Shown here: piece by piece, positions 1-64,000 of the stretch
How the letters are laid out: each line of letters begins with the position of its first letter
How positions within the stretch are numbered: the first letter of the stretch is position 1
Assembly: GCA_964596425.1 (NCBI GenBank)
Contig: CAZQTC010000023.1
Location: forward strand, 69,367 to 133,366
Direction: 5' to 3'
Source: an uncultured Spirochaetales bacterium
Lineage (GTDB): Bacteria; Spirochaetota; Spirochaetia; SZUA-6
Length of the DNA: 64,000 nt
Position numbers and translations under genes: made by a program
The notes under the pieces: model-generated
Database searches by the model: none
What the model saw: only the letters and a program-made list of their open reading frames with translations
What the model was told of the DNA's origin: nothing

Positions 1-1
1 G

Positions 2-220
2 GGAATACTAATAGGGGTTCTCTCTGAGGAAAAAAAGATGACCCTGGACGATATTCTGTCTGAGGATTCCTCTGCTATTGACGAGTTTATAAAGCGAAAG
101 TTTGCCGAAGCAGAGATAGATCTGGCGGAGGAGGAAACTAAAGAAGAATTGCAGATAAAACTGAATCCTGGAAAGGATTATGTAATAAAAGATACAGATT
201 CGGCATTTATTTTGGGCTAG
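2..220 (+). CDS. Hypothetical protein, probably the C-terminal fragment of a gene that starts before the window. The frame is open from nt 2, with an in-frame ATG at 38.
   Basis: No stop codon between the window start and the ATG at 38. The product is acidic and low-complexity. It cannot be decided from this window whether the gene starts at 38 or upstream. Confidence 0.3.
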   Translation, partial: GILIGVLSEEKKMTLDDILSEDSSAIDEFIKRKFAEAEIDLAEEETKEELQIKLNPGKDYVIKDTDSAFILG

Positions 221-283
221 CAGCTTTTTAGTTTGGAAATTTTTATTGGGTCTGGTGTGAGTCTTACACGGGCGAGGGAGGAT

Positions 284-796
284 ATGAGTAAAAAGAAGGG
301 TATCGAGAGTTTTAAGAGGATAGGAATTCTCTCCGATCTTACAGAGGAAGAGTTAGAAGAGGTATATAAAATCGCAAAGAAGGTTGAGTTTCCTGCAGGG
401 GCTGTGATTATGAAAGAGGGAGAGGTGGGGGATTCGATGTTTCTCTTTCTTGAGGGAGAGGTGGAGGTGAGTAAAAATCTTACTCTAAAGATTGGTAAAA
501 AGGGGTTTAGTCAGGCTGAGAAATCTATGGTCAAGTTAAATGCAAAGTATGTATCGTTCTTTGGAGAGATGGCGATGTTCGAAAACGATACGAGAAGTGC
601 AACTATTACCGCTAAGACGGATTGTTTGCTGTATGAGATTAAGAGGAAAGATTTTGAAAGGCTCTGTGAAACTAGACCGGAGATAGGATACAAAGTTATA
701 AGGCGAATAGCGACTGTTCTATCCCAGAGGGTGAGGAAGGGAAATCAGGATATCCTTAAGTTAACCACTGCGTTGAGTATAGCTCTTTCTAAGTAG
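284..796 (+). CDS. Cyclic nucleotide-binding (cNMP) domain protein, stand-alone with no HTH.
   Basis: Carries a 'FGEMAMF...RSATITA' phosphate-binding-cassette-like motif. ATG at 284 is preceded by GGGAGGA. The ORF track starts at 233, but 284 has the better SD. Confidence 0.65.
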   Translation: MSKKKGIESFKRIGILSDLTEEELEEVYKIAKKVEFPAGAVIMKEGEVGDSMFLFLEGEVEVSKNLTLKIGKKGFSQAEKSMVKLNAKYVSFFGEMAMFENDTRSATITAKTDCLLYEIKRKDFERLCETRPEIGYKVIRRIATVLSQRVRKGNQDILKLTTALSIALSK

Positions 797-853
797 GACT
801 TAAATGTAGATGGGGGAACTTGGGAAGAGGTTTGTAAAGAGGGGAGTAGGAAA

Positions 854-1429
854 GTGCTTTTAAAGAATCGCGTGCGTGTAAGGATTTTTTTATTTCTGTT
901 TGCACTTTTCCTCTTGGATTTTGTGGGGATTTGTGGCGGGTGGAGTCAGTCCACTATTGGAAGTGTTATCCCTAAAGGATTTCAGAATATTCGTTTGGGT
1001 GATAGTGTAGATAACGTTAAGGCCCTTTTAAAGAAGAGTGTGTACTTCTACTACAGAGGTGATCCTGATGTTAGCTTTTTGCCAGAAACAGAGCAGACGC
1101 TCATAGAGGTTTCTGGAAGACACTATATAAAGCGTGGATACTTTCAGTTTAAAAATGGAAGGTTGGTTGTTATTATTATAGAGTTAAACAGGGACAATTT
1201 GGATTACTATACGATGTACAAAGCCCTTACCAATAAGTATGGCAATCCAACTTCTCTGTCTCCCTCCGAAGCTGTGTGGGATTTCAAGGGTGTAAGACTC
1301 TCCCTGGAAAAACCTCTTAGTGTGAAATATATGAGGGTAATCGGAAGTGAAGAATCTCCTGGAAATGTTGAAAATCTTGGCAAAGAGTATGAAACTGAGG
1401 CATTGAAGGAGTTTTTGGGTCAATTCTGA
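854..1429 (+). CDS. Hypothetical secreted protein or lipoprotein.
   Basis: GTG start after an SD. N-terminal hydrophobic signal peptide 'IFLFLFALFLLDFVGICGG'. Confidence 0.45.
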   Translation: MLLKNRVRVRIFLFLFALFLLDFVGICGGWSQSTIGSVIPKGFQNIRLGDSVDNVKALLKKSVYFYYRGDPDVSFLPETEQTLIEVSGRHYIKRGYFQFKNGRLVVIIIELNRDNLDYYTMYKALTNKYGNPTSLSPSEAVWDFKGVRLSLEKPLSVKYMRVIGSEESPGNVENLGKEYETEALKEFLGQF

Positions 1430-2622
1430 TGGAAATTGTAGTAGTGAACGGAAAGGGTGAGGGGCTTATAAGAAATTTTAGACATCCGTGGATCTATAGA
1501 GGGGCTGTTAAGGATATAGTTGGTAATGTTAGTAATGGCTCTGTAGTGAGGGTTGTCTCTGAGGATAAAACCACACTCGGATGGGGTTTTTATTCTCAGA
1601 ATAGTCTAATTGCTCTCCGCTTGTTTGATTTTTCCGGAGATGAGCTTGCTAAAGATTGGCTTGAACGGAAAATTGAGAGCGCCTACCAGTTACGTAGGTG
1701 CTTCACTCTTAATAGTAACGCGTACAGACTTATCAATTCTGAGGGAGATATGTTTCCCGGTCTTGTCGCTGATGTTTACAATGGGTCTGTGGTGATAAAA
1801 CCTCAAGTGAGAGCAGTTGAGGTTTTGCTTGGTAGAATTATTGATGTTATAAGAAAGATTTTCCCGGATAAAAAGGTATACCTGAAACGGGACGAGAGGG
1901 CGGCGCGGGTAGAGGGGCTTGAAAGACTCTCCGGCTATCTTGTGGGAGAGGGAGACGGAAGGGATATTATAGAGGAGAACGGGATTAAATTTATAGTGGA
2001 TTATGCGAGGGGACAGAAAACTGGTTTTTATCTGGATCAGCGGGAGAATAGGGCAATTATGCTTGAGATATCCCGCAAAAAGAGAGTCCTGAATCTGTTT
2101 TCGTATACTGGTGGTTTTTCTCTCTACGCTATTAAGGGAAGGGCTACTCAAGTGACCTCTGTGGAGAGCTCCGGGTATGCAGTGGAGTTGTCCAGGAGGA
2201 ATTTGGAACTTAATGAGGGGGGATTTATTGGGGAAACGGGATGTGAAATACCGATTGAATGGATAAAGGGTAATGCAATGAATTTTATCTCGGGTATGGA
2301 GAGCGGGCAGTACGATATTATTGTTTTAGATCCACCTCCGTTTGCAAGGAGGCAGGGTGAGTTGAAGGGGGCTATTCGGGGGTATTCTGAATTGAATTAT
2401 AATGCCATCGAAAAAGTTAGCTCCGGGGGCTTTATTCTAACTTTTTCCTGTTCAGGGGTTGTTACAAGGGAAATTTTTAGAGATATTATTTTTAAACAGG
2501 CCATTAGAGCCAGGAGAGATGTTAGAATAGTGAGGGATTTGTATCCGCCGCCAGATCATCCGGTTTATCTCTTTCATCCGGAGGGCGAATATCTAAAGGG
2601 GTTCTTGCTGTATGTGGAGTAA
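1429..2622 (+). CDS. rlmI: Class I SAM-dependent 23S rRNA (cytosine-C5) methyltransferase, RlmI/YccW family (PUA plus methyltransferase).
   Basis: Motifs 'LNLFSYTGGFS' and 'VLDPPPFAR' are typical of RlmI-like methyltransferases. The start overlaps the upstream stop. Confidence 0.75.
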   Translation: MEIVVVNGKGEGLIRNFRHPWIYRGAVKDIVGNVSNGSVVRVVSEDKTTLGWGFYSQNSLIALRLFDFSGDELAKDWLERKIESAYQLRRCFTLNSNAYRLINSEGDMFPGLVADVYNGSVVIKPQVRAVEVLLGRIIDVIRKIFPDKKVYLKRDERAARVEGLERLSGYLVGEGDGRDIIEENGIKFIVDYARGQKTGFYLDQRENRAIMLEISRKKRVLNLFSYTGGFSLYAIKGRATQVTSVESSGYAVELSRRNLELNEGGFIGETGCEIPIEWIKGNAMNFISGMESGQYDIIVLDPPPFARRQGELKGAIRGYSELNYNAIEKVSSGGFILTFSCSGVVTREIFRDIIFKQAIRARRDVRIVRDLYPPPDHPVYLFHPEGEYLKGFLLYVE

Positions 2623-3049
2623 GAGAGGTATTTATGTCTCCATATTTTTCTCTGTTGTAATTACTCTTTTCTCCTGTGCTAAAGGATTAGAGGTTATACC
2701 TGTGGAGATAAAGGGACACAGGTTTCTTGTAGAGGTTGCAAAGACCCCAAAACAGCGTGAAAGGGGACTTATGTATAGAAAGCATCTGGATAGTAATAGG
2801 GGTATGTTGTTTGTATTTGATAGGGATGAGCGTCTTACGTTTTGGATGAAAAACACCTATATTCCCCTTTCCATAGCCTTCCTGTCGGAGGACGGAAAAA
2901 TTTTGCAGATAGAGAATATGAAACCCCTATCTGAAAAAATTATTGAATCCCGGCACTACGCCAGATATGCTCTTGAACTTGCACAGGGTAGTTTTAAGCG
3001 TGTGGGAGCAAAAGTGGGAGATTATGTAAGGTTTCTTAAAAATTTTTAG
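2612..3049 (+). CDS. DUF192 (COG1430) domain protein with an N-terminal signal or lipoprotein peptide.
   Basis: 'RERGLMYR...GMLFVF...FWMKNTYIPLSIAF' matches the DUF192 signature. Confidence 0.6.
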   Translation: MWSKRGIYVSIFFSVVITLFSCAKGLEVIPVEIKGHRFLVEVAKTPKQRERGLMYRKHLDSNRGMLFVFDRDERLTFWMKNTYIPLSIAFLSEDGKILQIENMKPLSEKIIESRHYARYALELAQGSFKRVGAKVGDYVRFLKNF

Positions 3050-3300
3050 CTGTTTTCTTCCCCGCTGTTTTCTGAAAGTTCCGGGAACAATTCGAATTTC
3101 GGTTCCTCTTTCTCTCTTTCAGGGTTATTTATTAGTATTTGAATTTTTCTTTCGTATTTTGAAAGTTCTTTTTCCAGCTTTTTGGCTATTGTGATTCCCT
3201 CTTCGAATATTGCCATTGCCTCTTCCAGTGGTACCTCTCCACTCTTAAGTTTTTCAGCCAGTTCTTCAAGACGTTTTAGATTTTCTTCGAACGATTTCAT
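3046..3300 (-). CDS. xseB: Exodeoxyribonuclease VII small subunit.
   Basis: An 84-aa helical protein with the 'LEEAMAIFEEGITIAKKLEKEL' XseB signature. It overlaps xseA by 4 nt. Confidence 0.85.
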   Translation of the reverse strand: MKSFEENLKRLEELAEKLKSGEVPLEEAMAIFEEGITIAKKLEKELSKYERKIQILINNPEREKEEPKFELFPELSENSGEENS

Positions 3301-4526
3301 TTTTTTTCTCCTTGATTCTCGACTGCTGTAACTGTGGCATCAAGCTTGCCTTGGTAGAGTGTTATATTAAGTGTATCCTGTAGGCTTACACCCTTGGTCG
3401 TCCTTAAAATCTTGCCGGTTTTCTTATTCTCCACAATGGCGAATCCCCTTCTTAGCGTTTCCTGGGGAGAGCTTGATATAATGGTGTTAATTGCAATTTC
3501 CGCCCTATGCTTTTTATCTTTAAATATATGAGCTATACTGTTTATTATTTGTTCTCGTGCGTCATCCAGTCTTATTGTATAACGCTCTACCATGAGTTTA
3601 AAGTACCGGTTTAGATTCTCTGTGGTGAAGTTGTTCATAATGAGTCTGTAGCGTTCTAAACGTTGTTTTATCTGCGATAGCAGAAAGTTTTCGAGATAAG
3701 TTACCTTTGCAAGTAGTTCCTCCCTTGAAGCAGAAACCATCTCTGCGGCAGCAGATGGGGTTGGCGCTCTTACATCTGCGGCAAGGTCTGATATTGTCAC
3801 ATCGATTTCGTGCCCTACAGCTGAGATAACGGGAATTTCGGATTCTGCTATTGCTCGTGCTACGCTTTCTTCGTAGAAGGGTAGCAAATCCTCCAAAGAT
3901 CCCCCACCCCGTGTTACAATTATCACATCACCTAACTTGTACTTATTGGCTACCCTCAACTGTTGGGAGATTATCTCTGCTGCATCATCCCCCTGTACCG
4001 GAGCGGGAAGTATTATAAGGTTTATCCCCATGTTTCGTCTTTTTAGGACTCGCAAAATATCCCTTATTGCTGCTCCTGTCGGTGAGGTTATAACAGCTAT
4101 TCTGTTTGGCATAATAGGGATGGGTTTCTTTCTGGACTGATCGAATAGTCCCTCTGCCTGAAGTTTGCGTTTTCTTTCCTCTATCAGGGCCAGGATATCT
4201 CCCTCACCGGCCAATTCTACCGTTTCGCATATGAGTTGATAGGTTCCCCTTTTGGGGTAGACGGATATGGCTCCTTTGGCTATTACCACCATTCCATCGG
4301 TAAGCTTAAAGTTGAGGTTTGGTATTCTACTCTTGAACATGACAACGGATATTAAAGCATCGTTGTCCTTTAAGCTAAAGTAGTAGTGACCTGTACTGGA
4401 TGGGCGGAAATTAGATATTTCACCCTTTATCGCTACCTCTGGAAATTCGTCTTCAAGTATCGTGCGTATTATTGTGGTTATCTGAGAAACGGTGTAAAAA
4501 CTTTGATTCTTCTCCTTATGCTGCAT
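3297..4526 (-). CDS. xseA: Exodeoxyribonuclease VII large subunit.
   Basis: N-terminal OB fold and the 'VTRGGGSLEDL' motif. It is translationally coupled to xseB. Confidence 0.9.
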   Translation of the reverse strand: MQHKEKNQSFYTVSQITTIIRTILEDEFPEVAIKGEISNFRPSSTGHYYFSLKDNDALISVVMFKSRIPNLNFKLTDGMVVIAKGAISVYPKRGTYQLICETVELAGEGDILALIEERKRKLQAEGLFDQSRKKPIPIMPNRIAVITSPTGAAIRDILRVLKRRNMGINLIILPAPVQGDDAAEIISQQLRVANKYKLGDVIIVTRGGGSLEDLLPFYEESVARAIAESEIPVISAVGHEIDVTISDLAADVRAPTPSAAAEMVSASREELLAKVTYLENFLLSQIKQRLERYRLIMNNFTTENLNRYFKLMVERYTIRLDDAREQIINSIAHIFKDKKHRAEIAINTIISSSPQETLRRGFAIVENKKTGKILRTTKGVSLQDTLNITLYQGKLDATVTAVENQGEKK

Positions 4527-4596
4527 AGGAAGAGGTTACAGTTTTTATATAGGCTTTGCAATCACCTTTTGTATAAAAGCTTCTCAAAAGCGTCTG

Positions 4597-5865
4597 TTAG
4601 TTATTGTTAAATATGTCAAGGGGTGGGGGAGGGGCTCCTCCCTCCCATTTATCCTCGTACTCTGGGGAGAAGGGTTTCCCATAGAGGTACTCAAATAGAA
4701 ATCTGAAATCTTCCGGTGTGATTCTTAAAAACTGTACGCCAAAATAGTACATATCACTATCTTTGAATTTTCTCATCACCCTGCCACCGATTTTTAGTGC
4801 CCTGTTTTTTATCTTTATGGTAAGGTCTATATCGGTATGGATAAGAAGTTCTTTGCCTAATTCGGGGGATGGATGTGAAAAGAGAATTCCGGATGCACTC
4901 ATGTCTATAATCGGGGCCTCAAAGCGTTTTTCGCCTGTTGTTTCCGCTTTGAAATAACCGTTGATTTTAAGGGAGTAACAGAGAACCTTTGAAAACTCTT
5001 TCACATACTCAATTGTGTTTTCAGTTATTTTCCGTCGATTCTGTGTGTCATTCATCAGATAGATATAGCCGACTACATACTCGTTGTAGAGTATTGGTGT
5101 ATAGAGTTCCGAAAAGATGCCTTTTTTATTTTTTTCGTACAGGATATTGGCTAATTTGCTTGTTATGATATAAGGTGGGGTACCCAGCGATTCCTCGTAT
5201 TTTATAAGGTCTCTCTTCACAATTACAGTCTCTTCTGGAAAGGGATCTTTTAGAGGAAAATCCTCCTCTGTTGATGGAATCCATAGGGATTTATTTGTTC
5301 TTACGATTAATTTTTCTTCGTATGTTCTGGGGAGTTTATCTCTGAACATGTTTATTTTATTGGTTGCAACAATAATCGCTATTTTCTTTTTAAAATCCTT
5401 TACCAGTATGTCCAGCCTTTTAGGATCAAATTTTTCCGAGTACTTGGGCTCTTCTACCTGTTGATATCCGGAGGATTTTGGAAAATTTAACTCTACTTTT
5501 TTACCCTTTAGCGTGAAAGAAACATTTATTCCCTCCGGCATCTTTATGCGCTCGTATTTCCTCTGTAGGTTTTTATAAACCCCTGGGGGATGTTTGAGGA
5601 TTAATTTTTGGTCTTCAACTCCCAGAATTGTTGAATTAAATGTATGGTAGTTATTCTTTAGATAAAAAAATGCTCTTACTTCTTCTCCCTCGGTAAAACT
5701 TTCTAACGATTTGTTTTGTCCCTCCAGAATCAACCTATCTTCATCCGCCTCTACCACTACTCCGACGTACTCTTTTTTATTGCCATGAATTTCAATGGGA
5801 ATTTTCTCGTCAATTAATGCCTTAAATACAAATTCCTTTTCAATTCTTCCTACCTGTGTTCCCAT
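4597..5865 (-). CDS. PilZ-like domain protein, a putative c-di-GMP receptor with YcgR-like architecture.
   Basis: An internal 'QRKYER' RxxxR-like motif and a C-terminal 'EKRFEAPIIDMSASGILF' that resembles the PilZ DxSxxG strand. The canonical RxxxR is missing before the second motif. Confidence 0.45.
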   Translation of the reverse strand: MGTQVGRIEKEFVFKALIDEKIPIEIHGNKKEYVGVVVEADEDRLILEGQNKSLESFTEGEEVRAFFYLKNNYHTFNSTILGVEDQKLILKHPPGVYKNLQRKYERIKMPEGINVSFTLKGKKVELNFPKSSGYQQVEEPKYSEKFDPKRLDILVKDFKKKIAIIVATNKINMFRDKLPRTYEEKLIVRTNKSLWIPSTEEDFPLKDPFPEETVIVKRDLIKYEESLGTPPYIITSKLANILYEKNKKGIFSELYTPILYNEYVVGYIYLMNDTQNRRKITENTIEYVKEFSKVLCYSLKINGYFKAETTGEKRFEAPIIDMSASGILFSHPSPELGKELLIHTDIDLTIKIKNRALKIGGRVMRKFKDSDMYYFGVQFLRITPEDFRFLFEYLYGKPFSPEYEDKWEGGAPPPPLDIFNNN

Positions 5866-5901
5866 ACTCCCCCTCGACTTCTGTGATGTGTGTTTATCAC
5901 C

Positions 5902-7383
5902 TTAATCTTTTGAAGTTGTTACTACTAGATTAAAATTGATGTTGTGTCCTGTAGGATTTATTCTGATTATATAATCCCCTGCTCCGAGCAATGAATCAAA
6001 TTTATTTTCTTTTTCTCTATTATATGGAACCTCACTCAAATCCGGCAAGGATAGGATTTGAAAATCGTATGTATTGGTAAGTCCAAGATCGAATATATAT
6101 TTATTTTGAGATATGATTCTGAGAATAACAAAAATGGGTTTATTCTCCTTTGTTAAAGAAACCCGGCTATCGGGAAATATTCTTGGAAGAGTTGTTTTTT
6201 TAAGTTCCATTGTGTAACTGATCGAGGTGTTCAACCTGTCAATTGCTTTTACCTCGGCCAGTATGCTTCCCTCTACGATAAAGAGTGCCGTGTATAGGTC
6301 GTAGGAGGGGTTTTCATCAGGGTTTTCGTAAATATTTTGTTGAGTTACAGAGGGTTTTAAACTGAAAAGTTTTTTATGGGCATTGTTGAAGAAATCTATT
6401 CGGAGTCTTCCGTTGGATTTACAGGAGAAGGTATAAAATGTTAAATTATCACCCTGGATTTTTATGGTTTCTTTTTCTCCTGCACTTATAACTCCTGTAA
6501 TAGGTGTTTGTTCCTTTAACACAGGGAGTATATTACCGTGAGTTGTTTTTCCTTCTGAAGTAGAAAAGCTTGCTGTAAGTTTGTAATTGCCCTCTACACC
6601 GGGTATTACCCCCTGTATAACTATAATATACACCCCGGGTGTCAATTGGATGTTTAGGTACACTCCTGTCCCGTCCTCACTCTCTTCACTGGCGGCAATT
6701 GGATAATTTTCGTCGTCTTTAAATAGGAGTGCCTGAAGGTTTATATTGGTTTTTACTGTAAGGTTTAAGGTTTTTGTTTTTCTTAACTGGAAGATAAACC
6801 TGTCAATATCATTTATTGCTAGGCTCCTCTCAAATATATTGGTTTCGCTTGTGCTCAGTTCTACCTCGAAACCGGGATTGTCATCAGGTTCAAATGGATC
6901 TTCTTTTACCTGGTTTTGATTGGGAGTTTCCCCTTCGGATACAGAAGGAATGGGAGATACCAGCGATTTTAAGAATGGACTCTTATCAACATCTACGTAT
7001 GTTCCTCCTATAAGTGTTTCGTCACTGTTGAAGATACGAATCAGAATTCTTATCTTTTCGTTGTACAGTTGAATATCCCCCCTTATCTGATACACCTGTG
7101 GTCCTGTATAGCCATCTTTTATTTTGGTTTGAGCGTACTTGTTGACAAGATAGAGTTCGAGAAGGTTTTTGATTCTTGTTCCTAGTGGAATATTCTCTCC
7201 AAAATCTACACTGAAGGTATCTACCGAGATGATATTTCCCTTGAGATCTGGTATTTTTGTCATAATGTAGGAGCCCAGTTTTTGCACTATCCCATCGATG
7301 GTGGTAAGCGAATCGGCGCTTAGGAGACCTCTCAGAGAGAGTAAGAGAAGAACTGTTAAAAATATCTCTTTTAGTTTTTTCAT
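5902..7383 (-). CDS. Hypothetical secreted protein.
   Basis: Signal peptide 'MKKLKEIFLTVLLLLSLRGLLSA'. No recognisable catalytic motifs. Confidence 0.5.
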   Translation of the reverse strand: MKKLKEIFLTVLLLLSLRGLLSADSLTTIDGIVQKLGSYIMTKIPDLKGNIISVDTFSVDFGENIPLGTRIKNLLELYLVNKYAQTKIKDGYTGPQVYQIRGDIQLYNEKIRILIRIFNSDETLIGGTYVDVDKSPFLKSLVSPIPSVSEGETPNQNQVKEDPFEPDDNPGFEVELSTSETNIFERSLAINDIDRFIFQLRKTKTLNLTVKTNINLQALLFKDDENYPIAASEESEDGTGVYLNIQLTPGVYIIVIQGVIPGVEGNYKLTASFSTSEGKTTHGNILPVLKEQTPITGVISAGEKETIKIQGDNLTFYTFSCKSNGRLRIDFFNNAHKKLFSLKPSVTQQNIYENPDENPSYDLYTALFIVEGSILAEVKAIDRLNTSISYTMELKKTTLPRIFPDSRVSLTKENKPIFVILRIISQNKYIFDLGLTNTYDFQILSLPDLSEVPYNREKENKFDSLLGAGDYIIRINPTGHNINFNLVVTTSKD

Positions 7384-7458
7384 CTTTTTACTATATTTGC
7401 TACTATAATAATATAATATATTGCAATGAATTAGAAATTATTTTTTTATTTTACCCTC

Positions 7459-8028
7459 CTATAATCCCAATTCTTCTGCAATTTCTTGCATACTCTTGAC
7501 TGATAGTTCTGCAAATTCGTTTATATCTAGACCTATTTTCTCACAGAGAAGTATGTTTTCTCTCGATACTTTTCTTGCAAAGTCCTTTTTTTTCATTCTT
7601 TTTACGACTGAGGAGGGTTTAACGGAGCTTAATTTTTTGTCTGGCATTACGAGGGCCGTAGCCACGATAAGTCCGGTAATGGTTTCCCCGCAGGTGAGGG
7701 CGTAGTCGAGCTTGGTTTTTCTTTCAAGGTTGAGTCCCTCGGCGTTGTGTGCCCTTATTGCCTGGATGTACTCTTCTTTGTTAATTCCCTCTTCTCTTAG
7801 TATTTCAGCCGCCTTGTTACCGTGTATCTTCGGATCCTGAACTATATCAAAATCAATATCATGGAGCAAACCCACCACACCCCATGTATCTTCATCTTCG
7901 TCTAAGCGTCTTGCCAGGGCTCGCATGACAGCCTCGGTTGCAAGGCTATGTTTTCTTAACCATTCGCTTTTTACGTATTTGTCCAGTAGTTGCAATGCTT
8001 TGTCTCTCTCTACAAAGTCGTTTGCCAT
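7459..8028 (-). CDS. HD-domain metal-dependent phosphohydrolase.
   Basis: Contains 'LLHDIDFD' and 'H..LATEAV' HD motifs. Start chosen at the ATG at 8028, which is preceded by GGGAGGA. The upstream ATG at 8043 overlaps that SD. Confidence 0.7.
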   Translation of the reverse strand: MANDFVERDKALQLLDKYVKSEWLRKHSLATEAVMRALARRLDEDEDTWGVVGLLHDIDFDIVQDPKIHGNKAAEILREEGINKEEYIQAIRAHNAEGLNLERKTKLDYALTCGETITGLIVATALVMPDKKLSSVKPSSVVKRMKKKDFARKVSRENILLCEKIGLDINEFAELSVKSMQEIAEELGL

Positions 8029-8052
8029 TTTTTCCTCCCACATCTTTGGTAT

Positions 8053-8781
8053 TTATTCGTTACTCTTTAGCATCCACTCAAACGTAGAGGGATTAAAGGG
8101 TTTCGTTTCGGTTTTTTTACGAGTTGTCTCTCTTTCAGTAAGGGCGTTAAAGTTGATTTGAATATTTCGAATAAACCATTTTTTGTTCTCACTTGTTAGA
8201 TATACCTGCCCCTCTGTGCTCCCCACTTTACCTATTAGGCGCACATTGGCGGTTATCAGATTATTGTTAGTAACAATTTTCCCTATCCTGTAGAATATAG
8301 GAATTTGATGTGCTTTTAAATGGTAGTTTATCAATTTTACCATACTTTCTCGTTCTACGGGTTCGATTATCCCTTTGTTAACCTTTCCATGCTTTAAAGA
8401 GTCTAGAAATTTTTTTATAACTTCATACTGAATGTAGGTTGTTTTATCTAGGTCAAATTTTTTTTGAAGTTTCCCAATCTTAAAATCTTCGGGAATTATA
8501 AAATCTCCGGCTCTATCCTTTAGAAAGTTGGTTCCCCCGCCGATATATTCAACATTTGAGGTTTCAGTGCTCTTTTTGGAGCCCTTTGTTTCTCCGAGTG
8601 TTATTATATTTTTTTTGGATGTTTCAGGTTGTTTCGACTTGATTTCTGATGTTTTTTCCTTTGTGCGTTTCTCGGTAGTTGGTTGAAAATTGGCTTTTGG
8701 CGTTGTGGAACCTTTTTTAGTACAGGATGCAATGGAAGAGAAAATTATAAGTAATATGATAAAGCCTGTAAGCCTTTTCAT
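8053..8781 (-). CDS. Hypothetical lipoprotein.
   Basis: Signal peptide with the lipobox 'SSIASC', followed by a Lys/Thr-rich linker. Confidence 0.5.
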   Translation of the reverse strand: MKRLTGFIILLIIFSSIASCTKKGSTTPKANFQPTTEKRTKEKTSEIKSKQPETSKKNIITLGETKGSKKSTETSNVEYIGGGTNFLKDRAGDFIIPEDFKIGKLQKKFDLDKTTYIQYEVIKKFLDSLKHGKVNKGIIEPVERESMVKLINYHLKAHQIPIFYRIGKIVTNNNLITANVRLIGKVGSTEGQVYLTSENKKWFIRNIQINFNALTERETTRKKTETKPFNPSTFEWMLKSNE

Positions 8782-8879
8782 ATTTAATTATTATCAAATC
8801 AAATCAACTTGGTCAAACACTGGACATTGACGGGTCTTACTATATAAAATTGTACTGCAAATTTGAAGAGGAGGAATAG

Positions 8880-10808
8880 ATGGGACTAACGCTTACGGAA
8901 AAGATAATTAAGAGACATCTAGTTTCTGGTGAAATGATTCCTGGTTCAGAAATTGGCATCAGAATAGATCAAACTTTAACACAGGACGCGACAGGCACTA
9001 TGGTGTATCTTCAGTTTGAATCGATGGGTATAGACAGAGTAAAAACGGAACTCTCTGTTTCGTACGTCGACCATAATATGTTGCAAACCGATTTTAGGAA
9101 TATGGATGATCATAGGTATCTCCAAAGTGTCGCTGCAAAGTATGGGATAATCTTTTCCAGACCTGGAAACGGTATATGTCATCAGGTTCATCTTGAACGA
9201 TTTGGAATTCCTGGGAAAACTCTTATCGGTTCTGATTCTCACACACCCACCGCGGGCGGGTTGGGTATGTTTGCCGTTGGTAGTGGAGGACTTGATGTTG
9301 CTGTTGCGATGGCTGGTAGCCCCTTTTACCTCACAATGCCGGAGATTATTGGGGTAAAACTAAGTGGAAGGTTAAATAATTACTGCTCTGCAAAGGATAT
9401 TATTCTTACGCTTCTCAAGTTGGAGAGTGTGAAGGGGGGGATTGGGAAGGTTTACGAGTATTTTGGGGATGGTGTTAGAAGCTTAAGTGTGCCGGAGCGG
9501 GCCACTATAACAAATATGGGGGCGGAGCTTGGGGCCACTACGTCGATTTTTCCATCGGATGAGGTAACCCGGGAATATCTCAAGGTACAGAGGCGTGAGA
9601 ATGTGTGGGAGGCGTTGAATGCAGACGAGGATGCTAACTACTCCAGAGTTATAGAGATAGATCTTTCCTCTATAGAGCCGATGGTTGCTATGCCCCATAT
9701 GCCGGATAATGTTGTGCCGGTAAGGGAGATTGAAGGTTTAAGGGTTGACCAGGTGGCTGTTGGTTCGTGTACCAATTCTTCTATAAATGATTTGGCCGTT
9801 GTTGCAGGTATACTTAGGGGGAAAACTATTGCGCCACATGTATCTCTTGGTGTATCCCCTGGTTCCAGACAGGCTTTGTTAACAGCTTCCAAACTCGGCA
9901 TTATATCCGATCTTATAGCGAGTGGTGCGAGAATTCTTGAAACTGCCTGTGGTCCCTGTATAGGGATGGGATTTGCCCCCAACTCCGGGGGGATTAGTGT
10001 AAGGACCTTTAACAGGAATTTTAAAGGGAGGAGTGGAACCAAAGATGCCAGTATATATCTCGTTTCCCCCGAGACAGCAGCGGCTGCTGGGCTAACAGGT
10101 AAGCTTGTAGATCCTAGAAAATTGGGCAAGTTGGAGAAGAGAGATTATCTTAAATCAATTGTGGTAGATGATTCTATGATAATATGGCCACCAGACGACC
10201 CTGGTGGTATTGAGGTTATACGGGGTCCCAATATAAAACCGGTTCCCAGGGGCAAACCCGTGGAGAGTAATTTTAGTGCAAAGGTTCTGATAAAGGTAGA
10301 GGATAATATAACTACGGATCATATAATGCCTGCAGGTGCTAGGATTTTGCCCTTTCGCTCTAACATTCCGGAGATCTCTAAGTTTGTGTTTAGTTCGATT
10401 GACCCGGAGTTTTATAAGCGCGCAATTGAGGCTGGCCGGGGTGTGATTATCGGAGGAGAAAACTATGGACAGGGTTCTTCCAGGGAACATGCGGCCTTGG
10501 CCCCGATGTATCTGGGGATTAAAGCGGTGATTGCCAAGAGCTTTGCGCGGATACATAGGGCAAACCTTGTGAATTTTGGGATTTTACCTTTAATTTTTAG
10601 AAATCCAAGGGACTACGATAGGATAGAACAGGGGGACGAGTTGGAGTTTAGAAGTGTACGTGAAAACTTAGCGGAGGGAAGGCCTCTGGTTGTTAGGGTG
10701 AGGAACAGAGAAGTAGATATAGAACTTGAGTGTAATTTACAGAAAAGATTTTTAAATATACTTCTTGAGGGGGGATTGTTGAGGTATACTGTGAGGAACC
10801 TGGGCTAA
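8880..10808 (+). CDS. Aconitase-family hydratase, a 642-aa single-chain form with catalytic and swivel domains.
   Basis: Fe-S ligand motifs 'GSCTNSSINDL' and 'CGPCIGMG', and a C-terminal LeuD-like 'GGENYGQGSSREHAA'. Strong SD before the ATG. Confidence 0.8.
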   Translation: MGLTLTEKIIKRHLVSGEMIPGSEIGIRIDQTLTQDATGTMVYLQFESMGIDRVKTELSVSYVDHNMLQTDFRNMDDHRYLQSVAAKYGIIFSRPGNGICHQVHLERFGIPGKTLIGSDSHTPTAGGLGMFAVGSGGLDVAVAMAGSPFYLTMPEIIGVKLSGRLNNYCSAKDIILTLLKLESVKGGIGKVYEYFGDGVRSLSVPERATITNMGAELGATTSIFPSDEVTREYLKVQRRENVWEALNADEDANYSRVIEIDLSSIEPMVAMPHMPDNVVPVREIEGLRVDQVAVGSCTNSSINDLAVVAGILRGKTIAPHVSLGVSPGSRQALLTASKLGIISDLIASGARILETACGPCIGMGFAPNSGGISVRTFNRNFKGRSGTKDASIYLVSPETAAAAGLTGKLVDPRKLGKLEKRDYLKSIVVDDSMIIWPPDDPGGIEVIRGPNIKPVPRGKPVESNFSAKVLIKVEDNITTDHIMPAGARILPFRSNIPEISKFVFSSIDPEFYKRAIEAGRGVIIGGENYGQGSSREHAALAPMYLGIKAVIAKSFARIHRANLVNFGILPLIFRNPRDYDRIEQGDELEFRSVRENLAEGRPLVVRVRNREVDIELECNLQKRFLNILLEGGLLRYTVRNLG

Positions 10809-10850
10809 AAAATCACAATGTAATGCAAATGTAGGTGGTGGAACACGGTA

Positions 10851-12134
10851 TTGAAGAGAGAGGTATTAAATCATCTAAATAATGAGTATACTGAGCCTGT
10901 ACGAGATCCCGTGTGGAGAAATATCTATCTTTCCAGGGGACTTCTTCGTTTGCTAAATGAAGAACCGTGTCAAAAGTTGAATCGAATAAAGCAACTTGGA
11001 CCTGCCCATCTTGTGTATCCCGGTGCTACACATACAAGATTAAATCATAGCTTGGGTGTTTTTGGTATTGCCGTTAGGTTAATCAGGCATCTTTTAAACT
11101 ATTTTCCACCTAATAGGTTGGATGTTGAGGATGTAAAGGCCTTTGTTACTGCCGCTCTGCTTCATGATTTAGGACACTATCCTTACGCTCATTCTTTGAA
11201 AGATCTGGATGTAAGGAGCCACGAATCTCTTACGGCGGAGATAATTTGTAACGAACCCTTTTCCAGATGGTTGAGGGAATATGTTGGAGTAGAGGCTACG
11301 TATGTCGCTGCAATAATTGATAGGAATTTGAGTGAAGGAAGATTTGAGAACCTTGGATTTTTTAGAAACCTTCTCTCCGGGGTCTTAGATCCTGATAAAC
11401 TTGATTATCTGAGTCGTGATGCTTATTTTTGTGGGGTTCCCTACGGGATTCAGGATGTGGATTTTGTACTTGGGGAGATAAGACCACATGGAATTGATAG
11501 ATTTGCCGTTACCGAAAAGGGACTAACCTCTGTGGAAAGTGTGTTATTCTCAAAGTATCTAATGTACAAGACGGTATATTGGCATAAAACGGTTCGTGTA
11601 GCGACGGCAATGGTAAAAAAAGCCCTTCTTCTTGGGATTGAGTCGGGTGAGATTAGAAAGAAGGACCTGTACGGTTTGGATGATGAGGAATTTTTTCGCC
11701 TCTTTGATCGCTCGAGGTATTCGGGATTTGGTATTATAACGGATGTACTTAATAGAAAACTGTTTAAAACTGTTTTTTCTATACCCTTTGATGAGAGAAA
11801 TAAATTTCATAGGGCTCTTGTTGGGTTGGAGAATAGGTTAAAAGAGGAAAGGGAGATACTTAGAGAGGTCTACAAACTAACCGGAAAACACTACAGGGAT
11901 GAGGATGTTATTATTGATATCCCCGAGCCCATTTCTTTCGAGGTAGAGCTCCCGGTTGTTAAGAGAGATGGGAATGTTGTTGATTTTAAACACTCCTCCT
12001 CTGTTTTTACCGGTGATGTTGTTGGTAAATTTGTTTCTTCTCTAAGATCTGTGTCTGTTATAGTACGGCGGGATAGAGAGCTAATGGAGTCGGTGTTGGA
12101 AATTAGTAAGGATAGGTTTCTCGATGTGCATTAA
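10851..12134 (+). CDS. HD-domain phosphohydrolase, dGTPase-like (COG1078).
   Basis: Motifs 'RLNHSLGV' and 'LLHDLGHYPYAHS'. TTG start after GGTGG. Confidence 0.75.
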   Translation: MKREVLNHLNNEYTEPVRDPVWRNIYLSRGLLRLLNEEPCQKLNRIKQLGPAHLVYPGATHTRLNHSLGVFGIAVRLIRHLLNYFPPNRLDVEDVKAFVTAALLHDLGHYPYAHSLKDLDVRSHESLTAEIICNEPFSRWLREYVGVEATYVAAIIDRNLSEGRFENLGFFRNLLSGVLDPDKLDYLSRDAYFCGVPYGIQDVDFVLGEIRPHGIDRFAVTEKGLTSVESVLFSKYLMYKTVYWHKTVRVATAMVKKALLLGIESGEIRKKDLYGLDDEEFFRLFDRSRYSGFGIITDVLNRKLFKTVFSIPFDERNKFHRALVGLENRLKEEREILREVYKLTGKHYRDEDVIIDIPEPISFEVELPVVKRDGNVVDFKHSSSVFTGDVVGKFVSSLRSVSVIVRRDRELMESVLEISKDRFLDVH

Positions 12135-12894
12135 CGGTGTTTACCTTAATCCCAGAGATAAGAGACGATTTAGTGTTTTTGCCAAGCATGTGGGACGGGG
12201 TATAAACAGATTTAATATGATCGAAGAAGGAGACAGAATACTAATTGCTGTATCCGGGGGGAAGGATTCTCTCGCCCTTGCCGCTGCGCTTGCCGAGAGA
12301 AGAAAATGGGTTCCTATAAAGTATAGCCTTAGTGCAATGCAGATAGAGTGGAGGGAGTTTCCTTTGAAGGATGGTGAAAGAAGAGCCATCGATCGTTACT
12401 TTGAAAGTTTGAGGATTCCTCTCTATAGAGTAAAAGCTAAGATATTTCCAGATAGTTATGAGAAAGAGTTTAACTGTTATATATGTTCGAGGAATAGAAA
12501 GCGGATTATCTTTAGCGAGGCTGAAAAGTTTGGTATTAAAAAAATTGCTCTTGGACACCACATGGATGATATTGTAGAGACAACCTTGATAAATCTACTC
12601 TTTAGAGGGGAGTTTTCTACAATGATGCCGGTGCAGGAGTTTTTTGGCGGAAGGATGAAGATAATCAGACCAATGTGTGAGGTGAAAGAGGGCGAGATAG
12701 ATAGAATTGCCACAATATTAAAACTTCCTGTTGTGCCTGTACGTTGTCCCAAAATGGGTATTAATGAGAGAAATTTTATTAGAAGTATTATTAGGGAGAT
12801 AGAGCGTAAGAATAAAAGGGTAAAGGAGAACATTTATCAAGCCCCGTGGAATATAAAGAAGGAATATTTACCTCTTTACTTGAATGAAGAGTAA
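12124..12894 (+). CDS. ttcA: tRNA 2-thiocytidine(32) synthetase TtcA (PP-loop ATPase).
   Basis: 'FNMIEEGDRILIAVSGGKDS' is near-identical to the E. coli TtcA N-terminus. CxxC motifs 'CYIC' and 'CPKMG' are present. Confidence 0.85.
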   Translation: MCINGVYLNPRDKRRFSVFAKHVGRGINRFNMIEEGDRILIAVSGGKDSLALAAALAERRKWVPIKYSLSAMQIEWREFPLKDGERRAIDRYFESLRIPLYRVKAKIFPDSYEKEFNCYICSRNRKRIIFSEAEKFGIKKIALGHHMDDIVETTLINLLFRGEFSTMMPVQEFFGGRMKIIRPMCEVKEGEIDRIATILKLPVVPVRCPKMGINERNFIRSIIREIERKNKRVKENIYQAPWNIKKEYLPLYLNEE

Positions 12895-12915
12895 TTCTGG
12901 AATAGAGTATAAGAA

Positions 12916-13650
12916 ATGGTCTATGGTATAATTAGTGATATTCACAGTAACTTCGATGCCTTTAGGGTTGTTTATAATAAATTGAGTGCGTTGAATGTTG
13001 ATAAGGTGATCTGTCTCGGTGACATTGTTGGATATAATGCAGAGCCGGATAGGTGTGTTGATAGGGTATTTAGAATATCAGATTATATTGTTCGTGGGAA
13101 TCATGATAAAGCTGTTGCTGGGCTTACCGATATTGCCTATTTTAATGAAGTTGCTAGAGATGCTGTTATTTGGACAAGAAAGAATATTAGTGAAGCAAAT
13201 CTGGAGAGATTGAAGAGAATTAAAAAGGGTCCCCTTCTGATCGAGGATAGATATGTAATCTGTCATGGTTCTCCCGTAGATGAAGATACCTATATTTTCA
13301 CCGAGAGATTGGTAAAAGAGGCTTTTGACCACCTTAGTGAACATTTCCCAAAGGCTAACATTTGTTTTTTTGGTCATACCCATGTTCCCCTTGTCTATGA
13401 GGAGGGAGTGGGGGTGTTGGGGCCAGGCTCGACTTTTGTGCTTAAAGAAAATAAGAGATACCTTATAAACCCGGGCTCGGTTGGTCAGCCCCGGGATGGG
13501 ATTAATAAGTCTTCTTTTGGGGTGTTTGATGATACTACTTTAACTTTTACACTCTTTCGTATAGATTATCCCATAGAGAAGACAAAAGAAAAAGTGATTA
13601 ATGCTGGATTGCCTCCCATGTTAGCATCCAGACTTGACTCAGGTTATTAG
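12916..13650 (+). CDS. Calcineurin-like metallophosphoesterase.
   Basis: Motifs 'GDIVGYNAEPD', 'GNHD' and 'GHTH'. Confidence 0.75.
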   Translation: MVYGIISDIHSNFDAFRVVYNKLSALNVDKVICLGDIVGYNAEPDRCVDRVFRISDYIVRGNHDKAVAGLTDIAYFNEVARDAVIWTRKNISEANLERLKRIKKGPLLIEDRYVICHGSPVDEDTYIFTERLVKEAFDHLSEHFPKANICFFGHTHVPLVYEEGVGVLGPGSTFVLKENKRYLINPGSVGQPRDGINKSSFGVFDDTTLTFTLFRIDYPIEKTKEKVINAGLPPMLASRLDSGY

Positions 13651-13666
13651 TTTTAGGAAGGTGATT

Positions 13667-14098
13667 ATGAAGTATTCGAAAATAATGGAAGAGCGAATAA
13701 GGAGGGTTAGGGTTTTATTTAAAGAGTTGGGGTATAAGGTTTTTAATGCTGAATCTTCCGAGGATGTTTATTCGGCAGGTTTTGAAAGAGAAAATGGTCT
13801 GCAGGGTGGTTTTTTTATCGATAGTGAGAGTAAATTTCTAGAGCTGACCTATACATTCTCTTTTCCAGTTTCTATGTCCGAGTTTTTGAAGAAACATCTG
13901 GAGGAGATGATAAAGATATGTTACGAGTATGGCTGTTATATAAATATACTGAGTGAGGAAAACAGTATAAATTTTTCTGTTTTTACAAAGATTTACTTTG
14001 CAGGTTTGAACTACTATTCTCTCAGGGATTCTCTAAAGGACTTTAATGAGTGTGTTGAGGTATTGACTGATCTGTTGGTTATAAAGAAGAATAGTTAG
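13667..14098 (+). CDS. Hypothetical protein.
   Basis: ATG at 13667 is preceded by AGGAAGGTG. No recognised motif. Confidence 0.4.
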   Translation: MKYSKIMEERIRRVRVLFKELGYKVFNAESSEDVYSAGFERENGLQGGFFIDSESKFLELTYTFSFPVSMSEFLKKHLEEMIKICYEYGCYINILSEENSINFSVFTKIYFAGLNYYSLRDSLKDFNECVEVLTDLLVIKKNS

Positions 14099-14114
14099 GG
14101 GGAGGAGGTTGCAT

Positions 14115-14810
14115 ATGCGAATACACAATATTATGGAGGATATTGTTTTAAAGGTTGTTAATGAGATATTTGATGATGAGGAGGCAAAGAAAAATATTAA
14201 TTTCTGTACCTGTCATCAGTGCAGATTGGATACGGCGTGTTATGTGCTAAATAAGATTCCCCCTATGTATACGGTTTCTGGAAGGGGTTTGGCCCATGTA
14301 GAGGCTGATTATCAAGAGAAGGTACAGAGAGAAGCGGATATTATTGCTCTTGTGAAGGAGGGCATAGAGCATATATCTAAGACAAAACGTCCCCATTTTC
14401 CTCATAATGATGAGGCAGAGGAGGAAAAAATTCCAGAGGGACCCTTCTTTAACTTCCCTCAGATAGTAGGGAGAATATACAACAGTGTAAATTTTGAGCC
14501 CATATGTGGGATTAATGTTTCGCTTTTTTTTGATGGTAAACTAATGAAAATGGTTAATCCAAATTGGCAAAATCCCTACGAAATTGTTCCTAATACAACC
14601 GGGGTCTATTCCTTTTGGCCCTATCCTGTGAGAGCCGATGCCAGGGGCCTGAAGAAGAAATTTGAGCTAGAGATAGCTGTGGATGATCCCAGGTATGAAC
14701 CTTTGCGTCACTTTGTTGAGTTTGAATTGGAATCGGAGGATGGTTTTTTGACCTACTTTACCGGGGAACGGATATATAATGTAAAGGATTTGTATATTGT
14801 GCCCCTTTAA
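14115..14810 (+). CDS. ComFB-domain protein (late competence development ComFB family; a putative cyclic-dinucleotide binder).
   Basis: N-terminal 'CTCHQCRLDTACYVLNKIPPMY', a four-Cys ComFB-type signature. ATG at 14115 lies after GGAGGAGG. Confidence 0.55.
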   Translation: MRIHNIMEDIVLKVVNEIFDDEEAKKNINFCTCHQCRLDTACYVLNKIPPMYTVSGRGLAHVEADYQEKVQREADIIALVKEGIEHISKTKRPHFPHNDEAEEEKIPEGPFFNFPQIVGRIYNSVNFEPICGINVSLFFDGKLMKMVNPNWQNPYEIVPNTTGVYSFWPYPVRADARGLKKKFELEIAVDDPRYEPLRHFVEFELESEDGFLTYFTGERIYNVKDLYIVPL

Positions 14811-14811
14811 T

Positions 14812-15099
14812 TTAGTACTGCTCTGAGAATATCTTGGTGTCTACCAGGTAGCCGGGGATATTATCCTCTACAAATTGAAGAGCTTTGTGCAGGATAGATT
14901 CGCCGTGTTGTTTGGAGTTTGATACGATAACGGCTGCTATGTGGGCAGTGCGTATTGAGTCTTGGTTATCAACCTCTGCCACTGATAGTTTGTACCTCTG
15001 TATTAACCTATCTTTTATTGATTTTACTATTCGCCTCTTGTCTTTTAATGAATTTGCTCCGGGTATTTCTATAATGAACTGAATGACCGAAATTACCAA
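14812..15099 (-). CDS. DUF503 (YlxP-like) protein.
   Basis: A 95-aa protein with 'IEIPGANSLKDKRRIVKSIKDRL', characteristic of DUF503. Confidence 0.6.
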   Translation of the reverse strand: MVISVIQFIIEIPGANSLKDKRRIVKSIKDRLIQRYKLSVAEVDNQDSIRTAHIAAVIVSNSKQHGESILHKALQFVEDNIPGYLVDTKIFSEQY

Positions 15100-15132
15100 T
15101 TTTCCTGACCTTTTAGGATTTGTTTGATATTT

Positions 15133-16284
15133 TTACGTTGATTTTTCTTTTTTTTCTGGAAGCATCTCTTGAATATCACTCATTGTTAAATCTAAGGCCG
15201 GTTTTTCTCCTTCCATCATACACCTATCCTTTAGTGGGAGAAATACTTCATTGTAGAGTTTTGCTACCTTGAATACCTCATCCTCCCTGTAAGCCGAGGG
15301 TATCTTAACCTCAAGATTGTAATCCCTTTCGCTCATTCCGCGTTCAATAACTCGCAGGGGGTCGGTTACCGTGATTGCAAAATGGGGGCTGTAAAATATT
15401 AGAAAGACAACTACCGTTAGAAGTACCACAATGAAAAAGAGTATGTTCTGAAGGGAGTTTTGAATGGATACGATTCTTGAGTCAAAGAATAACTCCAGTC
15501 CGTTTTTAGAGAAATAGCTGTAATCTCCAGGGCCAAAGTTTTCTCTGTAATAACCATTTTTGTATCTGCTGTAGATCGTTTTACCGTCTTTTTTGACGAT
15601 TAAAAGGTTTGTATCGTATTTATCGAGTTGTTGAATTGTGAAGGTCAGTTGTTTTTCCGTTTTCTCTGCTTTAACCAGTATGTTAGCTGTTCTCAACTCC
15701 CTTTGGTAAAGATTTGTAGCTATACCGGGAAGCCTAAAACCAAGTGAGGTTAATGTTATCAGAAACAACGAGAAAACAACAACCGTAATACTTAAAGTTG
15801 TTATATTGGCAATGTGTCGTTGAGCCATTTTGGAGTCAACGTATCTAATATTTCTAAAGAGTTTTATTATTCTCAAGAATCTTAAGATCCTTGCTATTCT
15901 TATTGCCTTTATCACTTTAAGCACATTGAATATACCGCTGATGTTTACCATAGTGGAACCTTTTAGAATTATGGCGAGGAGGGTGGGACCTGAGTTGAAC
16001 ATGAGCAGAGGGATCGAAGCCAGGAAATCTATCCAACCCCTTCCCCGGGTGAGGTACTCCATCGTCCTTCTATTTACTATTGCATAGTAGAGACGTACCA
16101 AGAATTCAATTGTGAAAAAGAGATCGAAACAAAAACTGGAGATCGAGAGTTTTGTTCTCGCCATCATACTCCATCCCGATACAACGGCAAAGTCCTCTAA
16201 AAATGTCTGAATGAGAGAGAGCAGTATAACAACGATAACCACTGCTTCAAGAAACGCAACGATTTTATTTCTGTTATCTTCCAT
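15133..16284 (-). CDS. Ion-transport / voltage-sensor-domain membrane protein with an extracytoplasmic domain and no recognisable pore.
   Basis: S4-like 'RIARILRFLRIIKLFRNIR' (Arg every third residue) preceded by three TM helices. No selectivity filter (no GYG/TxGYG) follows. ATG at 16284 follows AGGGGGA. Confidence 0.55.
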   Translation of the reverse strand: MEDNRNKIVAFLEAVVIVVILLSLIQTFLEDFAVVSGWSMMARTKLSISSFCFDLFFTIEFLVRLYYAIVNRRTMEYLTRGRGWIDFLASIPLLMFNSGPTLLAIILKGSTMVNISGIFNVLKVIKAIRIARILRFLRIIKLFRNIRYVDSKMAQRHIANITTLSITVVVFSLFLITLTSLGFRLPGIATNLYQRELRTANILVKAEKTEKQLTFTIQQLDKYDTNLLIVKKDGKTIYSRYKNGYYRENFGPGDYSYFSKNGLELFFDSRIVSIQNSLQNILFFIVVLLTVVVFLIFYSPHFAITVTDPLRVIERGMSERDYNLEVKIPSAYREDEVFKVAKLYNEVFLPLKDRCMMEGEKPALDLTMSDIQEMLPEKKEKST

Positions 16285-16292
16285 ATTTCCCC

Positions 16293-17249
16293 CTACCACC
16301 CGTTTTCAGCGGCAATTTTATACAGTTCATCCAACATATTAATATCAAAACCATAGAATTTATAGTTTCTTCTTGCAATATTAAACCAGCTTTTGTCAGG
16401 GGTATCGGCCCCTCTTTCAATCTTTTTTATCTCCATGTAGTTTTTCCCCCTTGCAGAAAATATAGCGGCAAGTCTTGCCGTTGCCTCTATGGATTTGTTC
16501 TCGATAAAGGAGAGGTTACTGTTTAAAGCGCTTTTTAAAAGTGCAGGGGAGGTGTGTTTTAGCTGGTTGGCAAGAATAGTAAATGCCTTTTCTACAAACT
16601 GGGGGTGTACTACTCCAGACTGAATTCCCTCCATCTCTGTAGCATTGTCTACGGTTAAGAGATGTATGGCAACCTTCAATAAGAGGGAAGCCTTGGTAAA
16701 GTTTTTGATTTCTTCTTTGCTCATTGTAAGTTTTTGAACTTTGGTGAGTTCAAAGTAGATATATTCCTTCCTCTCGAAAGATTCATCAATATATCTATCT
16801 GTCAGATTGAGAGAGAGGGAATTAAACGGACCTACGAAGGAACGTCTTGCCTCCAGCTTTATGAATAGACGTTTTAAAAAGGTGAAAATTTCTTCTCTAA
16901 TCGCGGGGAAGTCCCAACTTCTATTCTCCAAAAAACTCAAGAAACCGAAATCGATCGTTTCCTTTATTATCCGTTCGAGTCTTGGAAAAAGAATGGAATT
17001 GCTTTCCTCTATTAATGATTTGAGCAAAAGTTTCCATATGTAATCCCAGTTTTTCCCGTAGAAGAAGTTTTGAGAGGAGAGGGTAGGGTAAAGCTGGTTT
17101 GCATTTAGCTTGAGAAATTGAATTATCTGTTCTTCCCTCTGGAGTATGGGAAATTTGCTTAGGGCGGGGTTTGCCATCAGTCTCTTTATGAAAGCATTTG
17201 CCTTTTCCCGGTCAGTATTCATCAATTTATTATCGGATTTCTCCATCAT
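16293..17249 (-). CDS. Hypothetical protein.
   Basis: A long ORF in an operon with the downstream ion-transport gene. No motif recognised. Confidence 0.4.
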   Translation of the reverse strand: MMEKSDNKLMNTDREKANAFIKRLMANPALSKFPILQREEQIIQFLKLNANQLYPTLSSQNFFYGKNWDYIWKLLLKSLIEESNSILFPRLERIIKETIDFGFLSFLENRSWDFPAIREEIFTFLKRLFIKLEARRSFVGPFNSLSLNLTDRYIDESFERKEYIYFELTKVQKLTMSKEEIKNFTKASLLLKVAIHLLTVDNATEMEGIQSGVVHPQFVEKAFTILANQLKHTSPALLKSALNSNLSFIENKSIEATARLAAIFSARGKNYMEIKKIERGADTPDKSWFNIARRNYKFYGFDINMLDELYKIAAENGW

Positions 17250-17296
17250 TTACATAAACTCACTTTTTCCGTTATTATTAACACATTATTGACGAA

Positions 17297-20200
17297 TTGA
17301 AAATTATATTTAGATATATAATAATTCTTTCTCTCCTTGTTTTCCCCAGATTTTTTTCATGGGGCGAAGATTTTCCTCCCAATCCTGTAACGGTGGTGTC
17401 CCCGGAAGAAGAGGCTCCTCCCGCTCTGTTTGAAACAAGCATAGGTGATGCGGATGTAAATTTTTTCGCCAGTGGATCTTGGGAGACAAGGTTAGCTTTT
17501 GTAACGGGGCTTCTGTTAAGGCCGGGATTCCCTGTTACCTGGCTCGATTCATTTCCTGAAGAGAATGTGGGATTTCTATATGAAAATGACCCCGATTTGA
17601 CTCTTTCCGTTAGGTTAAAGAAAAAATATTTTCTGGAGTTATCCGTGCTCAAGGATTTTAACAAGAATTCCTTTCTCATGGGTTATGAAGGGAAAGGGAA
17701 TGAACCCTTAAGACGTCTCTATATCGGAAATAGAGATATTTCGATACCTCCCCTTCCGTTTATTGATATTCCCGAAGCCGGAAATGCCTCCATAGGGGCA
17801 AGTGCTCTATTGGGTTGGAAAGACGGTGCCAGCCACAGTTTAATGGTGCGTTACGATCTTGAAGAATCGAAGGAGAAGAGTTTTCTGGGGAAGAATGAGA
17901 TAGAGAAAAGAACAATCGATATTGGAAATTACATCAGGGGACGTTACTTTTACCTCCCAGATAGAAATGTGGATAGTTTACGACTCTTTGTCCGGGATTC
18001 GACGGGAGATCTTTTGGGAAGCGACTCTTATAGGTATCGAATTTTAGACCCATCCGAGTATGTTTTTAATAATTCTGCCGGGGAAATTTATTTGAAAAGT
18101 GATCCTGGCGAACGTCTTATTGTGTATTATACCAAGGGTGGAATTAGTGTGGGGGATGGGTCTCTCGGAAAGGCAGCTCTTCCCGGATTTAACGGCACAG
18201 TGTATGATTTTACCCTTCCCCCTGTGAATTTTAACTGGGGCACCACCTACATGGGTATTGATATGAATGATTTAGCCGTTGTGGTGGATGGTAAAAAATG
18301 TTTAATCCTCTGGGATAATGGTAAATTTTCTCCCTTTCAAATCTGTAACACCTATGATATTGGTGAAAACCTACCCGCTGATGCCTCCAAGATTGACATA
18401 AAGTTATATAAAAAGGGTGCCTTTACACCTGAGTCTATTAACGGCAGTTTTGATTTTATCTTTTACCATGATAGAGGAAGTGTAAAGGTTTTACCTAAGA
18501 ACGGAGGAGAATTTGAAGGCAGTGAGAGTTTTAAGCGATATTATCCCTTCTTTGACAGCTCACCGGTTATTTATGGTCCGGAATCCTCAGTTAAGAGGGA
18601 GGAAAGCGGGTATACATTGAAAGTGAGAATACTCACACCGGTTTCAGAGTATTCTCTTGGAGAGGGAGTTATTCCAGGTTCTGTTCATGTAGAGGTAAAC
18701 GGGGTAGAAGAAACGAGATTCAGGGTGAACTACGATACAGGGAAAATAACCTTTCCCTTTGATGTAAAGCCCACAGATTATATAGATATTACATATAAGA
18801 CGGAATCTGCCGGTGCAAGCGGGGGAGATATTCTAGCTGTCTGGGAGAGTAGAATTGATTTGACAAAACTGTTGCAACTAACCATTGGAGGAGGGGTGCG
18901 TTGGAACTTACTTCCCGGTTCCTATACCGTTAACGAAAACTCCAGAACCGGGATGGTTTTGGGGAGTGTGGGGTTAAGTTATAGGAATGATTCCTTCTCT
19001 GCCAGTGGCTCTGTCGCCGTTGGGTATTCCAATCCTAATACTACAGGAACATTACGGGTAGCCGGGATGGATAATAGGGGGGTTGGGATTGAGATTTCCG
19101 AAGATAATATATTCCCCTCAAGTGTTCCGGATCCTGCTTCGTTTGCCTCTGTTGGGGTAGAAGGTATAACGAGGGATACGCGGGGCAAGCTCTTCTATAA
19201 AAATTATAGGAGTTATGGGCCCTTTGGTTCTGTTTCGCTTATATACTACGATGATCCTATTCCAGCGGGTAATGTGTATGATTATAAAACAGGGTCTAAG
19301 TGTGGACCCTATATTGCAGGGGGTAGCTCGACTGGTAGGTCTGGGAAGAGCCTTGTCCTGGATTATTCTATTCCCTCTTCAAAAAAATGGGTGGGGGTAG
19401 AAATACCGATGTCGGGGAAGGGCGGAAGGGATTATTCTTCGATCGATTCCATATCTCTTTCTTTTAAAGGGGACGCGATAAAGGGAAGGGTTAGGGTTTA
19501 TATTCAGATAGGAGAGATCGGAGAGGATTTGGATGGGGATGGGGTACTTGATAGGGAGGGGAGCAAATTTTCATACGGTTTTGATTTTGATGATACTTCA
19601 AATGGGGTTGTCTTGCTTATTGGAGGCGGACCACAGGGAACAGGTAATTTGATTGAGGATAGTGAGGATTTTAACGGTAACGGGTTTTTGGATAGGGACG
19701 ATCCCAATTATATTGTGAGTTTTACCTCACCTCCTACCAATGATTTGCTATCATTTTCTGGCAGTACTGAATGGCGTCGTTATACCTACTTTTTGACGGA
19801 TGCGGAGAGGAAGAGACTTATCGATACGCGCTCTATACGGATAATTGTCCTACGTGAAGATAGCGGAGATGTAAGGGGCAGGATACTTATCGATAGGATA
19901 ACTCTAAATGGTTCTTCTTTTATTGCAAGTTCGTCCTCCGGGCATGTATATACCGAGGAGTTTCCGGAATCCGATCTTTCTCTGGACTGTGTCTCTGTCT
20001 CTAAAAGTTTGGTAGAACTTTTTCCCGAGCTTTCTGGGGTTGTTAATCAGGATACCAGAGAGCAAATGATTCTGGGTATCAGATGGGATTCCGTTTCATC
20101 GAAGGATGGCTTCTCCGTGAGACATTATCTGGCAAATAGTATAGAGAGAGCTGACTATGGTGAACTGGTGTTTTACGCAGGCTACTGTGGCAGTGAAGCG

Positions 20201-22216
20201 GATGGAACTCTCAATTTAAGTTTGGTGGATTCTCTGGGAAGAGGAATACGGGTTTCCCTTGGAATTTCAAGGATATCGGGTGATATTGGGCATGGCTGGC
20301 ATAAAGTAACGGTTGAACTGGAAAAGAAACAGATTTTTGTTGATGGGGTTTTAAGTGGAGAGGGTACGGTTAGTGTTGATAGTGATTCTTCTCCGCTTAG
20401 CGAGCTGAAAATTGGGGTGAGAGATTCTTCTTCCGGATTTCTTTTCCTCGATGAAGTGCTTCTAAAGAGACCGAGTGGTCGGTTGGGAGGGGCTTTTAAG
20501 GCTAATTTGAATTATTCTGTTAAAGGTCCTCTGTATAGTGTAGGAGGAATCGATGTCATCTCCGATCTTAAACTGAGGGTAAGGAGTTTCCTTGAAACCC
20601 CGGGTTTTTCGGCTCTATACGGCATTCCCGGATCGTATTACACCTATTTTTCCTCTTTGGAGAATGAATTTAAACTGTTAGGTAGTGATGTGGGGTTGAA
20701 TCTGTTGGTGAGCGGGCAGGGTGGGAGTGTATATTTTACTATTGGGCATAGCCTTAGGATGCCCGGTTATATAATTCCTCTCTCTTTGAGTGACAGCTAT
20801 TCGGAGAGATTCGGCGGGATAGGAGATTTCTACAAATCGAATGGTATATTTTTGAATTTGCCCGGAGGAAACGAATTTAGATCTAATTTTAAAGCCAGTT
20901 ATTCGGAGGGTATTCTTTCTAGGGAGTGGAGTGGTGGTGTTAATTTTGGTTTTGGGAAATGGGCTAAGAGTAACAGTGAGGTATCTTTCTCGCGTTCGGA
21001 GAAGGGTTATTCTTATAGCCGAAAAGATTATGTGACGAATTGGGTTACAAGTTTCAGGCTTGTAGACCCAACTGTTTTATCTTCTCTACTGGATAGAGAT
21101 GTGAAGATTAAAAATAGGGAAATGATAAACTTATCTGGATTGGGGGTCTTCTCTATTGGTTTAAGAGGGGAGGGAATTGGAGAGGTTCACAGCTTTAATT
21201 TTTCAGGGAATTACCGGGATGCAGGAAATACGTATCAGGTTTCCCTTTCCCTACCTCTTAAGATTGACACTGCTACAGGCTTAACGGTAGAGCCTCGATA
21301 TGAAAGGCTCTTATCCCTTATTGATACGGTAGGATATACGGGGTGTTTTCTCTCCGATGTAAACAATCTCTGGTTAGGTGTTGAAAGCAATTCCTATTTT
21401 TATAGGGCTATTCCGTTTGTTGAGTTATATGACACTTCATTGTTAACCGATGTTGAGAGAAGTGGTGGTTTGTTTGAACAGATTACCTATAAACCATCCG
21501 TTTCACTAACCCTATCCAGAAATTATGGTTCGTATGTGAGAGATTTGTTTTTACCCTCTTCGATGACCCTCGAGTTTAATAGGAGGATTCGAAGTGAGTA
21601 CTCTATTGTTACTCAGGATTTTACGAGTGGTGTAAAGTTAAAGACCATGGCGATAAATCTTTTTGGAAAACTTGGTGCATATAGGTACTTTGATTTTTAT
21701 AGGACAGACGAGTTCGATTCTTCTCTCTCTCTCGAATTAAGGGGTAATGGGGAGGGTGAGGTAGATAGTTATACCTTCGGAATTATTCACTATGTCAACT
21801 TGGTAGGGAACAGAAATGAATACTCTCTCCAGAACAATCTTACTTTGGAGGGTGATTGGAGGGGTGAAATACTGGAGCGTATCAAAGATACACTGGATTT
21901 GAGCTTTAAGTGGCGGACTGATTATGTCCCCTTTCTCTTTAAGAAGTTGCTTCCGGATAATTGGGCTGATGTTAGTTTTCTTGAAAATGAGGAGAATCTT
22001 CGCTATATTTATTTGAGTAGAGATTCTGGAGATACGTTGCTTCCGGTCAGTCTTATTTTTGAGCATTGGACAAAATTGAGGGTGGAAAAGAGAGGCTTTA
22101 TAGGGATAAATATAGGTACGGGTTTCTCTATGGAGGATAGTAATTCCGCGGTATTGTCTCAGAGTCTTTACAGAATATTTTTCAAGGTGGGTTTAAGGGC
22201 CAAAATTACTTTCTAA
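17297..22216 (+). CDS. Giant (1639 aa) secreted or outer-membrane protein of unknown function.
   Basis: TTG start and signal peptide 'IIILSLLVFPRFFSWG'. Gly/Ser/Tyr-rich, beta-rich composition. Calcium-binding-like loops 'DLDGDGVLDREG' and 'DFNGNGFLDRDD'. C-terminus '...VGLRAKITF' has an alternating-hydrophobic pattern and a terminal Phe. Confidence 0.6.
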   Translation: MKIIFRYIIILSLLVFPRFFSWGEDFPPNPVTVVSPEEEAPPALFETSIGDADVNFFASGSWETRLAFVTGLLLRPGFPVTWLDSFPEENVGFLYENDPDLTLSVRLKKKYFLELSVLKDFNKNSFLMGYEGKGNEPLRRLYIGNRDISIPPLPFIDIPEAGNASIGASALLGWKDGASHSLMVRYDLEESKEKSFLGKNEIEKRTIDIGNYIRGRYFYLPDRNVDSLRLFVRDSTGDLLGSDSYRYRILDPSEYVFNNSAGEIYLKSDPGERLIVYYTKGGISVGDGSLGKAALPGFNGTVYDFTLPPVNFNWGTTYMGIDMNDLAVVVDGKKCLILWDNGKFSPFQICNTYDIGENLPADASKIDIKLYKKGAFTPESINGSFDFIFYHDRGSVKVLPKNGGEFEGSESFKRYYPFFDSSPVIYGPESSVKREESGYTLKVRILTPVSEYSLGEGVIPGSVHVEVNGVEETRFRVNYDTGKITFPFDVKPTDYIDITYKTESAGASGGDILAVWESRIDLTKLLQLTIGGGVRWNLLPGSYTVNENSRTGMVLGSVGLSYRNDSFSASGSVAVGYSNPNTTGTLRVAGMDNRGVGIEISEDNIFPSSVPDPASFASVGVEGITRDTRGKLFYKNYRSYGPFGSVSLIYYDDPIPAGNVYDYKTGSKCGPYIAGGSSTGRSGKSLVLDYSIPSSKKWVGVEIPMSGKGGRDYSSIDSISLSFKGDAIKGRVRVYIQIGEIGEDLDGDGVLDREGSKFSYGFDFDDTSNGVVLLIGGGPQGTGNLIEDSEDFNGNGFLDRDDPNYIVSFTSPPTNDLLSFSGSTEWRRYTYFLTDAERKRLIDTRSIRIIVLREDSGDVRGRILIDRITLNGSSFIASSSSGHVYTEEFPESDLSLDCVSVSKSLVELFPELSGVVNQDTREQMILGIRWDSVSSKDGFSVRHYLANSIERADYGELVFYAGYCGSEADGTLNLSLVDSLGRGIRVSLGISRISGDIGHGWHKVTVELEKKQIFVDGVLSGEGTVSVDSDSSPLSELKIGVRDSSSGFLFLDEVLLKRPSGRLGGAFKANLNYSVKGPLYSVGGIDVISDLKLRVRSFLETPGFSALYGIPGSYYTYFSSLENEFKLLGSDVGLNLLVSGQGGSVYFTIGHSLRMPGYIIPLSLSDSYSERFGGIGDFYKSNGIFLNLPGGNEFRSNFKASYSEGILSREWSGGVNFGFGKWAKSNSEVSFSRSEKGYSYSRKDYVTNWVTSFRLVDPTVLSSLLDRDVKIKNREMINLSGLGVFSIGLRGEGIGEVHSFNFSGNYRDAGNTYQVSLSLPLKIDTATGLTVEPRYERLLSLIDTVGYTGCFLSDVNNLWLGVESNSYFYRAIPFVELYDTSLLTDVERSGGLFEQITYKPSVSLTLSRNYGSYVRDLFLPSSMTLEFNRRIRSEYSIVTQDFTSGVKLKTMAINLFGKLGAYRYFDFYRTDEFDSSLSLELRGNGEGEVDSYTFGIIHYVNLVGNRNEYSLQNNLTLEGDWRGEILERIKDTLDLSFKWRTDYVPFLFKKLLPDNWADVSFLENEENLRYIYLSRDSGDTLLPVSLIFEHWTKLRVEKRGFIGINIGTGFSMEDSNSAVLSQSLYRIFFKVGLRAKITF

Positions 22217-22278
22217 TTTAATTGGAAGTAGTTAGGATTAAGTGTTATAATTCTAAGTGAATTTAAGGAGGTTTCTAG

Positions 22279-23643
22279 ATGAAAAGAGAAAGGCTTAAGA
22301 TATTAATTTTAACTCTTTTTGTTACTTTTCTGTTTGTTCTTCCTGTGTGGTCAGAGGATAGTGGAAAAGCCTTTGATATGGGAATGTCCATGGTTATTGG
22401 TACCCAGTCTTTTGTGGAAAACGGGGCTACCGTAACCTATCAAACTTTGAGTTTTCATCCGGATATTGCTTTTGGAAAAGTGGGAATAGGGTTGGATGTT
22501 ACTCTTCACTATAATTTTACCGGTGGGCCTGATAGTAATCAGTTTCATATTAGAGAGGCCGACTGGATTCCCTCTGAGCCAGTAACCTTTTCAAAGGTGC
22601 TTGGATTGTACCTTCCCCTAATACGGTACGTACGTTACGGTGAGAAGGGAGATCCTATCTATGCTAAATTTGGGGCTATTGATGATGCCACTTTGGGAAA
22701 TGGTTTTATTATGAGTAATTATTCCAATACTCAGTATCTTCCGGAGAAAAAAATTTTTGGTCTAAGTTTTGATCTGGATGGTAGACTCTTCAATTTCCCA
22801 TACGTTGGTTTTGAGTCTGTGATAGGTAATCTCTCCCTGTTTGATGTAGTTGGTGTAAGATTGTTTGCGAGGCCTCTGCTATTTCTCAATATACCCATTA
22901 TTAAGAATATCGAATTTGGCACAACCTATGCCACGGATACGGATGTTTATGCTTTTGAAAATGAACAAACGGGTGGAAGCGAGAAGGGAAGTGTTTATGC
23001 CTATGGAATGGATTTTAGGCTTCCTATTTTGTCCAATCCTGTTGTTTCCCTCGCCACCTTTGGTGATATAGCATCTATTGAGAGTAAATCTGTTGGGGGG
23101 ATGCTTGGTTTTGGTGGACGATTGATAAGTATATTTACGTATGGTGCTCAGTTGAGAATGCTCGGGGAGAATTTTATTCCAAGTTATTTCGATCAGACCT
23201 ATGATTTGTATAGGACGGTTAAGTATCAACTTGTGGAGACAACTAATGCTATTCCTGGATATGTGGGATGGTTCGCCAGTGCAGGTACATCTCTGCTTGA
23301 TGATAGTATTATATTTAATGTGAGTCTGGATGGACCCTTTGGTACGGTTTCTAGTGATACGGATAGTTTTGTAAATTATCCCCATTTAGTAGGGATGTTT
23401 ATTATCAAAGATAACCTCCTTAAGGGGTTTTCCTTTGATGCAAGTTATGACAAAAAGCTTATAAAGAGTTTTAGAGACCTTATCAGTCCTGAGGATGCGG
23501 TTATTCAAGCTCGTTTGAACTATAAGACAGGTCCTGCAATGATCTCGTTTGTTTATAAGATAAGGTATGTGGCTAATCCAGGACCGGGGGAGAATCCATG
23601 GCAGGTAACCTCGGGATTGGAGAGCTCAATTCAACTTTTTTAG
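22279..23643 (+). CDS. Secreted protein, putative outer-membrane beta-barrel. It is a paralogue of the C-terminal domain of the next gene.
   Basis: Signal peptide 'ILILTLFVTFLFVLPVWS'. 'FGAIDDATLGNGFIMSNYSN' aligns with 'IGNLNDITIGHGLLMRNYAN' of the downstream gene. Terminal Phe. Confidence 0.6.
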   Translation: MKRERLKILILTLFVTFLFVLPVWSEDSGKAFDMGMSMVIGTQSFVENGATVTYQTLSFHPDIAFGKVGIGLDVTLHYNFTGGPDSNQFHIREADWIPSEPVTFSKVLGLYLPLIRYVRYGEKGDPIYAKFGAIDDATLGNGFIMSNYSNTQYLPEKKIFGLSFDLDGRLFNFPYVGFESVIGNLSLFDVVGVRLFARPLLFLNIPIIKNIEFGTTYATDTDVYAFENEQTGGSEKGSVYAYGMDFRLPILSNPVVSLATFGDIASIESKSVGGMLGFGGRLISIFTYGAQLRMLGENFIPSYFDQTYDLYRTVKYQLVETTNAIPGYVGWFASAGTSLLDDSIIFNVSLDGPFGTVSSDTDSFVNYPHLVGMFIIKDNLLKGFSFDASYDKKLIKSFRDLISPEDAVIQARLNYKTGPAMISFVYKIRYVANPGPGENPWQVTSGLESSIQLF

Positions 23644-23658
23644 GAATTGGAGGTAAAT

Positions 23659-25905
23659 ATGAGAAAGATAGCTATAGCTTTGATTTTAATTTTGTTCCTC
23701 GTGATGCCAGTTATCCTCTTTGCTCAGGAGAGTAAGGCTGGAAACGGAGAAGAAAACGTAGCCCTTCTTGAGTACTTTGAGGATTCGAGTGGTGCCTTTA
23801 GGATTGTTACAGCTGATGGTAAAGAGATTTATTCGCAGGATCTCTACTTTGGGTATGAAATACCTGTGGGTGCTACCATTGTGACAGAGGCTGGTGATTA
23901 TGCTGAGGTTTCGCTGGATCCCAATGGCTCTATTATAAAGGTAGCCGAGAATACAAACTTTAAGATTGTAAGCCTTCAAAAAACTGACGGAAGCGGTGAA
24001 AATGCCTTCTCTATTGCGGTTGGAAAGTTTAGAGCTGTGGCTGGGAGGCTTACAGGGAATGAGAAGTACGTTTTTAAGGGTCCATCGGCCGTTTGTGGTG
24101 TTAGGGGGACGGATTTAGGTATGGAGGTTCTCCCCGGCCAGAAGGAGATTGCCTTTGTATTGGATGGTTTGATTGATTATACCAATGCTGCGGGGAAGAA
24201 AATAGAGATTGGTGCGGGGATGATGGCTGATGCTCTGGCAAAGAGTTTCAAACCCATTCAAATTCCCCCGAATGTACTCTCTGATCTTATGAAGGGCCTT
24301 GAGTTTAAAAAACTTAAACCGGAGAGTGTCCCCGGACATAAACCTGCACCCAAAGCTACGGAGGCCAAGGGTGAGGCGAAAAAAACTGAAGCAGTTCCTC
24401 CACCTCCCCCTGCGGAGAAAAAACCTGCAGTAAAGAAGGAGGAGGTTAAGAAAAAGGCTGAGAATGCCTTCATGGCGGGTATCTATGAAAAGCTCAGGGA
24501 AATCCTGGGGATGGAGATAGGTTCTGTTACAATAGATGGTGTAACCTATTCCAAAGCAGTATTGCAACCTCACTTTACCATTGGGAAGTTAAAGATGGCT
24601 CTATATTTGCCAATTATCTACAAGACGGATATGCTTAATCCGGATGACTGGTACCATCCCAAGGGGAATAATGAGTGGTCCTTTGGAACCGATCAGTCCG
24701 GGTGGGGCGAGAAAGCAATGGATTTCTTGAATGACCTTGCCCTTAAGATCCGGTATGTAGAGTGGGGGAAGCAAAGGGATAAGTTTTTCTTTAAGATTGG
24801 GAATTTAAATGATATTACAATTGGGCACGGACTCTTGATGAGGAACTATGCAAATGATACCGATTTTCCCTCTGTGAGACGTGTTGGGCTTAATCTCGGG
24901 ATAGATTTCAATTTTATGGGTTTTGAAGCGATGGTTAACGATATAGGTGATCCTGAGATTTTTGGTGGAAGGCTCTATTTCAGACCGATACCTGTTTTCC
25001 CAATGGCGGTAGGGATGACTGTTCTTACCGACGTCTCGCCTGCATCGGAGTTGCCTGATCCGACTGTTGTTGGCGATCCCATGCTTTTCAACCTTGGGCT
25101 TGATCTTGATTTTCCGATTATTGAAACGGATTTCTTCAGTATAGTTTCTTTCGCTGATATCGGTGGAATGCTCCCATGGCTCCGCTATCCTCTTTATGAT
25201 GCGAATGGTGTTGTTGTACAGGCAGGTCCTCAGTGGGATGCTTTGCTTGTAAAGGATGAAACCAATCCTGATAATCCCCCCTCTTTGAAAAATTACGGTA
25301 TTGCGGCAGGTCTCTTTGGAAATATTGCAGTATTTAACTGGCGACTTGAGTATAGAAATTTCAACGGTACCTTTAGACCTGCTTTTTATAACCAGTTGTA
25401 CGACAGAGAGAGGGTGACTTACGTTACAGAGATAGCCCAGTATCTGGAGAATCCTAATGCTCCGGAGTATCAACACCAGACGATGGGTGTGTACGGCGAG
25501 GGTGGATTTGCTATAAAGAAGCTCTTCTCCCTTGAGGGTGGATACTTCTGGCCATGGTATATGGAAAACGGCAAGATCAATATGGGTGATAACGATATGC
25601 TCCACTTAAAGTTTTCACTTGAGCCAGGGGTAATACCTGTAGTTGGGGTGTACGGTTCGATTTCGTATGATAGAACAAAATTTATTCCGACATTACTCAG
25701 TGGAGCATCTGAGGGTCTAAGTCTCTTTGATGCCAATACGGTGGTTTCTGCTGAGTTGGTATATCCTGTAGCTCCTACTCTGGATGTTTCAATTCTCTAT
25801 ACAACCACTCTTAAACGCGATAGTAGTGGGGCGGTTATTCTGGATGATAACGGTAATCCGACAATCTCTACCACGGTTAGCATTGAAACAAAGGTACACT
25901 TTTAG
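23659..25905 (+). CDS. Secreted protein with an N-terminal FecR-like domain, a Pro/Lys-rich linker and a C-terminal putative outer-membrane beta-barrel domain.
   Basis: ATG at 23659 after GGAGG. Signal peptide present. 'AVCGVRGTDLGMEV' resembles the FecR RGTxF motif. Linker 'PAPKATEAKGEAKKTEAVPPPPPAEKKPAVKKEEVKKK'. C-terminus 'SIETKVHF' is beta-signal-like. Confidence 0.6.
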   Translation: MRKIAIALILILFLVMPVILFAQESKAGNGEENVALLEYFEDSSGAFRIVTADGKEIYSQDLYFGYEIPVGATIVTEAGDYAEVSLDPNGSIIKVAENTNFKIVSLQKTDGSGENAFSIAVGKFRAVAGRLTGNEKYVFKGPSAVCGVRGTDLGMEVLPGQKEIAFVLDGLIDYTNAAGKKIEIGAGMMADALAKSFKPIQIPPNVLSDLMKGLEFKKLKPESVPGHKPAPKATEAKGEAKKTEAVPPPPPAEKKPAVKKEEVKKKAENAFMAGIYEKLREILGMEIGSVTIDGVTYSKAVLQPHFTIGKLKMALYLPIIYKTDMLNPDDWYHPKGNNEWSFGTDQSGWGEKAMDFLNDLALKIRYVEWGKQRDKFFFKIGNLNDITIGHGLLMRNYANDTDFPSVRRVGLNLGIDFNFMGFEAMVNDIGDPEIFGGRLYFRPIPVFPMAVGMTVLTDVSPASELPDPTVVGDPMLFNLGLDLDFPIIETDFFSIVSFADIGGMLPWLRYPLYDANGVVVQAGPQWDALLVKDETNPDNPPSLKNYGIAAGLFGNIAVFNWRLEYRNFNGTFRPAFYNQLYDRERVTYVTEIAQYLENPNAPEYQHQTMGVYGEGGFAIKKLFSLEGGYFWPWYMENGKINMGDNDMLHLKFSLEPGVIPVVGVYGSISYDRTKFIPTLLSGASEGLSLFDANTVVSAELVYPVAPTLDVSILYTTTLKRDSSGAVILDDNGNPTISTTVSIETKVHF

Positions 25906-25938
25906 AATGTGTTAAGGGAGAGGATTTAGAGGGGTTTT

Positions 25939-27663
25939 ATGGAAACTAGAGATACAACCCGGAGGATTCATATCCTCCGGGATGAAGTAGCACGGAAAAT
26001 TGCGGCCGGCGAGGTAATCGACCGGCCTTTTTCTGTTGTAAGAGAGCTTTTGGATAATTCGATAGATGCCAATAGTAAAAATATAGAGGTACGGATTGTA
26101 GGGGGAGGAATCGAGGAAATTCGTGTTAGGGATGATGGTATAGGAATGAGCAGGGCGGATCTTGAGGTGTGTTACTTGAGTCATGCAACCTCCAAGATCG
26201 AGGACATTGCTGATATTTACCGAACCCAAACACTTGGGTTTAGGGGGGAGGCCCTCTCGAGTATTGCTACCTGTTCGCGCCTTGAGATTGTTAGTAGAGA
26301 ACAAAATGCGGATTATGCTCATAGGCTTGTTGTTGAGGGGGGGAGGCTTGTAGAGTTACAGAAATCGGCTGGAGTTGCAGGAACAACGGTTTCTGTCTCA
26401 AAATTATTCTATAATATGCCAGCGCGAAGGGGTTTTTTAAAGAGTAAGTCATCCGAGAGTTTTATGTGTAAATCTGTCTTTTTGGAAAAAGCACTTCCAT
26501 TTCCGGAAATATCCTTCAAATTTTTTTCTAATGAAAAATTGAGTATTTTTTTACCTCCCTCTGGATTACTTGAGAGAGTTTTTAATGCCTATGGTGATTT
26601 GCTTGTAAGAGAATTATTGATGTACGATGAGTATGAGAGAGGTGATGTTAAAATACGACTTGTTGCGGGGGATCCATCCCTTATGCGAAGGGATAGGAAG
26701 TTTATTCAAATATTTATCAATGGTAGGAGAGTAAATGAGTATTCTCTCATAAAGGTTGTTGAGTACAGTTTTTCCGGTTACGTACCTGGAGGATATTACC
26801 CTGTATGTTTTGTATTTATTGAGATAAATCCGAAATTGGTGGATTTTAATGTCCATCCGGCCAAAAAAGAGGTTAAATTAAGGAATCTGTCACTTATAAA
26901 AGCTTCTGTAGTTGAGGTTATTTCCAGAAATATGCGGAAACTTAAAATAAAGGTTGGGGGAGAGAAATTTCCCACAGGATCCAGTGTTGATACGATGACA
27001 TATAAGCGAGCTGATAGTGGGGTGTTGGATGGACTGGAAGGGATTGATAGTCCCCCGATAAAATTTTTTTTGAGTGAGGCCGTGTTCGGGAGGGATAGAA
27101 ATGAAAATGAATCACTGTCCAGTGGGGAGATCAGGTATTTGGGGCAAATATTTAATCTTTTTCTATTAGCTGTTTACAGAGATACACTTCTCGTAGTTGA
27201 TCAACATGCTGCCCACGAGCGTATACTGTTTGATGAATTGATGGAGAAACCCTTGGTGTCTCAAGAATTGCTCTTTCCTATATATTTTAGTGTCGAGGGA
27301 GGGAATGAACTTTCTGAGGAACAGATAGAAAATTTCAATTCTCTGGGTATAAAGATAAACAGGGTAGCCTCCCGTAGGTATGAAATAGTATCTCTACCCG
27401 AGGATTTTCTTGTTCTAGAGGAAAGTGAGCTTATTGATTTAGTAAAAGAGACTCGTAGTGACACTGAAGGTCTCAAGAGGAAAATACTGGATAGTGTGGC
27501 GTGTAAGATGGCTATTAAGGAAGGTGAAACCATCGATGAAATTACGGCTATTTCTCTTCTGGAAAGAGCCGTTGCATTGAAGGATGCAAGGTGTCCCCAT
27601 GGAAGGCCAATATGGTTTTCTATTTCGAGGAGTGAACTTCTTAGAATCGTCAAACGATTGTAG
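25939..27663 (+). CDS. mutL: DNA mismatch repair protein MutL.
   Basis: GHKL ATPase N-terminus 'AAGEVIDRPFSVVRELLDNSIDA' and 'GFRGEAL'. Confidence 0.9.
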   Translation: METRDTTRRIHILRDEVARKIAAGEVIDRPFSVVRELLDNSIDANSKNIEVRIVGGGIEEIRVRDDGIGMSRADLEVCYLSHATSKIEDIADIYRTQTLGFRGEALSSIATCSRLEIVSREQNADYAHRLVVEGGRLVELQKSAGVAGTTVSVSKLFYNMPARRGFLKSKSSESFMCKSVFLEKALPFPEISFKFFSNEKLSIFLPPSGLLERVFNAYGDLLVRELLMYDEYERGDVKIRLVAGDPSLMRRDRKFIQIFINGRRVNEYSLIKVVEYSFSGYVPGGYYPVCFVFIEINPKLVDFNVHPAKKEVKLRNLSLIKASVVEVISRNMRKLKIKVGGEKFPTGSSVDTMTYKRADSGVLDGLEGIDSPPIKFFLSEAVFGRDRNENESLSSGEIRYLGQIFNLFLLAVYRDTLLVVDQHAAHERILFDELMEKPLVSQELLFPIYFSVEGGNELSEEQIENFNSLGIKINRVASRRYEIVSLPEDFLVLEESELIDLVKETRSDTEGLKRKILDSVACKMAIKEGETIDEITAISLLERAVALKDARCPHGRPIWFSISRSELLRIVKRL

Positions 27664-27674
27664 GATATTCTCTG

Positions 27675-29504
27675 CTATAGACCTGATATTATCTTTTGCA
27701 CTTCATTCTTTTTACTGTAGTTAGGATTTTTTTTCAGAAGGGTTGTAAGAAGCGATTTCGCTGTCTTTTTCTTTCCCTCCTTTATTAGGATTAATCCCAG
27801 TTGATAGTATGCATCCCAATAATTTGGGTCGATTTTAATTAGCTCGGAGAATGCCTGGAACGCACTGTTTAGTTGGTTTAATTCCAGATAGGAAAGCCCT
27901 AAATTATATCGGGGAAGTGTTGCACTAGGATTTAATGCAATAGCCTTTGAGAGGTGTTTTATACTATCCTGATACAATCCCTTATGGAGATATACGTTTC
28001 CGAGATTGTTGTTTACGGCATATGAACTTGGGGCGATTTGATAGGCATACGTCAAAATCTCTAACGCCTTGTCGTACAATCCGTTATCGTCGTAGATTTT
28101 ACTCAGATTTATTCTTGGTTTTAGATAGTTTTTGTCAATTTTTATCGCTTTGGTGTAGTATTGGATTGCTTTATCCTTGTCACCAAGCATTTCGCAGGCA
28201 AGCCCGGCGGTATAGTTGTAAATTGCAGAAGCGGGATCCAGTTGGGCGGCCTTTTCGGCGAAGGGTTTGGCCTTTTGGGGTTTGTTTAATTTTATGTAAA
28301 CGTTAGCAAGGTTGTAGTTTGTTGGAGGATGGTTTGGATCTATTTTTAATGCCTTTAAAAAGTAAGTTTCCGCCTCTCTGTATTTTCCTATCGAGGATAG
28401 GGCGGTGGCGTAACTTCTTAGGAGTATTGGGTTATTGGGTTTGTATGAGAGTGCCTTTCCAAATTCCTGTACAGCCTGGTTTATATTACCCTTTTCTGTT
28501 AGTAAGATTCCCTTTTCGTAGTATGCCTCTGCGAAGTCTCTCTTGTACTTTATTGCCAGGTCAAATTCTGTTATTGCTTTGTCTTTCTCTCCAAGTTTGG
28601 TAAGTGTTTTCCCCTTCCTATAATGAGCCTGGGGAAAATCCGGTTTTATATGAAGGCAACTTGTGAAGGATTGGAGAGCGTCACTGTACTGTTTGGCATA
28701 GTACTGCATCTTGCCTAGAGAGTAAAGGATTGTATAGTCTTCCGGGTTGAGTCTGGAGGCCTCTTTGTACTCTTTTATAGCATTTTGGTAGTTCTTTGTT
28801 TTTTCGTATATTTTGCCCAGGGTTAAATGTGGGACCCATAGGTTTGGGTTTTTTTGAATGGCTTCATGTGAAAATTCTATTGCCTTTTGTATGTTTTCTG
28901 GATTGTTGGGGTTTTCCTCAAGGTATGAAAGCCCTATGTAAGCATAAGCCTCTCCTATGTTTGGATCCAGATTTATTACCGAATTAAAGGTGTCTCGGGC
29001 ATTGCGGTACTCTTTATTATTTATCTGTTTAATACCCTTGGAGATCAGGTCATTTATCTTTCGAATTTTATTTCTCTCTTTTTGTGAGGCGCTCTGGGGA
29101 ATTTTTTTTGGTTTTTCCTTTATTACAATTTGTTGCTTTTCCTTGCTTTCCTGTATGGTTTCTCCTAATTTTGACAGACTTTTTTTGAGCTGCTCATTCT
29201 GTTTTTTTAACAGTTCTTCCTCACTTTTTTTCTGTTTTTCCTCTGCAAGTTTTTTCTTTTGAATGATTTGGTTGAGCAGTTTTTGTGCATCGCTGTCGTT
29301 TGGATTTTTAATAAGTAAATTATCTACCAGTTGCATTGCTCTTTCATATTCACCGCTATTCATGTACCTCTTTGCCAATTTAAGTACGTTAAGTCTTTCG
29401 GCGTGAGCTTTTTTGGCGATTTCCGATTTTACTATTAGCCCTCCTCCAATAAGAAGGAGTAGTAGTAAAACAATTGTACCAATTACGATTACTTTTTTAT
29501 TCAA
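27675..29504 (-). CDS. TPR-repeat protein with an N-terminal TM anchor and coiled-coil.
   Basis: N-terminal 'VIVIGTIVLLLLLLIGGGLIV', a Lys/Glu-rich coiled-coil, then more than 10 TPR-like repeats (recurring Y..LG..Y....Y..A). Confidence 0.7.
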   Translation of the reverse strand: MNKKVIVIGTIVLLLLLLIGGGLIVKSEIAKKAHAERLNVLKLAKRYMNSGEYERAMQLVDNLLIKNPNDSDAQKLLNQIIQKKKLAEEKQKKSEEELLKKQNEQLKKSLSKLGETIQESKEKQQIVIKEKPKKIPQSASQKERNKIRKINDLISKGIKQINNKEYRNARDTFNSVINLDPNIGEAYAYIGLSYLEENPNNPENIQKAIEFSHEAIQKNPNLWVPHLTLGKIYEKTKNYQNAIKEYKEASRLNPEDYTILYSLGKMQYYAKQYSDALQSFTSCLHIKPDFPQAHYRKGKTLTKLGEKDKAITEFDLAIKYKRDFAEAYYEKGILLTEKGNINQAVQEFGKALSYKPNNPILLRSYATALSSIGKYREAETYFLKALKIDPNHPPTNYNLANVYIKLNKPQKAKPFAEKAAQLDPASAIYNYTAGLACEMLGDKDKAIQYYTKAIKIDKNYLKPRINLSKIYDDNGLYDKALEILTYAYQIAPSSYAVNNNLGNVYLHKGLYQDSIKHLSKAIALNPSATLPRYNLGLSYLELNQLNSAFQAFSELIKIDPNYWDAYYQLGLILIKEGKKKTAKSLLTTLLKKNPNYSKKNEVQKIISGL

Positions 29505-29524
29505 TTTAACTCTCCTTGTTTTTA

Positions 29525-30208
29525 TTAATCCTGAATATCTATGTCTTCATAGTCCTGCTGAATTTTTTCTGAACCGGCAGATAGGTTTTTTGTATCTTCA
29601 GATGCATTTTTGAGCGAGTTTAGAACCTCGTTCATTAAGGCTTTTTGTTTTGCCAATTCTTCCTCTCGTTTTTTCTCCTCCTCGGCTATGATACCGTTTA
29701 AGATATTAATAAGTTTTTCTATTTTATCCCTCTGAGGAGATTCCGGCTTTAATCTGAGATAGATTATGTAGTCAGAAACAGCCTCTTTGAATTTATTCTG
29801 TTTCAGTCTTGCGTTTGCTCTATTGAGGTATGCCTCTGGTATCTCTTTATTTATCTTGATAGCTTCACTATACATATCCTCGGCAAGAGAGAATTGCTTT
29901 TTCCTGAAGAAGTTGTTTCCCATGTTGTAGTATAGTAAGTCTTTTACGGATGTGGCTACATTTAACCCTCTTCTCATTATTTTGGTGGATTTATCTATTT
30001 CCCCTAGTTGATCATATACCATGCCAAGATAGAGGTATATTTTTTCGTTGGTAGGATCCTCGTTTAGAGCCGCTTCAAGAAGGGGAGCACTCTGTTTGGG
30101 TTTATTCTCCAGGAATAGTTTTTCTCCCTCCTCCAGGTATGAGGATGAAAAACTTGGAAGGATGGATACGGATAGTATTAAAATGCTTAAAATTACTTTG
30201 GGTTTCAT
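29525..30208 (-). CDS. Secreted TPR-repeat protein.
   Basis: Signal peptide, TPR repeats and a C-terminal coiled-coil. Confidence 0.65.
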   Translation of the reverse strand: MKPKVILSILILSVSILPSFSSSYLEEGEKLFLENKPKQSAPLLEAALNEDPTNEKIYLYLGMVYDQLGEIDKSTKIMRRGLNVATSVKDLLYYNMGNNFFRKKQFSLAEDMYSEAIKINKEIPEAYLNRANARLKQNKFKEAVSDYIIYLRLKPESPQRDKIEKLINILNGIIAEEEKKREEELAKQKALMNEVLNSLKNASEDTKNLSAGSEKIQQDYEDIDIQD

Positions 30209-30288
30209 AGTAGTTTCCTACATAATAAGATAATATATAAATTGACACTTTTCATAAAAAAATCTAATCTTTCACCATCGGTGAAAAT

Positions 30289-31647
30289 ATGTCTGGTTTT
30301 GTTGTTCTGGTTATAATACTCGGCAGTGTGCTCGGGTTATTGACAGTTTTTATTATTAAAAGTTTCATTACTCCTCAAAGGATAAGCTCTCTGGAGAACC
30401 TTATCAAGAAGGGAAGATACACCCAGGCAATAAGACTTGCAAAACAGTTAATAGCTAAAGATCCTCACAATATGGATGCCCATTACTATCTTGGGCTTGC
30501 TTACCTTAGGGATGGAAAAGAAGAACTGGCCCTAATGGAGTGGAAGAAGGTTAATGAAATTGGCGATTTCTCTGGGGCTATAAGGGAGATCCCCTTTAGG
30601 AAACAGATTGCGGAACTCTACGCTAGGTTTAATCAGTTGGACGAGGCTCTTAAAGAGTACCTTTTGTTGATAAAGGCTCAGCCCTCCGAAGCAGTTTACT
30701 ATTATAAGGCTGGTGAGCTCTTTGAAATGAAGGGCAAGGCCCCTAAAGCGGTATCTTTCTATATGAAGGCTGTTGAACTTGATAAGAGATTTGCCAAGGC
30801 CCATTACAAATTAGGGGTCCTCTTTTATAGACATAAAAAACCTCTTGAGGCTAAGAGAGAACTGGAATTGGCGGTTAAGTTAGAACCGGAAAACTATAAA
30901 GCCTATTACTACCTGGGGAAGCTGTTAAAAGACGAGAAGAATTATCCCGAAGCTTTAAAGATGTTTGAGAGGGCCCAACGAGATCCTGAATTGAAGGTGA
31001 AGGTCTTAATTGAGCGAGGAACATGCTATATGAGTATGAATAATTTTGATAGGGCAATACCGGAACTCGAGAGAGCAATAAATAATCTATCAACTGAATC
31101 AAGCAACGAGGCACTGTATGCAAGATATTTCCTTGCATACTGCTATGAGAAAAAGCGGGATATAGATAAAGCAATAGCCCAGTGGGAAAAGATATACTCT
31201 AAAAAGCCTACCTTCAGGGATGTTGCTGAGAAACTCTCCCAATATCAGGAACTTCGGGCTGATGATAGAATGAAGGATTATCTTACCTCGCCGAAGGATC
31301 ATTTTTTTGAGTTGTGTAGAAAGATTGTAGAGGGTATGAAATTAAAAATCCAAGATATGAAAGAGATACCCAATGGGTGTGAAATTGTTGCCGTGGAACA
31401 GGAAACTAAATGGCGGAACGCAAGAAAGATGCCCCGAATTATCCAGTTTTATAGGACTCCCGATATTTTGGATGAAATAACTGTTAGGAATTTGCATGAG
31501 AAGATGAAAAAATCAAATATAACGCGTGGGGTTATTATTACGAGTTCAACATTTTCACGAAGCGCATACTCATATGCGGAGACTCGACCTATTGATTTGT
31601 ACAACAAGGGGAAACTTCAGGAACTTCTAAGAATGGTTGATATCTGA
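30289..31647 (+). CDS. Membrane-anchored TPR protein with a C-terminal Mrr-type restriction-endonuclease-like (Mrr_cat) domain.
   Basis: N-terminal TM 'FVVLVIILGSVLGLLTVFII' and about 8 TPRs. The C-terminus 'FFELCRKIVEGM...GVIITSSTFSRSAYSYAETRPIDLYNKGKLQELL' matches the Mrr_cat fold pattern. Confidence 0.55.
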   Translation: MSGFVVLVIILGSVLGLLTVFIIKSFITPQRISSLENLIKKGRYTQAIRLAKQLIAKDPHNMDAHYYLGLAYLRDGKEELALMEWKKVNEIGDFSGAIREIPFRKQIAELYARFNQLDEALKEYLLLIKAQPSEAVYYYKAGELFEMKGKAPKAVSFYMKAVELDKRFAKAHYKLGVLFYRHKKPLEAKRELELAVKLEPENYKAYYYLGKLLKDEKNYPEALKMFERAQRDPELKVKVLIERGTCYMSMNNFDRAIPELERAINNLSTESSNEALYARYFLAYCYEKKRDIDKAIAQWEKIYSKKPTFRDVAEKLSQYQELRADDRMKDYLTSPKDHFFELCRKIVEGMKLKIQDMKEIPNGCEIVAVEQETKWRNARKMPRIIQFYRTPDILDEITVRNLHEKMKKSNITRGVIITSSTFSRSAYSYAETRPIDLYNKGKLQELLRMVDI

Positions 31648-31687
31648 ACTTGGTCTCTGGACATATAAAGATATAGAACATACAAAA

Positions 31688-31743
31688 GCACCTCTTTTGC
31701 AACTCTAAAGGATACACTTATTTAAGAGCTGCAAAATAGGTGC
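31688..31743. terminator. Putative bidirectional terminator between convergent genes.
   Basis: Inverted repeat gcacctcttttgcaactct / agagctgcaaaataggtgc (19 bp, 2 mismatches) between the 3' ends of the TPR-Mrr gene and acpP. Confidence 0.45.
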
Positions 31744-31803
31744 TTGGACTCTCAAGATTTGTGTTGGTGGTTTAGGGTTGTTTGAAATAAACCCTCTTAG
31801 AGA

Positions 31804-32082
31804 TTAAGATTCCTGGGTAGAGAGATCCCCTTCTTCACCTGAATTGAGCTTTTCATAGATAAAATCTACCGTATCCGAGATTTTCTGGATTTTCTCTGCT
31901 GATTCGTCCGAAATGGTAATTCCAAATTCTTCCTCAATTTCGTATACCATCTCTGCTACGTCCAGTGAATCAAGGCCCAGGTCGTACTTTAAATGAAGGT
32001 CTGGATTGACATTATTTGTATCTATCTGGGTATGTCTGGATAAAATTTCTATTAGCTTGTCCTGAATTTCCTTCTTTTCCAT
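31804..32082 (-). CDS. acpP: Acyl carrier protein.
   Basis: 'LGLDSLDVAEMVYEIEEEFG' carries the phosphopantetheine-attachment Ser motif. ATG at 32082 follows AGGAGG. Confidence 0.8.
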   Translation of the reverse strand: MEKKEIQDKLIEILSRHTQIDTNNVNPDLHLKYDLGLDSLDVAEMVYEIEEEFGITISDESAEKIQKISDTVDFIYEKLNSGEEGDLSTQES

Positions 32083-32156
32083 TTTAACCTCCTGATTAAA
32101 GTTTGACGTAATATACAGAAAATATGTAATATTGTCAAATGTGAGGGGTTTAAAAA

Positions 32157-32813
32157 ATGAAAATTTTGTGCATCGCTGACCATATCGATCCATTGGTCTA
32201 CAGCAATAGCATTAGGGAGCGATTTAAAGATGTTGATATTATTGTAAGTGCGGGTGATTTACCCCTGCGTTACTACGATTTTATAGTTTCGAATCTTAAT
32301 AAACCGCTTCTGTTTGTGTTTGGAAATCATAATCTTAAGAGGATACATCTGTACAAGCCTGAGTATAGAAAGGAGTTTAACGATTTATACGATCTCTCGA
32401 AGTTTGGTTCTTGTGGTGCGATTTATATTGGTAGTAAGGTTAAGATGGTGAAGGGAATAATTTTTGCGGGTCTGGGGGGCAGTATGTGGTACAATGGGGG
32501 ATTAAATCAATACACTGAGTTTGGAATGTTTCTTCAGATATTGAAGCTTATCCCGAAGATGCTCTATCACAGGGTAGTACATGGTCGGTATGTTGATATT
32601 TTGGTAACGCATTCTCCCCCGCGTGGTATAAATGATCTTCCGGACAGGTGTCATACGGGATTTAAAGTGTTTTTATGGTTTATGAAAACGTTTAAACCAA
32701 AGTATTTGATACATGGGCATATACATCTCTATACTTTAAATGCGGAAAGAAGGGCAAATTATCTTGACACTACCATTATTAATGCATATAACCATTGCTT
32801 AATTGAATGGTAG
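32157..32813 (+). CDS. Metallophosphoesterase.
   Basis: Motifs 'GDLPLRYYDF', 'GNHN', 'THSPPRG' and 'HGHIH'. Confidence 0.7.
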   Translation: MKILCIADHIDPLVYSNSIRERFKDVDIIVSAGDLPLRYYDFIVSNLNKPLLFVFGNHNLKRIHLYKPEYRKEFNDLYDLSKFGSCGAIYIGSKVKMVKGIIFAGLGGSMWYNGGLNQYTEFGMFLQILKLIPKMLYHRVVHGRYVDILVTHSPPRGINDLPDRCHTGFKVFLWFMKTFKPKYLIHGHIHLYTLNAERRANYLDTTIINAYNHCLIEW

Positions 32814-32828
32814 TGGGGGAAGTGAGTT

Positions 32829-33746
32829 ATGAGTGATTCAATGTATTCGTCTATGGCGAAAGATGATTTTAACAAGGCGAGAAGCAGGGAAATTTTAACA
32901 GCTATACTTTCAAAACTGACCAACAGGAAAACCGATCTGTTGTCACTTCAGGACGCGCGAGACATTCTCAAGCCAAAGTCGGAAAATTATAGGGGAATGC
33001 AGACTGTTCCAATATCACTTATTGTGGGAAGTGAGGGACGGTATAAGGATTTCAACAGAGAATTTTTACCTAAGCATCAGCATTTGCGCTCGAGATGGGA
33101 AAGGGTAGATGTTGCGTACTATAAACAGATAAATCTCCCTCCCATAAAACTGTATAAGCTCGGTGGTGTTTACTTTGTAAGAGACGGAAATCACAGGGTT
33201 TCTGTTGCAAGGATGCAGGGGGTTGAGTTTGTAGATGCCGAGGTGATAGAGCTTAGTTCTGAAATCACGATAAAGCCCGGAATGACGAAAGAAGAACTCA
33301 AGCGAGAGGTTATCAAGTTTGAGAAGGAAAAGTTCTATAAGGCAACTAAGCTGGATAAACTTCGTAAGGATTGTGTTCTGAATTTTACCGCTCCTGGGCG
33401 TTACGATGATGTTGTGGAGCATATAAATAAACACAGAGCATTTTTGAAAGAAAAAGAAAATCGTGATGTTTCTTTTGAGGAGGCAATGCTCTCCTGGTGT
33501 GATAACATATATAAGCCTATTGTTGAACTTATACGGAAAGAAAAACTCTTAAGTAGGTTTTATGGAAGGACCGAAGCAGATTTGTATGTGTGGATTGTTA
33601 GACACTGGGATGAATTGAAGAAGAAGTGGGGAGAGGAGTATCCGTTGGACGAGGCTTTGGAGGATTATAAGAACAGATTCGCCGGTGGTTTCTTTAGTAG
33701 ATTAAGGGATAAATTTAAAGATTTCATTCGCAGGCTTACAGAGTAG
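32829..33746 (+). CDS. ParB/Srx-superfamily protein with a DGQHR-like 'DGNHR' motif.
   Basis: 'GGVYFVRDGNHRVSVARMQG' resembles the ParB-like nuclease / DGQHR domain core. Confidence 0.45.
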   Translation: MSDSMYSSMAKDDFNKARSREILTAILSKLTNRKTDLLSLQDARDILKPKSENYRGMQTVPISLIVGSEGRYKDFNREFLPKHQHLRSRWERVDVAYYKQINLPPIKLYKLGGVYFVRDGNHRVSVARMQGVEFVDAEVIELSSEITIKPGMTKEELKREVIKFEKEKFYKATKLDKLRKDCVLNFTAPGRYDDVVEHINKHRAFLKEKENRDVSFEEAMLSWCDNIYKPIVELIRKEKLLSRFYGRTEADLYVWIVRHWDELKKKWGEEYPLDEALEDYKNRFAGGFFSRLRDKFKDFIRRLTE

Positions 33747-33777
33747 CAGAAACGTGGCATGGTAGTTATTTCATCTA

Positions 33778-34413
33778 TTACTGTTCTGGGGTAAGAATTA
33801 AAATTTTTGTTTCTCCCCCGTATCTATTTTTGTAAATTTCTTCAAATCGTTGGGCATCTTTCGGGCTCCCAACGATTTTACCATAGTGCATTGGTATGGC
33901 ATACTTGGGAGAAACCGTGTTGACAGCCTCTGCCCCCTCTTCTGAATTCATTGTGTAGGTGCCACCTATGGGCACGAGGAAATAGTCGGTTTTTACCTCT
34001 TTCATCTCTGGGATAAGGTCTGTGTCTCCTGGGTGATACACACTTTCGGTCAGATAGATTATGTAACCTACCCATTTATTGCTCTTCGGGTGAAAAGGTT
34101 TGGAAGGATTGTAAGCTGGTACGGTTTTGAATTTAATTCCTACCTCGTATGTGTTGTTAGGTTCCACCGAAATAATCTTTTTCCCAAGCCCCTCTAATTT
34201 TTCCATACAGTCTTCTGGGGCTACTATGGTGGTCTCTTTGTCTAATAATTTTGTAATATCATCCGGGGAACAGTGATCGTAGTGTGAATGCGTTATGAAT
34301 ATTATATCGACTGCTTCGCCCGTTTTTAAATCAAAGGGATCAATTGCTATCTTATAGTTATCTTCGATTATGAATGATGCATGACCTAAAAATCTTATAT
34401 TCATTTTTCTCAC
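33778..34413 (-). CDS. MBL-fold metallo-hydrolase.
   Basis: 'HSHYDH' metal-binding motif and downstream His/Asp ligands. Confidence 0.75.
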   Translation of the reverse strand: MRKMNIRFLGHASFIIEDNYKIAIDPFDLKTGEAVDIIFITHSHYDHCSPDDITKLLDKETTIVAPEDCMEKLEGLGKKIISVEPNNTYEVGIKFKTVPAYNPSKPFHPKSNKWVGYIIYLTESVYHPGDTDLIPEMKEVKTDYFLVPIGGTYTMNSEEGAEAVNTVSPKYAIPMHYGKIVGSPKDAQRFEEIYKNRYGGETKILILTPEQ

Positions 34414-34805
34414 CTCTTGAATGGTTTTAATAGTGCTTCAAATATTTTTTTGATAAACAGTAGTAGCCGTCTTAAAAAGCCAGGCCTTCTCAATTTTTCC
34501 AGACGGACTATTCCCGAGGCAACCTCTTCATCTAGAAGCCGTTTGCGCTGGACGTTTTCTTCTAACTCAATCTCGAGCTTTTCAGCTTCACTATTTTTGT
34601 CAACTACTATTGCATTAATTGTCTGCCAATTTAACCTTTTGGCAGCTTCTAGTCTTCTCTCTCCGGCAATAAGTTCGTTTTTTCTGTTTATTATAATTGG
34701 GGATAATTGACCATACTTTCGCATACTATTTACCAGCGCATCTATATCACCTAGATCTTTACGGATCCTTTGCTTTACGATTATCGATGATATCTTTACC
34801 TGCAT
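34410..34805 (-). CDS. Small ParB N-terminal-domain (ParB/Srx fold) protein.
   Basis: 'LSPIIINRKNELIAGERRLEAAKRL' is the canonical ParB GERRxRA box. Overlaps the MBL gene by 4 nt. Confidence 0.6.
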   Translation of the reverse strand: MQVKISSIIVKQRIRKDLGDIDALVNSMRKYGQLSPIIINRKNELIAGERRLEAAKRLNWQTINAIVVDKNSEAEKLEIELEENVQRKRLLDEEVASGIVRLEKLRRPGFLRRLLLFIKKIFEALLKPFKR

Positions 34806-34837
34806 TGGCCTATCCTTTCAGGGTTCTTCTATTTAAT

Positions 34838-36307
34838 TTAACCCTCTTTATCAGGAATGGCAAATGCACTGAGGATCGGTTTTCTGTTGGCAGTTACCTC
34901 GTCTGGCCTTCCAATTGGGGTATTGATTGGTGCCTCATGTAAGAGTTGCGGATTTAACTCAGCCTCCTCTACTATCTTGGATAGAACCTCGGCAAATCTA
35001 TCAAGATTTTCGATGGTCTCTGTCTCTGTAGGTTCTATCATTAAAGCCTCTTTTACTATTAGAGGAAAGTACACGGTGGGAGCGTGAAAGCCGTAGTCGA
35101 GTATTCTCTTGGATATGTCGAGGGCACGAATCCCGTATTTCTTTTTTGTATTGGTAGCCGATACAACAAACTCATGCATACTGGCATTTTTGTAAGGCAG
35201 GTCAAATAGTCCCTCTATCTTTTTCTTGAGATAATTTGCATTTAGCACGGCTAATTCACTTACCCGTTTAAGACCCTCTCCCCCGTTTGCCCTTATGTAG
35301 AGATACGCCTTAAGTAGAACTAAGAAATTTCCGTAGAAGGTTCTCATTTTGCCTATAGAGCTATCTCTATGGGAGTAATCAAAGAAATATCTGTTGTCTT
35401 TGAAAGCAATGGTTGGGTAGGGTAGGAACTCTTTCAGTTTTTCTTTTACAGCAACGGGACCTGCTCCGGGTCCTCCCGTTCCATGAGGGGTGGAGAAGGT
35501 CTTATGAAGATTAAAGTGTACCATATCAAAGCCCATGTCACCGGGACGTACAATTCCCATTATGGCGTTCATATTTGCCCCATCGTAGTAGAGTAAGCCA
35601 CCCATTTCATGAACAATTGATGCGATTTCCTTTATCTCGTTTTCAAAAACCCCTAGGGTATTGGGATTTGTAACCATAAGAGCGGCTACCTCTTCATCCA
35701 TGTTTTTCTTTAGCTTTTCTACATCGATTGTTCCGTTTTCATTAGAGGGAATAGTTACAACCCTGTACCCACACATGGCTGCTGTTGCAGGATTGGTTCC
35801 GTGAGAGGAGTCAGGAACAAGTATTTTTTTCCGCGGATTTCCCTGTTTTGTGTGATAGGCACGAGTTATGAGAATACCAGTTAGTTCACCGTGAGCACCC
35901 GCCGCAGGATGAAGTGTTATTCCGTCCATCCCGCTTATCTCTTTTAAATCCTCTCCCAGTTCATACATTATCCGTAAAATTCCTTGCATACTATCTTCGC
36001 TCTGGTAGGGATGAACTTCGGAAAAATTGGACTCCGAAGCTATTTTTTCATTTATTTTGGGGTTATACTTCATTGTGCATGATCCGAGTGGATACATCCC
36101 CGTATCTACACCGTAGTTTAATCTGGAGAGTCTAACAAAGTGTCTTACCACCTCGTTCTCCGGTACAGAGGGTAAACGGGGAGGAGACTCTCTCTGTAAG
36201 TTCTTTGGAATTAGAGAATCATCTGTGTAGTTCGGAATAAAATCGCCCGATCGGCCTTCCATACTACTTTGGAATATTAGTTTTTCATTGTATTTAATCT
36301 CACTCAT
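34838..36307 (-). CDS. gcvPB: Glycine dehydrogenase (decarboxylating) subunit 2.
   Basis: A PLP-dependent GcvP C-terminal-half homologue. It overlaps gcvPA by 4 nt. Confidence 0.9.
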
Positions 36308-37671
36308 AGTAGCGACTCCTTGATTGCACTGTAGAGGTAGTCGATTCCCTGCTCTGTATTAAGCTCCGTGGTGTTAAAGAGGTAGAGGGATTCTTCCTCT
36401 GAATTTTTTATGGTAGAGTTCTCTTTTAAATAGGGAAAAGTAGAGATTTCCAAGGGGCCCAGGTAACTGTTTCTCTCCAGCCTTTCGGTTAGCTTTTTCC
36501 TATCGAGAGGAATTTTCAGGAGAAACTCGTGAAAGAACGGGGTATTGGGATATACTGGCTCGACATTTTTTAGTTCTATGAGTGCTCTGTAGAGCCTGTG
36601 AGCATTTTTTATAGAGAGCAAAGCGGCACTTCGTAGTCCGGTTACTCCCATTAGGCTCATATATACAACCGCACGTATGGCCATTAGGGCATGGTTTGAA
36701 CATATATTTGAGGTGGCTCGCTCTCTTCTTATGTGTTGTTCTCTGGCAGATAGGGTCATTGTGTATGCCCTTTTGCCGTTGGAATCTTTTGTTACACCGA
36801 CTAGGCGTCCTGGAATTGTGTGTAGGTACTCGTTGGAACAGGTAATGAACCCAAGGTATGGTCCTCCCGCAGATAGTGGAATCCCAAGCGACTGGGCTTC
36901 ACCACAGCATATGTCAGCACCATGGTCCGAGGGTTTCTTTAACACGGGTAGAGATAGGGCCTCGTTCGTTACATAGATTAACGAAGCCTCGGGAAAGATT
37001 TCTTTCACTTTGCCCGGTTCCTCGATGTTTCCATAAAAATTAGGGCTTTGAATTACTATCGAGGAAATATCGTCTTTGACTGTGTCCTTTAATCCTTCGA
37101 TATTGGTAAGTCCACGAGTTAGAGGAATGGTGTGGACTGTTATTCCAGTATGTCGAATATAGGTATTGATCACCTGGAGATACTCGGGGTGAATTCCTTC
37201 GGAAATCAACACGGTGCTTTTCTTATTGTGTCGCCACGCCATAAGGATGGATTCGGCCGTAGCGGAAGCACCGTCGTACATCGAAGCGTTTGATACGGGC
37301 AGTCCTGTGAGTTCACTCATCATTGTTTGGTATTCAAAGATTGCCTGGAGACTTCCCTGGCTCACCTCAGGCTGGTATGGCGTGTAGGCTGTGTAAAACT
37401 CTGCTCTGGATGTAATCTCATCAACGGCGGCAGGGATAAAGTGTTTATAAGCGCCTGCCCCTCTAAAGATCTCTCTGTAGGTCTTTATGCTCCCTTTTAT
37501 TTCTTCTGAGAGTTTTACTAGTTCCGATTCGGGATAAGGCCCCTTAATTTTAAGTGGACGTTTTAATTGAATCTCCTCGGGTATCGATGTAAATAGCTCA
37601 TCGATATTGCTCATTCCGAGGAAGGAGAGCATTTTCTCTATATCATTTTTGGAATGGTTGAAATATGACAT
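36304..37671 (-). CDS. gcvPA: Glycine dehydrogenase (decarboxylating) subunit 1.
   Basis: A GcvP N-terminal-half homologue. The gene order gcvT-H-PA-PB is conserved. Confidence 0.9.
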
Positions 37672-38051
37672 TACTCTTCCTCTATCATTTTTTTGTATTC
37701 ATCCTCACTCATAAGTTCATCCAACTCTTCTGGGTTACTCATCTCTATTACAAATATCCATCCCTCCCCCAATGGATCGGAGTTTATAATTTCACAGTTC
37801 TCCTCATTTCTCAGTTTTTCGTTGACCTCGACAATCTTTCCAGACACCGGTGCATATATTTCACTGGATGATTTTAGTGAATCTATGGAACACACGGCAT
37901 CACCCTTTGTTACCGTTGTGCCTATCTCCGGAAGTTCTACATATGCAATGTCTCCCAGCTCGCTTTGGGCGAAATCTGAAATTCCTACTCGAACATTGTT
38001 CCCCTCTCTTAACGCCCATTCGTGGTCTTTTGTGTAAAGGTACTCTGACAT
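37671..38051 (-). CDS. gcvH: Glycine cleavage system H protein.
   Basis: Lipoyl-attachment motif 'ESLKSSSEIYAPVSG' (the K in ESVK-like context) in a 126-aa protein. Confidence 0.9.
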   Translation of the reverse strand: MSEYLYTKDHEWALREGNNVRVGISDFAQSELGDIAYVELPEIGTTVTKGDAVCSIDSLKSSSEIYAPVSGKIVEVNEKLRNEENCEIINSDPLGEGWIFVIEMSNPEELDELMSEDEYKKMIEEE

Positions 38052-38086
38052 TGGATTCCTCCTAATTGTTAACCGTTTTTTTATTA

Positions 38087-39184
38087 CTATCCCTCTCGCT
38101 TGTAAAAGGGAAGCTTTACTATCTCTGCCTCTATTTTTTTTGAACCATGTATTATATATAGCATATTTCCTATATTTGTAAAATCGCTTTTTACGTATCC
38201 CATACCAATTGTTTTGTGAAGATACGGCCCAACCGTGGAACTGGTTACAATACCTATTTCATTGCCGTCGGTTGAAAGGATTTTATCTCCGTGTCTGGGG
38301 ATTCCTGACGATAGGGTGGAAAAACCAATTAGGGAAATTTCCGTTCCCTTTTCTTTTTGCTCCAGGAGAATTTTTTTTGCTATGTAATCGGTATCTCCTT
38401 TTTCCTTCACTGCCCAGTGTAAACCAGCCTCTATTGGTGTGTGTTGTTCATCTATGTCGTTCCCGTAGAGCATGTAGGAGGCTTCTATTCTTAATGTATC
38501 TCGTGCTCCCAGACCGCATGGGGTTAATTTGCCCTCGGAGTTTGATAGTAATGTTCTCCATACCTGAGCAACAGAGGTATTTGGCATTATTAATTCGAAA
38601 CCATCCTCACCCGTATAACCTGTGCGTGAGAAAATTATGGATGTATTATTAATTTCAATCTCTTTGAAGAAGAAGTGTTTTGGTAGTTCTTTTATCATTG
38701 GAAAAGCTTGGCCTAAAATTCTTTCGGCTAGAGGTCCCTGGAGGGCTATCATAGCTGTTTCGTCCGATATATTTTTGATTTCCAACTGTTTAAACCTCTT
38801 GGCGTGGGTTAGTATCCAGTTATAATCCTTATCTATATTCGATGCATTGACTACAAGGAGGAATTTTTCATTATTGTACTTTAAGGCTATCAAGTCATCT
38901 ATTATACCCCCGTTCTCCCTGCACATCAGGGTATAAAAGGCCTGCTTTTCCTTTATTCGTGCTGCATCATTTGTGCCTATATATTGGAGGAAATCTAGTG
39001 CCTCTTCCCCCTCTACTATAATTTCACCCATGTGAGATACATCAAAAATTCCCGCCTTTTCTCTGACAGCGTTATGTTCGCTCTTTATTGAGGTGTATAA
39101 AACGGGGAGTGAAAAACCTGCAAAATCAACGATTTTCGCTTTAAGTTTTACGTGTTCGTCAAACAGGGGAGTTTTTTTTCCCAT
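38087..39184 (-). CDS. gcvT: Aminomethyltransferase (glycine cleavage T protein).
   Basis: GcvT family. First gene of the gcv operon. Confidence 0.88.
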   Translation of the reverse strand: MGKKTPLFDEHVKLKAKIVDFAGFSLPVLYTSIKSEHNAVREKAGIFDVSHMGEIIVEGEEALDFLQYIGTNDAARIKEKQAFYTLMCRENGGIIDDLIALKYNNEKFLLVVNASNIDKDYNWILTHAKRFKQLEIKNISDETAMIALQGPLAERILGQAFPMIKELPKHFFFKEIEINNTSIIFSRTGYTGEDGFELIMPNTSVAQVWRTLLSNSEGKLTPCGLGARDTLRIEASYMLYGNDIDEQHTPIEAGLHWAVKEKGDTDYIAKKILLEQKEKGTEISLIGFSTLSSGIPRHGDKILSTDGNEIGIVTSSTVGPYLHKTIGMGYVKSDFTNIGNMLYIIHGSKKIEAEIVKLPFYKREG

Positions 39185-39226
39185 ATAAACTCCTTTTTCT
39201 TTTTAAGTTAATTTGGAGTTAAATAT

Positions 39227-41722
39227 TTAATCCAGTAGGGGATTGGTTCCGCTACCAGATGTTTTTTCTTTTTTAGTTGGTGTTTGCTGAATCGGTACAT
39301 TAAGATTGAACATGGAGTTTGGAATTACATTATTGATGGGTGTTTCATCTGGCAAAATGGCATTTCTTATGTTATTTTCCACTGTCTGTTTCATCTTGGC
39401 CTCGTACTTACATAGGGTACAGAATTTTTTGGGCTCTGTTCCTGCTAAGAATATCTCTTTTCTGGTTTTTTTGCAGTATTCGGTTGGAAGAAGCCCTGAT
39501 TTTGCACAGACCGTAACCTCCCTAAGACCCGTATCAGGTTTTATAAAATCTTTGATTGGTAGGTTCTTGTGAACCTCTTTCATGAATCTACACCACACTG
39601 GACCCGCTGAGACAGCTCCTGAGAGGTGAACACCCAATGAATGTCCCCTTTCATCAAAGCCGAACCAAATAGCGGTTGTTATCTGGGGGGTGAATCCTAC
39701 CGTCCATGCATCCGACCAGTTTTGAGTTGTTCCGGTTTTACCAGCTATTGGTCTTTTAAATCCCCCGACGGTCGATGCTGCCCATCTCAAGGTTCCTGTT
39801 TTTATCGTGGATTCAAGGAGACTCGTCATGATGTATGCTGTTTGGGGAGACATAATTTGCATTGCCTTCCCCTTTTTCTTCTGTTTTAATCGAAGTTCTT
39901 TTTCTGGCTCGAGAATTATTTTGCCGTTTCTATCCTCTACATATCTTATTGCGATAGGATCTACCTCCCGGCCCTGATTGGGAAAGGTTGCGTATGCCCT
40001 GGCCATTTGGAGGGGTGATACGGTTATAACACCTAAACCGAGGGGGAATTTTCTTGGGAAGACTCTCTCTATCTCCTTGGGGTCTGTTATCCCGAGCATC
40101 TTACTTGCTCTTGATATTGCTGCGTCAAAGCCAATTGCTGCAAGTATCTTTAGAGATGGAACATTCATTGAGTGAGCCAGTGCATCGCGGAGTAGCACTC
40201 TCCCCTTCCATTCTCCCTTGTAATTTAGAGGAGTATATGGAGTTCCGTCGTCGTTCCAGAATACCACCGGGGCATCTACTATCATGGTTGCCGGAGTAAA
40301 CTTCCGCGAGGAGATGGCGGCAGAGTAGTATAGAGGTTTAAAGGCCGATCCTGGTTGAACTTTGGAATTAACCGCTCTGTTAAATTGATTGTTACTCTCG
40401 AACTTTCTTCCTCCGACCATTGCATATATATAGCCCTTTGTTGAGTCTATGGCTATTAAGGCACCCTCTACCTGAGTCTTTTGTGCTATTTTCTCTTTTT
40501 CTTTATATGCCACTTTTGTTACATAGCGCATATCTCTCAGATTGAACATATCGGCTACTATGTCGACTATGGGGTTTAGTTCTTTTAGGTACTCCAATTT
40601 GGCGAGACGTTGTTGCCTTCTCCCCGCTACCCTCAGATCTCCTATGTTAAAGGTAAGGGATAGGAGATCCACGACATCGAGAAAGGTTTTATCGGCATAT
40701 TTTAGTCTGTGGGATGTCTCAAGTTGGTATTGAGCGTTGATTCTCCTTATCCCGTTTCGCATTATCCTATCGGCTATTTTCTGATAATCGAGGTTTAGGG
40801 TTGTATGTACGATTAATCCTGCCTTATAGACGTCAACAGAGCCGAGAAGCATATCCTCGAGCCGTTGGCGTACATATTCGGTGAAGTAGGGAGCCTTGTC
40901 TTCCCGTTCGAAGTATGCAGTGGTGGTATTTGCTCTCGTGTAATCGTAGTTTTCCCAGTACTGTTCGAAGGACAGATCTGCCTCTTCTTTGGTTAAGTAT
41001 CCCAACTGAACCATCTGGTTGAGGATTTCCCTCTGCATTTTTTTTGCCCGGTTGGGATGATTTATTGGAGAATAGTAACCGGGCCTGGCTAGTTGGATAA
41101 CGAGAATAGCGGCCTCTGCGGGTGTTATGTCTCTCACCGAATGTTTGAAATAAAATTGTGAGGCAGCCTCTACCCCGTAGGTGTTATGGCCGAAGTACAT
41201 CTGGTTTAGGTACATTTCGAGGATTTCGTCCTTGGAAAAATGTTTCTCCAGCTGCAGGGCCCACCAAAGTTCGACTATTTTTCTCCTTAGAGAAATATCG
41301 GTTCTATCCGCGAATAGGGTTCCTGCCAACTGCTGGGTGATTGTGCTTCCCCCTTGAAAAAATTGACCCGTTGCTATATGCCACGCAGCCTTCAACATAT
41401 CAAGTATTCTAAAACCGTGATGTTCATAAAAATGTCTGTCTTCTCTGGTTAAAAGCGCGTCTATTAGACATTTTGGTATTTCATCAATAGGCACAATTTC
41501 TCTTTTCTCTGTTGAAAAGAGCTCGGTGATGAGTCTTCCCTTGATATCCAGTATCTGGGTCGGGAGAGCAGGCTTTTTGTTTTTAAAGGCCTCGTTCATG
41601 TCAATGTTTTTGGTAGCGGCGATTGCAACTCCTACCGCTGCACCTATAAGGATCGCGAAAAACATTAGTATTCCCAGGAGGATTCCTGGTAGATATTCTC
41701 TGAAGCGTTTTCTCGATTTCAT
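39227..41722 (-). CDS. mrcA: Penicillin-binding protein 1A (bifunctional transglycosylase/transpeptidase).
   Basis: GT51 'EDRHFYEHHGF'. Transpeptidase SxxK 'SAFKP', SxN 'SMN' and 'KTGT' motifs. N-terminal TM. Confidence 0.88.
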   Translation of the reverse strand: MKSRKRFREYLPGILLGILMFFAILIGAAVGVAIAATKNIDMNEAFKNKKPALPTQILDIKGRLITELFSTEKREIVPIDEIPKCLIDALLTREDRHFYEHHGFRILDMLKAAWHIATGQFFQGGSTITQQLAGTLFADRTDISLRRKIVELWWALQLEKHFSKDEILEMYLNQMYFGHNTYGVEAASQFYFKHSVRDITPAEAAILVIQLARPGYYSPINHPNRAKKMQREILNQMVQLGYLTKEEADLSFEQYWENYDYTRANTTTAYFEREDKAPYFTEYVRQRLEDMLLGSVDVYKAGLIVHTTLNLDYQKIADRIMRNGIRRINAQYQLETSHRLKYADKTFLDVVDLLSLTFNIGDLRVAGRRQQRLAKLEYLKELNPIVDIVADMFNLRDMRYVTKVAYKEKEKIAQKTQVEGALIAIDSTKGYIYAMVGGRKFESNNQFNRAVNSKVQPGSAFKPLYYSAAISSRKFTPATMIVDAPVVFWNDDGTPYTPLNYKGEWKGRVLLRDALAHSMNVPSLKILAAIGFDAAISRASKMLGITDPKEIERVFPRKFPLGLGVITVSPLQMARAYATFPNQGREVDPIAIRYVEDRNGKIILEPEKELRLKQKKKGKAMQIMSPQTAYIMTSLLESTIKTGTLRWAASTVGGFKRPIAGKTGTTQNWSDAWTVGFTPQITTAIWFGFDERGHSLGVHLSGAVSAGPVWCRFMKEVHKNLPIKDFIKPDTGLREVTVCAKSGLLPTEYCKKTRKEIFLAGTEPKKFCTLCKYEAKMKQTVENNIRNAILPDETPINNVIPNSMFNLNVPIQQTPTKKEKTSGSGTNPLLD

Positions 41723-41868
41723 TAAAACAAATTAAGTGTTTTTTGTAGGGATTTGTCAAGGGTTAGGATGGTAATAAATTATACAATATGATGAACAAAA
41801 AGTATTGTTTAGTAAACAAATGTGAGAATATTGAGTGTGGAATATATATATAAGGTATATTATAAAAG

Positions 41869-41892
41869 AGGCCAGTTCTTGCGAACTGGCCT
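41869..41892 (-). terminator. Rho-independent terminator hairpin for the gene at 41996..42991.
   Basis: Perfect 10-bp stem aggccagttc / gaactggcct with a 4-nt loop. On the minus strand it is followed by CTTTTATAAT. Confidence 0.6.
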
Positions 41893-41995
41893 ACCCGTTT
41901 GGGTGTCGGTTAATATAGTAAACTGGGAGGGGAACTATATTAAGGTACCGACACCTTTATTATCGTCTTTACGTTTAAAAAGTTTAGTCTCATTA

Positions 41996-42991
41996 TCAAT
42001 ATTCCTTTAAAAGTATATCAAAAATTAACGAAACAATATAGTGTTTATTTTTTTTTACGGTTAATTTTCTTGTAATACTGTAATCCTCTATCTTTATCCT
42101 GATTATGTGGTTTCCTGGTTTGAGATTTATCCTTCTTTTTTCGGGTGGAAGTTTGTTTCCGTCAACATATATAACCGCATTTTCCGGGGTTTCGAATTTA
42201 ACGGGGGAAGAGTTCTGCCTCAGTTTTATAGTTGCTATTGTAGTCTTGCCGGGTTCAATTGTTACAATAGAATTTGTAGGTTCGTATTGATCGGATTGAA
42301 TTTGAATTTGATGTATCCCAACCTGTAGTTTGATTCTATCCAATACTTTTGAATACTCCTTGCCGTCAATGAAAATTTTATATTCACCTTTTGTTTCGGA
42401 TTCTGGTTTTTCTATTTGAAGTTTTAAAAATCCTACATTTTCGATCTGCGGTGTTATGGAAAAGACGAAGGAATGATTAAATATATAATCAGGAATTCCC
42501 TTCATAAGAGGCTGTACGGTTATGAGGATTGGAAAGTCTTCTTTTTTTATCTCTGATAGTACATATTCCCCATCGTGTTTATTGTTCTTTAAAACTTCCC
42601 TCACCTGTTTTTTAACTGGAATTTCCAGGTATATCCTGTTGAGGTATGGAAGGAAAACTGAGAATACTTTTTTGCCGTAGAATACTCGTCTACCCTTAGT
42701 TGGTGGTGGTGTTATTCTCTTAAATACCTGTAATACAAAACTATCCGAATACTTTTTTAATACATTGGGGACAAAGATTGAGATCTTTATGTTTTTAAGT
42801 AATTCTGTTTCTCCTTTGATGTTAAGGGAGAGTGACTCTTCGAGGTGAATCTTTCCCTCTTTCGTGATTTGATTTCCAACTGACAGTACTATTCTATCCG
42901 ATACGAGGGTTAATATTCGTTCAGCGTATACTCTGGGGAAACCAAAGAGAAAAATTATTAGTGTGGCGTAGATACCAAGGGATTTTTTCAT
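41996..42991 (-). CDS. Hypothetical secreted protein.
   Basis: Signal peptide 'LGIYATLIIFLFGFPRVYA'. Confidence 0.45.
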   Translation of the reverse strand: MKKSLGIYATLIIFLFGFPRVYAERILTLVSDRIVLSVGNQITKEGKIHLEESLSLNIKGETELLKNIKISIFVPNVLKKYSDSFVLQVFKRITPPPTKGRRVFYGKKVFSVFLPYLNRIYLEIPVKKQVREVLKNNKHDGEYVLSEIKKEDFPILITVQPLMKGIPDYIFNHSFVFSITPQIENVGFLKLQIEKPESETKGEYKIFIDGKEYSKVLDRIKLQVGIHQIQIQSDQYEPTNSIVTIEPGKTTIATIKLRQNSSPVKFETPENAVIYVDGNKLPPEKRRINLKPGNHIIRIKIEDYSITRKLTVKKNKHYIVSLIFDILLKEY

Positions 42992-43935
42992 CTCTTTCTT
43001 TTTACTCCCAGAAGTAGCGGAATAGGATTGGTTGGTTGCCCCTTTCTTCTTATTTCGAAGTGTAGATGAGGTCCCGTTGCCATTCCTGTCATTCCTACTT
43101 TCCCGATTATCATACCTGAAGATACATAATTGTGCAATCTCACGTCAATTTCACTTAAATGTCCATATATAGTTTCATATCCACCCGAGTGTTCTATTAT
43201 TATGTGTTTTCCATATATAGAATTATAACCCGTATATATGACTCTTCCATCCCTCGCTGCCATAACTGGAGTACCTATAGGGGCTGCTATGTCTATGCCG
43301 CTGTGAAACTCTTCGTGGCCTGTAAAAGGATTTATCCGCTTTCCATAACCGGAACTTATTACCCCTTTGGGAAGAGGAAATCTAAACAGTATTCTGAGAA
43401 AATATGCGCGTTCGATGGGGTGAAATCTATCATCCATGTAGAAGTAAAATTTAACCCTTCCCTTTGGGGTTTTTAGAGTAATAAGTAGATCCTCTTTTCT
43501 CTTATTCCTTCTCCAGGAGAGCATAATTATTTCGAGGGTTGATCTGGGTTTTACAGGAACAAAAATTCCTGGAAGGGTTGGTATGTAAAGTATTTTTCTG
43601 TCTTTTATCTCTCCTGGGTTGTTGATACGGTTGAGGGAGGAGATAGTATCATAAGGCAAATTAGCCTTTGCTGCTATGACAAAGAGATCGTCTCCCTTTT
43701 TTATCCTGTACTCGTATATAGAAATGTGTGTTGGTTTACCTCTGGTTGTGCGTTTGCTTTTCCACCTGTAGAATTGGCTCAGGCTCTCCTGAAGTTGAAC
43801 AAATAGAGGGTCGCGCCTGGAGAAGGAGCGAATCCGGGGGTATTGGGGGTAGGTGGATATCAGTGGGAAGAGGGTAAGTAATTCTATAATTAGAAGGATC
43901 TTCTTGGTTTTTCCGAGTGTAGGCTCTATGAGCAA
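42988..43935 (-). CDS. LysM-domain M23 family metallopeptidase.
   Basis: LysM 'YRIKKGDDLFVIAAKANLPYDTISSLNRIN' and M23 'HSGIDIAAP...GPHLHFEI'. Confidence 0.85.
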   Translation of the reverse strand: MLIEPTLGKTKKILLIIELLTLFPLISTYPQYPRIRSFSRRDPLFVQLQESLSQFYRWKSKRTTRGKPTHISIYEYRIKKGDDLFVIAAKANLPYDTISSLNRINNPGEIKDRKILYIPTLPGIFVPVKPRSTLEIIMLSWRRNKRKEDLLITLKTPKGRVKFYFYMDDRFHPIERAYFLRILFRFPLPKGVISSGYGKRINPFTGHEEFHSGIDIAAPIGTPVMAARDGRVIYTGYNSIYGKHIIIEHSGGYETIYGHLSEIDVRLHNYVSSGMIIGKVGMTGMATGPHLHFEIRRKGQPTNPIPLLLGVKRKR

Positions 43936-43936
43936 T

Positions 43937-45007
43937 TTAGTACTCTTTTAATTCCTCCTCTCCTGCAAGGTATCTGGCTCCTGCCTCTGCAAGAGAGAGC
44001 ATCTCATTTTCACCTGGATATCTTTTGATTGGGGCAATCCACTCTGTTCTATCCGTTATCCAATCGGTTAGCGGTGGATGTGCAAATCCTCCGGTCAGAA
44101 GTATTGCATCAACATCTCCGTAGAGTACGGTAGACATTGCTCCGATCTCCTTTGCGATTTGGTAAGCCATGGCCATTAGAACCTCTTTTGCTTTTTCGTC
44201 CCCATTTTCTATTCTGTTTACTATCTCTATTCCATTATCGGTTCCCAAGTAGCCCAGTAGACCTGATTTTTTGGTAAGAATATAGTTTAGCTCTTTGGCC
44301 GATTTATACTGACCGGAAAAGCATAGTTCTACAAGTTGTGTAGTCGGAAGGGAACCGGTACGTTGAGGAGAGAATGGACCTCCGTCATTTGCGTTGTTTA
44401 CATCTACTATTTTACCTTTTTTAAGTGGAGCTACAGAGATTCCTCCTCCCAGGTGTACTACGATCAGGTTGAGTTCTTCTATGGTGGTATTAAGCTCTCT
44501 TGCATATTTTCGTGCCACGGCTCTTATGTTTAGTGCGTGTGATTGACATCTTCTCTCCATACCGGGGAGTCCGGAATATCTTGCAAGGGGTTCAAATTCG
44601 TCAACACCCACGGGATCAGTTATAAATGCAGGGCAATTGAACTGTTTTGCAAGTATGTCGGCTATCAGTGCTCCTAGATTGGATGCATGAGTCCCATATC
44701 GTGCCGTTCTTAAATCTTCTTTCATCTTTTCATTTATCTTGTAGCTTCCTGCAGGAATGGGTCTTACAAGTCCGCCTCTTCCAACAATTGCCGATAGAAT
44801 TTGGATATTGTTTTTCTTTAGAAAATTCATTACTGCCTCTGTTCTAAATCCCAATTGCTCCACGGGATCTTTCATTTTTTCCAGTTCTTCTGGGGGGTGT
44901 TTTATATTTTCCTTTAAGTGCTCTGTAAGTTTTCCTTTGTCCGAATAGGTGTAAATTGCCACTTTTGTCGAAGTGGAACCAGGGTTAACTACCAGTATAT
45001 TTTTCAT
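43937..45007 (-). CDS. buk: Butyrate kinase.
   Basis: 'ILVVNPGSTSTKVAIY' N-terminus of the acetate/butyrate kinase family. A 356-aa protein adjacent to ptb. Confidence 0.85.
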   Translation of the reverse strand: MKNILVVNPGSTSTKVAIYTYSDKGKLTEHLKENIKHPPEELEKMKDPVEQLGFRTEAVMNFLKKNNIQILSAIVGRGGLVRPIPAGSYKINEKMKEDLRTARYGTHASNLGALIADILAKQFNCPAFITDPVGVDEFEPLARYSGLPGMERRCQSHALNIRAVARKYARELNTTIEELNLIVVHLGGGISVAPLKKGKIVDVNNANDGGPFSPQRTGSLPTTQLVELCFSGQYKSAKELNYILTKKSGLLGYLGTDNGIEIVNRIENGDEKAKEVLMAMAYQIAKEIGAMSTVLYGDVDAILLTGGFAHPPLTDWITDRTEWIAPIKRYPGENEMLSLAEAGARYLAGEEELKEY

Positions 45008-45063
45008 GCAAAGCCTCCTTTTTGATTTGCATTTTATGCTAGTAGGTATCTCCGGGGTTAAAA

Positions 45064-45951
45064 TTAAGAAGAGACAACACCTAACAGTATGGAGTTGAAT
45101 TTCTCTCTACTGGAGTCGGAACGGGACAAAAGAATGATGGGTACTGTGGCTCCTATTACGATTCCCCCGGATGGAAATTGGGCTAGATAGATAAGTGCCT
45201 TTCCGAGTACGTTTCCACTCACAATATCTGGAACTACCAGGATGTCTGCATCACCTGTAACCTTTGAATGAACATCCTTTAATTCGCACGCCTTCTGACT
45301 TACTGCCAGGTCCAAAGCTAATGGCCCCTCCACGACGGCTCCCTTTATCTGTTCTCTCTTTCCCATCAGGTCTAATGCTGAGGCATCCAGAGTTGAGGGT
45401 ATAGCCGGATTTACTACCTCTACGGCGGATAGAATAGCCACTTTGGGTTTTTCTATCCCAAGTTTATGAAATAGGAAGATGGCATTTTTTACTATTTCAA
45501 TTTTTTCCTTTAGGCTAGGGTTAATGTTGAGCCCTCCGTCTGTAATTCCCAGAAAAGAGCCATCGGGCTTTTCTACGATCGCTATATGGGATAGTAGTCC
45601 CTGCCCTTTTAGACCATATTCGGAGTTAAGGATCTCTTTCATCAGGGTTGACGTAGATATATGGCCCTTCATTAGGCAGGAAGCCTGTTTTTGCTTTACT
45701 GCCTGGATTGCGGATAGAACCGCTTCTCTTTCCGTTGAGGCTCTTAATAGTTCAAACTTTTCTATTCCGTGTTTTTGGGTTTGTTCCTTTATGATTTTTT
45801 CGTTTCCGATTAGAAGGAACTTGCATATACCAGAGTCCGTGGCTTCTTTGAGTGCTTTGTATATCTCGTCTTTTACAGGGTTTACAACTGCTACTGTAAC
45901 AGCTTGTTGTGATTTGACCTTTTGAAGGAGTGTTTTAAATGACATTTTCAT
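45064..45951 (-). CDS. ptb: Phosphate butyryltransferase / phosphotransacylase.
   Basis: A 295-aa PTA_PTB-family protein immediately upstream of buk. Confidence 0.8.
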   Translation of the reverse strand: MKMSFKTLLQKVKSQQAVTVAVVNPVKDEIYKALKEATDSGICKFLLIGNEKIIKEQTQKHGIEKFELLRASTEREAVLSAIQAVKQKQASCLMKGHISTSTLMKEILNSEYGLKGQGLLSHIAIVEKPDGSFLGITDGGLNINPSLKEKIEIVKNAIFLFHKLGIEKPKVAILSAVEVVNPAIPSTLDASALDLMGKREQIKGAVVEGPLALDLAVSQKACELKDVHSKVTGDADILVVPDIVSGNVLGKALIYLAQFPSGGIVIGATVPIILLSRSDSSREKFNSILLGVVSS

Positions 45952-46388
45952 TCTCCTTTATCCTTTTTATTTACGGGATAGGCATATTTGAAATAACCAA
46001 ATAGGAGTAACGAAACAATTGTAAGGGTTATTCCTGATATGTATCTCCCGCTTACGTAGAGTAGAAGTATTATATAGAGGGTAAGAATTGCTAGGGTATA
46101 TTTTAGTACGCGCTTTATAGAGGAGATAACTAGGGTGAAGAGATTTTTCTTTGAATTTTTTATTTTTATGGTCATCAGAGATGCGATCCCTACTATTAGT
46201 GTTACTAGAAAGACGTAATTAAAGGCTACCCTATTTTTTACGGCGAGATACCAGAAGGGTGAGATCATGAGAGCGCATACAATTGTTATAGTGAAAAGTG
46301 TAAATATTAGATAACCTACTTTAAGAATGATGTTTAGATAGCCGTTTACTATCGATTTAATTAGGTGGTGTCTTTTAATATCTGGCAC
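45948..46388 (-). CDS. Hypothetical integral membrane protein.
   Basis: Four predicted TM helices. Overlaps the ptb start. Confidence 0.45.
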   Translation of the reverse strand: MPDIKRHHLIKSIVNGYLNIILKVGYLIFTLFTITIVCALMISPFWYLAVKNRVAFNYVFLVTLIVGIASLMTIKIKNSKKNLFTLVISSIKRVLKYTLAILTLYIILLLYVSGRYISGITLTIVSLLLFGYFKYAYPVNKKDKGE

Positions 46389-46467
46389 ATTTAGAAGTTT
46401 ATTCTATTAATAGTTGCATTGTCAATTTAATTTGACAAAGGGGTTTCTTTCATTCTATTTTAGGGAC

Positions 46468-47802
46468 ATGGAAAAAACAGCTACGAGATTTTTTGCGTCT
46501 AGAGGTTTCCGTGAAGTTTCGGGGATTGGGGGGACGTACATTCCCCCTTCGGATAAGTCCATCACTCATAGGGCAATTATGCTCGCCTCTGTAGCAGAGG
46601 GATGGTGTGAAGTGATTAATCCCCTGTATACAGGGGACTGCCTCTCTACATTGGGATGCGTGGAAGCTCTCGGAATTGAAATCGAGAAGATGGAGAGAAA
46701 TGACAAACGAGTTTTGAGGATATTGGGCAAAGGGCTTCATGGCTTTAAGGAGCCAGTTGGGGTGCTTGATGCTGGAAACTCGGGGACAACGATGCGTCTT
46801 CTCTCCGGACTTTTGGCGGGGCTTCCTCTGTATGCGGTAATAACGGGTGATTCCTCACTTTTGCGACGACCGATGTCCAGGGTTGTTTCTCCATTGAGAA
46901 GCATGGGGGCAAGAATAGAGGGAAGGGAGGGGGGAAGGTTTGCGCCTCTCACTTTTCTACCGGGTGATGGGTTACTGGAACCCATTGAGTATGATCTCCC
47001 AATAGCCAGTGCCCAGGTTAAGAGCGCAGTTCTCTTGGCTGCTTTGAGGAGTAAAGGAATTGTAGTTGTTAAGGGTCTAATAAACTCAAGAGATCATACA
47101 GAGCGTCTGTTTAAGGCTCTGGATTTACCTATTGAAGTAGAGGAAGAAAAAATAATTTTACAACCTGTCTCCGAAATCCCCCCCTTTAAGGTAGAGGTTC
47201 CTGGAGACATATCCTCTGCGGCATTTTTTATTGCCGGGGCGTTGCTATCGGGAAGAGAATTGACTGTTAAAAATTGTGGTATTAATCCTACTAGAATGGG
47301 GTTTGTCAATGTACTTAAAAAGATGGGGGCTAGTATTGAGATTGTTTTGGAGAAGGAGGAGATGGGAGAACCTGTTGGTACTATTACGGTTAGTCCTTCA
47401 AATTTGAGAGGGGTTGAGATAGGAAAAGAAGAAATTCCCTCTTTAATCGATGAAATTCCCCTTCTTGTGGCAGTGGCTCTGTTTGCCGATGGGAAAACGG
47501 TGATAAGGGGAGCGGAGGATTTAAAACATAAGGAGAGTAATAGATTACTCACCACAAAGGAAATGATTGAAGACCTTGGGGGAGTTGTGCACTTGCTTGA
47601 GGATGGTTTTATTGTTGAGGGACCTCAGGATTTAAAGACTGGTACGATTGACTGCAAGGGGGATCACAGAATCGCCATGGCCGGAGCCATTTTGGGTTCT
47701 GTGGTAGAGGGAGGGGTAAATATTGTTGGCTTTGAGGCTGCTAAAGTTTCCTATCCATCCTTTGTCTCGGATTTTATTGCACTTGGCGGTGCTATTGATT
47801 GA
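46468..47802 (+). CDS. aroA: 3-phosphoshikimate 1-carboxyvinyltransferase (EPSP synthase), class II-like.
   Basis: Motifs 'PPSDKSITHR', 'LDAGNSGTTMRLL', 'LRRPMSR' and 'GDHRIAMAGA'. Confidence 0.85.
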   Translation: MEKTATRFFASRGFREVSGIGGTYIPPSDKSITHRAIMLASVAEGWCEVINPLYTGDCLSTLGCVEALGIEIEKMERNDKRVLRILGKGLHGFKEPVGVLDAGNSGTTMRLLSGLLAGLPLYAVITGDSSLLRRPMSRVVSPLRSMGARIEGREGGRFAPLTFLPGDGLLEPIEYDLPIASAQVKSAVLLAALRSKGIVVVKGLINSRDHTERLFKALDLPIEVEEEKIILQPVSEIPPFKVEVPGDISSAAFFIAGALLSGRELTVKNCGINPTRMGFVNVLKKMGASIEIVLEKEEMGEPVGTITVSPSNLRGVEIGKEEIPSLIDEIPLLVAVALFADGKTVIRGAEDLKHKESNRLLTTKEMIEDLGGVVHLLEDGFIVEGPQDLKTGTIDCKGDHRIAMAGAILGSVVEGGVNIVGFEAAKVSYPSFVSDFIALGGAID

Positions 47803-47862
47803 AGTTGTTGAATAATTTTTTCATTGGTTTTTGTTGAAAGCGAATATTTTTTTGTTTATATC

Positions 47863-47894
47863 TTTTCAAATAGTGTAAAAATATACTATAATCT
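47863..47894 (+). promoter_or_regulatory. Candidate sigma70-type promoter ahead of the second EPSPS paralogue.
   Basis: TTCAAA, a 16-nt spacer, then TATAAT, within the 122-bp AT-rich gap between the two aroA-like genes. Confidence 0.3.
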
Positions 47895-47924
47895 CATCCA
47901 TTAATCTGTTTCTGTAATAGGGGT

Positions 47925-49244
47925 TTGAGAGGAACGATATTTCTGTTAAGGAGGTGCGTTATAAAATTTATTGTAGAGCCCTCGAATCTTAAAGGAGAGG
48001 CGAGAATTCCTGGTTCAAAATCAAATACAACTCGTGCCGTTGTTATAGCGAGTCTTGCAGAGGGAAGATCTGTTATAAAGAATCCTCTTCCCTCTGCTGA
48101 TTGTCTCTCTACCGTAGAGGTTTACAAACGATACGGGGCTCGTGTTCTCTCGCTGGGGAAGGAGTGGATTATTGAGGGAAGTTACGAGAATCCGAAATTA
48201 CCCGATGATGTTTTAAATACAGGGAATTCGGGGACTACTACCTATATAGCGATAGGAACGGCAGGACTAATCGAGGGTTATACCGTTATAACGGGGGATC
48301 ATCAGATAAGAAGAAGACCCTCTGGTCCGCTTCTTAAGGCGATAGAGGATTTGGGGGGAGAGGCTATATCTGTAAAGGGAGACGGATCGCAACCTGTTGT
48401 AATAAAGGGAAAAATTAAGGGTGGTCGGGTGTATCTGCCGGGTGTGAATTCCCAGTGGCTTACCCCGTTACTAATTAATACTCCTCTTGCTGATGGGAAC
48501 ACAGAGATATATGTGGATAATCTGCAGGAACGGCCGTATATAAAAATGACTCTTGGATGGCTTAGACGATGTGGAATTGAATACGAAGAAGAAAATATGG
48601 AGAGATTTTTCCTTAAGGGAGGACAGAAATACAGGAACTTTGAGTATGAGATTCCCTCGGATTGGGAATCTGCGTGTTTCCCTATAGTTGCCGCTGCGAT
48701 AACGGATTCTGATATTACTCTCCACGGACTTGATTTGAATGATTACCAGGGTGATAAGGCTATCATTTCGATTTTACAGGCTATGGGGGCTGATATAGAC
48801 ACCAACTACGGAGGTGGTATAAGGATAAGGGGTGGGAAAACCCTCCATGGGATTGAGATAGATTGTGGAGATACCCCGGATGCCCCACCGATTCTTGCAG
48901 TTCTTGGAACTCAGGCAGAGGGGAAAACTATACTAAATAATCTCGGGGCCTCGAGGTTAAAGGAAACTGATAGGGCAAGGTCTATAGCAGAGGAACTTAG
49001 AAAGATGGGAGCTAAAATAGAAGAGTATGAGGATAGTATGGTAATATACAGGTCGGATTTGGTAGGAGCGAGGATTAATGGACATACCGATCATCGAATA
49101 GTGATGGCCATGACGGTTGCGGGTTTTGTTGCTAAGGGGAATACGATAGTGGATGACGCGGAGTATGTTAAAATTTCTTTCCCGAATTTTTATGAGCTTA
49201 TGAGTTCACTTGGAGCCAAAATTGAAAGGGTTTCCGAGGTATGA
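47925..49244 (+). CDS. EPSP-synthase-family enolpyruvyl transferase paralogue (class I-like N-terminus, atypical PEP-site loop).
   Basis: Carries 'IPGSKSNTTRAVVIASLA', 'IRRRPSGPLL' and 'TDHRIVMAMTVAG'. It has 'NTGNSGTTTYIAIG' in place of the usual NAGTAMRPL. The start is uncertain: a TTG at 47925, with an SD at 47949. Confidence 0.65.
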   Translation: MRGTIFLLRRCVIKFIVEPSNLKGEARIPGSKSNTTRAVVIASLAEGRSVIKNPLPSADCLSTVEVYKRYGARVLSLGKEWIIEGSYENPKLPDDVLNTGNSGTTTYIAIGTAGLIEGYTVITGDHQIRRRPSGPLLKAIEDLGGEAISVKGDGSQPVVIKGKIKGGRVYLPGVNSQWLTPLLINTPLADGNTEIYVDNLQERPYIKMTLGWLRRCGIEYEEENMERFFLKGGQKYRNFEYEIPSDWESACFPIVAAAITDSDITLHGLDLNDYQGDKAIISILQAMGADIDTNYGGGIRIRGGKTLHGIEIDCGDTPDAPPILAVLGTQAEGKTILNNLGASRLKETDRARSIAEELRKMGAKIEEYEDSMVIYRSDLVGARINGHTDHRIVMAMTVAGFVAKGNTIVDDAEYVKISFPNFYELMSSLGAKIERVSEV

Positions 49245-49335
49245 GTGAGTATGAGCAAGTTTTTCAAAAGTTTGATATGTTTATAAAAATGATTACGAAA
49301 TAAATAAAACATAAAAATAAAAAAGGAGGTTTTTT

Positions 49336-50307
49336 ATGCGTAAATTTTTTATTTGGTTCATTGTAGTTGCGTTTGCCCTTACAAGCGTGAGTGCTTTTGG
49401 TGAAAGGCGTTTCCGTATTGCAACTGCAGGCACCTCGGGGGCTCTTTACCCAATGGGTGTTTTAATGGCTGAGACGATTAATAAGCATCAGTCGGAGTTT
49501 AAGGCGTCTGCCGAATCCTCTGCCGGTTCTCTGGCTAATATCAGGAATCTGAGTAGGGGAAAGGTTGAATGGGGAATTGCACAAAACGATATAGCGTGGT
49601 TTGCGTATAACGGTAAGGGACCCTTTAGGGGTAAAAAAATCGATACGCTTCGTTCTCTATTTGGAACACTTTCGGGATGGTTACAGATTTTTGTTCCTGC
49701 CAATAGTTCGATTCGTTCCATAAGAGATTTTAGGGGCAAGAGAGTAAGTGTTGGAGCGGCAGGAAGTGGCGGAGAAATAGATGCTCGACTTATTCTCGAA
49801 CATTACGGGATCACCTACAAGGATATTAAGCCCTACTTTTTGCGTGAAAAGGACGCAGTTGCGGCTTTGAAAGACGGAACGATAGATGCGTTAATAGCAA
49901 CGCACCCTCTGAAATCGGCGGCTTTTCTGGATCTTACCACTTCGTTCAATGTGAGGATGATATCCCTCACCGATGATAGTCTCTATAAAAAATTTCCGTT
50001 TTTTACCAAGAGTGTAATTCCTCCCGGAACTTATAGGGGGGTTGATTATCCCGTTACTACAGCCTCAATAGTTGTTTTTATGTATACCACCACTAAGGCA
50101 GGTTTTTCCACGGATGATATTTACAAGTTGTTAACGGTTATTTTTGATAACCGGGATGAGTGGAAGGATGCCCATGCCGCTGTAAATAGGAGTGTCAAAT
50201 TAGAAAACGCTCTTAAAGGGGCTGCTATTCCGTTGCATCCGGGCGCGATAAAGTTTTTTAAGGAGAGAGGATTTACTATTCCCTCCTATTTATATCCTCC
50301 GAATTAA
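49336..50307 (+). CDS. TAXI-family TRAP transporter solute-binding protein.
   Basis: A signal peptide plus the Imp/TAXI family fold pattern. It is followed by a fused TRAP permease. Strong SD. Confidence 0.75.
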   Translation: MRKFFIWFIVVAFALTSVSAFGERRFRIATAGTSGALYPMGVLMAETINKHQSEFKASAESSAGSLANIRNLSRGKVEWGIAQNDIAWFAYNGKGPFRGKKIDTLRSLFGTLSGWLQIFVPANSSIRSIRDFRGKRVSVGAAGSGGEIDARLILEHYGITYKDIKPYFLREKDAVAALKDGTIDALIATHPLKSAAFLDLTTSFNVRMISLTDDSLYKKFPFFTKSVIPPGTYRGVDYPVTTASIVVFMYTTTKAGFSTDDIYKLLTVIFDNRDEWKDAHAAVNRSVKLENALKGAAIPLHPGAIKFFKERGFTIPSYLYPPN

Positions 50308-50429
50308 TTTTGAGATAGAGATTTTAAAGTTGCGGGGTGGGTTCTCCTTTCCGGTATTAGTTGTATGTATGAATGATAAAATGCCGGTTTATCCTACCCC
50401 GTATTGTTAATATTTTTAGGTACTGGTTT

Positions 50430-52307
50430 ATGCGAAGGGTGATTAATTATTCGGTTGGTACAATAGCGGTAGCTACATCTCTCTTTTATCTCTACACTGC
50501 AATGTATGGAGCTCTATCTCCCCTTCAACAGAGAGGAATACTCCTATTTGCCACTCTTTCAATAGGCTTTGTTATGTATTCTATAAAGGGGAAGAAAAGA
50601 GAGGAGAGTGAAACACCACCTGTTTACGATATTGTAATTGGATTGCTGATTGTAGGGGCTGGTATCTATTTCTTTTTTGCTGTAATGCCGGACAAGATTC
50701 TTAATAGGGGGGTTTGGGGTCCCACCAATTTTGAATTAATCTTCGGAGTGGTTATAACCGTAGTGATTTTAGAATTAACACGACGTAGCGTGGGAATGCC
50801 AATTGTAATAGTGGCACTTCTGTTTTTGGGATACGCAATATTTGGTCCGTATCTTCCCGGAGATCTTAATCATAAGGGATATACAGTTTTTGATCTCTCC
50901 GAGGCTCTGTTCTGGACAACTGAGGGTGTTTTTAGTATCCCTCTGGGGGCATGTGCCACGTTCGTTATTGTGTTTATTGTCTTCGGGGCGTTTCTTGATA
51001 AGCTGGGCGGTGGGGAATTTTTTATTAAACTTGCCTATTCTGCCGCAGGGCACGTAAGAGGTGGACCGGCTCTTACCTCTGTTGTTTCAAGTGCCCTTAT
51101 GGGGATGATTTCTGGCTCCTCTGTGAGCAATGTGGTGACCACTGGTGCGTTTACCATACCTCTTATGAAGAAAACAGGCTATAAACCATTGTTCGCAGCG
51201 GCTGTGGAGGCGGTTTCGTCAACGGGGGGACAGTTCATGCCTCCTGTTATGGGGGTTGCTGCCTTTGTTATGGCAGATATGACAGATATTCCCTATTGGA
51301 ATATCGCTGTGGCAGCCTTTATTCCTGCATTTCTATATTTCTTGTCTATTGGAGTGATGGTGTATCTGGAGGCCGGTAAGGAGGGGCTATCCGGGATCCC
51401 TAAGTCAGAGACACCTGATTTTTGGAAGACCCTGTTTGAGGGTTTATACCTGATAATCCCTATTTTTGTTCTTGTCTACTTTCTTATGGTGGAAAAATCG
51501 AGTCCCTCCAAAGCGGGTATATATACCGTAATTACGGTGGTTGTGGTGGGAATAGTTGAGAGGTACGTAAAGGCTAGATATATCCCCTGGAGAGAGATTT
51601 TGGAGGGGCTTAAGGCCGGAACGAAGATAATGGTTCCTGTTGTTGCTGCATCCGCTACAGCAGGGCTTGTGATAGGAATTGTTTCTCTTACAGGTCTTGG
51701 GGTATGGTTCTCTAAGGTTATAATTCAGATTGCACATGGCAAGCTTTTGGGAACGCTGATCTTATCTATGATAGCGTGTATAATTTTGGGTATGGGGGTG
51801 CCGACTACTGCTGCTTATATTATTACTACAATCCTTACCGTACCTGTTATTATAAAGCTCGGTGTTGGGCTTCTTCCTGCAAATCTGTTTGTTCTGTACT
51901 TTGCAGTTCTTTCGTTTATTACTCCCCCGGTTGCTCTTTCCGCCTATGCGGCAAGTGGTATTGCAGGAACAAATGCAATGAAAACCGGTTACCTTGCGTG
52001 GAAATTAGGGCTTGCAGGCTTTTTTGTGCCGTTTATGTTTGTCTTTAATCCCGCTCTCCTCCTCCAGGGTGGTGTGGTTAGTATTGTGTACTCTTTTATT
52101 ATAGCGGCTGTCGGAATAATCTTCCTTGCAATTGCTCTGGAGGGGTGGTTCATTGTGAAAATTTCTTATCCTGCCAGGATTGTAATCCTCTTATTGATAC
52201 TTTTGCTTGTTAAACCTAATCTGGTACTCAACCTTTCGGTGCTTGGTGTTGCAGGTTTGATACTGTTTATCAGTGTGAGGTTTAACAAGAGACGGGCAAC
52301 TGTGTAG
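50430..52307 (+). CDS. TRAP transporter fused permease (TAXI type).
   Basis: An integral membrane protein with more than 15 TM helices directly downstream of the TAXI SBP. The start could be as early as 50373. Confidence 0.75.
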   Translation: MRRVINYSVGTIAVATSLFYLYTAMYGALSPLQQRGILLFATLSIGFVMYSIKGKKREESETPPVYDIVIGLLIVGAGIYFFFAVMPDKILNRGVWGPTNFELIFGVVITVVILELTRRSVGMPIVIVALLFLGYAIFGPYLPGDLNHKGYTVFDLSEALFWTTEGVFSIPLGACATFVIVFIVFGAFLDKLGGGEFFIKLAYSAAGHVRGGPALTSVVSSALMGMISGSSVSNVVTTGAFTIPLMKKTGYKPLFAAAVEAVSSTGGQFMPPVMGVAAFVMADMTDIPYWNIAVAAFIPAFLYFLSIGVMVYLEAGKEGLSGIPKSETPDFWKTLFEGLYLIIPIFVLVYFLMVEKSSPSKAGIYTVITVVVVGIVERYVKARYIPWREILEGLKAGTKIMVPVVAASATAGLVIGIVSLTGLGVWFSKVIIQIAHGKLLGTLILSMIACIILGMGVPTTAAYIITTILTVPVIIKLGVGLLPANLFVLYFAVLSFITPPVALSAYAASGIAGTNAMKTGYLAWKLGLAGFFVPFMFVFNPALLLQGGVVSIVYSFIIAAVGIIFLAIALEGWFIVKISYPARIVILLLILLLVKPNLVLNLSVLGVAGLILFISVRFNKRRATV

Positions 52308-52321
52308 TATCTAAAGTGCCT

Positions 52322-52930
52322 TTACGGACCGAGCATTGTGGTAAGACTTAGGGTAAACCCGTATGCCAATGGTTCTACCAGTGTAAAATTGGTACCTACA
52401 GCTAAGTGCGGGGTAATATAGTAACGGCTTCCTACAGACAGTGTAAAAAGTTGGAATCCATAGTACGGTATTGAATATGATGCATAGATTTCTAGGGGGA
52501 AAGGAAAGTAATAGGAAAGACCCAAACCCTCGTAGAGGAGAAACCCTTCAATGTCACCCGTATACCAGCATGGTGCGGCGTAGAGAGAAAGGTGGAATGG
52601 TGATTCATAATCAAAGGGATCCCATTTAATCGGTAGAGCTATTGCGCTTGATGTTATATTACTCAGTATACCCGTAGTGTTGGTGAAATAAAAAAAGGGT
52701 AACACTCCAATCTCGAAATGTTTCCCGAGACTATGTCCCGCATAGAAATAGGCGGCGGATCCTGGTGGGGTTTGTTCAAATGGGTTCATGATACTAAAGG
52801 CGCCTTCAAAGGTCCATGAGTTAGGTTTTATCCGTTTGGCAAGAGGAGCTCCAATTGTCATTAAACATCCGGACAGTAAGAGTACACTGACTATAACGTG
52901 GAGAGAGAGAACCGCGGTTTTTTTTGACAT
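52322..52930 (-). CDS. Hypothetical lipoprotein or small outer-membrane protein.
   Basis: Signal peptide with lipobox 'LLLSGC'. Aromatic-rich, beta-like C-terminal half. Confidence 0.45.
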   Translation of the reverse strand: MSKKTAVLSLHVIVSVLLLSGCLMTIGAPLAKRIKPNSWTFEGAFSIMNPFEQTPPGSAAYFYAGHSLGKHFEIGVLPFFYFTNTTGILSNITSSAIALPIKWDPFDYESPFHLSLYAAPCWYTGDIEGFLLYEGLGLSYYFPFPLEIYASYSIPYYGFQLFTLSVGSRYYITPHLAVGTNFTLVEPLAYGFTLSLTTMLGP

Positions 52931-53060
52931 ATCGTTCTCCTTTTGGTTATTTGATTTGTGTAATTTTTTTCTAGGTATAATTATACCTCTTTCTTAAAGT
53001 ATTTTAAATGCTTTGAGGTTAATGTTGACATACTGGGTATAGTTTCAGCATTATTGAAAT

Positions 53061-54071
53061 ATGAGAGTTGAGCGAGATCTGTTTGGGATGGTAAATGACA
53101 GAGAGATTTATAGGTATACCCTTAAAAATGATAGGGGTATTAGTGTATCGATTATAAATTATGGGGGAATAGTTACGGATCTGTGGGTTCCGGGTTTCGA
53201 TGGAAAACCTGTAGATGTAGTGTTGGGCTTTGATAGTCTGGAGGAGTATGTTAGTGATACGGCGTATATTGGGGCACTGGTAGGCCGTTTTGCCAATAGG
53301 ATCAGGGAAGGGAAATTTGTTCTTGAGGGCGAGGAGTATACGCTGAATCGTAACGAGAGGGGGAAACATCATATTCATGGTGGTTTCCATGGGTTTAATA
53401 GGGTGATTTGGGGGGCGAGAGAGTGGAAAGACGATTATATCTGCGGGTTAAGACTTGAGTATCTGAGCAGAGATGGAGAGGAGGGGTATCCCGGGAATTT
53501 GTCGGTAAAGGTTTCGTATATTTTAACCGAACGAAATGAGTTTGTGATAGAGTATCTGGCTGAGACTGATAGGCCGACTCCTGTTAATCTCACAAATCAC
53601 ACCTATTGGAATCTAAACGGTAGGGATAATGGCAAAATATACAATCACATTTTGGAATTGCGATGTGCAAGTTATCTCGAAGTAGATAAGGATTTGATTC
53701 CCACTGGAGAGATTACCCCTGTGGATGGAACACCAATGGATTTTCGTTTGCCCAGGGGTATTGGGTTTGGCATTAATAGACTTAGAGAGGGTTACGATCA
53801 TTGCTACTTGATATCCTCTTATACCGGAGGGTTAATTCCATTTGCCAGGGTTTTTTCCCCTGTAACAGGAATCTCAATGAGAGTCTCCACTACGATGCCT
53901 GGTGTGCAGTTTTATTCCGGTAACTTTCTGCGGGGAAGGTTTGAAAAGCATTCGGGCTTTTGTCTGGAAACTGAGTTTTATCCGGATTCTCCAAATAGAT
54001 CAGAGTTTCCTTCTTGTGTTCTTAGACCAGGAAACCTTTATAGACACGTTACCATACACAGTTTTGAGTGA
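53061..54071 (+). CDS. galM: Aldose 1-epimerase (galactose mutarotase).
   Basis: 'HIHGGFHGFNRVIW' and 'NLTNHTYWNL' mutarotase motifs. Confidence 0.85.
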   Translation: MRVERDLFGMVNDREIYRYTLKNDRGISVSIINYGGIVTDLWVPGFDGKPVDVVLGFDSLEEYVSDTAYIGALVGRFANRIREGKFVLEGEEYTLNRNERGKHHIHGGFHGFNRVIWGAREWKDDYICGLRLEYLSRDGEEGYPGNLSVKVSYILTERNEFVIEYLAETDRPTPVNLTNHTYWNLNGRDNGKIYNHILELRCASYLEVDKDLIPTGEITPVDGTPMDFRLPRGIGFGINRLREGYDHCYLISSYTGGLIPFARVFSPVTGISMRVSTTMPGVQFYSGNFLRGRFEKHSGFCLETEFYPDSPNRSEFPSCVLRPGNLYRHVTIHSFE

Positions 54072-54072
54072 T

Positions 54073-55548
54073 TTATTCCGTTTCTTCTCCCCCACAGGTG
54101 GAGTTGATATTTCTTATCCGTTTTTCTAGCTGCGTACCTGTCTCTGAATCGCTTGCCGTTATGTATGAGCGAAGGATTGCCTTTTCGTTGGTAGAGACCC
54201 TAAAGTATCCGCTGTACCATTTCTGCGATTGAGTTTTTGTAACGAGATGTCCCTGGAGATCTATGCCGTCCTCTGTTTTCGATTGAATTTTTGCGCCCTC
54301 GCTCTGGAAAAATGTTATAATCGTTTTTAATGCCTCGTCTCTTTCGGCATTATTTGAAAACCTATAGTTTATCTCCCCTGTTGTGAAGCTCTGGCTTTCC
54401 AGTTCCCAAAGTTTGTCCATTAAGTTTGTGTTTTGATAGAATGATTTTAGGAATAATAGAATGGTGAGGAGCGAATTTTCGGCATATGTGGTAATGTTTT
54501 TATAGTTTATTCGATGATAAAAATGGCCGGATTCTTCGATGGCTCCAATGGCGTTTATCTTTTTCATGTACTCCTTTATCTGCGAGTGCCCATTTCGGAA
54601 GGGGCAAGCAGTTATGCCCATTTCCCTCCATATATCAAGTATCATAGGATTTACCTTTGGATCGTATACAACTTTTGGGTTATGCATGTTTTGAGATAGA
54701 TTCTCGCGGGTGAGCATTTCAAGAATTGGTAGAGAGACAGACCCGGCTGTAACTATTCCTCTGGCATCCCCGAATACAAGGCGGTCACCATCTCCATCGG
54801 TACCGATTACTACGGAATTTTTTATTGAGGACGCAGTTTTGATCGCCTCGTTCATTTTGCCTCTACCTATAGGGTTGGGAGATCCCGTTGGAAAACGCCC
54901 GTTGGGTATCAGTTTTAAAGCTCTAATTCTGACTCCTGCTCTGTCCAATGCCATGTAGAGTTCCGGTCCCGCTGCACCGTTGAATGAATCGAGTATCACG
55001 CTAATGCCTTTAAGGGCTTGTTCTCTAACCCCTGCTAGTGAGGCAGAAAATTCTATATATTCTTGCGTTAGGTTTAGAAGTGTAAGTGTGCCTCTGTTAT
55101 TGTGGGCCAATTGCTGTTCACTGTGATATATCTCTCTAATCCTCTTAAATCCCCCATTTGGTCCTGAATTGAGTCCTATGGCCCGTACAGGTGGTACGGT
55201 TATTTTCATGCCGATGTAATTTGCAGGATTATGAGATGCTGTAATGGTAATTCCCATGGTTTGGGGGTATTTTGCCGTAACCCAAAGGGTAAAGAAGTAA
55301 CTCTGAGGTGTGCTTATAGGGCTACAACACACGAAGGTCCTAAAACCACTATTAATCGCTGTTTCTTTGGCAATCTCCATTACCTCAGGAGCGGCTATTC
55401 GTGCATCCTTAGAGATAGTAACGGTGTCTACACCAAGTTCTTTTGCATAGATCAGTGTAGATTCGCATAGCCTTCTGATTTCTCTTTCTGTAAACTCATC
55501 TTCTTCCCATCTGGCATCGTAAATTTTTATTGGATCCTTAAACTTCAT
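54073..55548 (-). CDS. Alpha-D-phosphohexomutase (phosphomannomutase/phosphoglucomutase family).
   Basis: 'TASHNPANYIGMK' active-site Ser loop and 'GTDGDGDR' metal-binding loop. Confidence 0.85.
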   Translation of the reverse strand: MKFKDPIKIYDARWEEDEFTEREIRRLCESTLIYAKELGVDTVTISKDARIAAPEVMEIAKETAINSGFRTFVCCSPISTPQSYFFTLWVTAKYPQTMGITITASHNPANYIGMKITVPPVRAIGLNSGPNGGFKRIREIYHSEQQLAHNNRGTLTLLNLTQEYIEFSASLAGVREQALKGISVILDSFNGAAGPELYMALDRAGVRIRALKLIPNGRFPTGSPNPIGRGKMNEAIKTASSIKNSVVIGTDGDGDRLVFGDARGIVTAGSVSLPILEMLTRENLSQNMHNPKVVYDPKVNPMILDIWREMGITACPFRNGHSQIKEYMKKINAIGAIEESGHFYHRINYKNITTYAENSLLTILLFLKSFYQNTNLMDKLWELESQSFTTGEINYRFSNNAERDEALKTIITFFQSEGAKIQSKTEDGIDLQGHLVTKTQSQKWYSGYFRVSTNEKAILRSYITASDSETGTQLEKRIRNINSTCGGEETE

Positions 55549-56549
55549 ACATTCTCCACTACTTTTTTGAATATTCTTAAAAAATTAAGGCCTATTACCA
55601 TTTTTACCTCTTCCTCACTAAAGTTTGCCAGGGAAAGTGCCTGGATAATTTTATGGGCGTCATAGAGATTGGTGTAACCTGTCATGTTACCGGGGACTCC
55701 ATTTATATCGCTACCTATGCCGAGGTGTTCCGAACCAACCAATTCTTTTAAGTATTTTGCATATTCTATAAAGGTATTGATGTCTCTTATGCCCCATTTA
55801 CCGTCGAAGAAGGGCCACATGCCTATTATCCCATCTGTTGAGGCTATTTTCTCTATAGCCTCGTTGGAGATATAACGTGGATAGTTCTGGATATTCCTTG
55901 GTCCGGTGTGGGAACATATTACCGGTCTGGTGGTTACTTCTATGGCTTCGGTTAGGGTTTTTTCATCTGCGTGGGAGAGATCAATTATAATCCCCAGTTC
56001 GTTGGCTTTTCTTATTACCTCTCTTCCCAATTGGGTGAGACCGGTGTGTGCCGAGTGAGGAAGTTCCCTGTTGCCGAATCCCAGAGCAATGGAGCCAAGT
56101 GAGTTTTTTGAGAAATGCACGGGTACCAATACCCTTACTCCCTCGTTGAATATATATTCTACTCTAGTTAGATCATCCTCTATGAAATCTCCCCCCTCTA
56201 TCCCCAGGACAAAGATCGGTTTGTTGGTTCTAATAGCTCTTTCAAAATCCGCATAGGTCTTAGCCAGTATTCCCCCTGCCGTTCGGATTCTTTCTTTAAT
56301 ATCCTCTATCTGTGATTTGATGAGTTTGAACGGATCCGTTTTAAAGAGCCTGAAGCTGTTTGGATCACCAATAGCGCAAACAACAAAACCATTAACGTTT
56401 GTATTTGGGACTTCTCCTAATTTGATATCTTTGGGAACCCTGCCCAGTCTAATGATTTTGTAAAACCGGGGGAGAAGTTTTTCTTTATGTCCGTGAATGT
56501 CAAAGTAGAAATTCTCTCTTAAAAGTTGTATCGAGGTATTTTCCTCCAT
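55545..56549 (-). CDS. Membrane dipeptidase (peptidase M19 family).
   Basis: 'IIDLSHADEKTL...ICSHTG' metal-binding His/Asp pattern of M19. Confidence 0.7.
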   Translation of the reverse strand: MEENTSIQLLRENFYFDIHGHKEKLLPRFYKIIRLGRVPKDIKLGEVPNTNVNGFVVCAIGDPNSFRLFKTDPFKLIKSQIEDIKERIRTAGGILAKTYADFERAIRTNKPIFVLGIEGGDFIEDDLTRVEYIFNEGVRVLVPVHFSKNSLGSIALGFGNRELPHSAHTGLTQLGREVIRKANELGIIIDLSHADEKTLTEAIEVTTRPVICSHTGPRNIQNYPRYISNEAIEKIASTDGIIGMWPFFDGKWGIRDINTFIEYAKYLKELVGSEHLGIGSDINGVPGNMTGYTNLYDAHKIIQALSLANFSEEEVKMVIGLNFLRIFKKVVENV

Positions 56550-56665
56550 AGTGTGTTGTGGTCTCCTTATTTTTTGATTTTAATTATACTTGGTTAATCG
56601 AATAAATGCTATAATTTGTTGTATATAAATAGCATAGATGGAGTTAAAGGAGGAGGAAACAAGGA

Positions 56666-57580
56666 GTGATAGAGGTGCAGAAGGTTAAAAAGTATTTTAA
56701 TGGGGTCAAGGCTGTTGACGGGGTTAGCTGTACGGTTGAGCGAGGAGAAATTTTCGGATTGATAGGTCCTAACGGAGCGGGTAAAACTACTTTGATAAGG
56801 ATAATCATGAATATAATCGGACCGGATTCGGGTAAGATTTTGTTTGAGGGGAGAAAATTTGAGGAGAGGGATAAAGAAAGGGTAGGTTACCTACCTGAGG
56901 AGCGGGGACTGTATAAAAAGGTAAAGGTAGGTGAGATGCTTCTCTACCTTGCTTTGCTTAAGGGGATGAAGCGGGAAACAGCGAAGACAAGCATAAAGAA
57001 ATGGCTAGAACGTTTTGAGCTTGGTGAGTGGGCGGATAAACGGATAGAGACTCTATCTAAGGGGATGGCTCAGAAGATTCAGCTTATAGCCGCTCTCATA
57101 CATGATCCGGAATTAGTAATTTTAGATGAGCCTTTTAGCGGACTTGATCCCGTTAGTATGGATCTGTCTAGGGAGATTATACTTGAACTGGGTAGAAGGG
57201 GAAAGACTATCCTCTTTTCTACCCATAACATGGAAGAGGCAGAGAGGATATGTACGAGGATACTAATGATTAACAATGGGAAAGTTTTACTCTATGGAAA
57301 ATTAGATGAAATAAAATCGCGTTTTGGTAAACGCTCTGTTTTTCTGGAGTTTGACGGGAGTGTAGATTTTTTAAAGGGTTCACCACTTGTTGAAAATATA
57401 ATTTTTTATCCTCGGTATGCAGAGATAGAACTTAAAGATAAAACCTCACCAGATGAGTTTCTTAAGGCCATTATAGGAAGGGTTCGTATTAAAAGGTTTG
57501 AGCTTACCACTCCCTCACTTCATAAAATATTTGTCGAGCAGGTAAAATATTCTAATAATAAGGGGGAGGAATGGATATGA
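56666..57580 (+). CDS. ABC transporter ATP-binding protein.
   Basis: Walker A 'GPNGAGKTT', signature 'LSKGMAQK' and Walker B 'ILDEP'. GTG start after AGGAGG. Confidence 0.88.
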   Translation: MIEVQKVKKYFNGVKAVDGVSCTVERGEIFGLIGPNGAGKTTLIRIIMNIIGPDSGKILFEGRKFEERDKERVGYLPEERGLYKKVKVGEMLLYLALLKGMKRETAKTSIKKWLERFELGEWADKRIETLSKGMAQKIQLIAALIHDPELVILDEPFSGLDPVSMDLSREIILELGRRGKTILFSTHNMEEAERICTRILMINNGKVLLYGKLDEIKSRFGKRSVFLEFDGSVDFLKGSPLVENIIFYPRYAEIELKDKTSPDEFLKAIIGRVRIKRFELTTPSLHKIFVEQVKYSNNKGEEWI

Positions 57581-58809
57581 TTTTTACGAGAAGGGTGTTG
57601 AATGTAATCTGGATGGAGTTTAAGATGACAGCCCTAAATAGGGCATTTATCATAATTACTATTATCGGTCCTTTTCTAATAGTGGCTTTTACGGTTCTAC
57701 CCTCGTACCTTGCAAGTAGGGGGACTCCAGCGGAAAAGAGTATTGCTCTATTAGGTGGGAGTACAGAACTGGTTAACTCGATAGAGAGGAATATGAAGGG
57801 AACGAATGTACATGTTTTTAAAACAACCGATGACATTAAACAACTTAACGCTGATGTCCTAAATGGTAAAATTGATGGTTATCTTGTGATACCTCCTGAT
57901 CTGTTCAAAGCACGGGAGATTGATTTTATTACCTCTTCTGGTGGTGATTGGGCTACTTTAAAAATGCTTCAGGGTACTATAGATACATTGGTAACCAAAA
58001 TGAAATTAAAAAGGGCCGGGCTCTCAGATAGGGAGATAGAAGATGTGTTAGTTACCCCTTCTGTTGTGCCCAAGAGGATATCGAAGGGTATGAAGGCTGA
58101 AAGAGAGAATTATTTTGCCTCTTTTATGACTGTGCTTGCCTTTACGATGCTCCTCTATATGACTATTCTGCTCTATGGTCAGGGGATTGGCAGATCGGTG
58201 CTTTCCGAAAAAACACAAAAAACAGTGGAAATACTCCTCTCGTCAATCCATTCCAGAGATCTCCTCTTTGGGAAGATATTTGGTAAGGCTATTGCAGGAC
58301 TTCTTCAGTATGCGGTGTGGATTGTTATTTCTGTATTTTCTATCAAGGTTCTTAATCCGCTCCTCAATTTAAACATAAGTTTGGGAGGAAAATCCAGTTT
58401 GTTTCTGTATTTGATAATATACTTTTTATTAGCCTTCTTTCTTTACTCTTCCGCCTACGCCACACTTGGTGCTGCAAGTAGTGATGAACAAAATCTGGGA
58501 CAGCTATCATTGCCTTTAATTCTCTTTCTTGTTCTACCTATGGTCGGACTTAGCGGGATAATTTCCAATCCCAATGGGGTGTTTTCTATGATTCTCTCCT
58601 TTTTCCCTTTTACCTCGCCTATAGTTATGTTTCAGCGTCTGGCAATGTCCAATCCGAGCGCTATTGAAATATGGATTAGTATTTTAGTAATTATTTTAAC
58701 CACTATTGCTGTTACAATATTTGCGGCGAAGATTTTTAAGGTTGGTATTCTGCTTACTGGGAAAAAACACAGCCTCCGTGAAATAATTAAATGGATAGGA
58801 TATAGGTAA
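57571..58809 (+). CDS. ABC-2 family transporter permease.
   Basis: Six TM helices with a large extracytoplasmic loop after TM1. Overlaps the ATPase gene. Confidence 0.75.
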   Translation: MDMIFTRRVLNVIWMEFKMTALNRAFIIITIIGPFLIVAFTVLPSYLASRGTPAEKSIALLGGSTELVNSIERNMKGTNVHVFKTTDDIKQLNADVLNGKIDGYLVIPPDLFKAREIDFITSSGGDWATLKMLQGTIDTLVTKMKLKRAGLSDREIEDVLVTPSVVPKRISKGMKAERENYFASFMTVLAFTMLLYMTILLYGQGIGRSVLSEKTQKTVEILLSSIHSRDLLFGKIFGKAIAGLLQYAVWIVISVFSIKVLNPLLNLNISLGGKSSLFLYLIIYFLLAFFLYSSAYATLGAASSDEQNLGQLSLPLILFLVLPMVGLSGIISNPNGVFSMILSFFPFTSPIVMFQRLAMSNPSAIEIWISILVIILTTIAVTIFAAKIFKVGILLTGKKHSLREIIKWIGYR

Positions 58810-59132
58810 AGATTACCTAAAGGCTTTGTCAATGTTGTCTAGGATATCTCTGTCCGGCAATCGAGAATTTGCCATATTTTTAATACTTTATTGCATTGGT
58901 ATGTTGCATTAGTTTTCTGTAGGGTCTCTCCTCTGTTAAGGCCTGGTAGATGTCGAGGCACGCCATGAGCCTACCCGTAGAGTTGAGTTTTTCACCGGTT
59001 GATCCGTAAGGATACCGAATTTGGAACGGCAGGTTTGCCAAGGTCGTGTAAATTAGCGGTTAGCATTGCTTTTACTGTTGTATCTTGATCAAGGTTTATA
59101 GTGGTTACAACATATATGTTTTATTTTTTTTG

Positions 59133-59396
59133 TTAGCCTGAAGGGTGTTTCATTGCGAATTTTGATTTGCGGTCGATTATCCTGATTATAATTTTGGTAA
59201 AATCGAGCAGTTTATTTGTGTTAGATTGATACCTCTTCTCGGAGACGAGTTTCATCGCGGCCGTGAGAATGAAAGGGTACTGGGCGGATTTTATCCCTGT
59301 TTTCAAAATTCGGGGTTTCAAAGTGATGTTAAAAGCCGCTTCTTCACTTAATCCGTTGTCATGTAGTACGGCGTATATGAAGGGTTCAAATTTTTA
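59133..59396 (-). pseudogene. Possible gene or mobile-element remnant (broken ORF with no SD and a TTG start).
   Basis: A minus-strand frame reads ...FEPFIYAVLHDNGLSEEAAFNIT-LKPRILKTGIKSAQYPFILTAAMKLVSEKRYQ... and is interrupted by a stop. It lies in a 745-bp gap between convergent gene ends. Confidence 0.25.
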
Positions 59397-59554
59397 GTTG
59401 TTGTTAAAATCGAAAAGTTCTGCCAGTTGTAGGAGATATAGAGTACCCTTCTGGAGCTATTGATGGTAGCTTCGAGTATGTTAATCTCGACAAAGTCAAG
59501 GCATAGAGATGATGAATATAGAAAAATTCTTTAAGATTCAGTCTCATAGTTTAC

Positions 59555-62395
59555 TTAAGCTTTTCTTTCCCCTAATACCTTTGTTAATTCTCTCTTTATG
59601 TCCTCAAGTTTAAAGGGTTTGAGAATTCTGCCCTTAAACCCATAACTGGCATACTTAGCCATGATAGGATCTGTAGAGTATCCACTTGATACAATTACTC
59701 TTGCCTGTGGGTCTATGTCAAGAAGTTTTTTTATGGTCTCTTTTCCTCCTAGGCCCCCTGGGATAGTTAGGTCCATAATGACTGCATCGAAGGGAGCACC
59801 GCTTTTCATTGCCTCTCTGTACTTTTGGAGTGCCTCATTTCCGTCCCTAGCTAGCTCAACCCTGTATCCTAGAGATTTAAGCATGGCCTTAGCGACGCTT
59901 CTAACTATTTCTTCATCATCCATAATAAGTATATAGCCTGAGTAACTATTTGTAGGTTGGTGGGACTGCTCGTTTCCGGAAGTTTTTTTTGTGGCAGATT
60001 GTTTTTCGGCGGGAAGGTATATGGTAAATGTTGTACCCTTTCCCGGTGTGGATTTTACACCTATGTATCCTTTGTGTTTGATGATTATGCTATGGGCAAC
60101 TGCCAGACCCAGGCCGCTACCCTGTTTTTTGGTTGTGAAATAGGGATCGAATATTTTCTCTACATCTTTAGGGTGAATTCCTATGCCCTCATCCCTGAAA
60201 ATGAGTTTTACGAAGTCTCCAGATATAGGATGGGGGATACTAGTCTCTCTTGTAGTGGTAAAATTTTCTGCCTCGATATAGAGGTTTCCTCCCTCCGGCA
60301 TGGCCTCTTTTGCATTTATTGTCAGGTTAGCTACTACCTGGCTGATTTGGCCCTTATCAATTTTGACGTGCCATAATCCTTTTTGGAATTTAAAGTGGGC
60401 TTTTATGCTGCTGCCGCTTAGGTTGAATCTGACGGTATCTTCTATTATAGGTTTTAAGTCCATAGTTTCCAGTATTGGCTCTCCTCCCTTAGCAAATGTG
60501 AGAAGTTGCTTGGTAAGTTTTGTAGCCCTCTCCATTGCCTGATCTGCCAGTTGAATATAGGGAAAGGCGGGGTGATCGGGTGGTATTTCCAGTTTGGCAA
60601 GTTCAATATTTCCAAATAGACCTGTAAGGATATTGTTAAAGTCATGAGCGATTCCTCCCGCGAGAACCCCTATAGACTCTAATTTTTTTGTTTTTAAAAG
60701 TTCTTTCTCTGTCTTCAGTTTTTCGGTAACATCACGGAATACCAATACAACACCTAGTATGTTACCCCTTGGATCCTTTATCGGTGCGGCACTGTCTGCA
60801 ATATTGTATTCTACACCGTTTTTGGAGATAAGGACGGTATGGTTTGCCAGACCTACTATCCTACCCTCTCTGAGTACTCTGGCTACGGGGTTTTGTGCCT
60901 TTTCTCTTGTAGTTTCATTTATTATGTGAAAGATATCGGTCAATAGTTTACCTTTAGCCTCTTGTTCGCGCCACCCGGTGAGATGTTCAGCTACGGAATT
61001 CATTAATTCCACCCTGCCCTTTACATCGGTTGTTATAACCCCGTCTCCGATGGAGTGAATTGTTACAAAGAGTTGTTCTCTTTCCTCCATGAGTTGTTGT
61101 TGGGCGTTAATTTTATCTGCCAGCATACTGTTGGCGTTTTTGGCCATCTCCTCAAATTCCACGAATTTCACCATTTTCAGGTCTATCGGTTCGTTAGAAA
61201 AGGCAGCTCGATTGAAGAATGAGATAAATAAATTAAAGTCATTTTCTAGTCTTCGGGTTAGTAAATTGTAGAGGAAGAGGAACAACACTACTACTGTGAG
61301 AATTATGAGGATAGAGAATGATAGTTTGTTAAGAATTTGTTTGGTTAACTGTGAGTGCATTGTGAGAATATCTCTCTCTATATCGTCAAGATAGACACCG
61401 GCTCCGACCAGCCACTTTAACTCCGGGATTCCCCGTACAAATGAGGTTTTGGGTGATTCTTTATGTGGGCCCTTTAGTTTTACCCACGAGTAATCGATGT
61501 AATCTCCGCCAGGTTTTAGGGCCGCTCTGTATTCTTTTTGGAAAATTTCTCTTGTTTTTTGAGGGTTTTTATTGAAAATTTCCCAGAGTTTTCTCCTGCC
61601 AGAGAAAACTTTTCCATTTGAGACCAGAGCATCGCCATTTAACCTATTGACAAAGATGTATCCCTCTTTATCGAATCTAATCTTGCTTATCCGTTCTAAG
61701 AGTTCCTTTTTGATTTTTTCTGTAGCCTCATTTTGGTAAAGGCCGGCGGTTATACACCAGTTTAGTGGTTTAAAGAGTTTTATGAAGGAGATCTTTTTAT
61801 TATGGTTCGTTATCTGTCTATTGGCGGAATTGTTAACGCTTATGGGAATATATTGGTAAAAACCCTCTCCCGCTTCTTTGGCTATGTTAATCATATCTTT
61901 AATGATGTAGTTACCCCTGTAATCTTTGAGATTTATACAGCTGAGACCCTCGTTGCTCGGGTTTAGTGGGTCTAATACAATTTTCCCTGTTAGATCGATT
62001 ATTTTGTAGCATTCGTTTGTGTTTCCAAATCTGATCGCTCTTAGGGCCTCTAGAATTTGTTTTTGAATCTCTACTTTATTTTTGAGGTTTTGATTTTCTC
62101 TGTAGATATGTGTTGCAATCTCGTAAGCCTCGTAAACCCTTGATTTGATTCGATTTTTTGTTAAGGTTTCCGCTTTGGTTTTTTCATGATTTATCATATC
62201 AATGACTCGGATAACCTCTTGTTTTATCATTTTTTTCTGCTCTAAGATGTAATCTTTTCGCATTTTTTCCGCTCTGATGTTGAACTCTCTGTAACTGCTA
62301 ATTAGATCTATGACAATGAATATCCCTGAAAGGGTCAGCAGGAAAATTATTCCCGATACCCTTATAAACTTTATGAAGCTGGTTTTTCTTTTCAT
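59555..62395 (-). CDS. Hybrid sensor histidine kinase (Cache-like periplasmic domain, PAS, HisKA, HATPase_c, receiver).
   Basis: Two TM helices flank a periplasmic domain. H-box 'IAHDFNNILTG' and G-box 'GSGLGLAV'. A C-terminal REC 'ILIMDDEEIV...VIMDLTIPGG'. ATG at 62395 follows AGAGGGA. Confidence 0.85.
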   Translation of the reverse strand: MKRKTSFIKFIRVSGIIFLLTLSGIFIVIDLISSYREFNIRAEKMRKDYILEQKKMIKQEVIRVIDMINHEKTKAETLTKNRIKSRVYEAYEIATHIYRENQNLKNKVEIQKQILEALRAIRFGNTNECYKIIDLTGKIVLDPLNPSNEGLSCINLKDYRGNYIIKDMINIAKEAGEGFYQYIPISVNNSANRQITNHNKKISFIKLFKPLNWCITAGLYQNEATEKIKKELLERISKIRFDKEGYIFVNRLNGDALVSNGKVFSGRRKLWEIFNKNPQKTREIFQKEYRAALKPGGDYIDYSWVKLKGPHKESPKTSFVRGIPELKWLVGAGVYLDDIERDILTMHSQLTKQILNKLSFSILIILTVVVLFLFLYNLLTRRLENDFNLFISFFNRAAFSNEPIDLKMVKFVEFEEMAKNANSMLADKINAQQQLMEEREQLFVTIHSIGDGVITTDVKGRVELMNSVAEHLTGWREQEAKGKLLTDIFHIINETTREKAQNPVARVLREGRIVGLANHTVLISKNGVEYNIADSAAPIKDPRGNILGVVLVFRDVTEKLKTEKELLKTKKLESIGVLAGGIAHDFNNILTGLFGNIELAKLEIPPDHPAFPYIQLADQAMERATKLTKQLLTFAKGGEPILETMDLKPIIEDTVRFNLSGSSIKAHFKFQKGLWHVKIDKGQISQVVANLTINAKEAMPEGGNLYIEAENFTTTRETSIPHPISGDFVKLIFRDEGIGIHPKDVEKIFDPYFTTKKQGSGLGLAVAHSIIIKHKGYIGVKSTPGKGTTFTIYLPAEKQSATKKTSGNEQSHQPTNSYSGYILIMDDEEIVRSVAKAMLKSLGYRVELARDGNEALQKYREAMKSGAPFDAVIMDLTIPGGLGGKETIKKLLDIDPQARVIVSSGYSTDPIMAKYASYGFKGRILKPFKLEDIKRELTKVLGERKA

Positions 62396-62606
62396 ATGTA
62401 ATCCCTCTGGAATACGTATGGGTTGATGGAGGTTGTGCACTTATTGGCAAGATTGCACATGTTAGTAAAATTATATATATATTGCTCGTGGTTTTAAAGG
62501 AAATGTTTGTTATATTTAATTTTTTTGATTCATGTGGTACTGTACTATGTTTAAAACGTGTTTTTGGCAGTGGTAGTACGAGGATACTGTAGTGAGGTGG
62601 TTGTCT

Positions 62607-63743
62607 ATGGAGAATTTAATTGAGTTTAATTTTGGTGGCAGAAAGAGTGAGGTAATTTTTACTGAGGAGATTTTCGGGGGTGCAGATGGTGTTGTTGGAT
62701 ATATCGCTAAAAGGCTTTCTGGTGAGGGGGAAAACACCCTTTTTGTATTCGATGAGAATACTTACCGGCTGTTTGGCCCCGGGGAACGCTTTGGAGAAGG
62801 AAAGAGGTGTGTAGTTCTTTCCCCCGGCGAGTCAAGTAAAAGGTGGGGGAGTGTAAGGTTAATTTTGGAGTCTGCCGTAAAAATTGGACTTGATAGGAGT
62901 GGCACTGTTGTCGGAGTTGGTGGAGGAGTGGTCGGTGATCTTGCAGGATTTGCCGCCTCTGTTTATATGCGAGGGTGCTCACTTGTGCTTGTTCCTACCA
63001 CACTGCTTGCCATGGTAGACGCCTCCCTCGGTGGAAAAACGGGGTTTGATTTTATGGGGTTTAAGAATATGATTGGGAGTTTTTATCCCGCATCGGAGAT
63101 TTTTGTAGACGTAAGGAGTCTGGAATTTTTGCCCCAGCGAGAGTATCTCTGTGGCATTGCGGAGGTAATAAAAACGGCTATGCTCGGAGATGCCGAACTG
63201 TTCTCTATTCTGGAGAATAAGAGAAGAGCAATTGTTGCCCGGGAGGTTGATGTCGTTAAAGAGATTGTAAGACGCTCCGTTATGGTTAAGGGAAAGATTG
63301 TGGAAGAGGATCCCAGAGAGTCAGGAAAAAGGGCTTGGCTTAATTTGGGGCATACCTTTGGGCACGCTCTTGAGGCTGTTAATGCTTTTAAGGGAATAAA
63401 TCATGGCGAAGCGGTAGCGTGGGGGTTGGCAAAGGCTATGAGACTCGGTGTTAAACTGGGTATCACAGATAACGATTACGCTAACCGTGTTATTAGACTT
63501 CTCGAAAGCTACGGGTTTGTTAGTGAGTTTAGAGGGGCAAAGGGGGGGTATGGGGATGTAAGGGCAACGGGTGAGGATGGGAACTTAAGCGCGGTAGCCT
63601 TTGATCCGAGGGGTATAATTCGTGCTATGTATGGGGATAAAAAAAAGAAGGGTGGGAAATTGAGATTTGTTTTACAGAGGAATTTGTGCGATAATTTAAT
63701 AGTAGAGGGTGTTAACGAGGGAGCTATTTGGGAAATTTTGTAG
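62607..63743 (+). CDS. aroB: 3-dehydroquinate synthase.
   Basis: 'GVGGGVVGDLAGFAA' NAD-binding motif and 'LNLGHTFGHALE' metal-binding motif. Confidence 0.85.
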   Translation: MENLIEFNFGGRKSEVIFTEEIFGGADGVVGYIAKRLSGEGENTLFVFDENTYRLFGPGERFGEGKRCVVLSPGESSKRWGSVRLILESAVKIGLDRSGTVVGVGGGVVGDLAGFAASVYMRGCSLVLVPTTLLAMVDASLGGKTGFDFMGFKNMIGSFYPASEIFVDVRSLEFLPQREYLCGIAEVIKTAMLGDAELFSILENKRRAIVAREVDVVKEIVRRSVMVKGKIVEEDPRESGKRAWLNLGHTFGHALEAVNAFKGINHGEAVAWGLAKAMRLGVKLGITDNDYANRVIRLLESYGFVSEFRGAKGGYGDVRATGEDGNLSAVAFDPRGIIRAMYGDKKKKGGKLRFVLQRNLCDNLIVEGVNEGAIWEIL

Positions 63744-63788
63744 GTGTGGTTGATTTTAGAATTCTTAAAAAGTCTGGAGGTTGAGTAG

Positions 63789-64000
63789 GTGAGGATTAAC
63801 AAGGAGGTTTTTGATAAACATGTTAAAATGTTCAGTCCCGGGAAGGTGATATTTGAGGAGGGTGATCCGGGTGAGGAAATGTATGTTGTTATTCAGGGTG
63901 AGGTAGAAATACGAAAAAAAACCTCTGCCGATACGGCGAAAACTCTCGCTGTTTTACATACCGGAGATATATTCGGTGAAATGGCTTTAATCGAAAACAA
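63789..64000 (+). CDS. Cyclic nucleotide-binding domain protein, 5' partial (continues past the window end).
   Basis: 'VIFEEGDPGEEMYVVIQGEVEI...GDIFGEMALIEN' cNMP-binding motifs. GTG start after GGAGG. Confidence 0.6.
   Translation, partial: MRINKEVFDKHVKMFSPGKVIFEEGDPGEEMYVVIQGEVEIRKKTSADTAKTLAVLHTGDIFGEMALIEN

Follow-up and report, generated by a model that had tools for sequence, protein, structure and literature searches.

The window analysed here is a 64,000-nucleotide stretch of a contig from an uncultured Spirochaetales bacterium, and the genes under study form a trio on its + strand. The first gene, ORF1 (17297..22216, + strand), encodes a protein of 1,639 aa with a signal peptide, a large N-terminal region and an OMP-like C-terminus (...GLRAKITF). 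Two EF-hand-like loops in the N-terminal region follow the pattern D-x-D/N-x-D/N-G, one at aa 744-752 and the other at aa 791-799. No Pfam match was found in 18 members of the ORF1 family and no PDB sequence match for ORF1, and the ORF1 profile showed no similarity to ORF2 or ORF3 outside the signal peptide. The second gene, ORF2 (22279..23643, + strand; 454 aa), has a Shine-Dalgarno sequence, AAGGAGG (22265..22271, + strand), 7 nt before its ATG, as read from the sequence. Its product consists of a signal peptide (aa 1-25; MKRERLKILILTLFVTFLFVLPVWS followed by ED, with cleavage predicted between ...LPVWS and ED) and, from aa ~33 to 454, a predicted beta-barrel domain of ImpL63-like type that stands alone and ends in ...SSIQLF. 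For the third gene, ORF3 (23659..25905, + strand; 748 aa), ATG 23659 is the most likely start, in preference to TTG 23647, because a GGAGG (23649..23653, + strand) lies 5 nt upstream of this ATG and database gene calls give 748 aa. Apart from this start, the coordinates of the first-pass annotation were correct. If the start is taken at TTG 23647, ORF3 has 752 aa. The mutL gene (25939..27663, + strand; Pfam DNA_mis_repair, MutL_C and HATPase_c_3) follows 33 nt downstream of ORF3. The other neighbours of the trio in the window encode an ion-channel protein, a 318-aa unassigned protein and TPR proteins, and no substrate hint was found among the genes neighbouring the trio.

The first-pass annotation had proposed, from strings aligned by eye, that ORF2 and ORF3 share a domain of ~400 aa, and had named E greater than 1e-3 as the value that would speak against it. 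In the top BLASTP HSP, ORF2 52-324 aligned with ORF3 299-605 (numbered from TTG 23647) with 24% identity, 72 bits and E=2e-17; the quoted strings are present in the sequence and form the core of this HSP. Comparison of the two family profiles by hhalign (32 sequences per family) gave a probability of 99.9% and E=1.5e-33 over 396 columns. The alignment spans ORF2 35-452 and ORF3 282-747 (numbered from ATG 23659), which means that mature ORF2 in its entirety corresponds to the complete C-terminal domain of ORF3. The two genes are therefore true paralogues. The size of the common domain had been slightly underestimated, as it comprises ~420 aa in the former and ~465 aa in the latter. A tblastn search of the full window returned the same reciprocal match and no third paralogue.

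When 54 genomes were compared, 26 columns had an identical residue, mostly G/P/D/N, in at least 90% of both families, and the same-residue columns common to both families cluster in ORF2 132-280. Within the ORF2 barrel domain, conservation peaks in YLPLIRYVRYGEKGDPIYAKFGAIDDATLGNGFIMSNYSN (aa 111-150; 22609..22728, + strand), a segment that contains invariant columns and columns shared with ORF3. Its counterpart in ORF3, as aligned by BLASTP and hhalign, is ALKIRYVEWGKQRDKFFFKIGNLNDITIGHGLLMRNYAND (24736..24855, + strand), and in both barrels the best-conserved part carries the motif G-x-[IL]-x-D-x-T-[LI]-G-[NH]-G-[FL]-[IL]-M-x-N-Y. AF2 modelled the conserved segment as a helix and four short strands, so that it probably does not span the membrane. 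On these models, the segment would probably be a functional plug or interface of both barrels and not part of the membrane-spanning wall.

While ORF2 is a signal peptide plus the domain alone, ORF3 carries the domain behind a FecR-like domain and a linker, as had been proposed; this architecture is supported by the AF2 model, Foldseek and Pfam matches in family members. After the signal peptide of ORF3 (MRKIAIALILILFLVMPVILFA followed by QE), the FecR-like beta-sandwich domain (aa 34-191, ATG numbering; 23758..24231, + strand) begins ~10 residues later, with no other helix or domain ahead of it in the AF2 model. It was modelled with a pLDDT of 80-94 and matched 4m0n (BDI_1681), 4m0h and 6ovk_R (PupR) in Foldseek, with a TM(target) of 0.50-0.54 and an rmsd of 3.1-4.0 Å over 143-144 columns. 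The ORF3 of the window itself gave no Pfam match at E<=1, FecR included, but Pfam FecR (PF04773) was detected in 16 of the 17 aligned family members (best E 1.1e-12), and most database homologues have a precomputed PF04773 match. The NCBIfam models Lsa33 and LipL45 also match members of the ORF3 family. A disordered Pro/Lys/Glu/Ala-rich spacer (aa 231-280; 24349..24498, + strand; AF2 pLDDT <50) follows, composed of 24% E, 16% P and 14% A. Its length varies, since the interval from GVRGTD to EIGS was 105-218 aa in the 23 ORF3 homologues that yielded both motifs. The predicted C-terminal barrel domain (aa 282-748; 24502..25902, + strand), which is paralogous to all of mature ORF2 according to hhalign, AF2 and Foldseek, ends in ...ETKVHF.

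The Pfam matches in the homologues, the PupR fold match and the database name 'FecR family protein' could suggest that ORF3 is a FecR anti-sigma regulator acting with a TonB-dependent transducer. In FecR and PupR, this module binds proteins in the periplasm and makes contact with a barrel protein of the outer membrane; in FecR, it sits behind an anti-sigma domain and is held by an inner-membrane anchor. In ORF3 the domain has the same fold as the FecR/PupR periplasmic domain (PF04773), but it comes after a cleavable N-terminal signal peptide and has a covalent link to a predicted barrel instead of an inner-membrane anchor; a cytoplasmic anti-sigma domain and a single transmembrane helix are missing. 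No ECF sigma factor or TonB-dependent receptor gene was found in the neighbourhood in the window or in three other genomes. As the architecture contradicts it, a role of ORF3 in FecR-type signalling is extremely improbable.

The common domain had also been taken for a beta-barrel, and the AF2 models, which are all-beta, favour this. ORF2 was modelled with a pLDDT of 82, a pTM of 0.71 and ~19 long beta-strands, and ORF3 with a pLDDT of 81.7 and ~19 long strands, the barrel strands lying within 285-746. Among the PDB matches listed by Foldseek were AlgE, OprD, Wzi and porins for the ORF2 model, and AlgE, LptD and MOMP for the ORF3 barrel; FimD was also among the listed outer-membrane barrels. 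All listed matches are outer-membrane barrels or reported to be so (CdiB), except for FecR-type domains at ranks 30, 39 and 40 for ORF3. AlgE ranked first for the two models, at E 6e-7 and 9e-9. TM-scores of the AlgE/OprD/Wzi-type matches were low (0.35-0.41, at ~9% identity); for AlgE and Wzi the values were 0.33-0.42, with an rmsd of 11-15 Å.

The sequences of the families are consistent with an outer-membrane location. All ORF2 and ORF3 homologues have an N-terminal hydrophobic signal peptide, the best 12-mer having a median of 11/12 hydrophobic residues, and a lipobox-like motif was found in only 1 of 74 ORF2 and 1 of 61 ORF3 homologues. Beyond the signal peptide, no hydrophobic helix is present in the AF2 models of ORF2 or ORF3. 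The predicted strands carry aromatic residues and are amphipathic (13/19 in ORF2 and 12/19 in ORF3). A terminal Phe is found in 65/74 ORF2, 39/61 ORF3 and 28/40 ORF1 homologues (ORF1 consensus G-I-E-G-K-L-x-F), and in all three families hydrophobic residues alternate ahead of it. The remaining homologues mostly end in Y, M or L or are truncated ORF calls. This combination of signal peptide, amphipathic strands and conserved terminal Phe is in keeping with BAM substrates. For both ORF2 and ORF3, the most likely route is export through Sec followed by insertion into the outer membrane through BAM.

The only named family with detectable similarity to the common domain points elsewhere. This family is ImpL63 of Leptospira (NCBIfam NF047543, 'cytoplasmic membrane protein ImpL63'), whose model was matched by 27 of 35 ORF2/ORF3 family members (best E 2.9e-9). 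The proteins of the window scored 20.9 bits (ORF2) and 25.4 bits (ORF3) in partial, collinear alignments (ORF3 368-450 to model positions 90-174; ORF2 226-312 to 294-383). With the equivalog cut-off at 1000 bits, such low scores indicate a remote relative and not an orthologue; no full-length score above 1000 bits was obtained, and ORF2 and ORF3 were rejected as ImpL63 equivalogs. The two proteins thus represent anciently separated paralogues within a single predicted beta-barrel family, which lacks a Pfam model and is remotely related to ImpL63. Like ORF2, ImpL63 (~525 aa) is a stand-alone protein. ImpL63 is also the only relative with experimental data. In Leptospira it serves as an inner-membrane/protoplasmic-cylinder marker; it was not extracted by Triton X-114 and was poorly surface-biotinylated (PMC2698987, PMC2780356), whereas ORF2 and ORF3 are predicted outer-membrane barrels. 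This marker use is the chief argument against placing the two proteins in the outer membrane.

Alternatively, as reported for ImpL63, the family could reside at the cytoplasmic membrane or cell cylinder, for instance by an uncleaved signal anchor or by binding peptidoglycan, and the modelled 'barrel' would be a soluble or peripheral beta structure. Barrel closure is only predicted, which leaves room for this, as do the fractionation of ImpL63 with the protoplasmic cylinder and its NCBIfam name. However, the signal peptide is the sole hydrophobic helix, the strands are amphipathic and bear aromatic residues, the C-terminal Phe signal is conserved and the listed structural neighbours other than FecR-type domains are all outer-membrane barrels. 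Moreover, the Leptospira study that examined ImpL63 found OmpL36 and OmpL37, which are proposed to span the outer membrane, to be largely insoluble in Triton X-114 as well, so the assay is not decisive for ImpL63. We consider a cytoplasmic-membrane location decidedly unlikely.

The shared domain had been ascribed to an in-cluster duplication. Paralogy and adjacency are confirmed, but a local or recent event is not. In an NJ tree of 54 Spirochaetia genomes, the ORF2 and ORF3 families formed two clean, reciprocally monophyletic clades. Identity across the families was 23.3%, and ORF2/ORF3 pairs from the same genome were no closer (23.8%). Together, these results show that the duplication is ancient; on the sequences compared, it predates the divergence of all 54 genomes. 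Adjacency and a common strand would be the point in favour of a recent duplication. A recent local duplication, gene conversion or a chance or compositional similarity can practically be dismissed in view of E=1.5e-33, the 23% identity, the two-family tree and same-genome pairs that are no closer than cross-genome pairs.

In all 66 loci with enough downstream sequence, both copies were present and ORF3 immediately followed ORF2, so that the pair, whose conservation had been put forward as a check, is indeed conserved. An ORF1 homologue lies directly upstream of the ORF2 homologue in 52 of 53 loci; this membership of ORF1 in the conserved unit was absent from the first-pass annotation. The trio is flanked by the same or by unrelated genes in S. 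thermophila, Gracilinema and a Treponema-like MAG, and it is retained in Gracilinema and Treponema-like genomes though all flanking genes differ. In most Spirochaetaceae, mutL is syntenic with the trio without belonging to the invariant unit; it is found downstream in most loci, but not in those labelled Treponema sp. or Gracilinema caldarium. With the conserved-segment motifs alone, a relative was retrieved in 335 species genomes, and none of 622 ORF2 homologues had a Pfam match. ORF1-ORF2-ORF3 is thus a conserved, unstudied envelope gene cluster of spirochaetes and not the product of a recent duplication.

Tandem paralogues often remain linked through inheritance alone, and monomeric channels (AlgE, OprD, OmpG) are among the listed Foldseek matches. 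ORF2 and ORF3 could accordingly be separate, sub-functionalised porin-like or substrate-specific channels that are adjacent only because of tandem duplication in one operon and contact neither each other nor ORF1. Yet the adjacency in 66/66 and the ORF1 link in 52/53 loci persist across deep divergence and full turnover of the flanks, and reciprocal monophyly with both copies in all 66 loci argues that both are needed. The mean pairwise distance of both barrels (0.85) is also lower than that of MutL (0.99), a degree of conservation that is unusual for surface channels. We regard independent channels as unlikely. The pairwise distances of ORF2 and ORF3 correlate (partial r=0.61 after controlling for MutL in 27 genomes; 0.18-0.36 for other pairs). 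Together with the strict co-occurrence of the two genes, this correlation is the only indirect support for the hetero-oligomer suggested in the first-pass annotation, and it could stem from structural or compositional constraints common to paralogues and not from interaction.

On balance, and with modest confidence, we favour a reading in which ORF2 and ORF3 are both subunits of an outer-membrane assembly peculiar to spirochaetes, and the FecR-like domain of ORF3 is a tethered periplasmic adaptor. From the strict linkage we infer that the proteins interact physically: ORF2 and ORF3 would probably form a fixed pair in the outer membrane, together with the giant ORF1, in an envelope assembly specific to spirochaetes. 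ORF2 would provide the bare barrel, and ORF3 the same barrel with the FecR-like beta-sandwich held in front of it by the flexible E/P-rich spacer. This domain probably acts as a protein-binding adaptor that reaches through the periplasm to the cell wall, to ORF1 or to a partner in the inner membrane. A more far-reaching version, to which we give little weight, is that the trio is an unrecognised spirochaete-specific outer-membrane machine, in which a heteromeric ImpL63-like barrel pair works with a 1,600-aa barrel-ended giant and the FecR-like domain on its extensible spacer links the outer membrane with a periplasmic partner or the cell cylinder, as an envelope tether or translocon in bacteria that have no Lpp-type tethers and keep their flagella in the periplasm. 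On this version, ImpL63, long used as an inner-membrane marker, would belong to an outer-membrane barrel family.

Among known systems, the best structural matches are the monomeric 18-stranded barrels of AlgE, OprD and Wzi (400-460 aa), and the likeness holds only at the level of a large outer-membrane barrel. ORF2 and ORF3 might be AlgE/Wzi-type pores exporting an envelope glycan or polymer, with ORF1 as a surface or periplasmic scaffold, given that AlgE was the top match for both models, that Wzi was also listed and that ORF1 has Ca-binding-like loops as in many surface or glycan-associated proteins. Against this, neither ORF2, ORF3 nor the family members searched matched the Alginate_exp (PF13372) or Wzi Pfam models, the rmsd exceeded 11 Å and the conserved unit includes no glycosyltransferase, polymerase or AlgK/TPR-lipoprotein partner. 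We consider polymer export very unlikely, and membership in the AlgE/Wzi families was rejected, as no sequence model matched and TM-scores of 0.33-0.42 lie under the criterion of TM>0.5.

LptD combines an N-terminal periplasmic OstA beta-jellyroll with a C-terminal 26-stranded barrel and has LptE as its partner. Full-length ORF3 aligned with it as a two-part 'beta domain + barrel' protein (Foldseek ranks 7, 9 and 12; TM ~0.2). The N-terminal domain of ORF3 is, however, FecR-like and not OstA-like, a long disordered spacer separates the parts and an LptE-like partner is missing. With a TM of ~0.2 and no LptD/OstA model among the Pfam/NCBIfam matches, ORF3 was rejected as an LptD. LipL45, Lsa33 and Lsa19 are FecR-domain proteins of Leptospira; LipL45 is named a lipoprotein by NCBIfam, whereas ORF3 has no lipobox.

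In a search seeded with a Treponema-like ORF3, no named host-associated Treponema was among the best 120 matches. In T. pallidum, TP0304 immediately precedes mutL (TP0303), an order that would mirror that of ORF3 and mutL. Unlike in the trio, TP0305 is pyrG, so that no ORF2 or ORF1 neighbour lies beside TP0304. Another candidate is TP0484, which is annotated as a FecR-domain protein and adjoins the 374-aa fibronectin-binding TP0483. TP0304 bears a variable short-repeat tract and has been modelled as an N-terminal non-barrel region followed by a C-terminal OMP-like barrel (2026 preprint). Compared by description only, TP0304 and TP0484/TP0483 are leads. Were the trio an outer-membrane machine of the kind outlined above, TP0304 might be the pathogen's equivalent of ORF3.

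The ORF listing of the window, which stems from the genome of an uncultured member of Spirochaetota, gave three co-directional genes followed by mutL. ORF1 (17297-22216, + strand), the gene of a secreted protein of 1,639 aa, is separated by 62 nt from ORF2 (22279-23643, + strand, 454 aa), a bare predicted barrel. A gap of 15 nt lies between ORF2 and ORF3, which combines a FecR-like domain, a spacer and a predicted barrel, and 33 nt lie between ORF3 and mutL (25939-27663, + strand). An AAGGAGG site is found 7 nt 5′ of the ATG of ORF2. For ORF3, the listing mechanically placed the start at TTG 23647 (752 aa), which overlaps a GGAGG ribosome-binding site located 5 nt 5′ of ATG 23659. ATG 23659 is most probably the true start, with a product of 748 aa, and the ORF3 gene calls in public assemblies have this length, consistent with it. 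Promoter and terminator scans remained at shuffle level and were uninformative.

The first-pass annotation had proposed that ORF2 and ORF3 have a domain of ~400 aa in common, which arose by duplication within the cluster. When the two proteins were compared by BLASTP, a single strong HSP was obtained (ORF2 52-324, ORF3 299-605; 24% identity, E=2e-17), which includes exactly the strings quoted in that annotation. Comparison of the family profiles, built from 32-sequence alignments, with hhalign extended the match to ORF2 35-452 and ORF3 282-747 (probability 99.9%, E=1.5e-33), so that all of mature ORF2 matches the whole C-terminal domain of ORF3 (ORF3-C). Both alignments were significant, which confirms the common domain and excludes chance similarity, but the domain is somewhat larger than proposed. 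A tblastn search over the whole window returned the reciprocal ORF2/ORF3 match only, and therefore no third paralogue is present in this stretch. ORF1 was ruled out as such a paralogue: its similarity in BLASTP and hhalign is confined to the signal peptide.

When one genome per GTDB species was scanned with motifs, an ORF2 relative was detected in at least 335 species genomes. The 80 loci that were kept all belong to Spirochaetota (Spirochaetales, Sediminispirochaeta, Marispirochaeta, Gracilinema and environmental 'Treponema sp.'). In all 66 loci with enough flank the ORF2 homologue is immediately followed by an ORF3 homologue, and in 52 of 53 it is immediately preceded by an ORF1 homologue. 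In the exception, L045 (1-9900), unrelated minus-strand genes precede the ORF2-ORF3 pair in place of an ORF1 homologue. The gene order of the window recurs in Spirochaeta thermophila DSM 6192. In Gracilinema and in a Treponema-like MAG the trio is intact, while the flanks are entirely different and do not contain mutL. Among the best 120 matches of a homology search seeded with a Treponema-like ORF3, only environmental Treponema and Gracilinema-type proteins were present and no named host-associated Treponema.

A neighbour-joining tree of the 54 genomes in which both genes are complete separated ORF2 and ORF3-C cleanly into two families. Identity within the families was 48-49%, compared to 23.3% between ORF2 and ORF3-C, and pairs from the same genome were no closer (23.8%). 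The clean split and the distance between same-genome pairs argue for an ancient duplication, with no sign of gene conversion, and exclude a recent one. The proposed in-cluster origin stood and the pair is conserved as two families, but the description was misleading as to age.

To what kind of protein the common domain belongs was approached with predicted structures. AlphaFold2, supplied with the family alignments, produced confident models. That of ORF2 (pLDDT 82, pTM 0.71) consists of a signal-peptide helix followed by ~19 long beta-strands, with residues 104-148 modelled as a helix and four short strands. The ORF3 model (pLDDT 81.7) starts with a signal peptide, followed by a beta domain (34-191); pLDDT falls below 50 at 231-280, and at 285-746 the predicted strand pattern of ORF2 returns. 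In Foldseek searches against the PDB both models matched almost exclusively outer-membrane barrels, the exceptions being matches to FecR-type domains. AlgE was the top match of each model (E 6e-7 and 9e-9); OprD, Wzi, porins, LptD and FimD came next. Since the TM-scores of the barrel matches were only 0.35-0.41 with an rmsd above 11 Å, we take the matches to indicate a 'large outer-membrane barrel' without assigning the proteins to any of these families, and read ORF2 and ORF3-C as predicted large outer-membrane barrels. An AlgE-like exporter role is possible in view of the top match; no gene in the conserved trio names a substrate.

The sequences of the homologues are in line with such barrels. 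A hydrophobic N-terminal signal sequence is present in every homologue, there are practically no lipoboxes, clear amphipathicity is seen in 12-13 of the 19 long strands, and a C-terminal Phe after alternating hydrophobic residues is common to the ORF1, ORF2 and ORF3 families. These features fit putative BAM substrates. Conservation peaks, in both barrel families, where the helix and the short strands are modelled: ORF2 111-150 and ORF3 ~360-400 carry the motif G-x-I-x-D-x-T-L-G-[NH]-G-[FL]-[IL]-M-x-N-Y. Such conservation suggests a putative functional site or an interface rather than a membrane-spanning wall.

Searches of Pfam and NCBIfam with the three window proteins gave only weak ImpL63, Lsa33 and LipL45 matches and otherwise no significant family, and neither single proteins nor profiles matched any PDB sequence. 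A representative library was searched with a profile of 691 positions and returned 680 representatives at E<=1e-30; the number rose to 2,579 at E<=1e-10 and to 17,248 at E<=1e-3. Because this profile included the FecR domain, the weak tail is uninformative on the barrel family; it probably consists of FecR-only proteins.

For the barrel family there is no Pfam model, and the one member that has been studied is a remote relative, the Leptospira protein ImpL63 (NF047543). No other named family resembles the barrel domain in sequence. For L. interrogans, PMC13046716 gives WP_011670051 as ImpL63. The ImpL63 model was matched by 27 of 35 family members (best E 2.9e-9), and the matches of the window ORF2 and ORF3 are collinear, with scores well short of the equivalog cut-off. 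No function is known for ImpL63, which serves as a marker of the inner membrane or protoplasmic cylinder because it is insoluble in Triton X-114 and poorly biotinylated at the surface (PMC2698987, PMC2780356). This use is the main evidence against an outer-membrane location of ORF2 and ORF3, and a location elsewhere, as reported for ImpL63, is possible. However, other proposed outer-membrane-spanning proteins were likewise largely detergent-insoluble in the same study. The present result raises the question of whether ImpL63, the standard Leptospira 'inner-membrane marker', has been assigned to the right compartment.

We compared evolutionary distances in 27 genomes with complete genes. The mean corrected distance was 0.85 for both barrels, 0.99 for MutL and 1.9 for ORF1. 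The distances of ORF2 and ORF3-C were correlated (r=0.76), with a partial r of 0.61 after removal of the MutL (phylogeny) signal, compared to 0.18-0.36 for the other pairs. This fits evolution under shared constraint, but the evidence is weak, since structure or composition could also make paralogues co-vary. The best-supported reading is that ORF2 and ORF3 are two anciently diverged subunits of one putative spirochaete-specific outer-membrane assembly that would also involve ORF1; independent channels are possible.

ORF1 showed no relationship in Pfam, NCBIfam, PDB or profile searches to anything tested, and no domain was found in its homologues with Pfam. Its N-terminal part carries a conserved motif, P-E-E-E-A-P-x-x-L-F, and its C-terminus is OMP-like. 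Two EF-hand-like D-x-D/N-x-D/N-G-x-x-D loops are encoded at 19526-19552 and 19667-19693, and at least two such loops were present in 17 of 40 homologues. One NCBI gene call (1,607 aa) is 32 residues shorter than the ORF starting at TTG 17297 and would remove the signal peptide. Divergent from ORF1 lies the gene of a 318-aa protein without Pfam domain (16293-17249, - strand). A homologue with 31-64% identity occupies the same position in many loci, and none was detected in those labelled Treponema sp. or Gracilinema. Beyond mutL, three TPR proteins are encoded: one of 609 aa (27675-29504, - strand) that has a hydrophobic segment at its N-terminus and a stretch rich in Lys and Glu, one of 227 aa (29525-30208, - strand) and one of 452 aa (30289-31647, + strand) with a C-terminal Mrr_cat restriction-endonuclease-like domain. 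This block is also present in S. thermophila. Cumulative GC skew rises almost monotonically across 1-64000, and Rfam, tRNA and tandem-repeat scans of the whole 64-kb window found nothing.

The N-terminal part of ORF3 had been described as a FecR-like domain and linker. The window ORF3 has no Pfam FecR match at E<=1; 16 of 17 aligned family members match Pfam FecR (best E 1.1e-12), and all 17 match the Leptospira FecR-domain models Lsa33 and LipL45. The modelled domain superposes on BDI_1681 (4m0n) and PupR (6ovk) at 3.1-4.0 Å over ~144 residues. The spacer is Pro/Lys/Glu-rich in the window and rich in E, P and A across homologues, and it varies in length, as the interval from GVRGTD to EIGS spans 105-218 aa in the 23 homologues with both flanking motifs. 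Taken together, these matches, the fold and the spacer show that the description was correct. In the proposed assembly this domain would act as a tethered periplasmic adaptor.

Little is understood about the outer membranes of spirochaetes, and inventories of their proteins drive vaccine work on syphilis, leptospirosis and Lyme disease. Paralogy alone is ordinary; the interest lies in an envelope cluster that has not been studied, whose three genes are strictly conserved and one of which encodes an unusual fusion of a FecR-like domain to a predicted barrel. The trio is a candidate core envelope component, and its barrel proteins are more conserved than the adjoining housekeeping MutL, which is unusual for outer-membrane proteins. 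With this fusion, a link across the periplasm becomes a concrete hypothesis that can be tested. No description of a FecR-like domain, flexible spacer and outer-membrane barrel, always with a bare paralogue, was found in the libraries and literature searched.

In T. pallidum, TP0304, which adjoins mutL, resembles ORF3, and TP0483/TP0484 resemble the ORF2-ORF3 arrangement, in both cases by position and architecture only, compared by description. A 2026 preprint presents TP0304 as a new OMP candidate with a predicted non-barrel N-terminal region and a C-terminal barrel. TP0304 is flanked by pyrG and carries a variable short-repeat tract. TP0484 is annotated as FecR-domain protein, and the adjoining TP0483 binds fibronectin, its outer-membrane location being disputed. 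TP0304 and TP0484 are leads as possible relatives. A link between TP0483 and ORF2 is not claimed, as the peptides that a vaccine paper gives for Tp0483 did not convincingly match the ORF2 motifs. The domains in 4m0n and 6ovk are periplasmic domains of anti-sigma regulators, which the ORF3 domain resembles in fold. In contrast to the FecR anti-sigma system, ORF3 has neither a cytoplasmic anti-sigma domain nor a single transmembrane helix, an architecture that contradicts a FecR signalling system, and neither an ECF sigma factor nor a TonB-dependent transducer was found nearby in the window and three other genomes. We class ORF2/ORF3 as a paralogous pair of predicted outer-membrane barrels, one of which has a putative periplasmic accessory domain.
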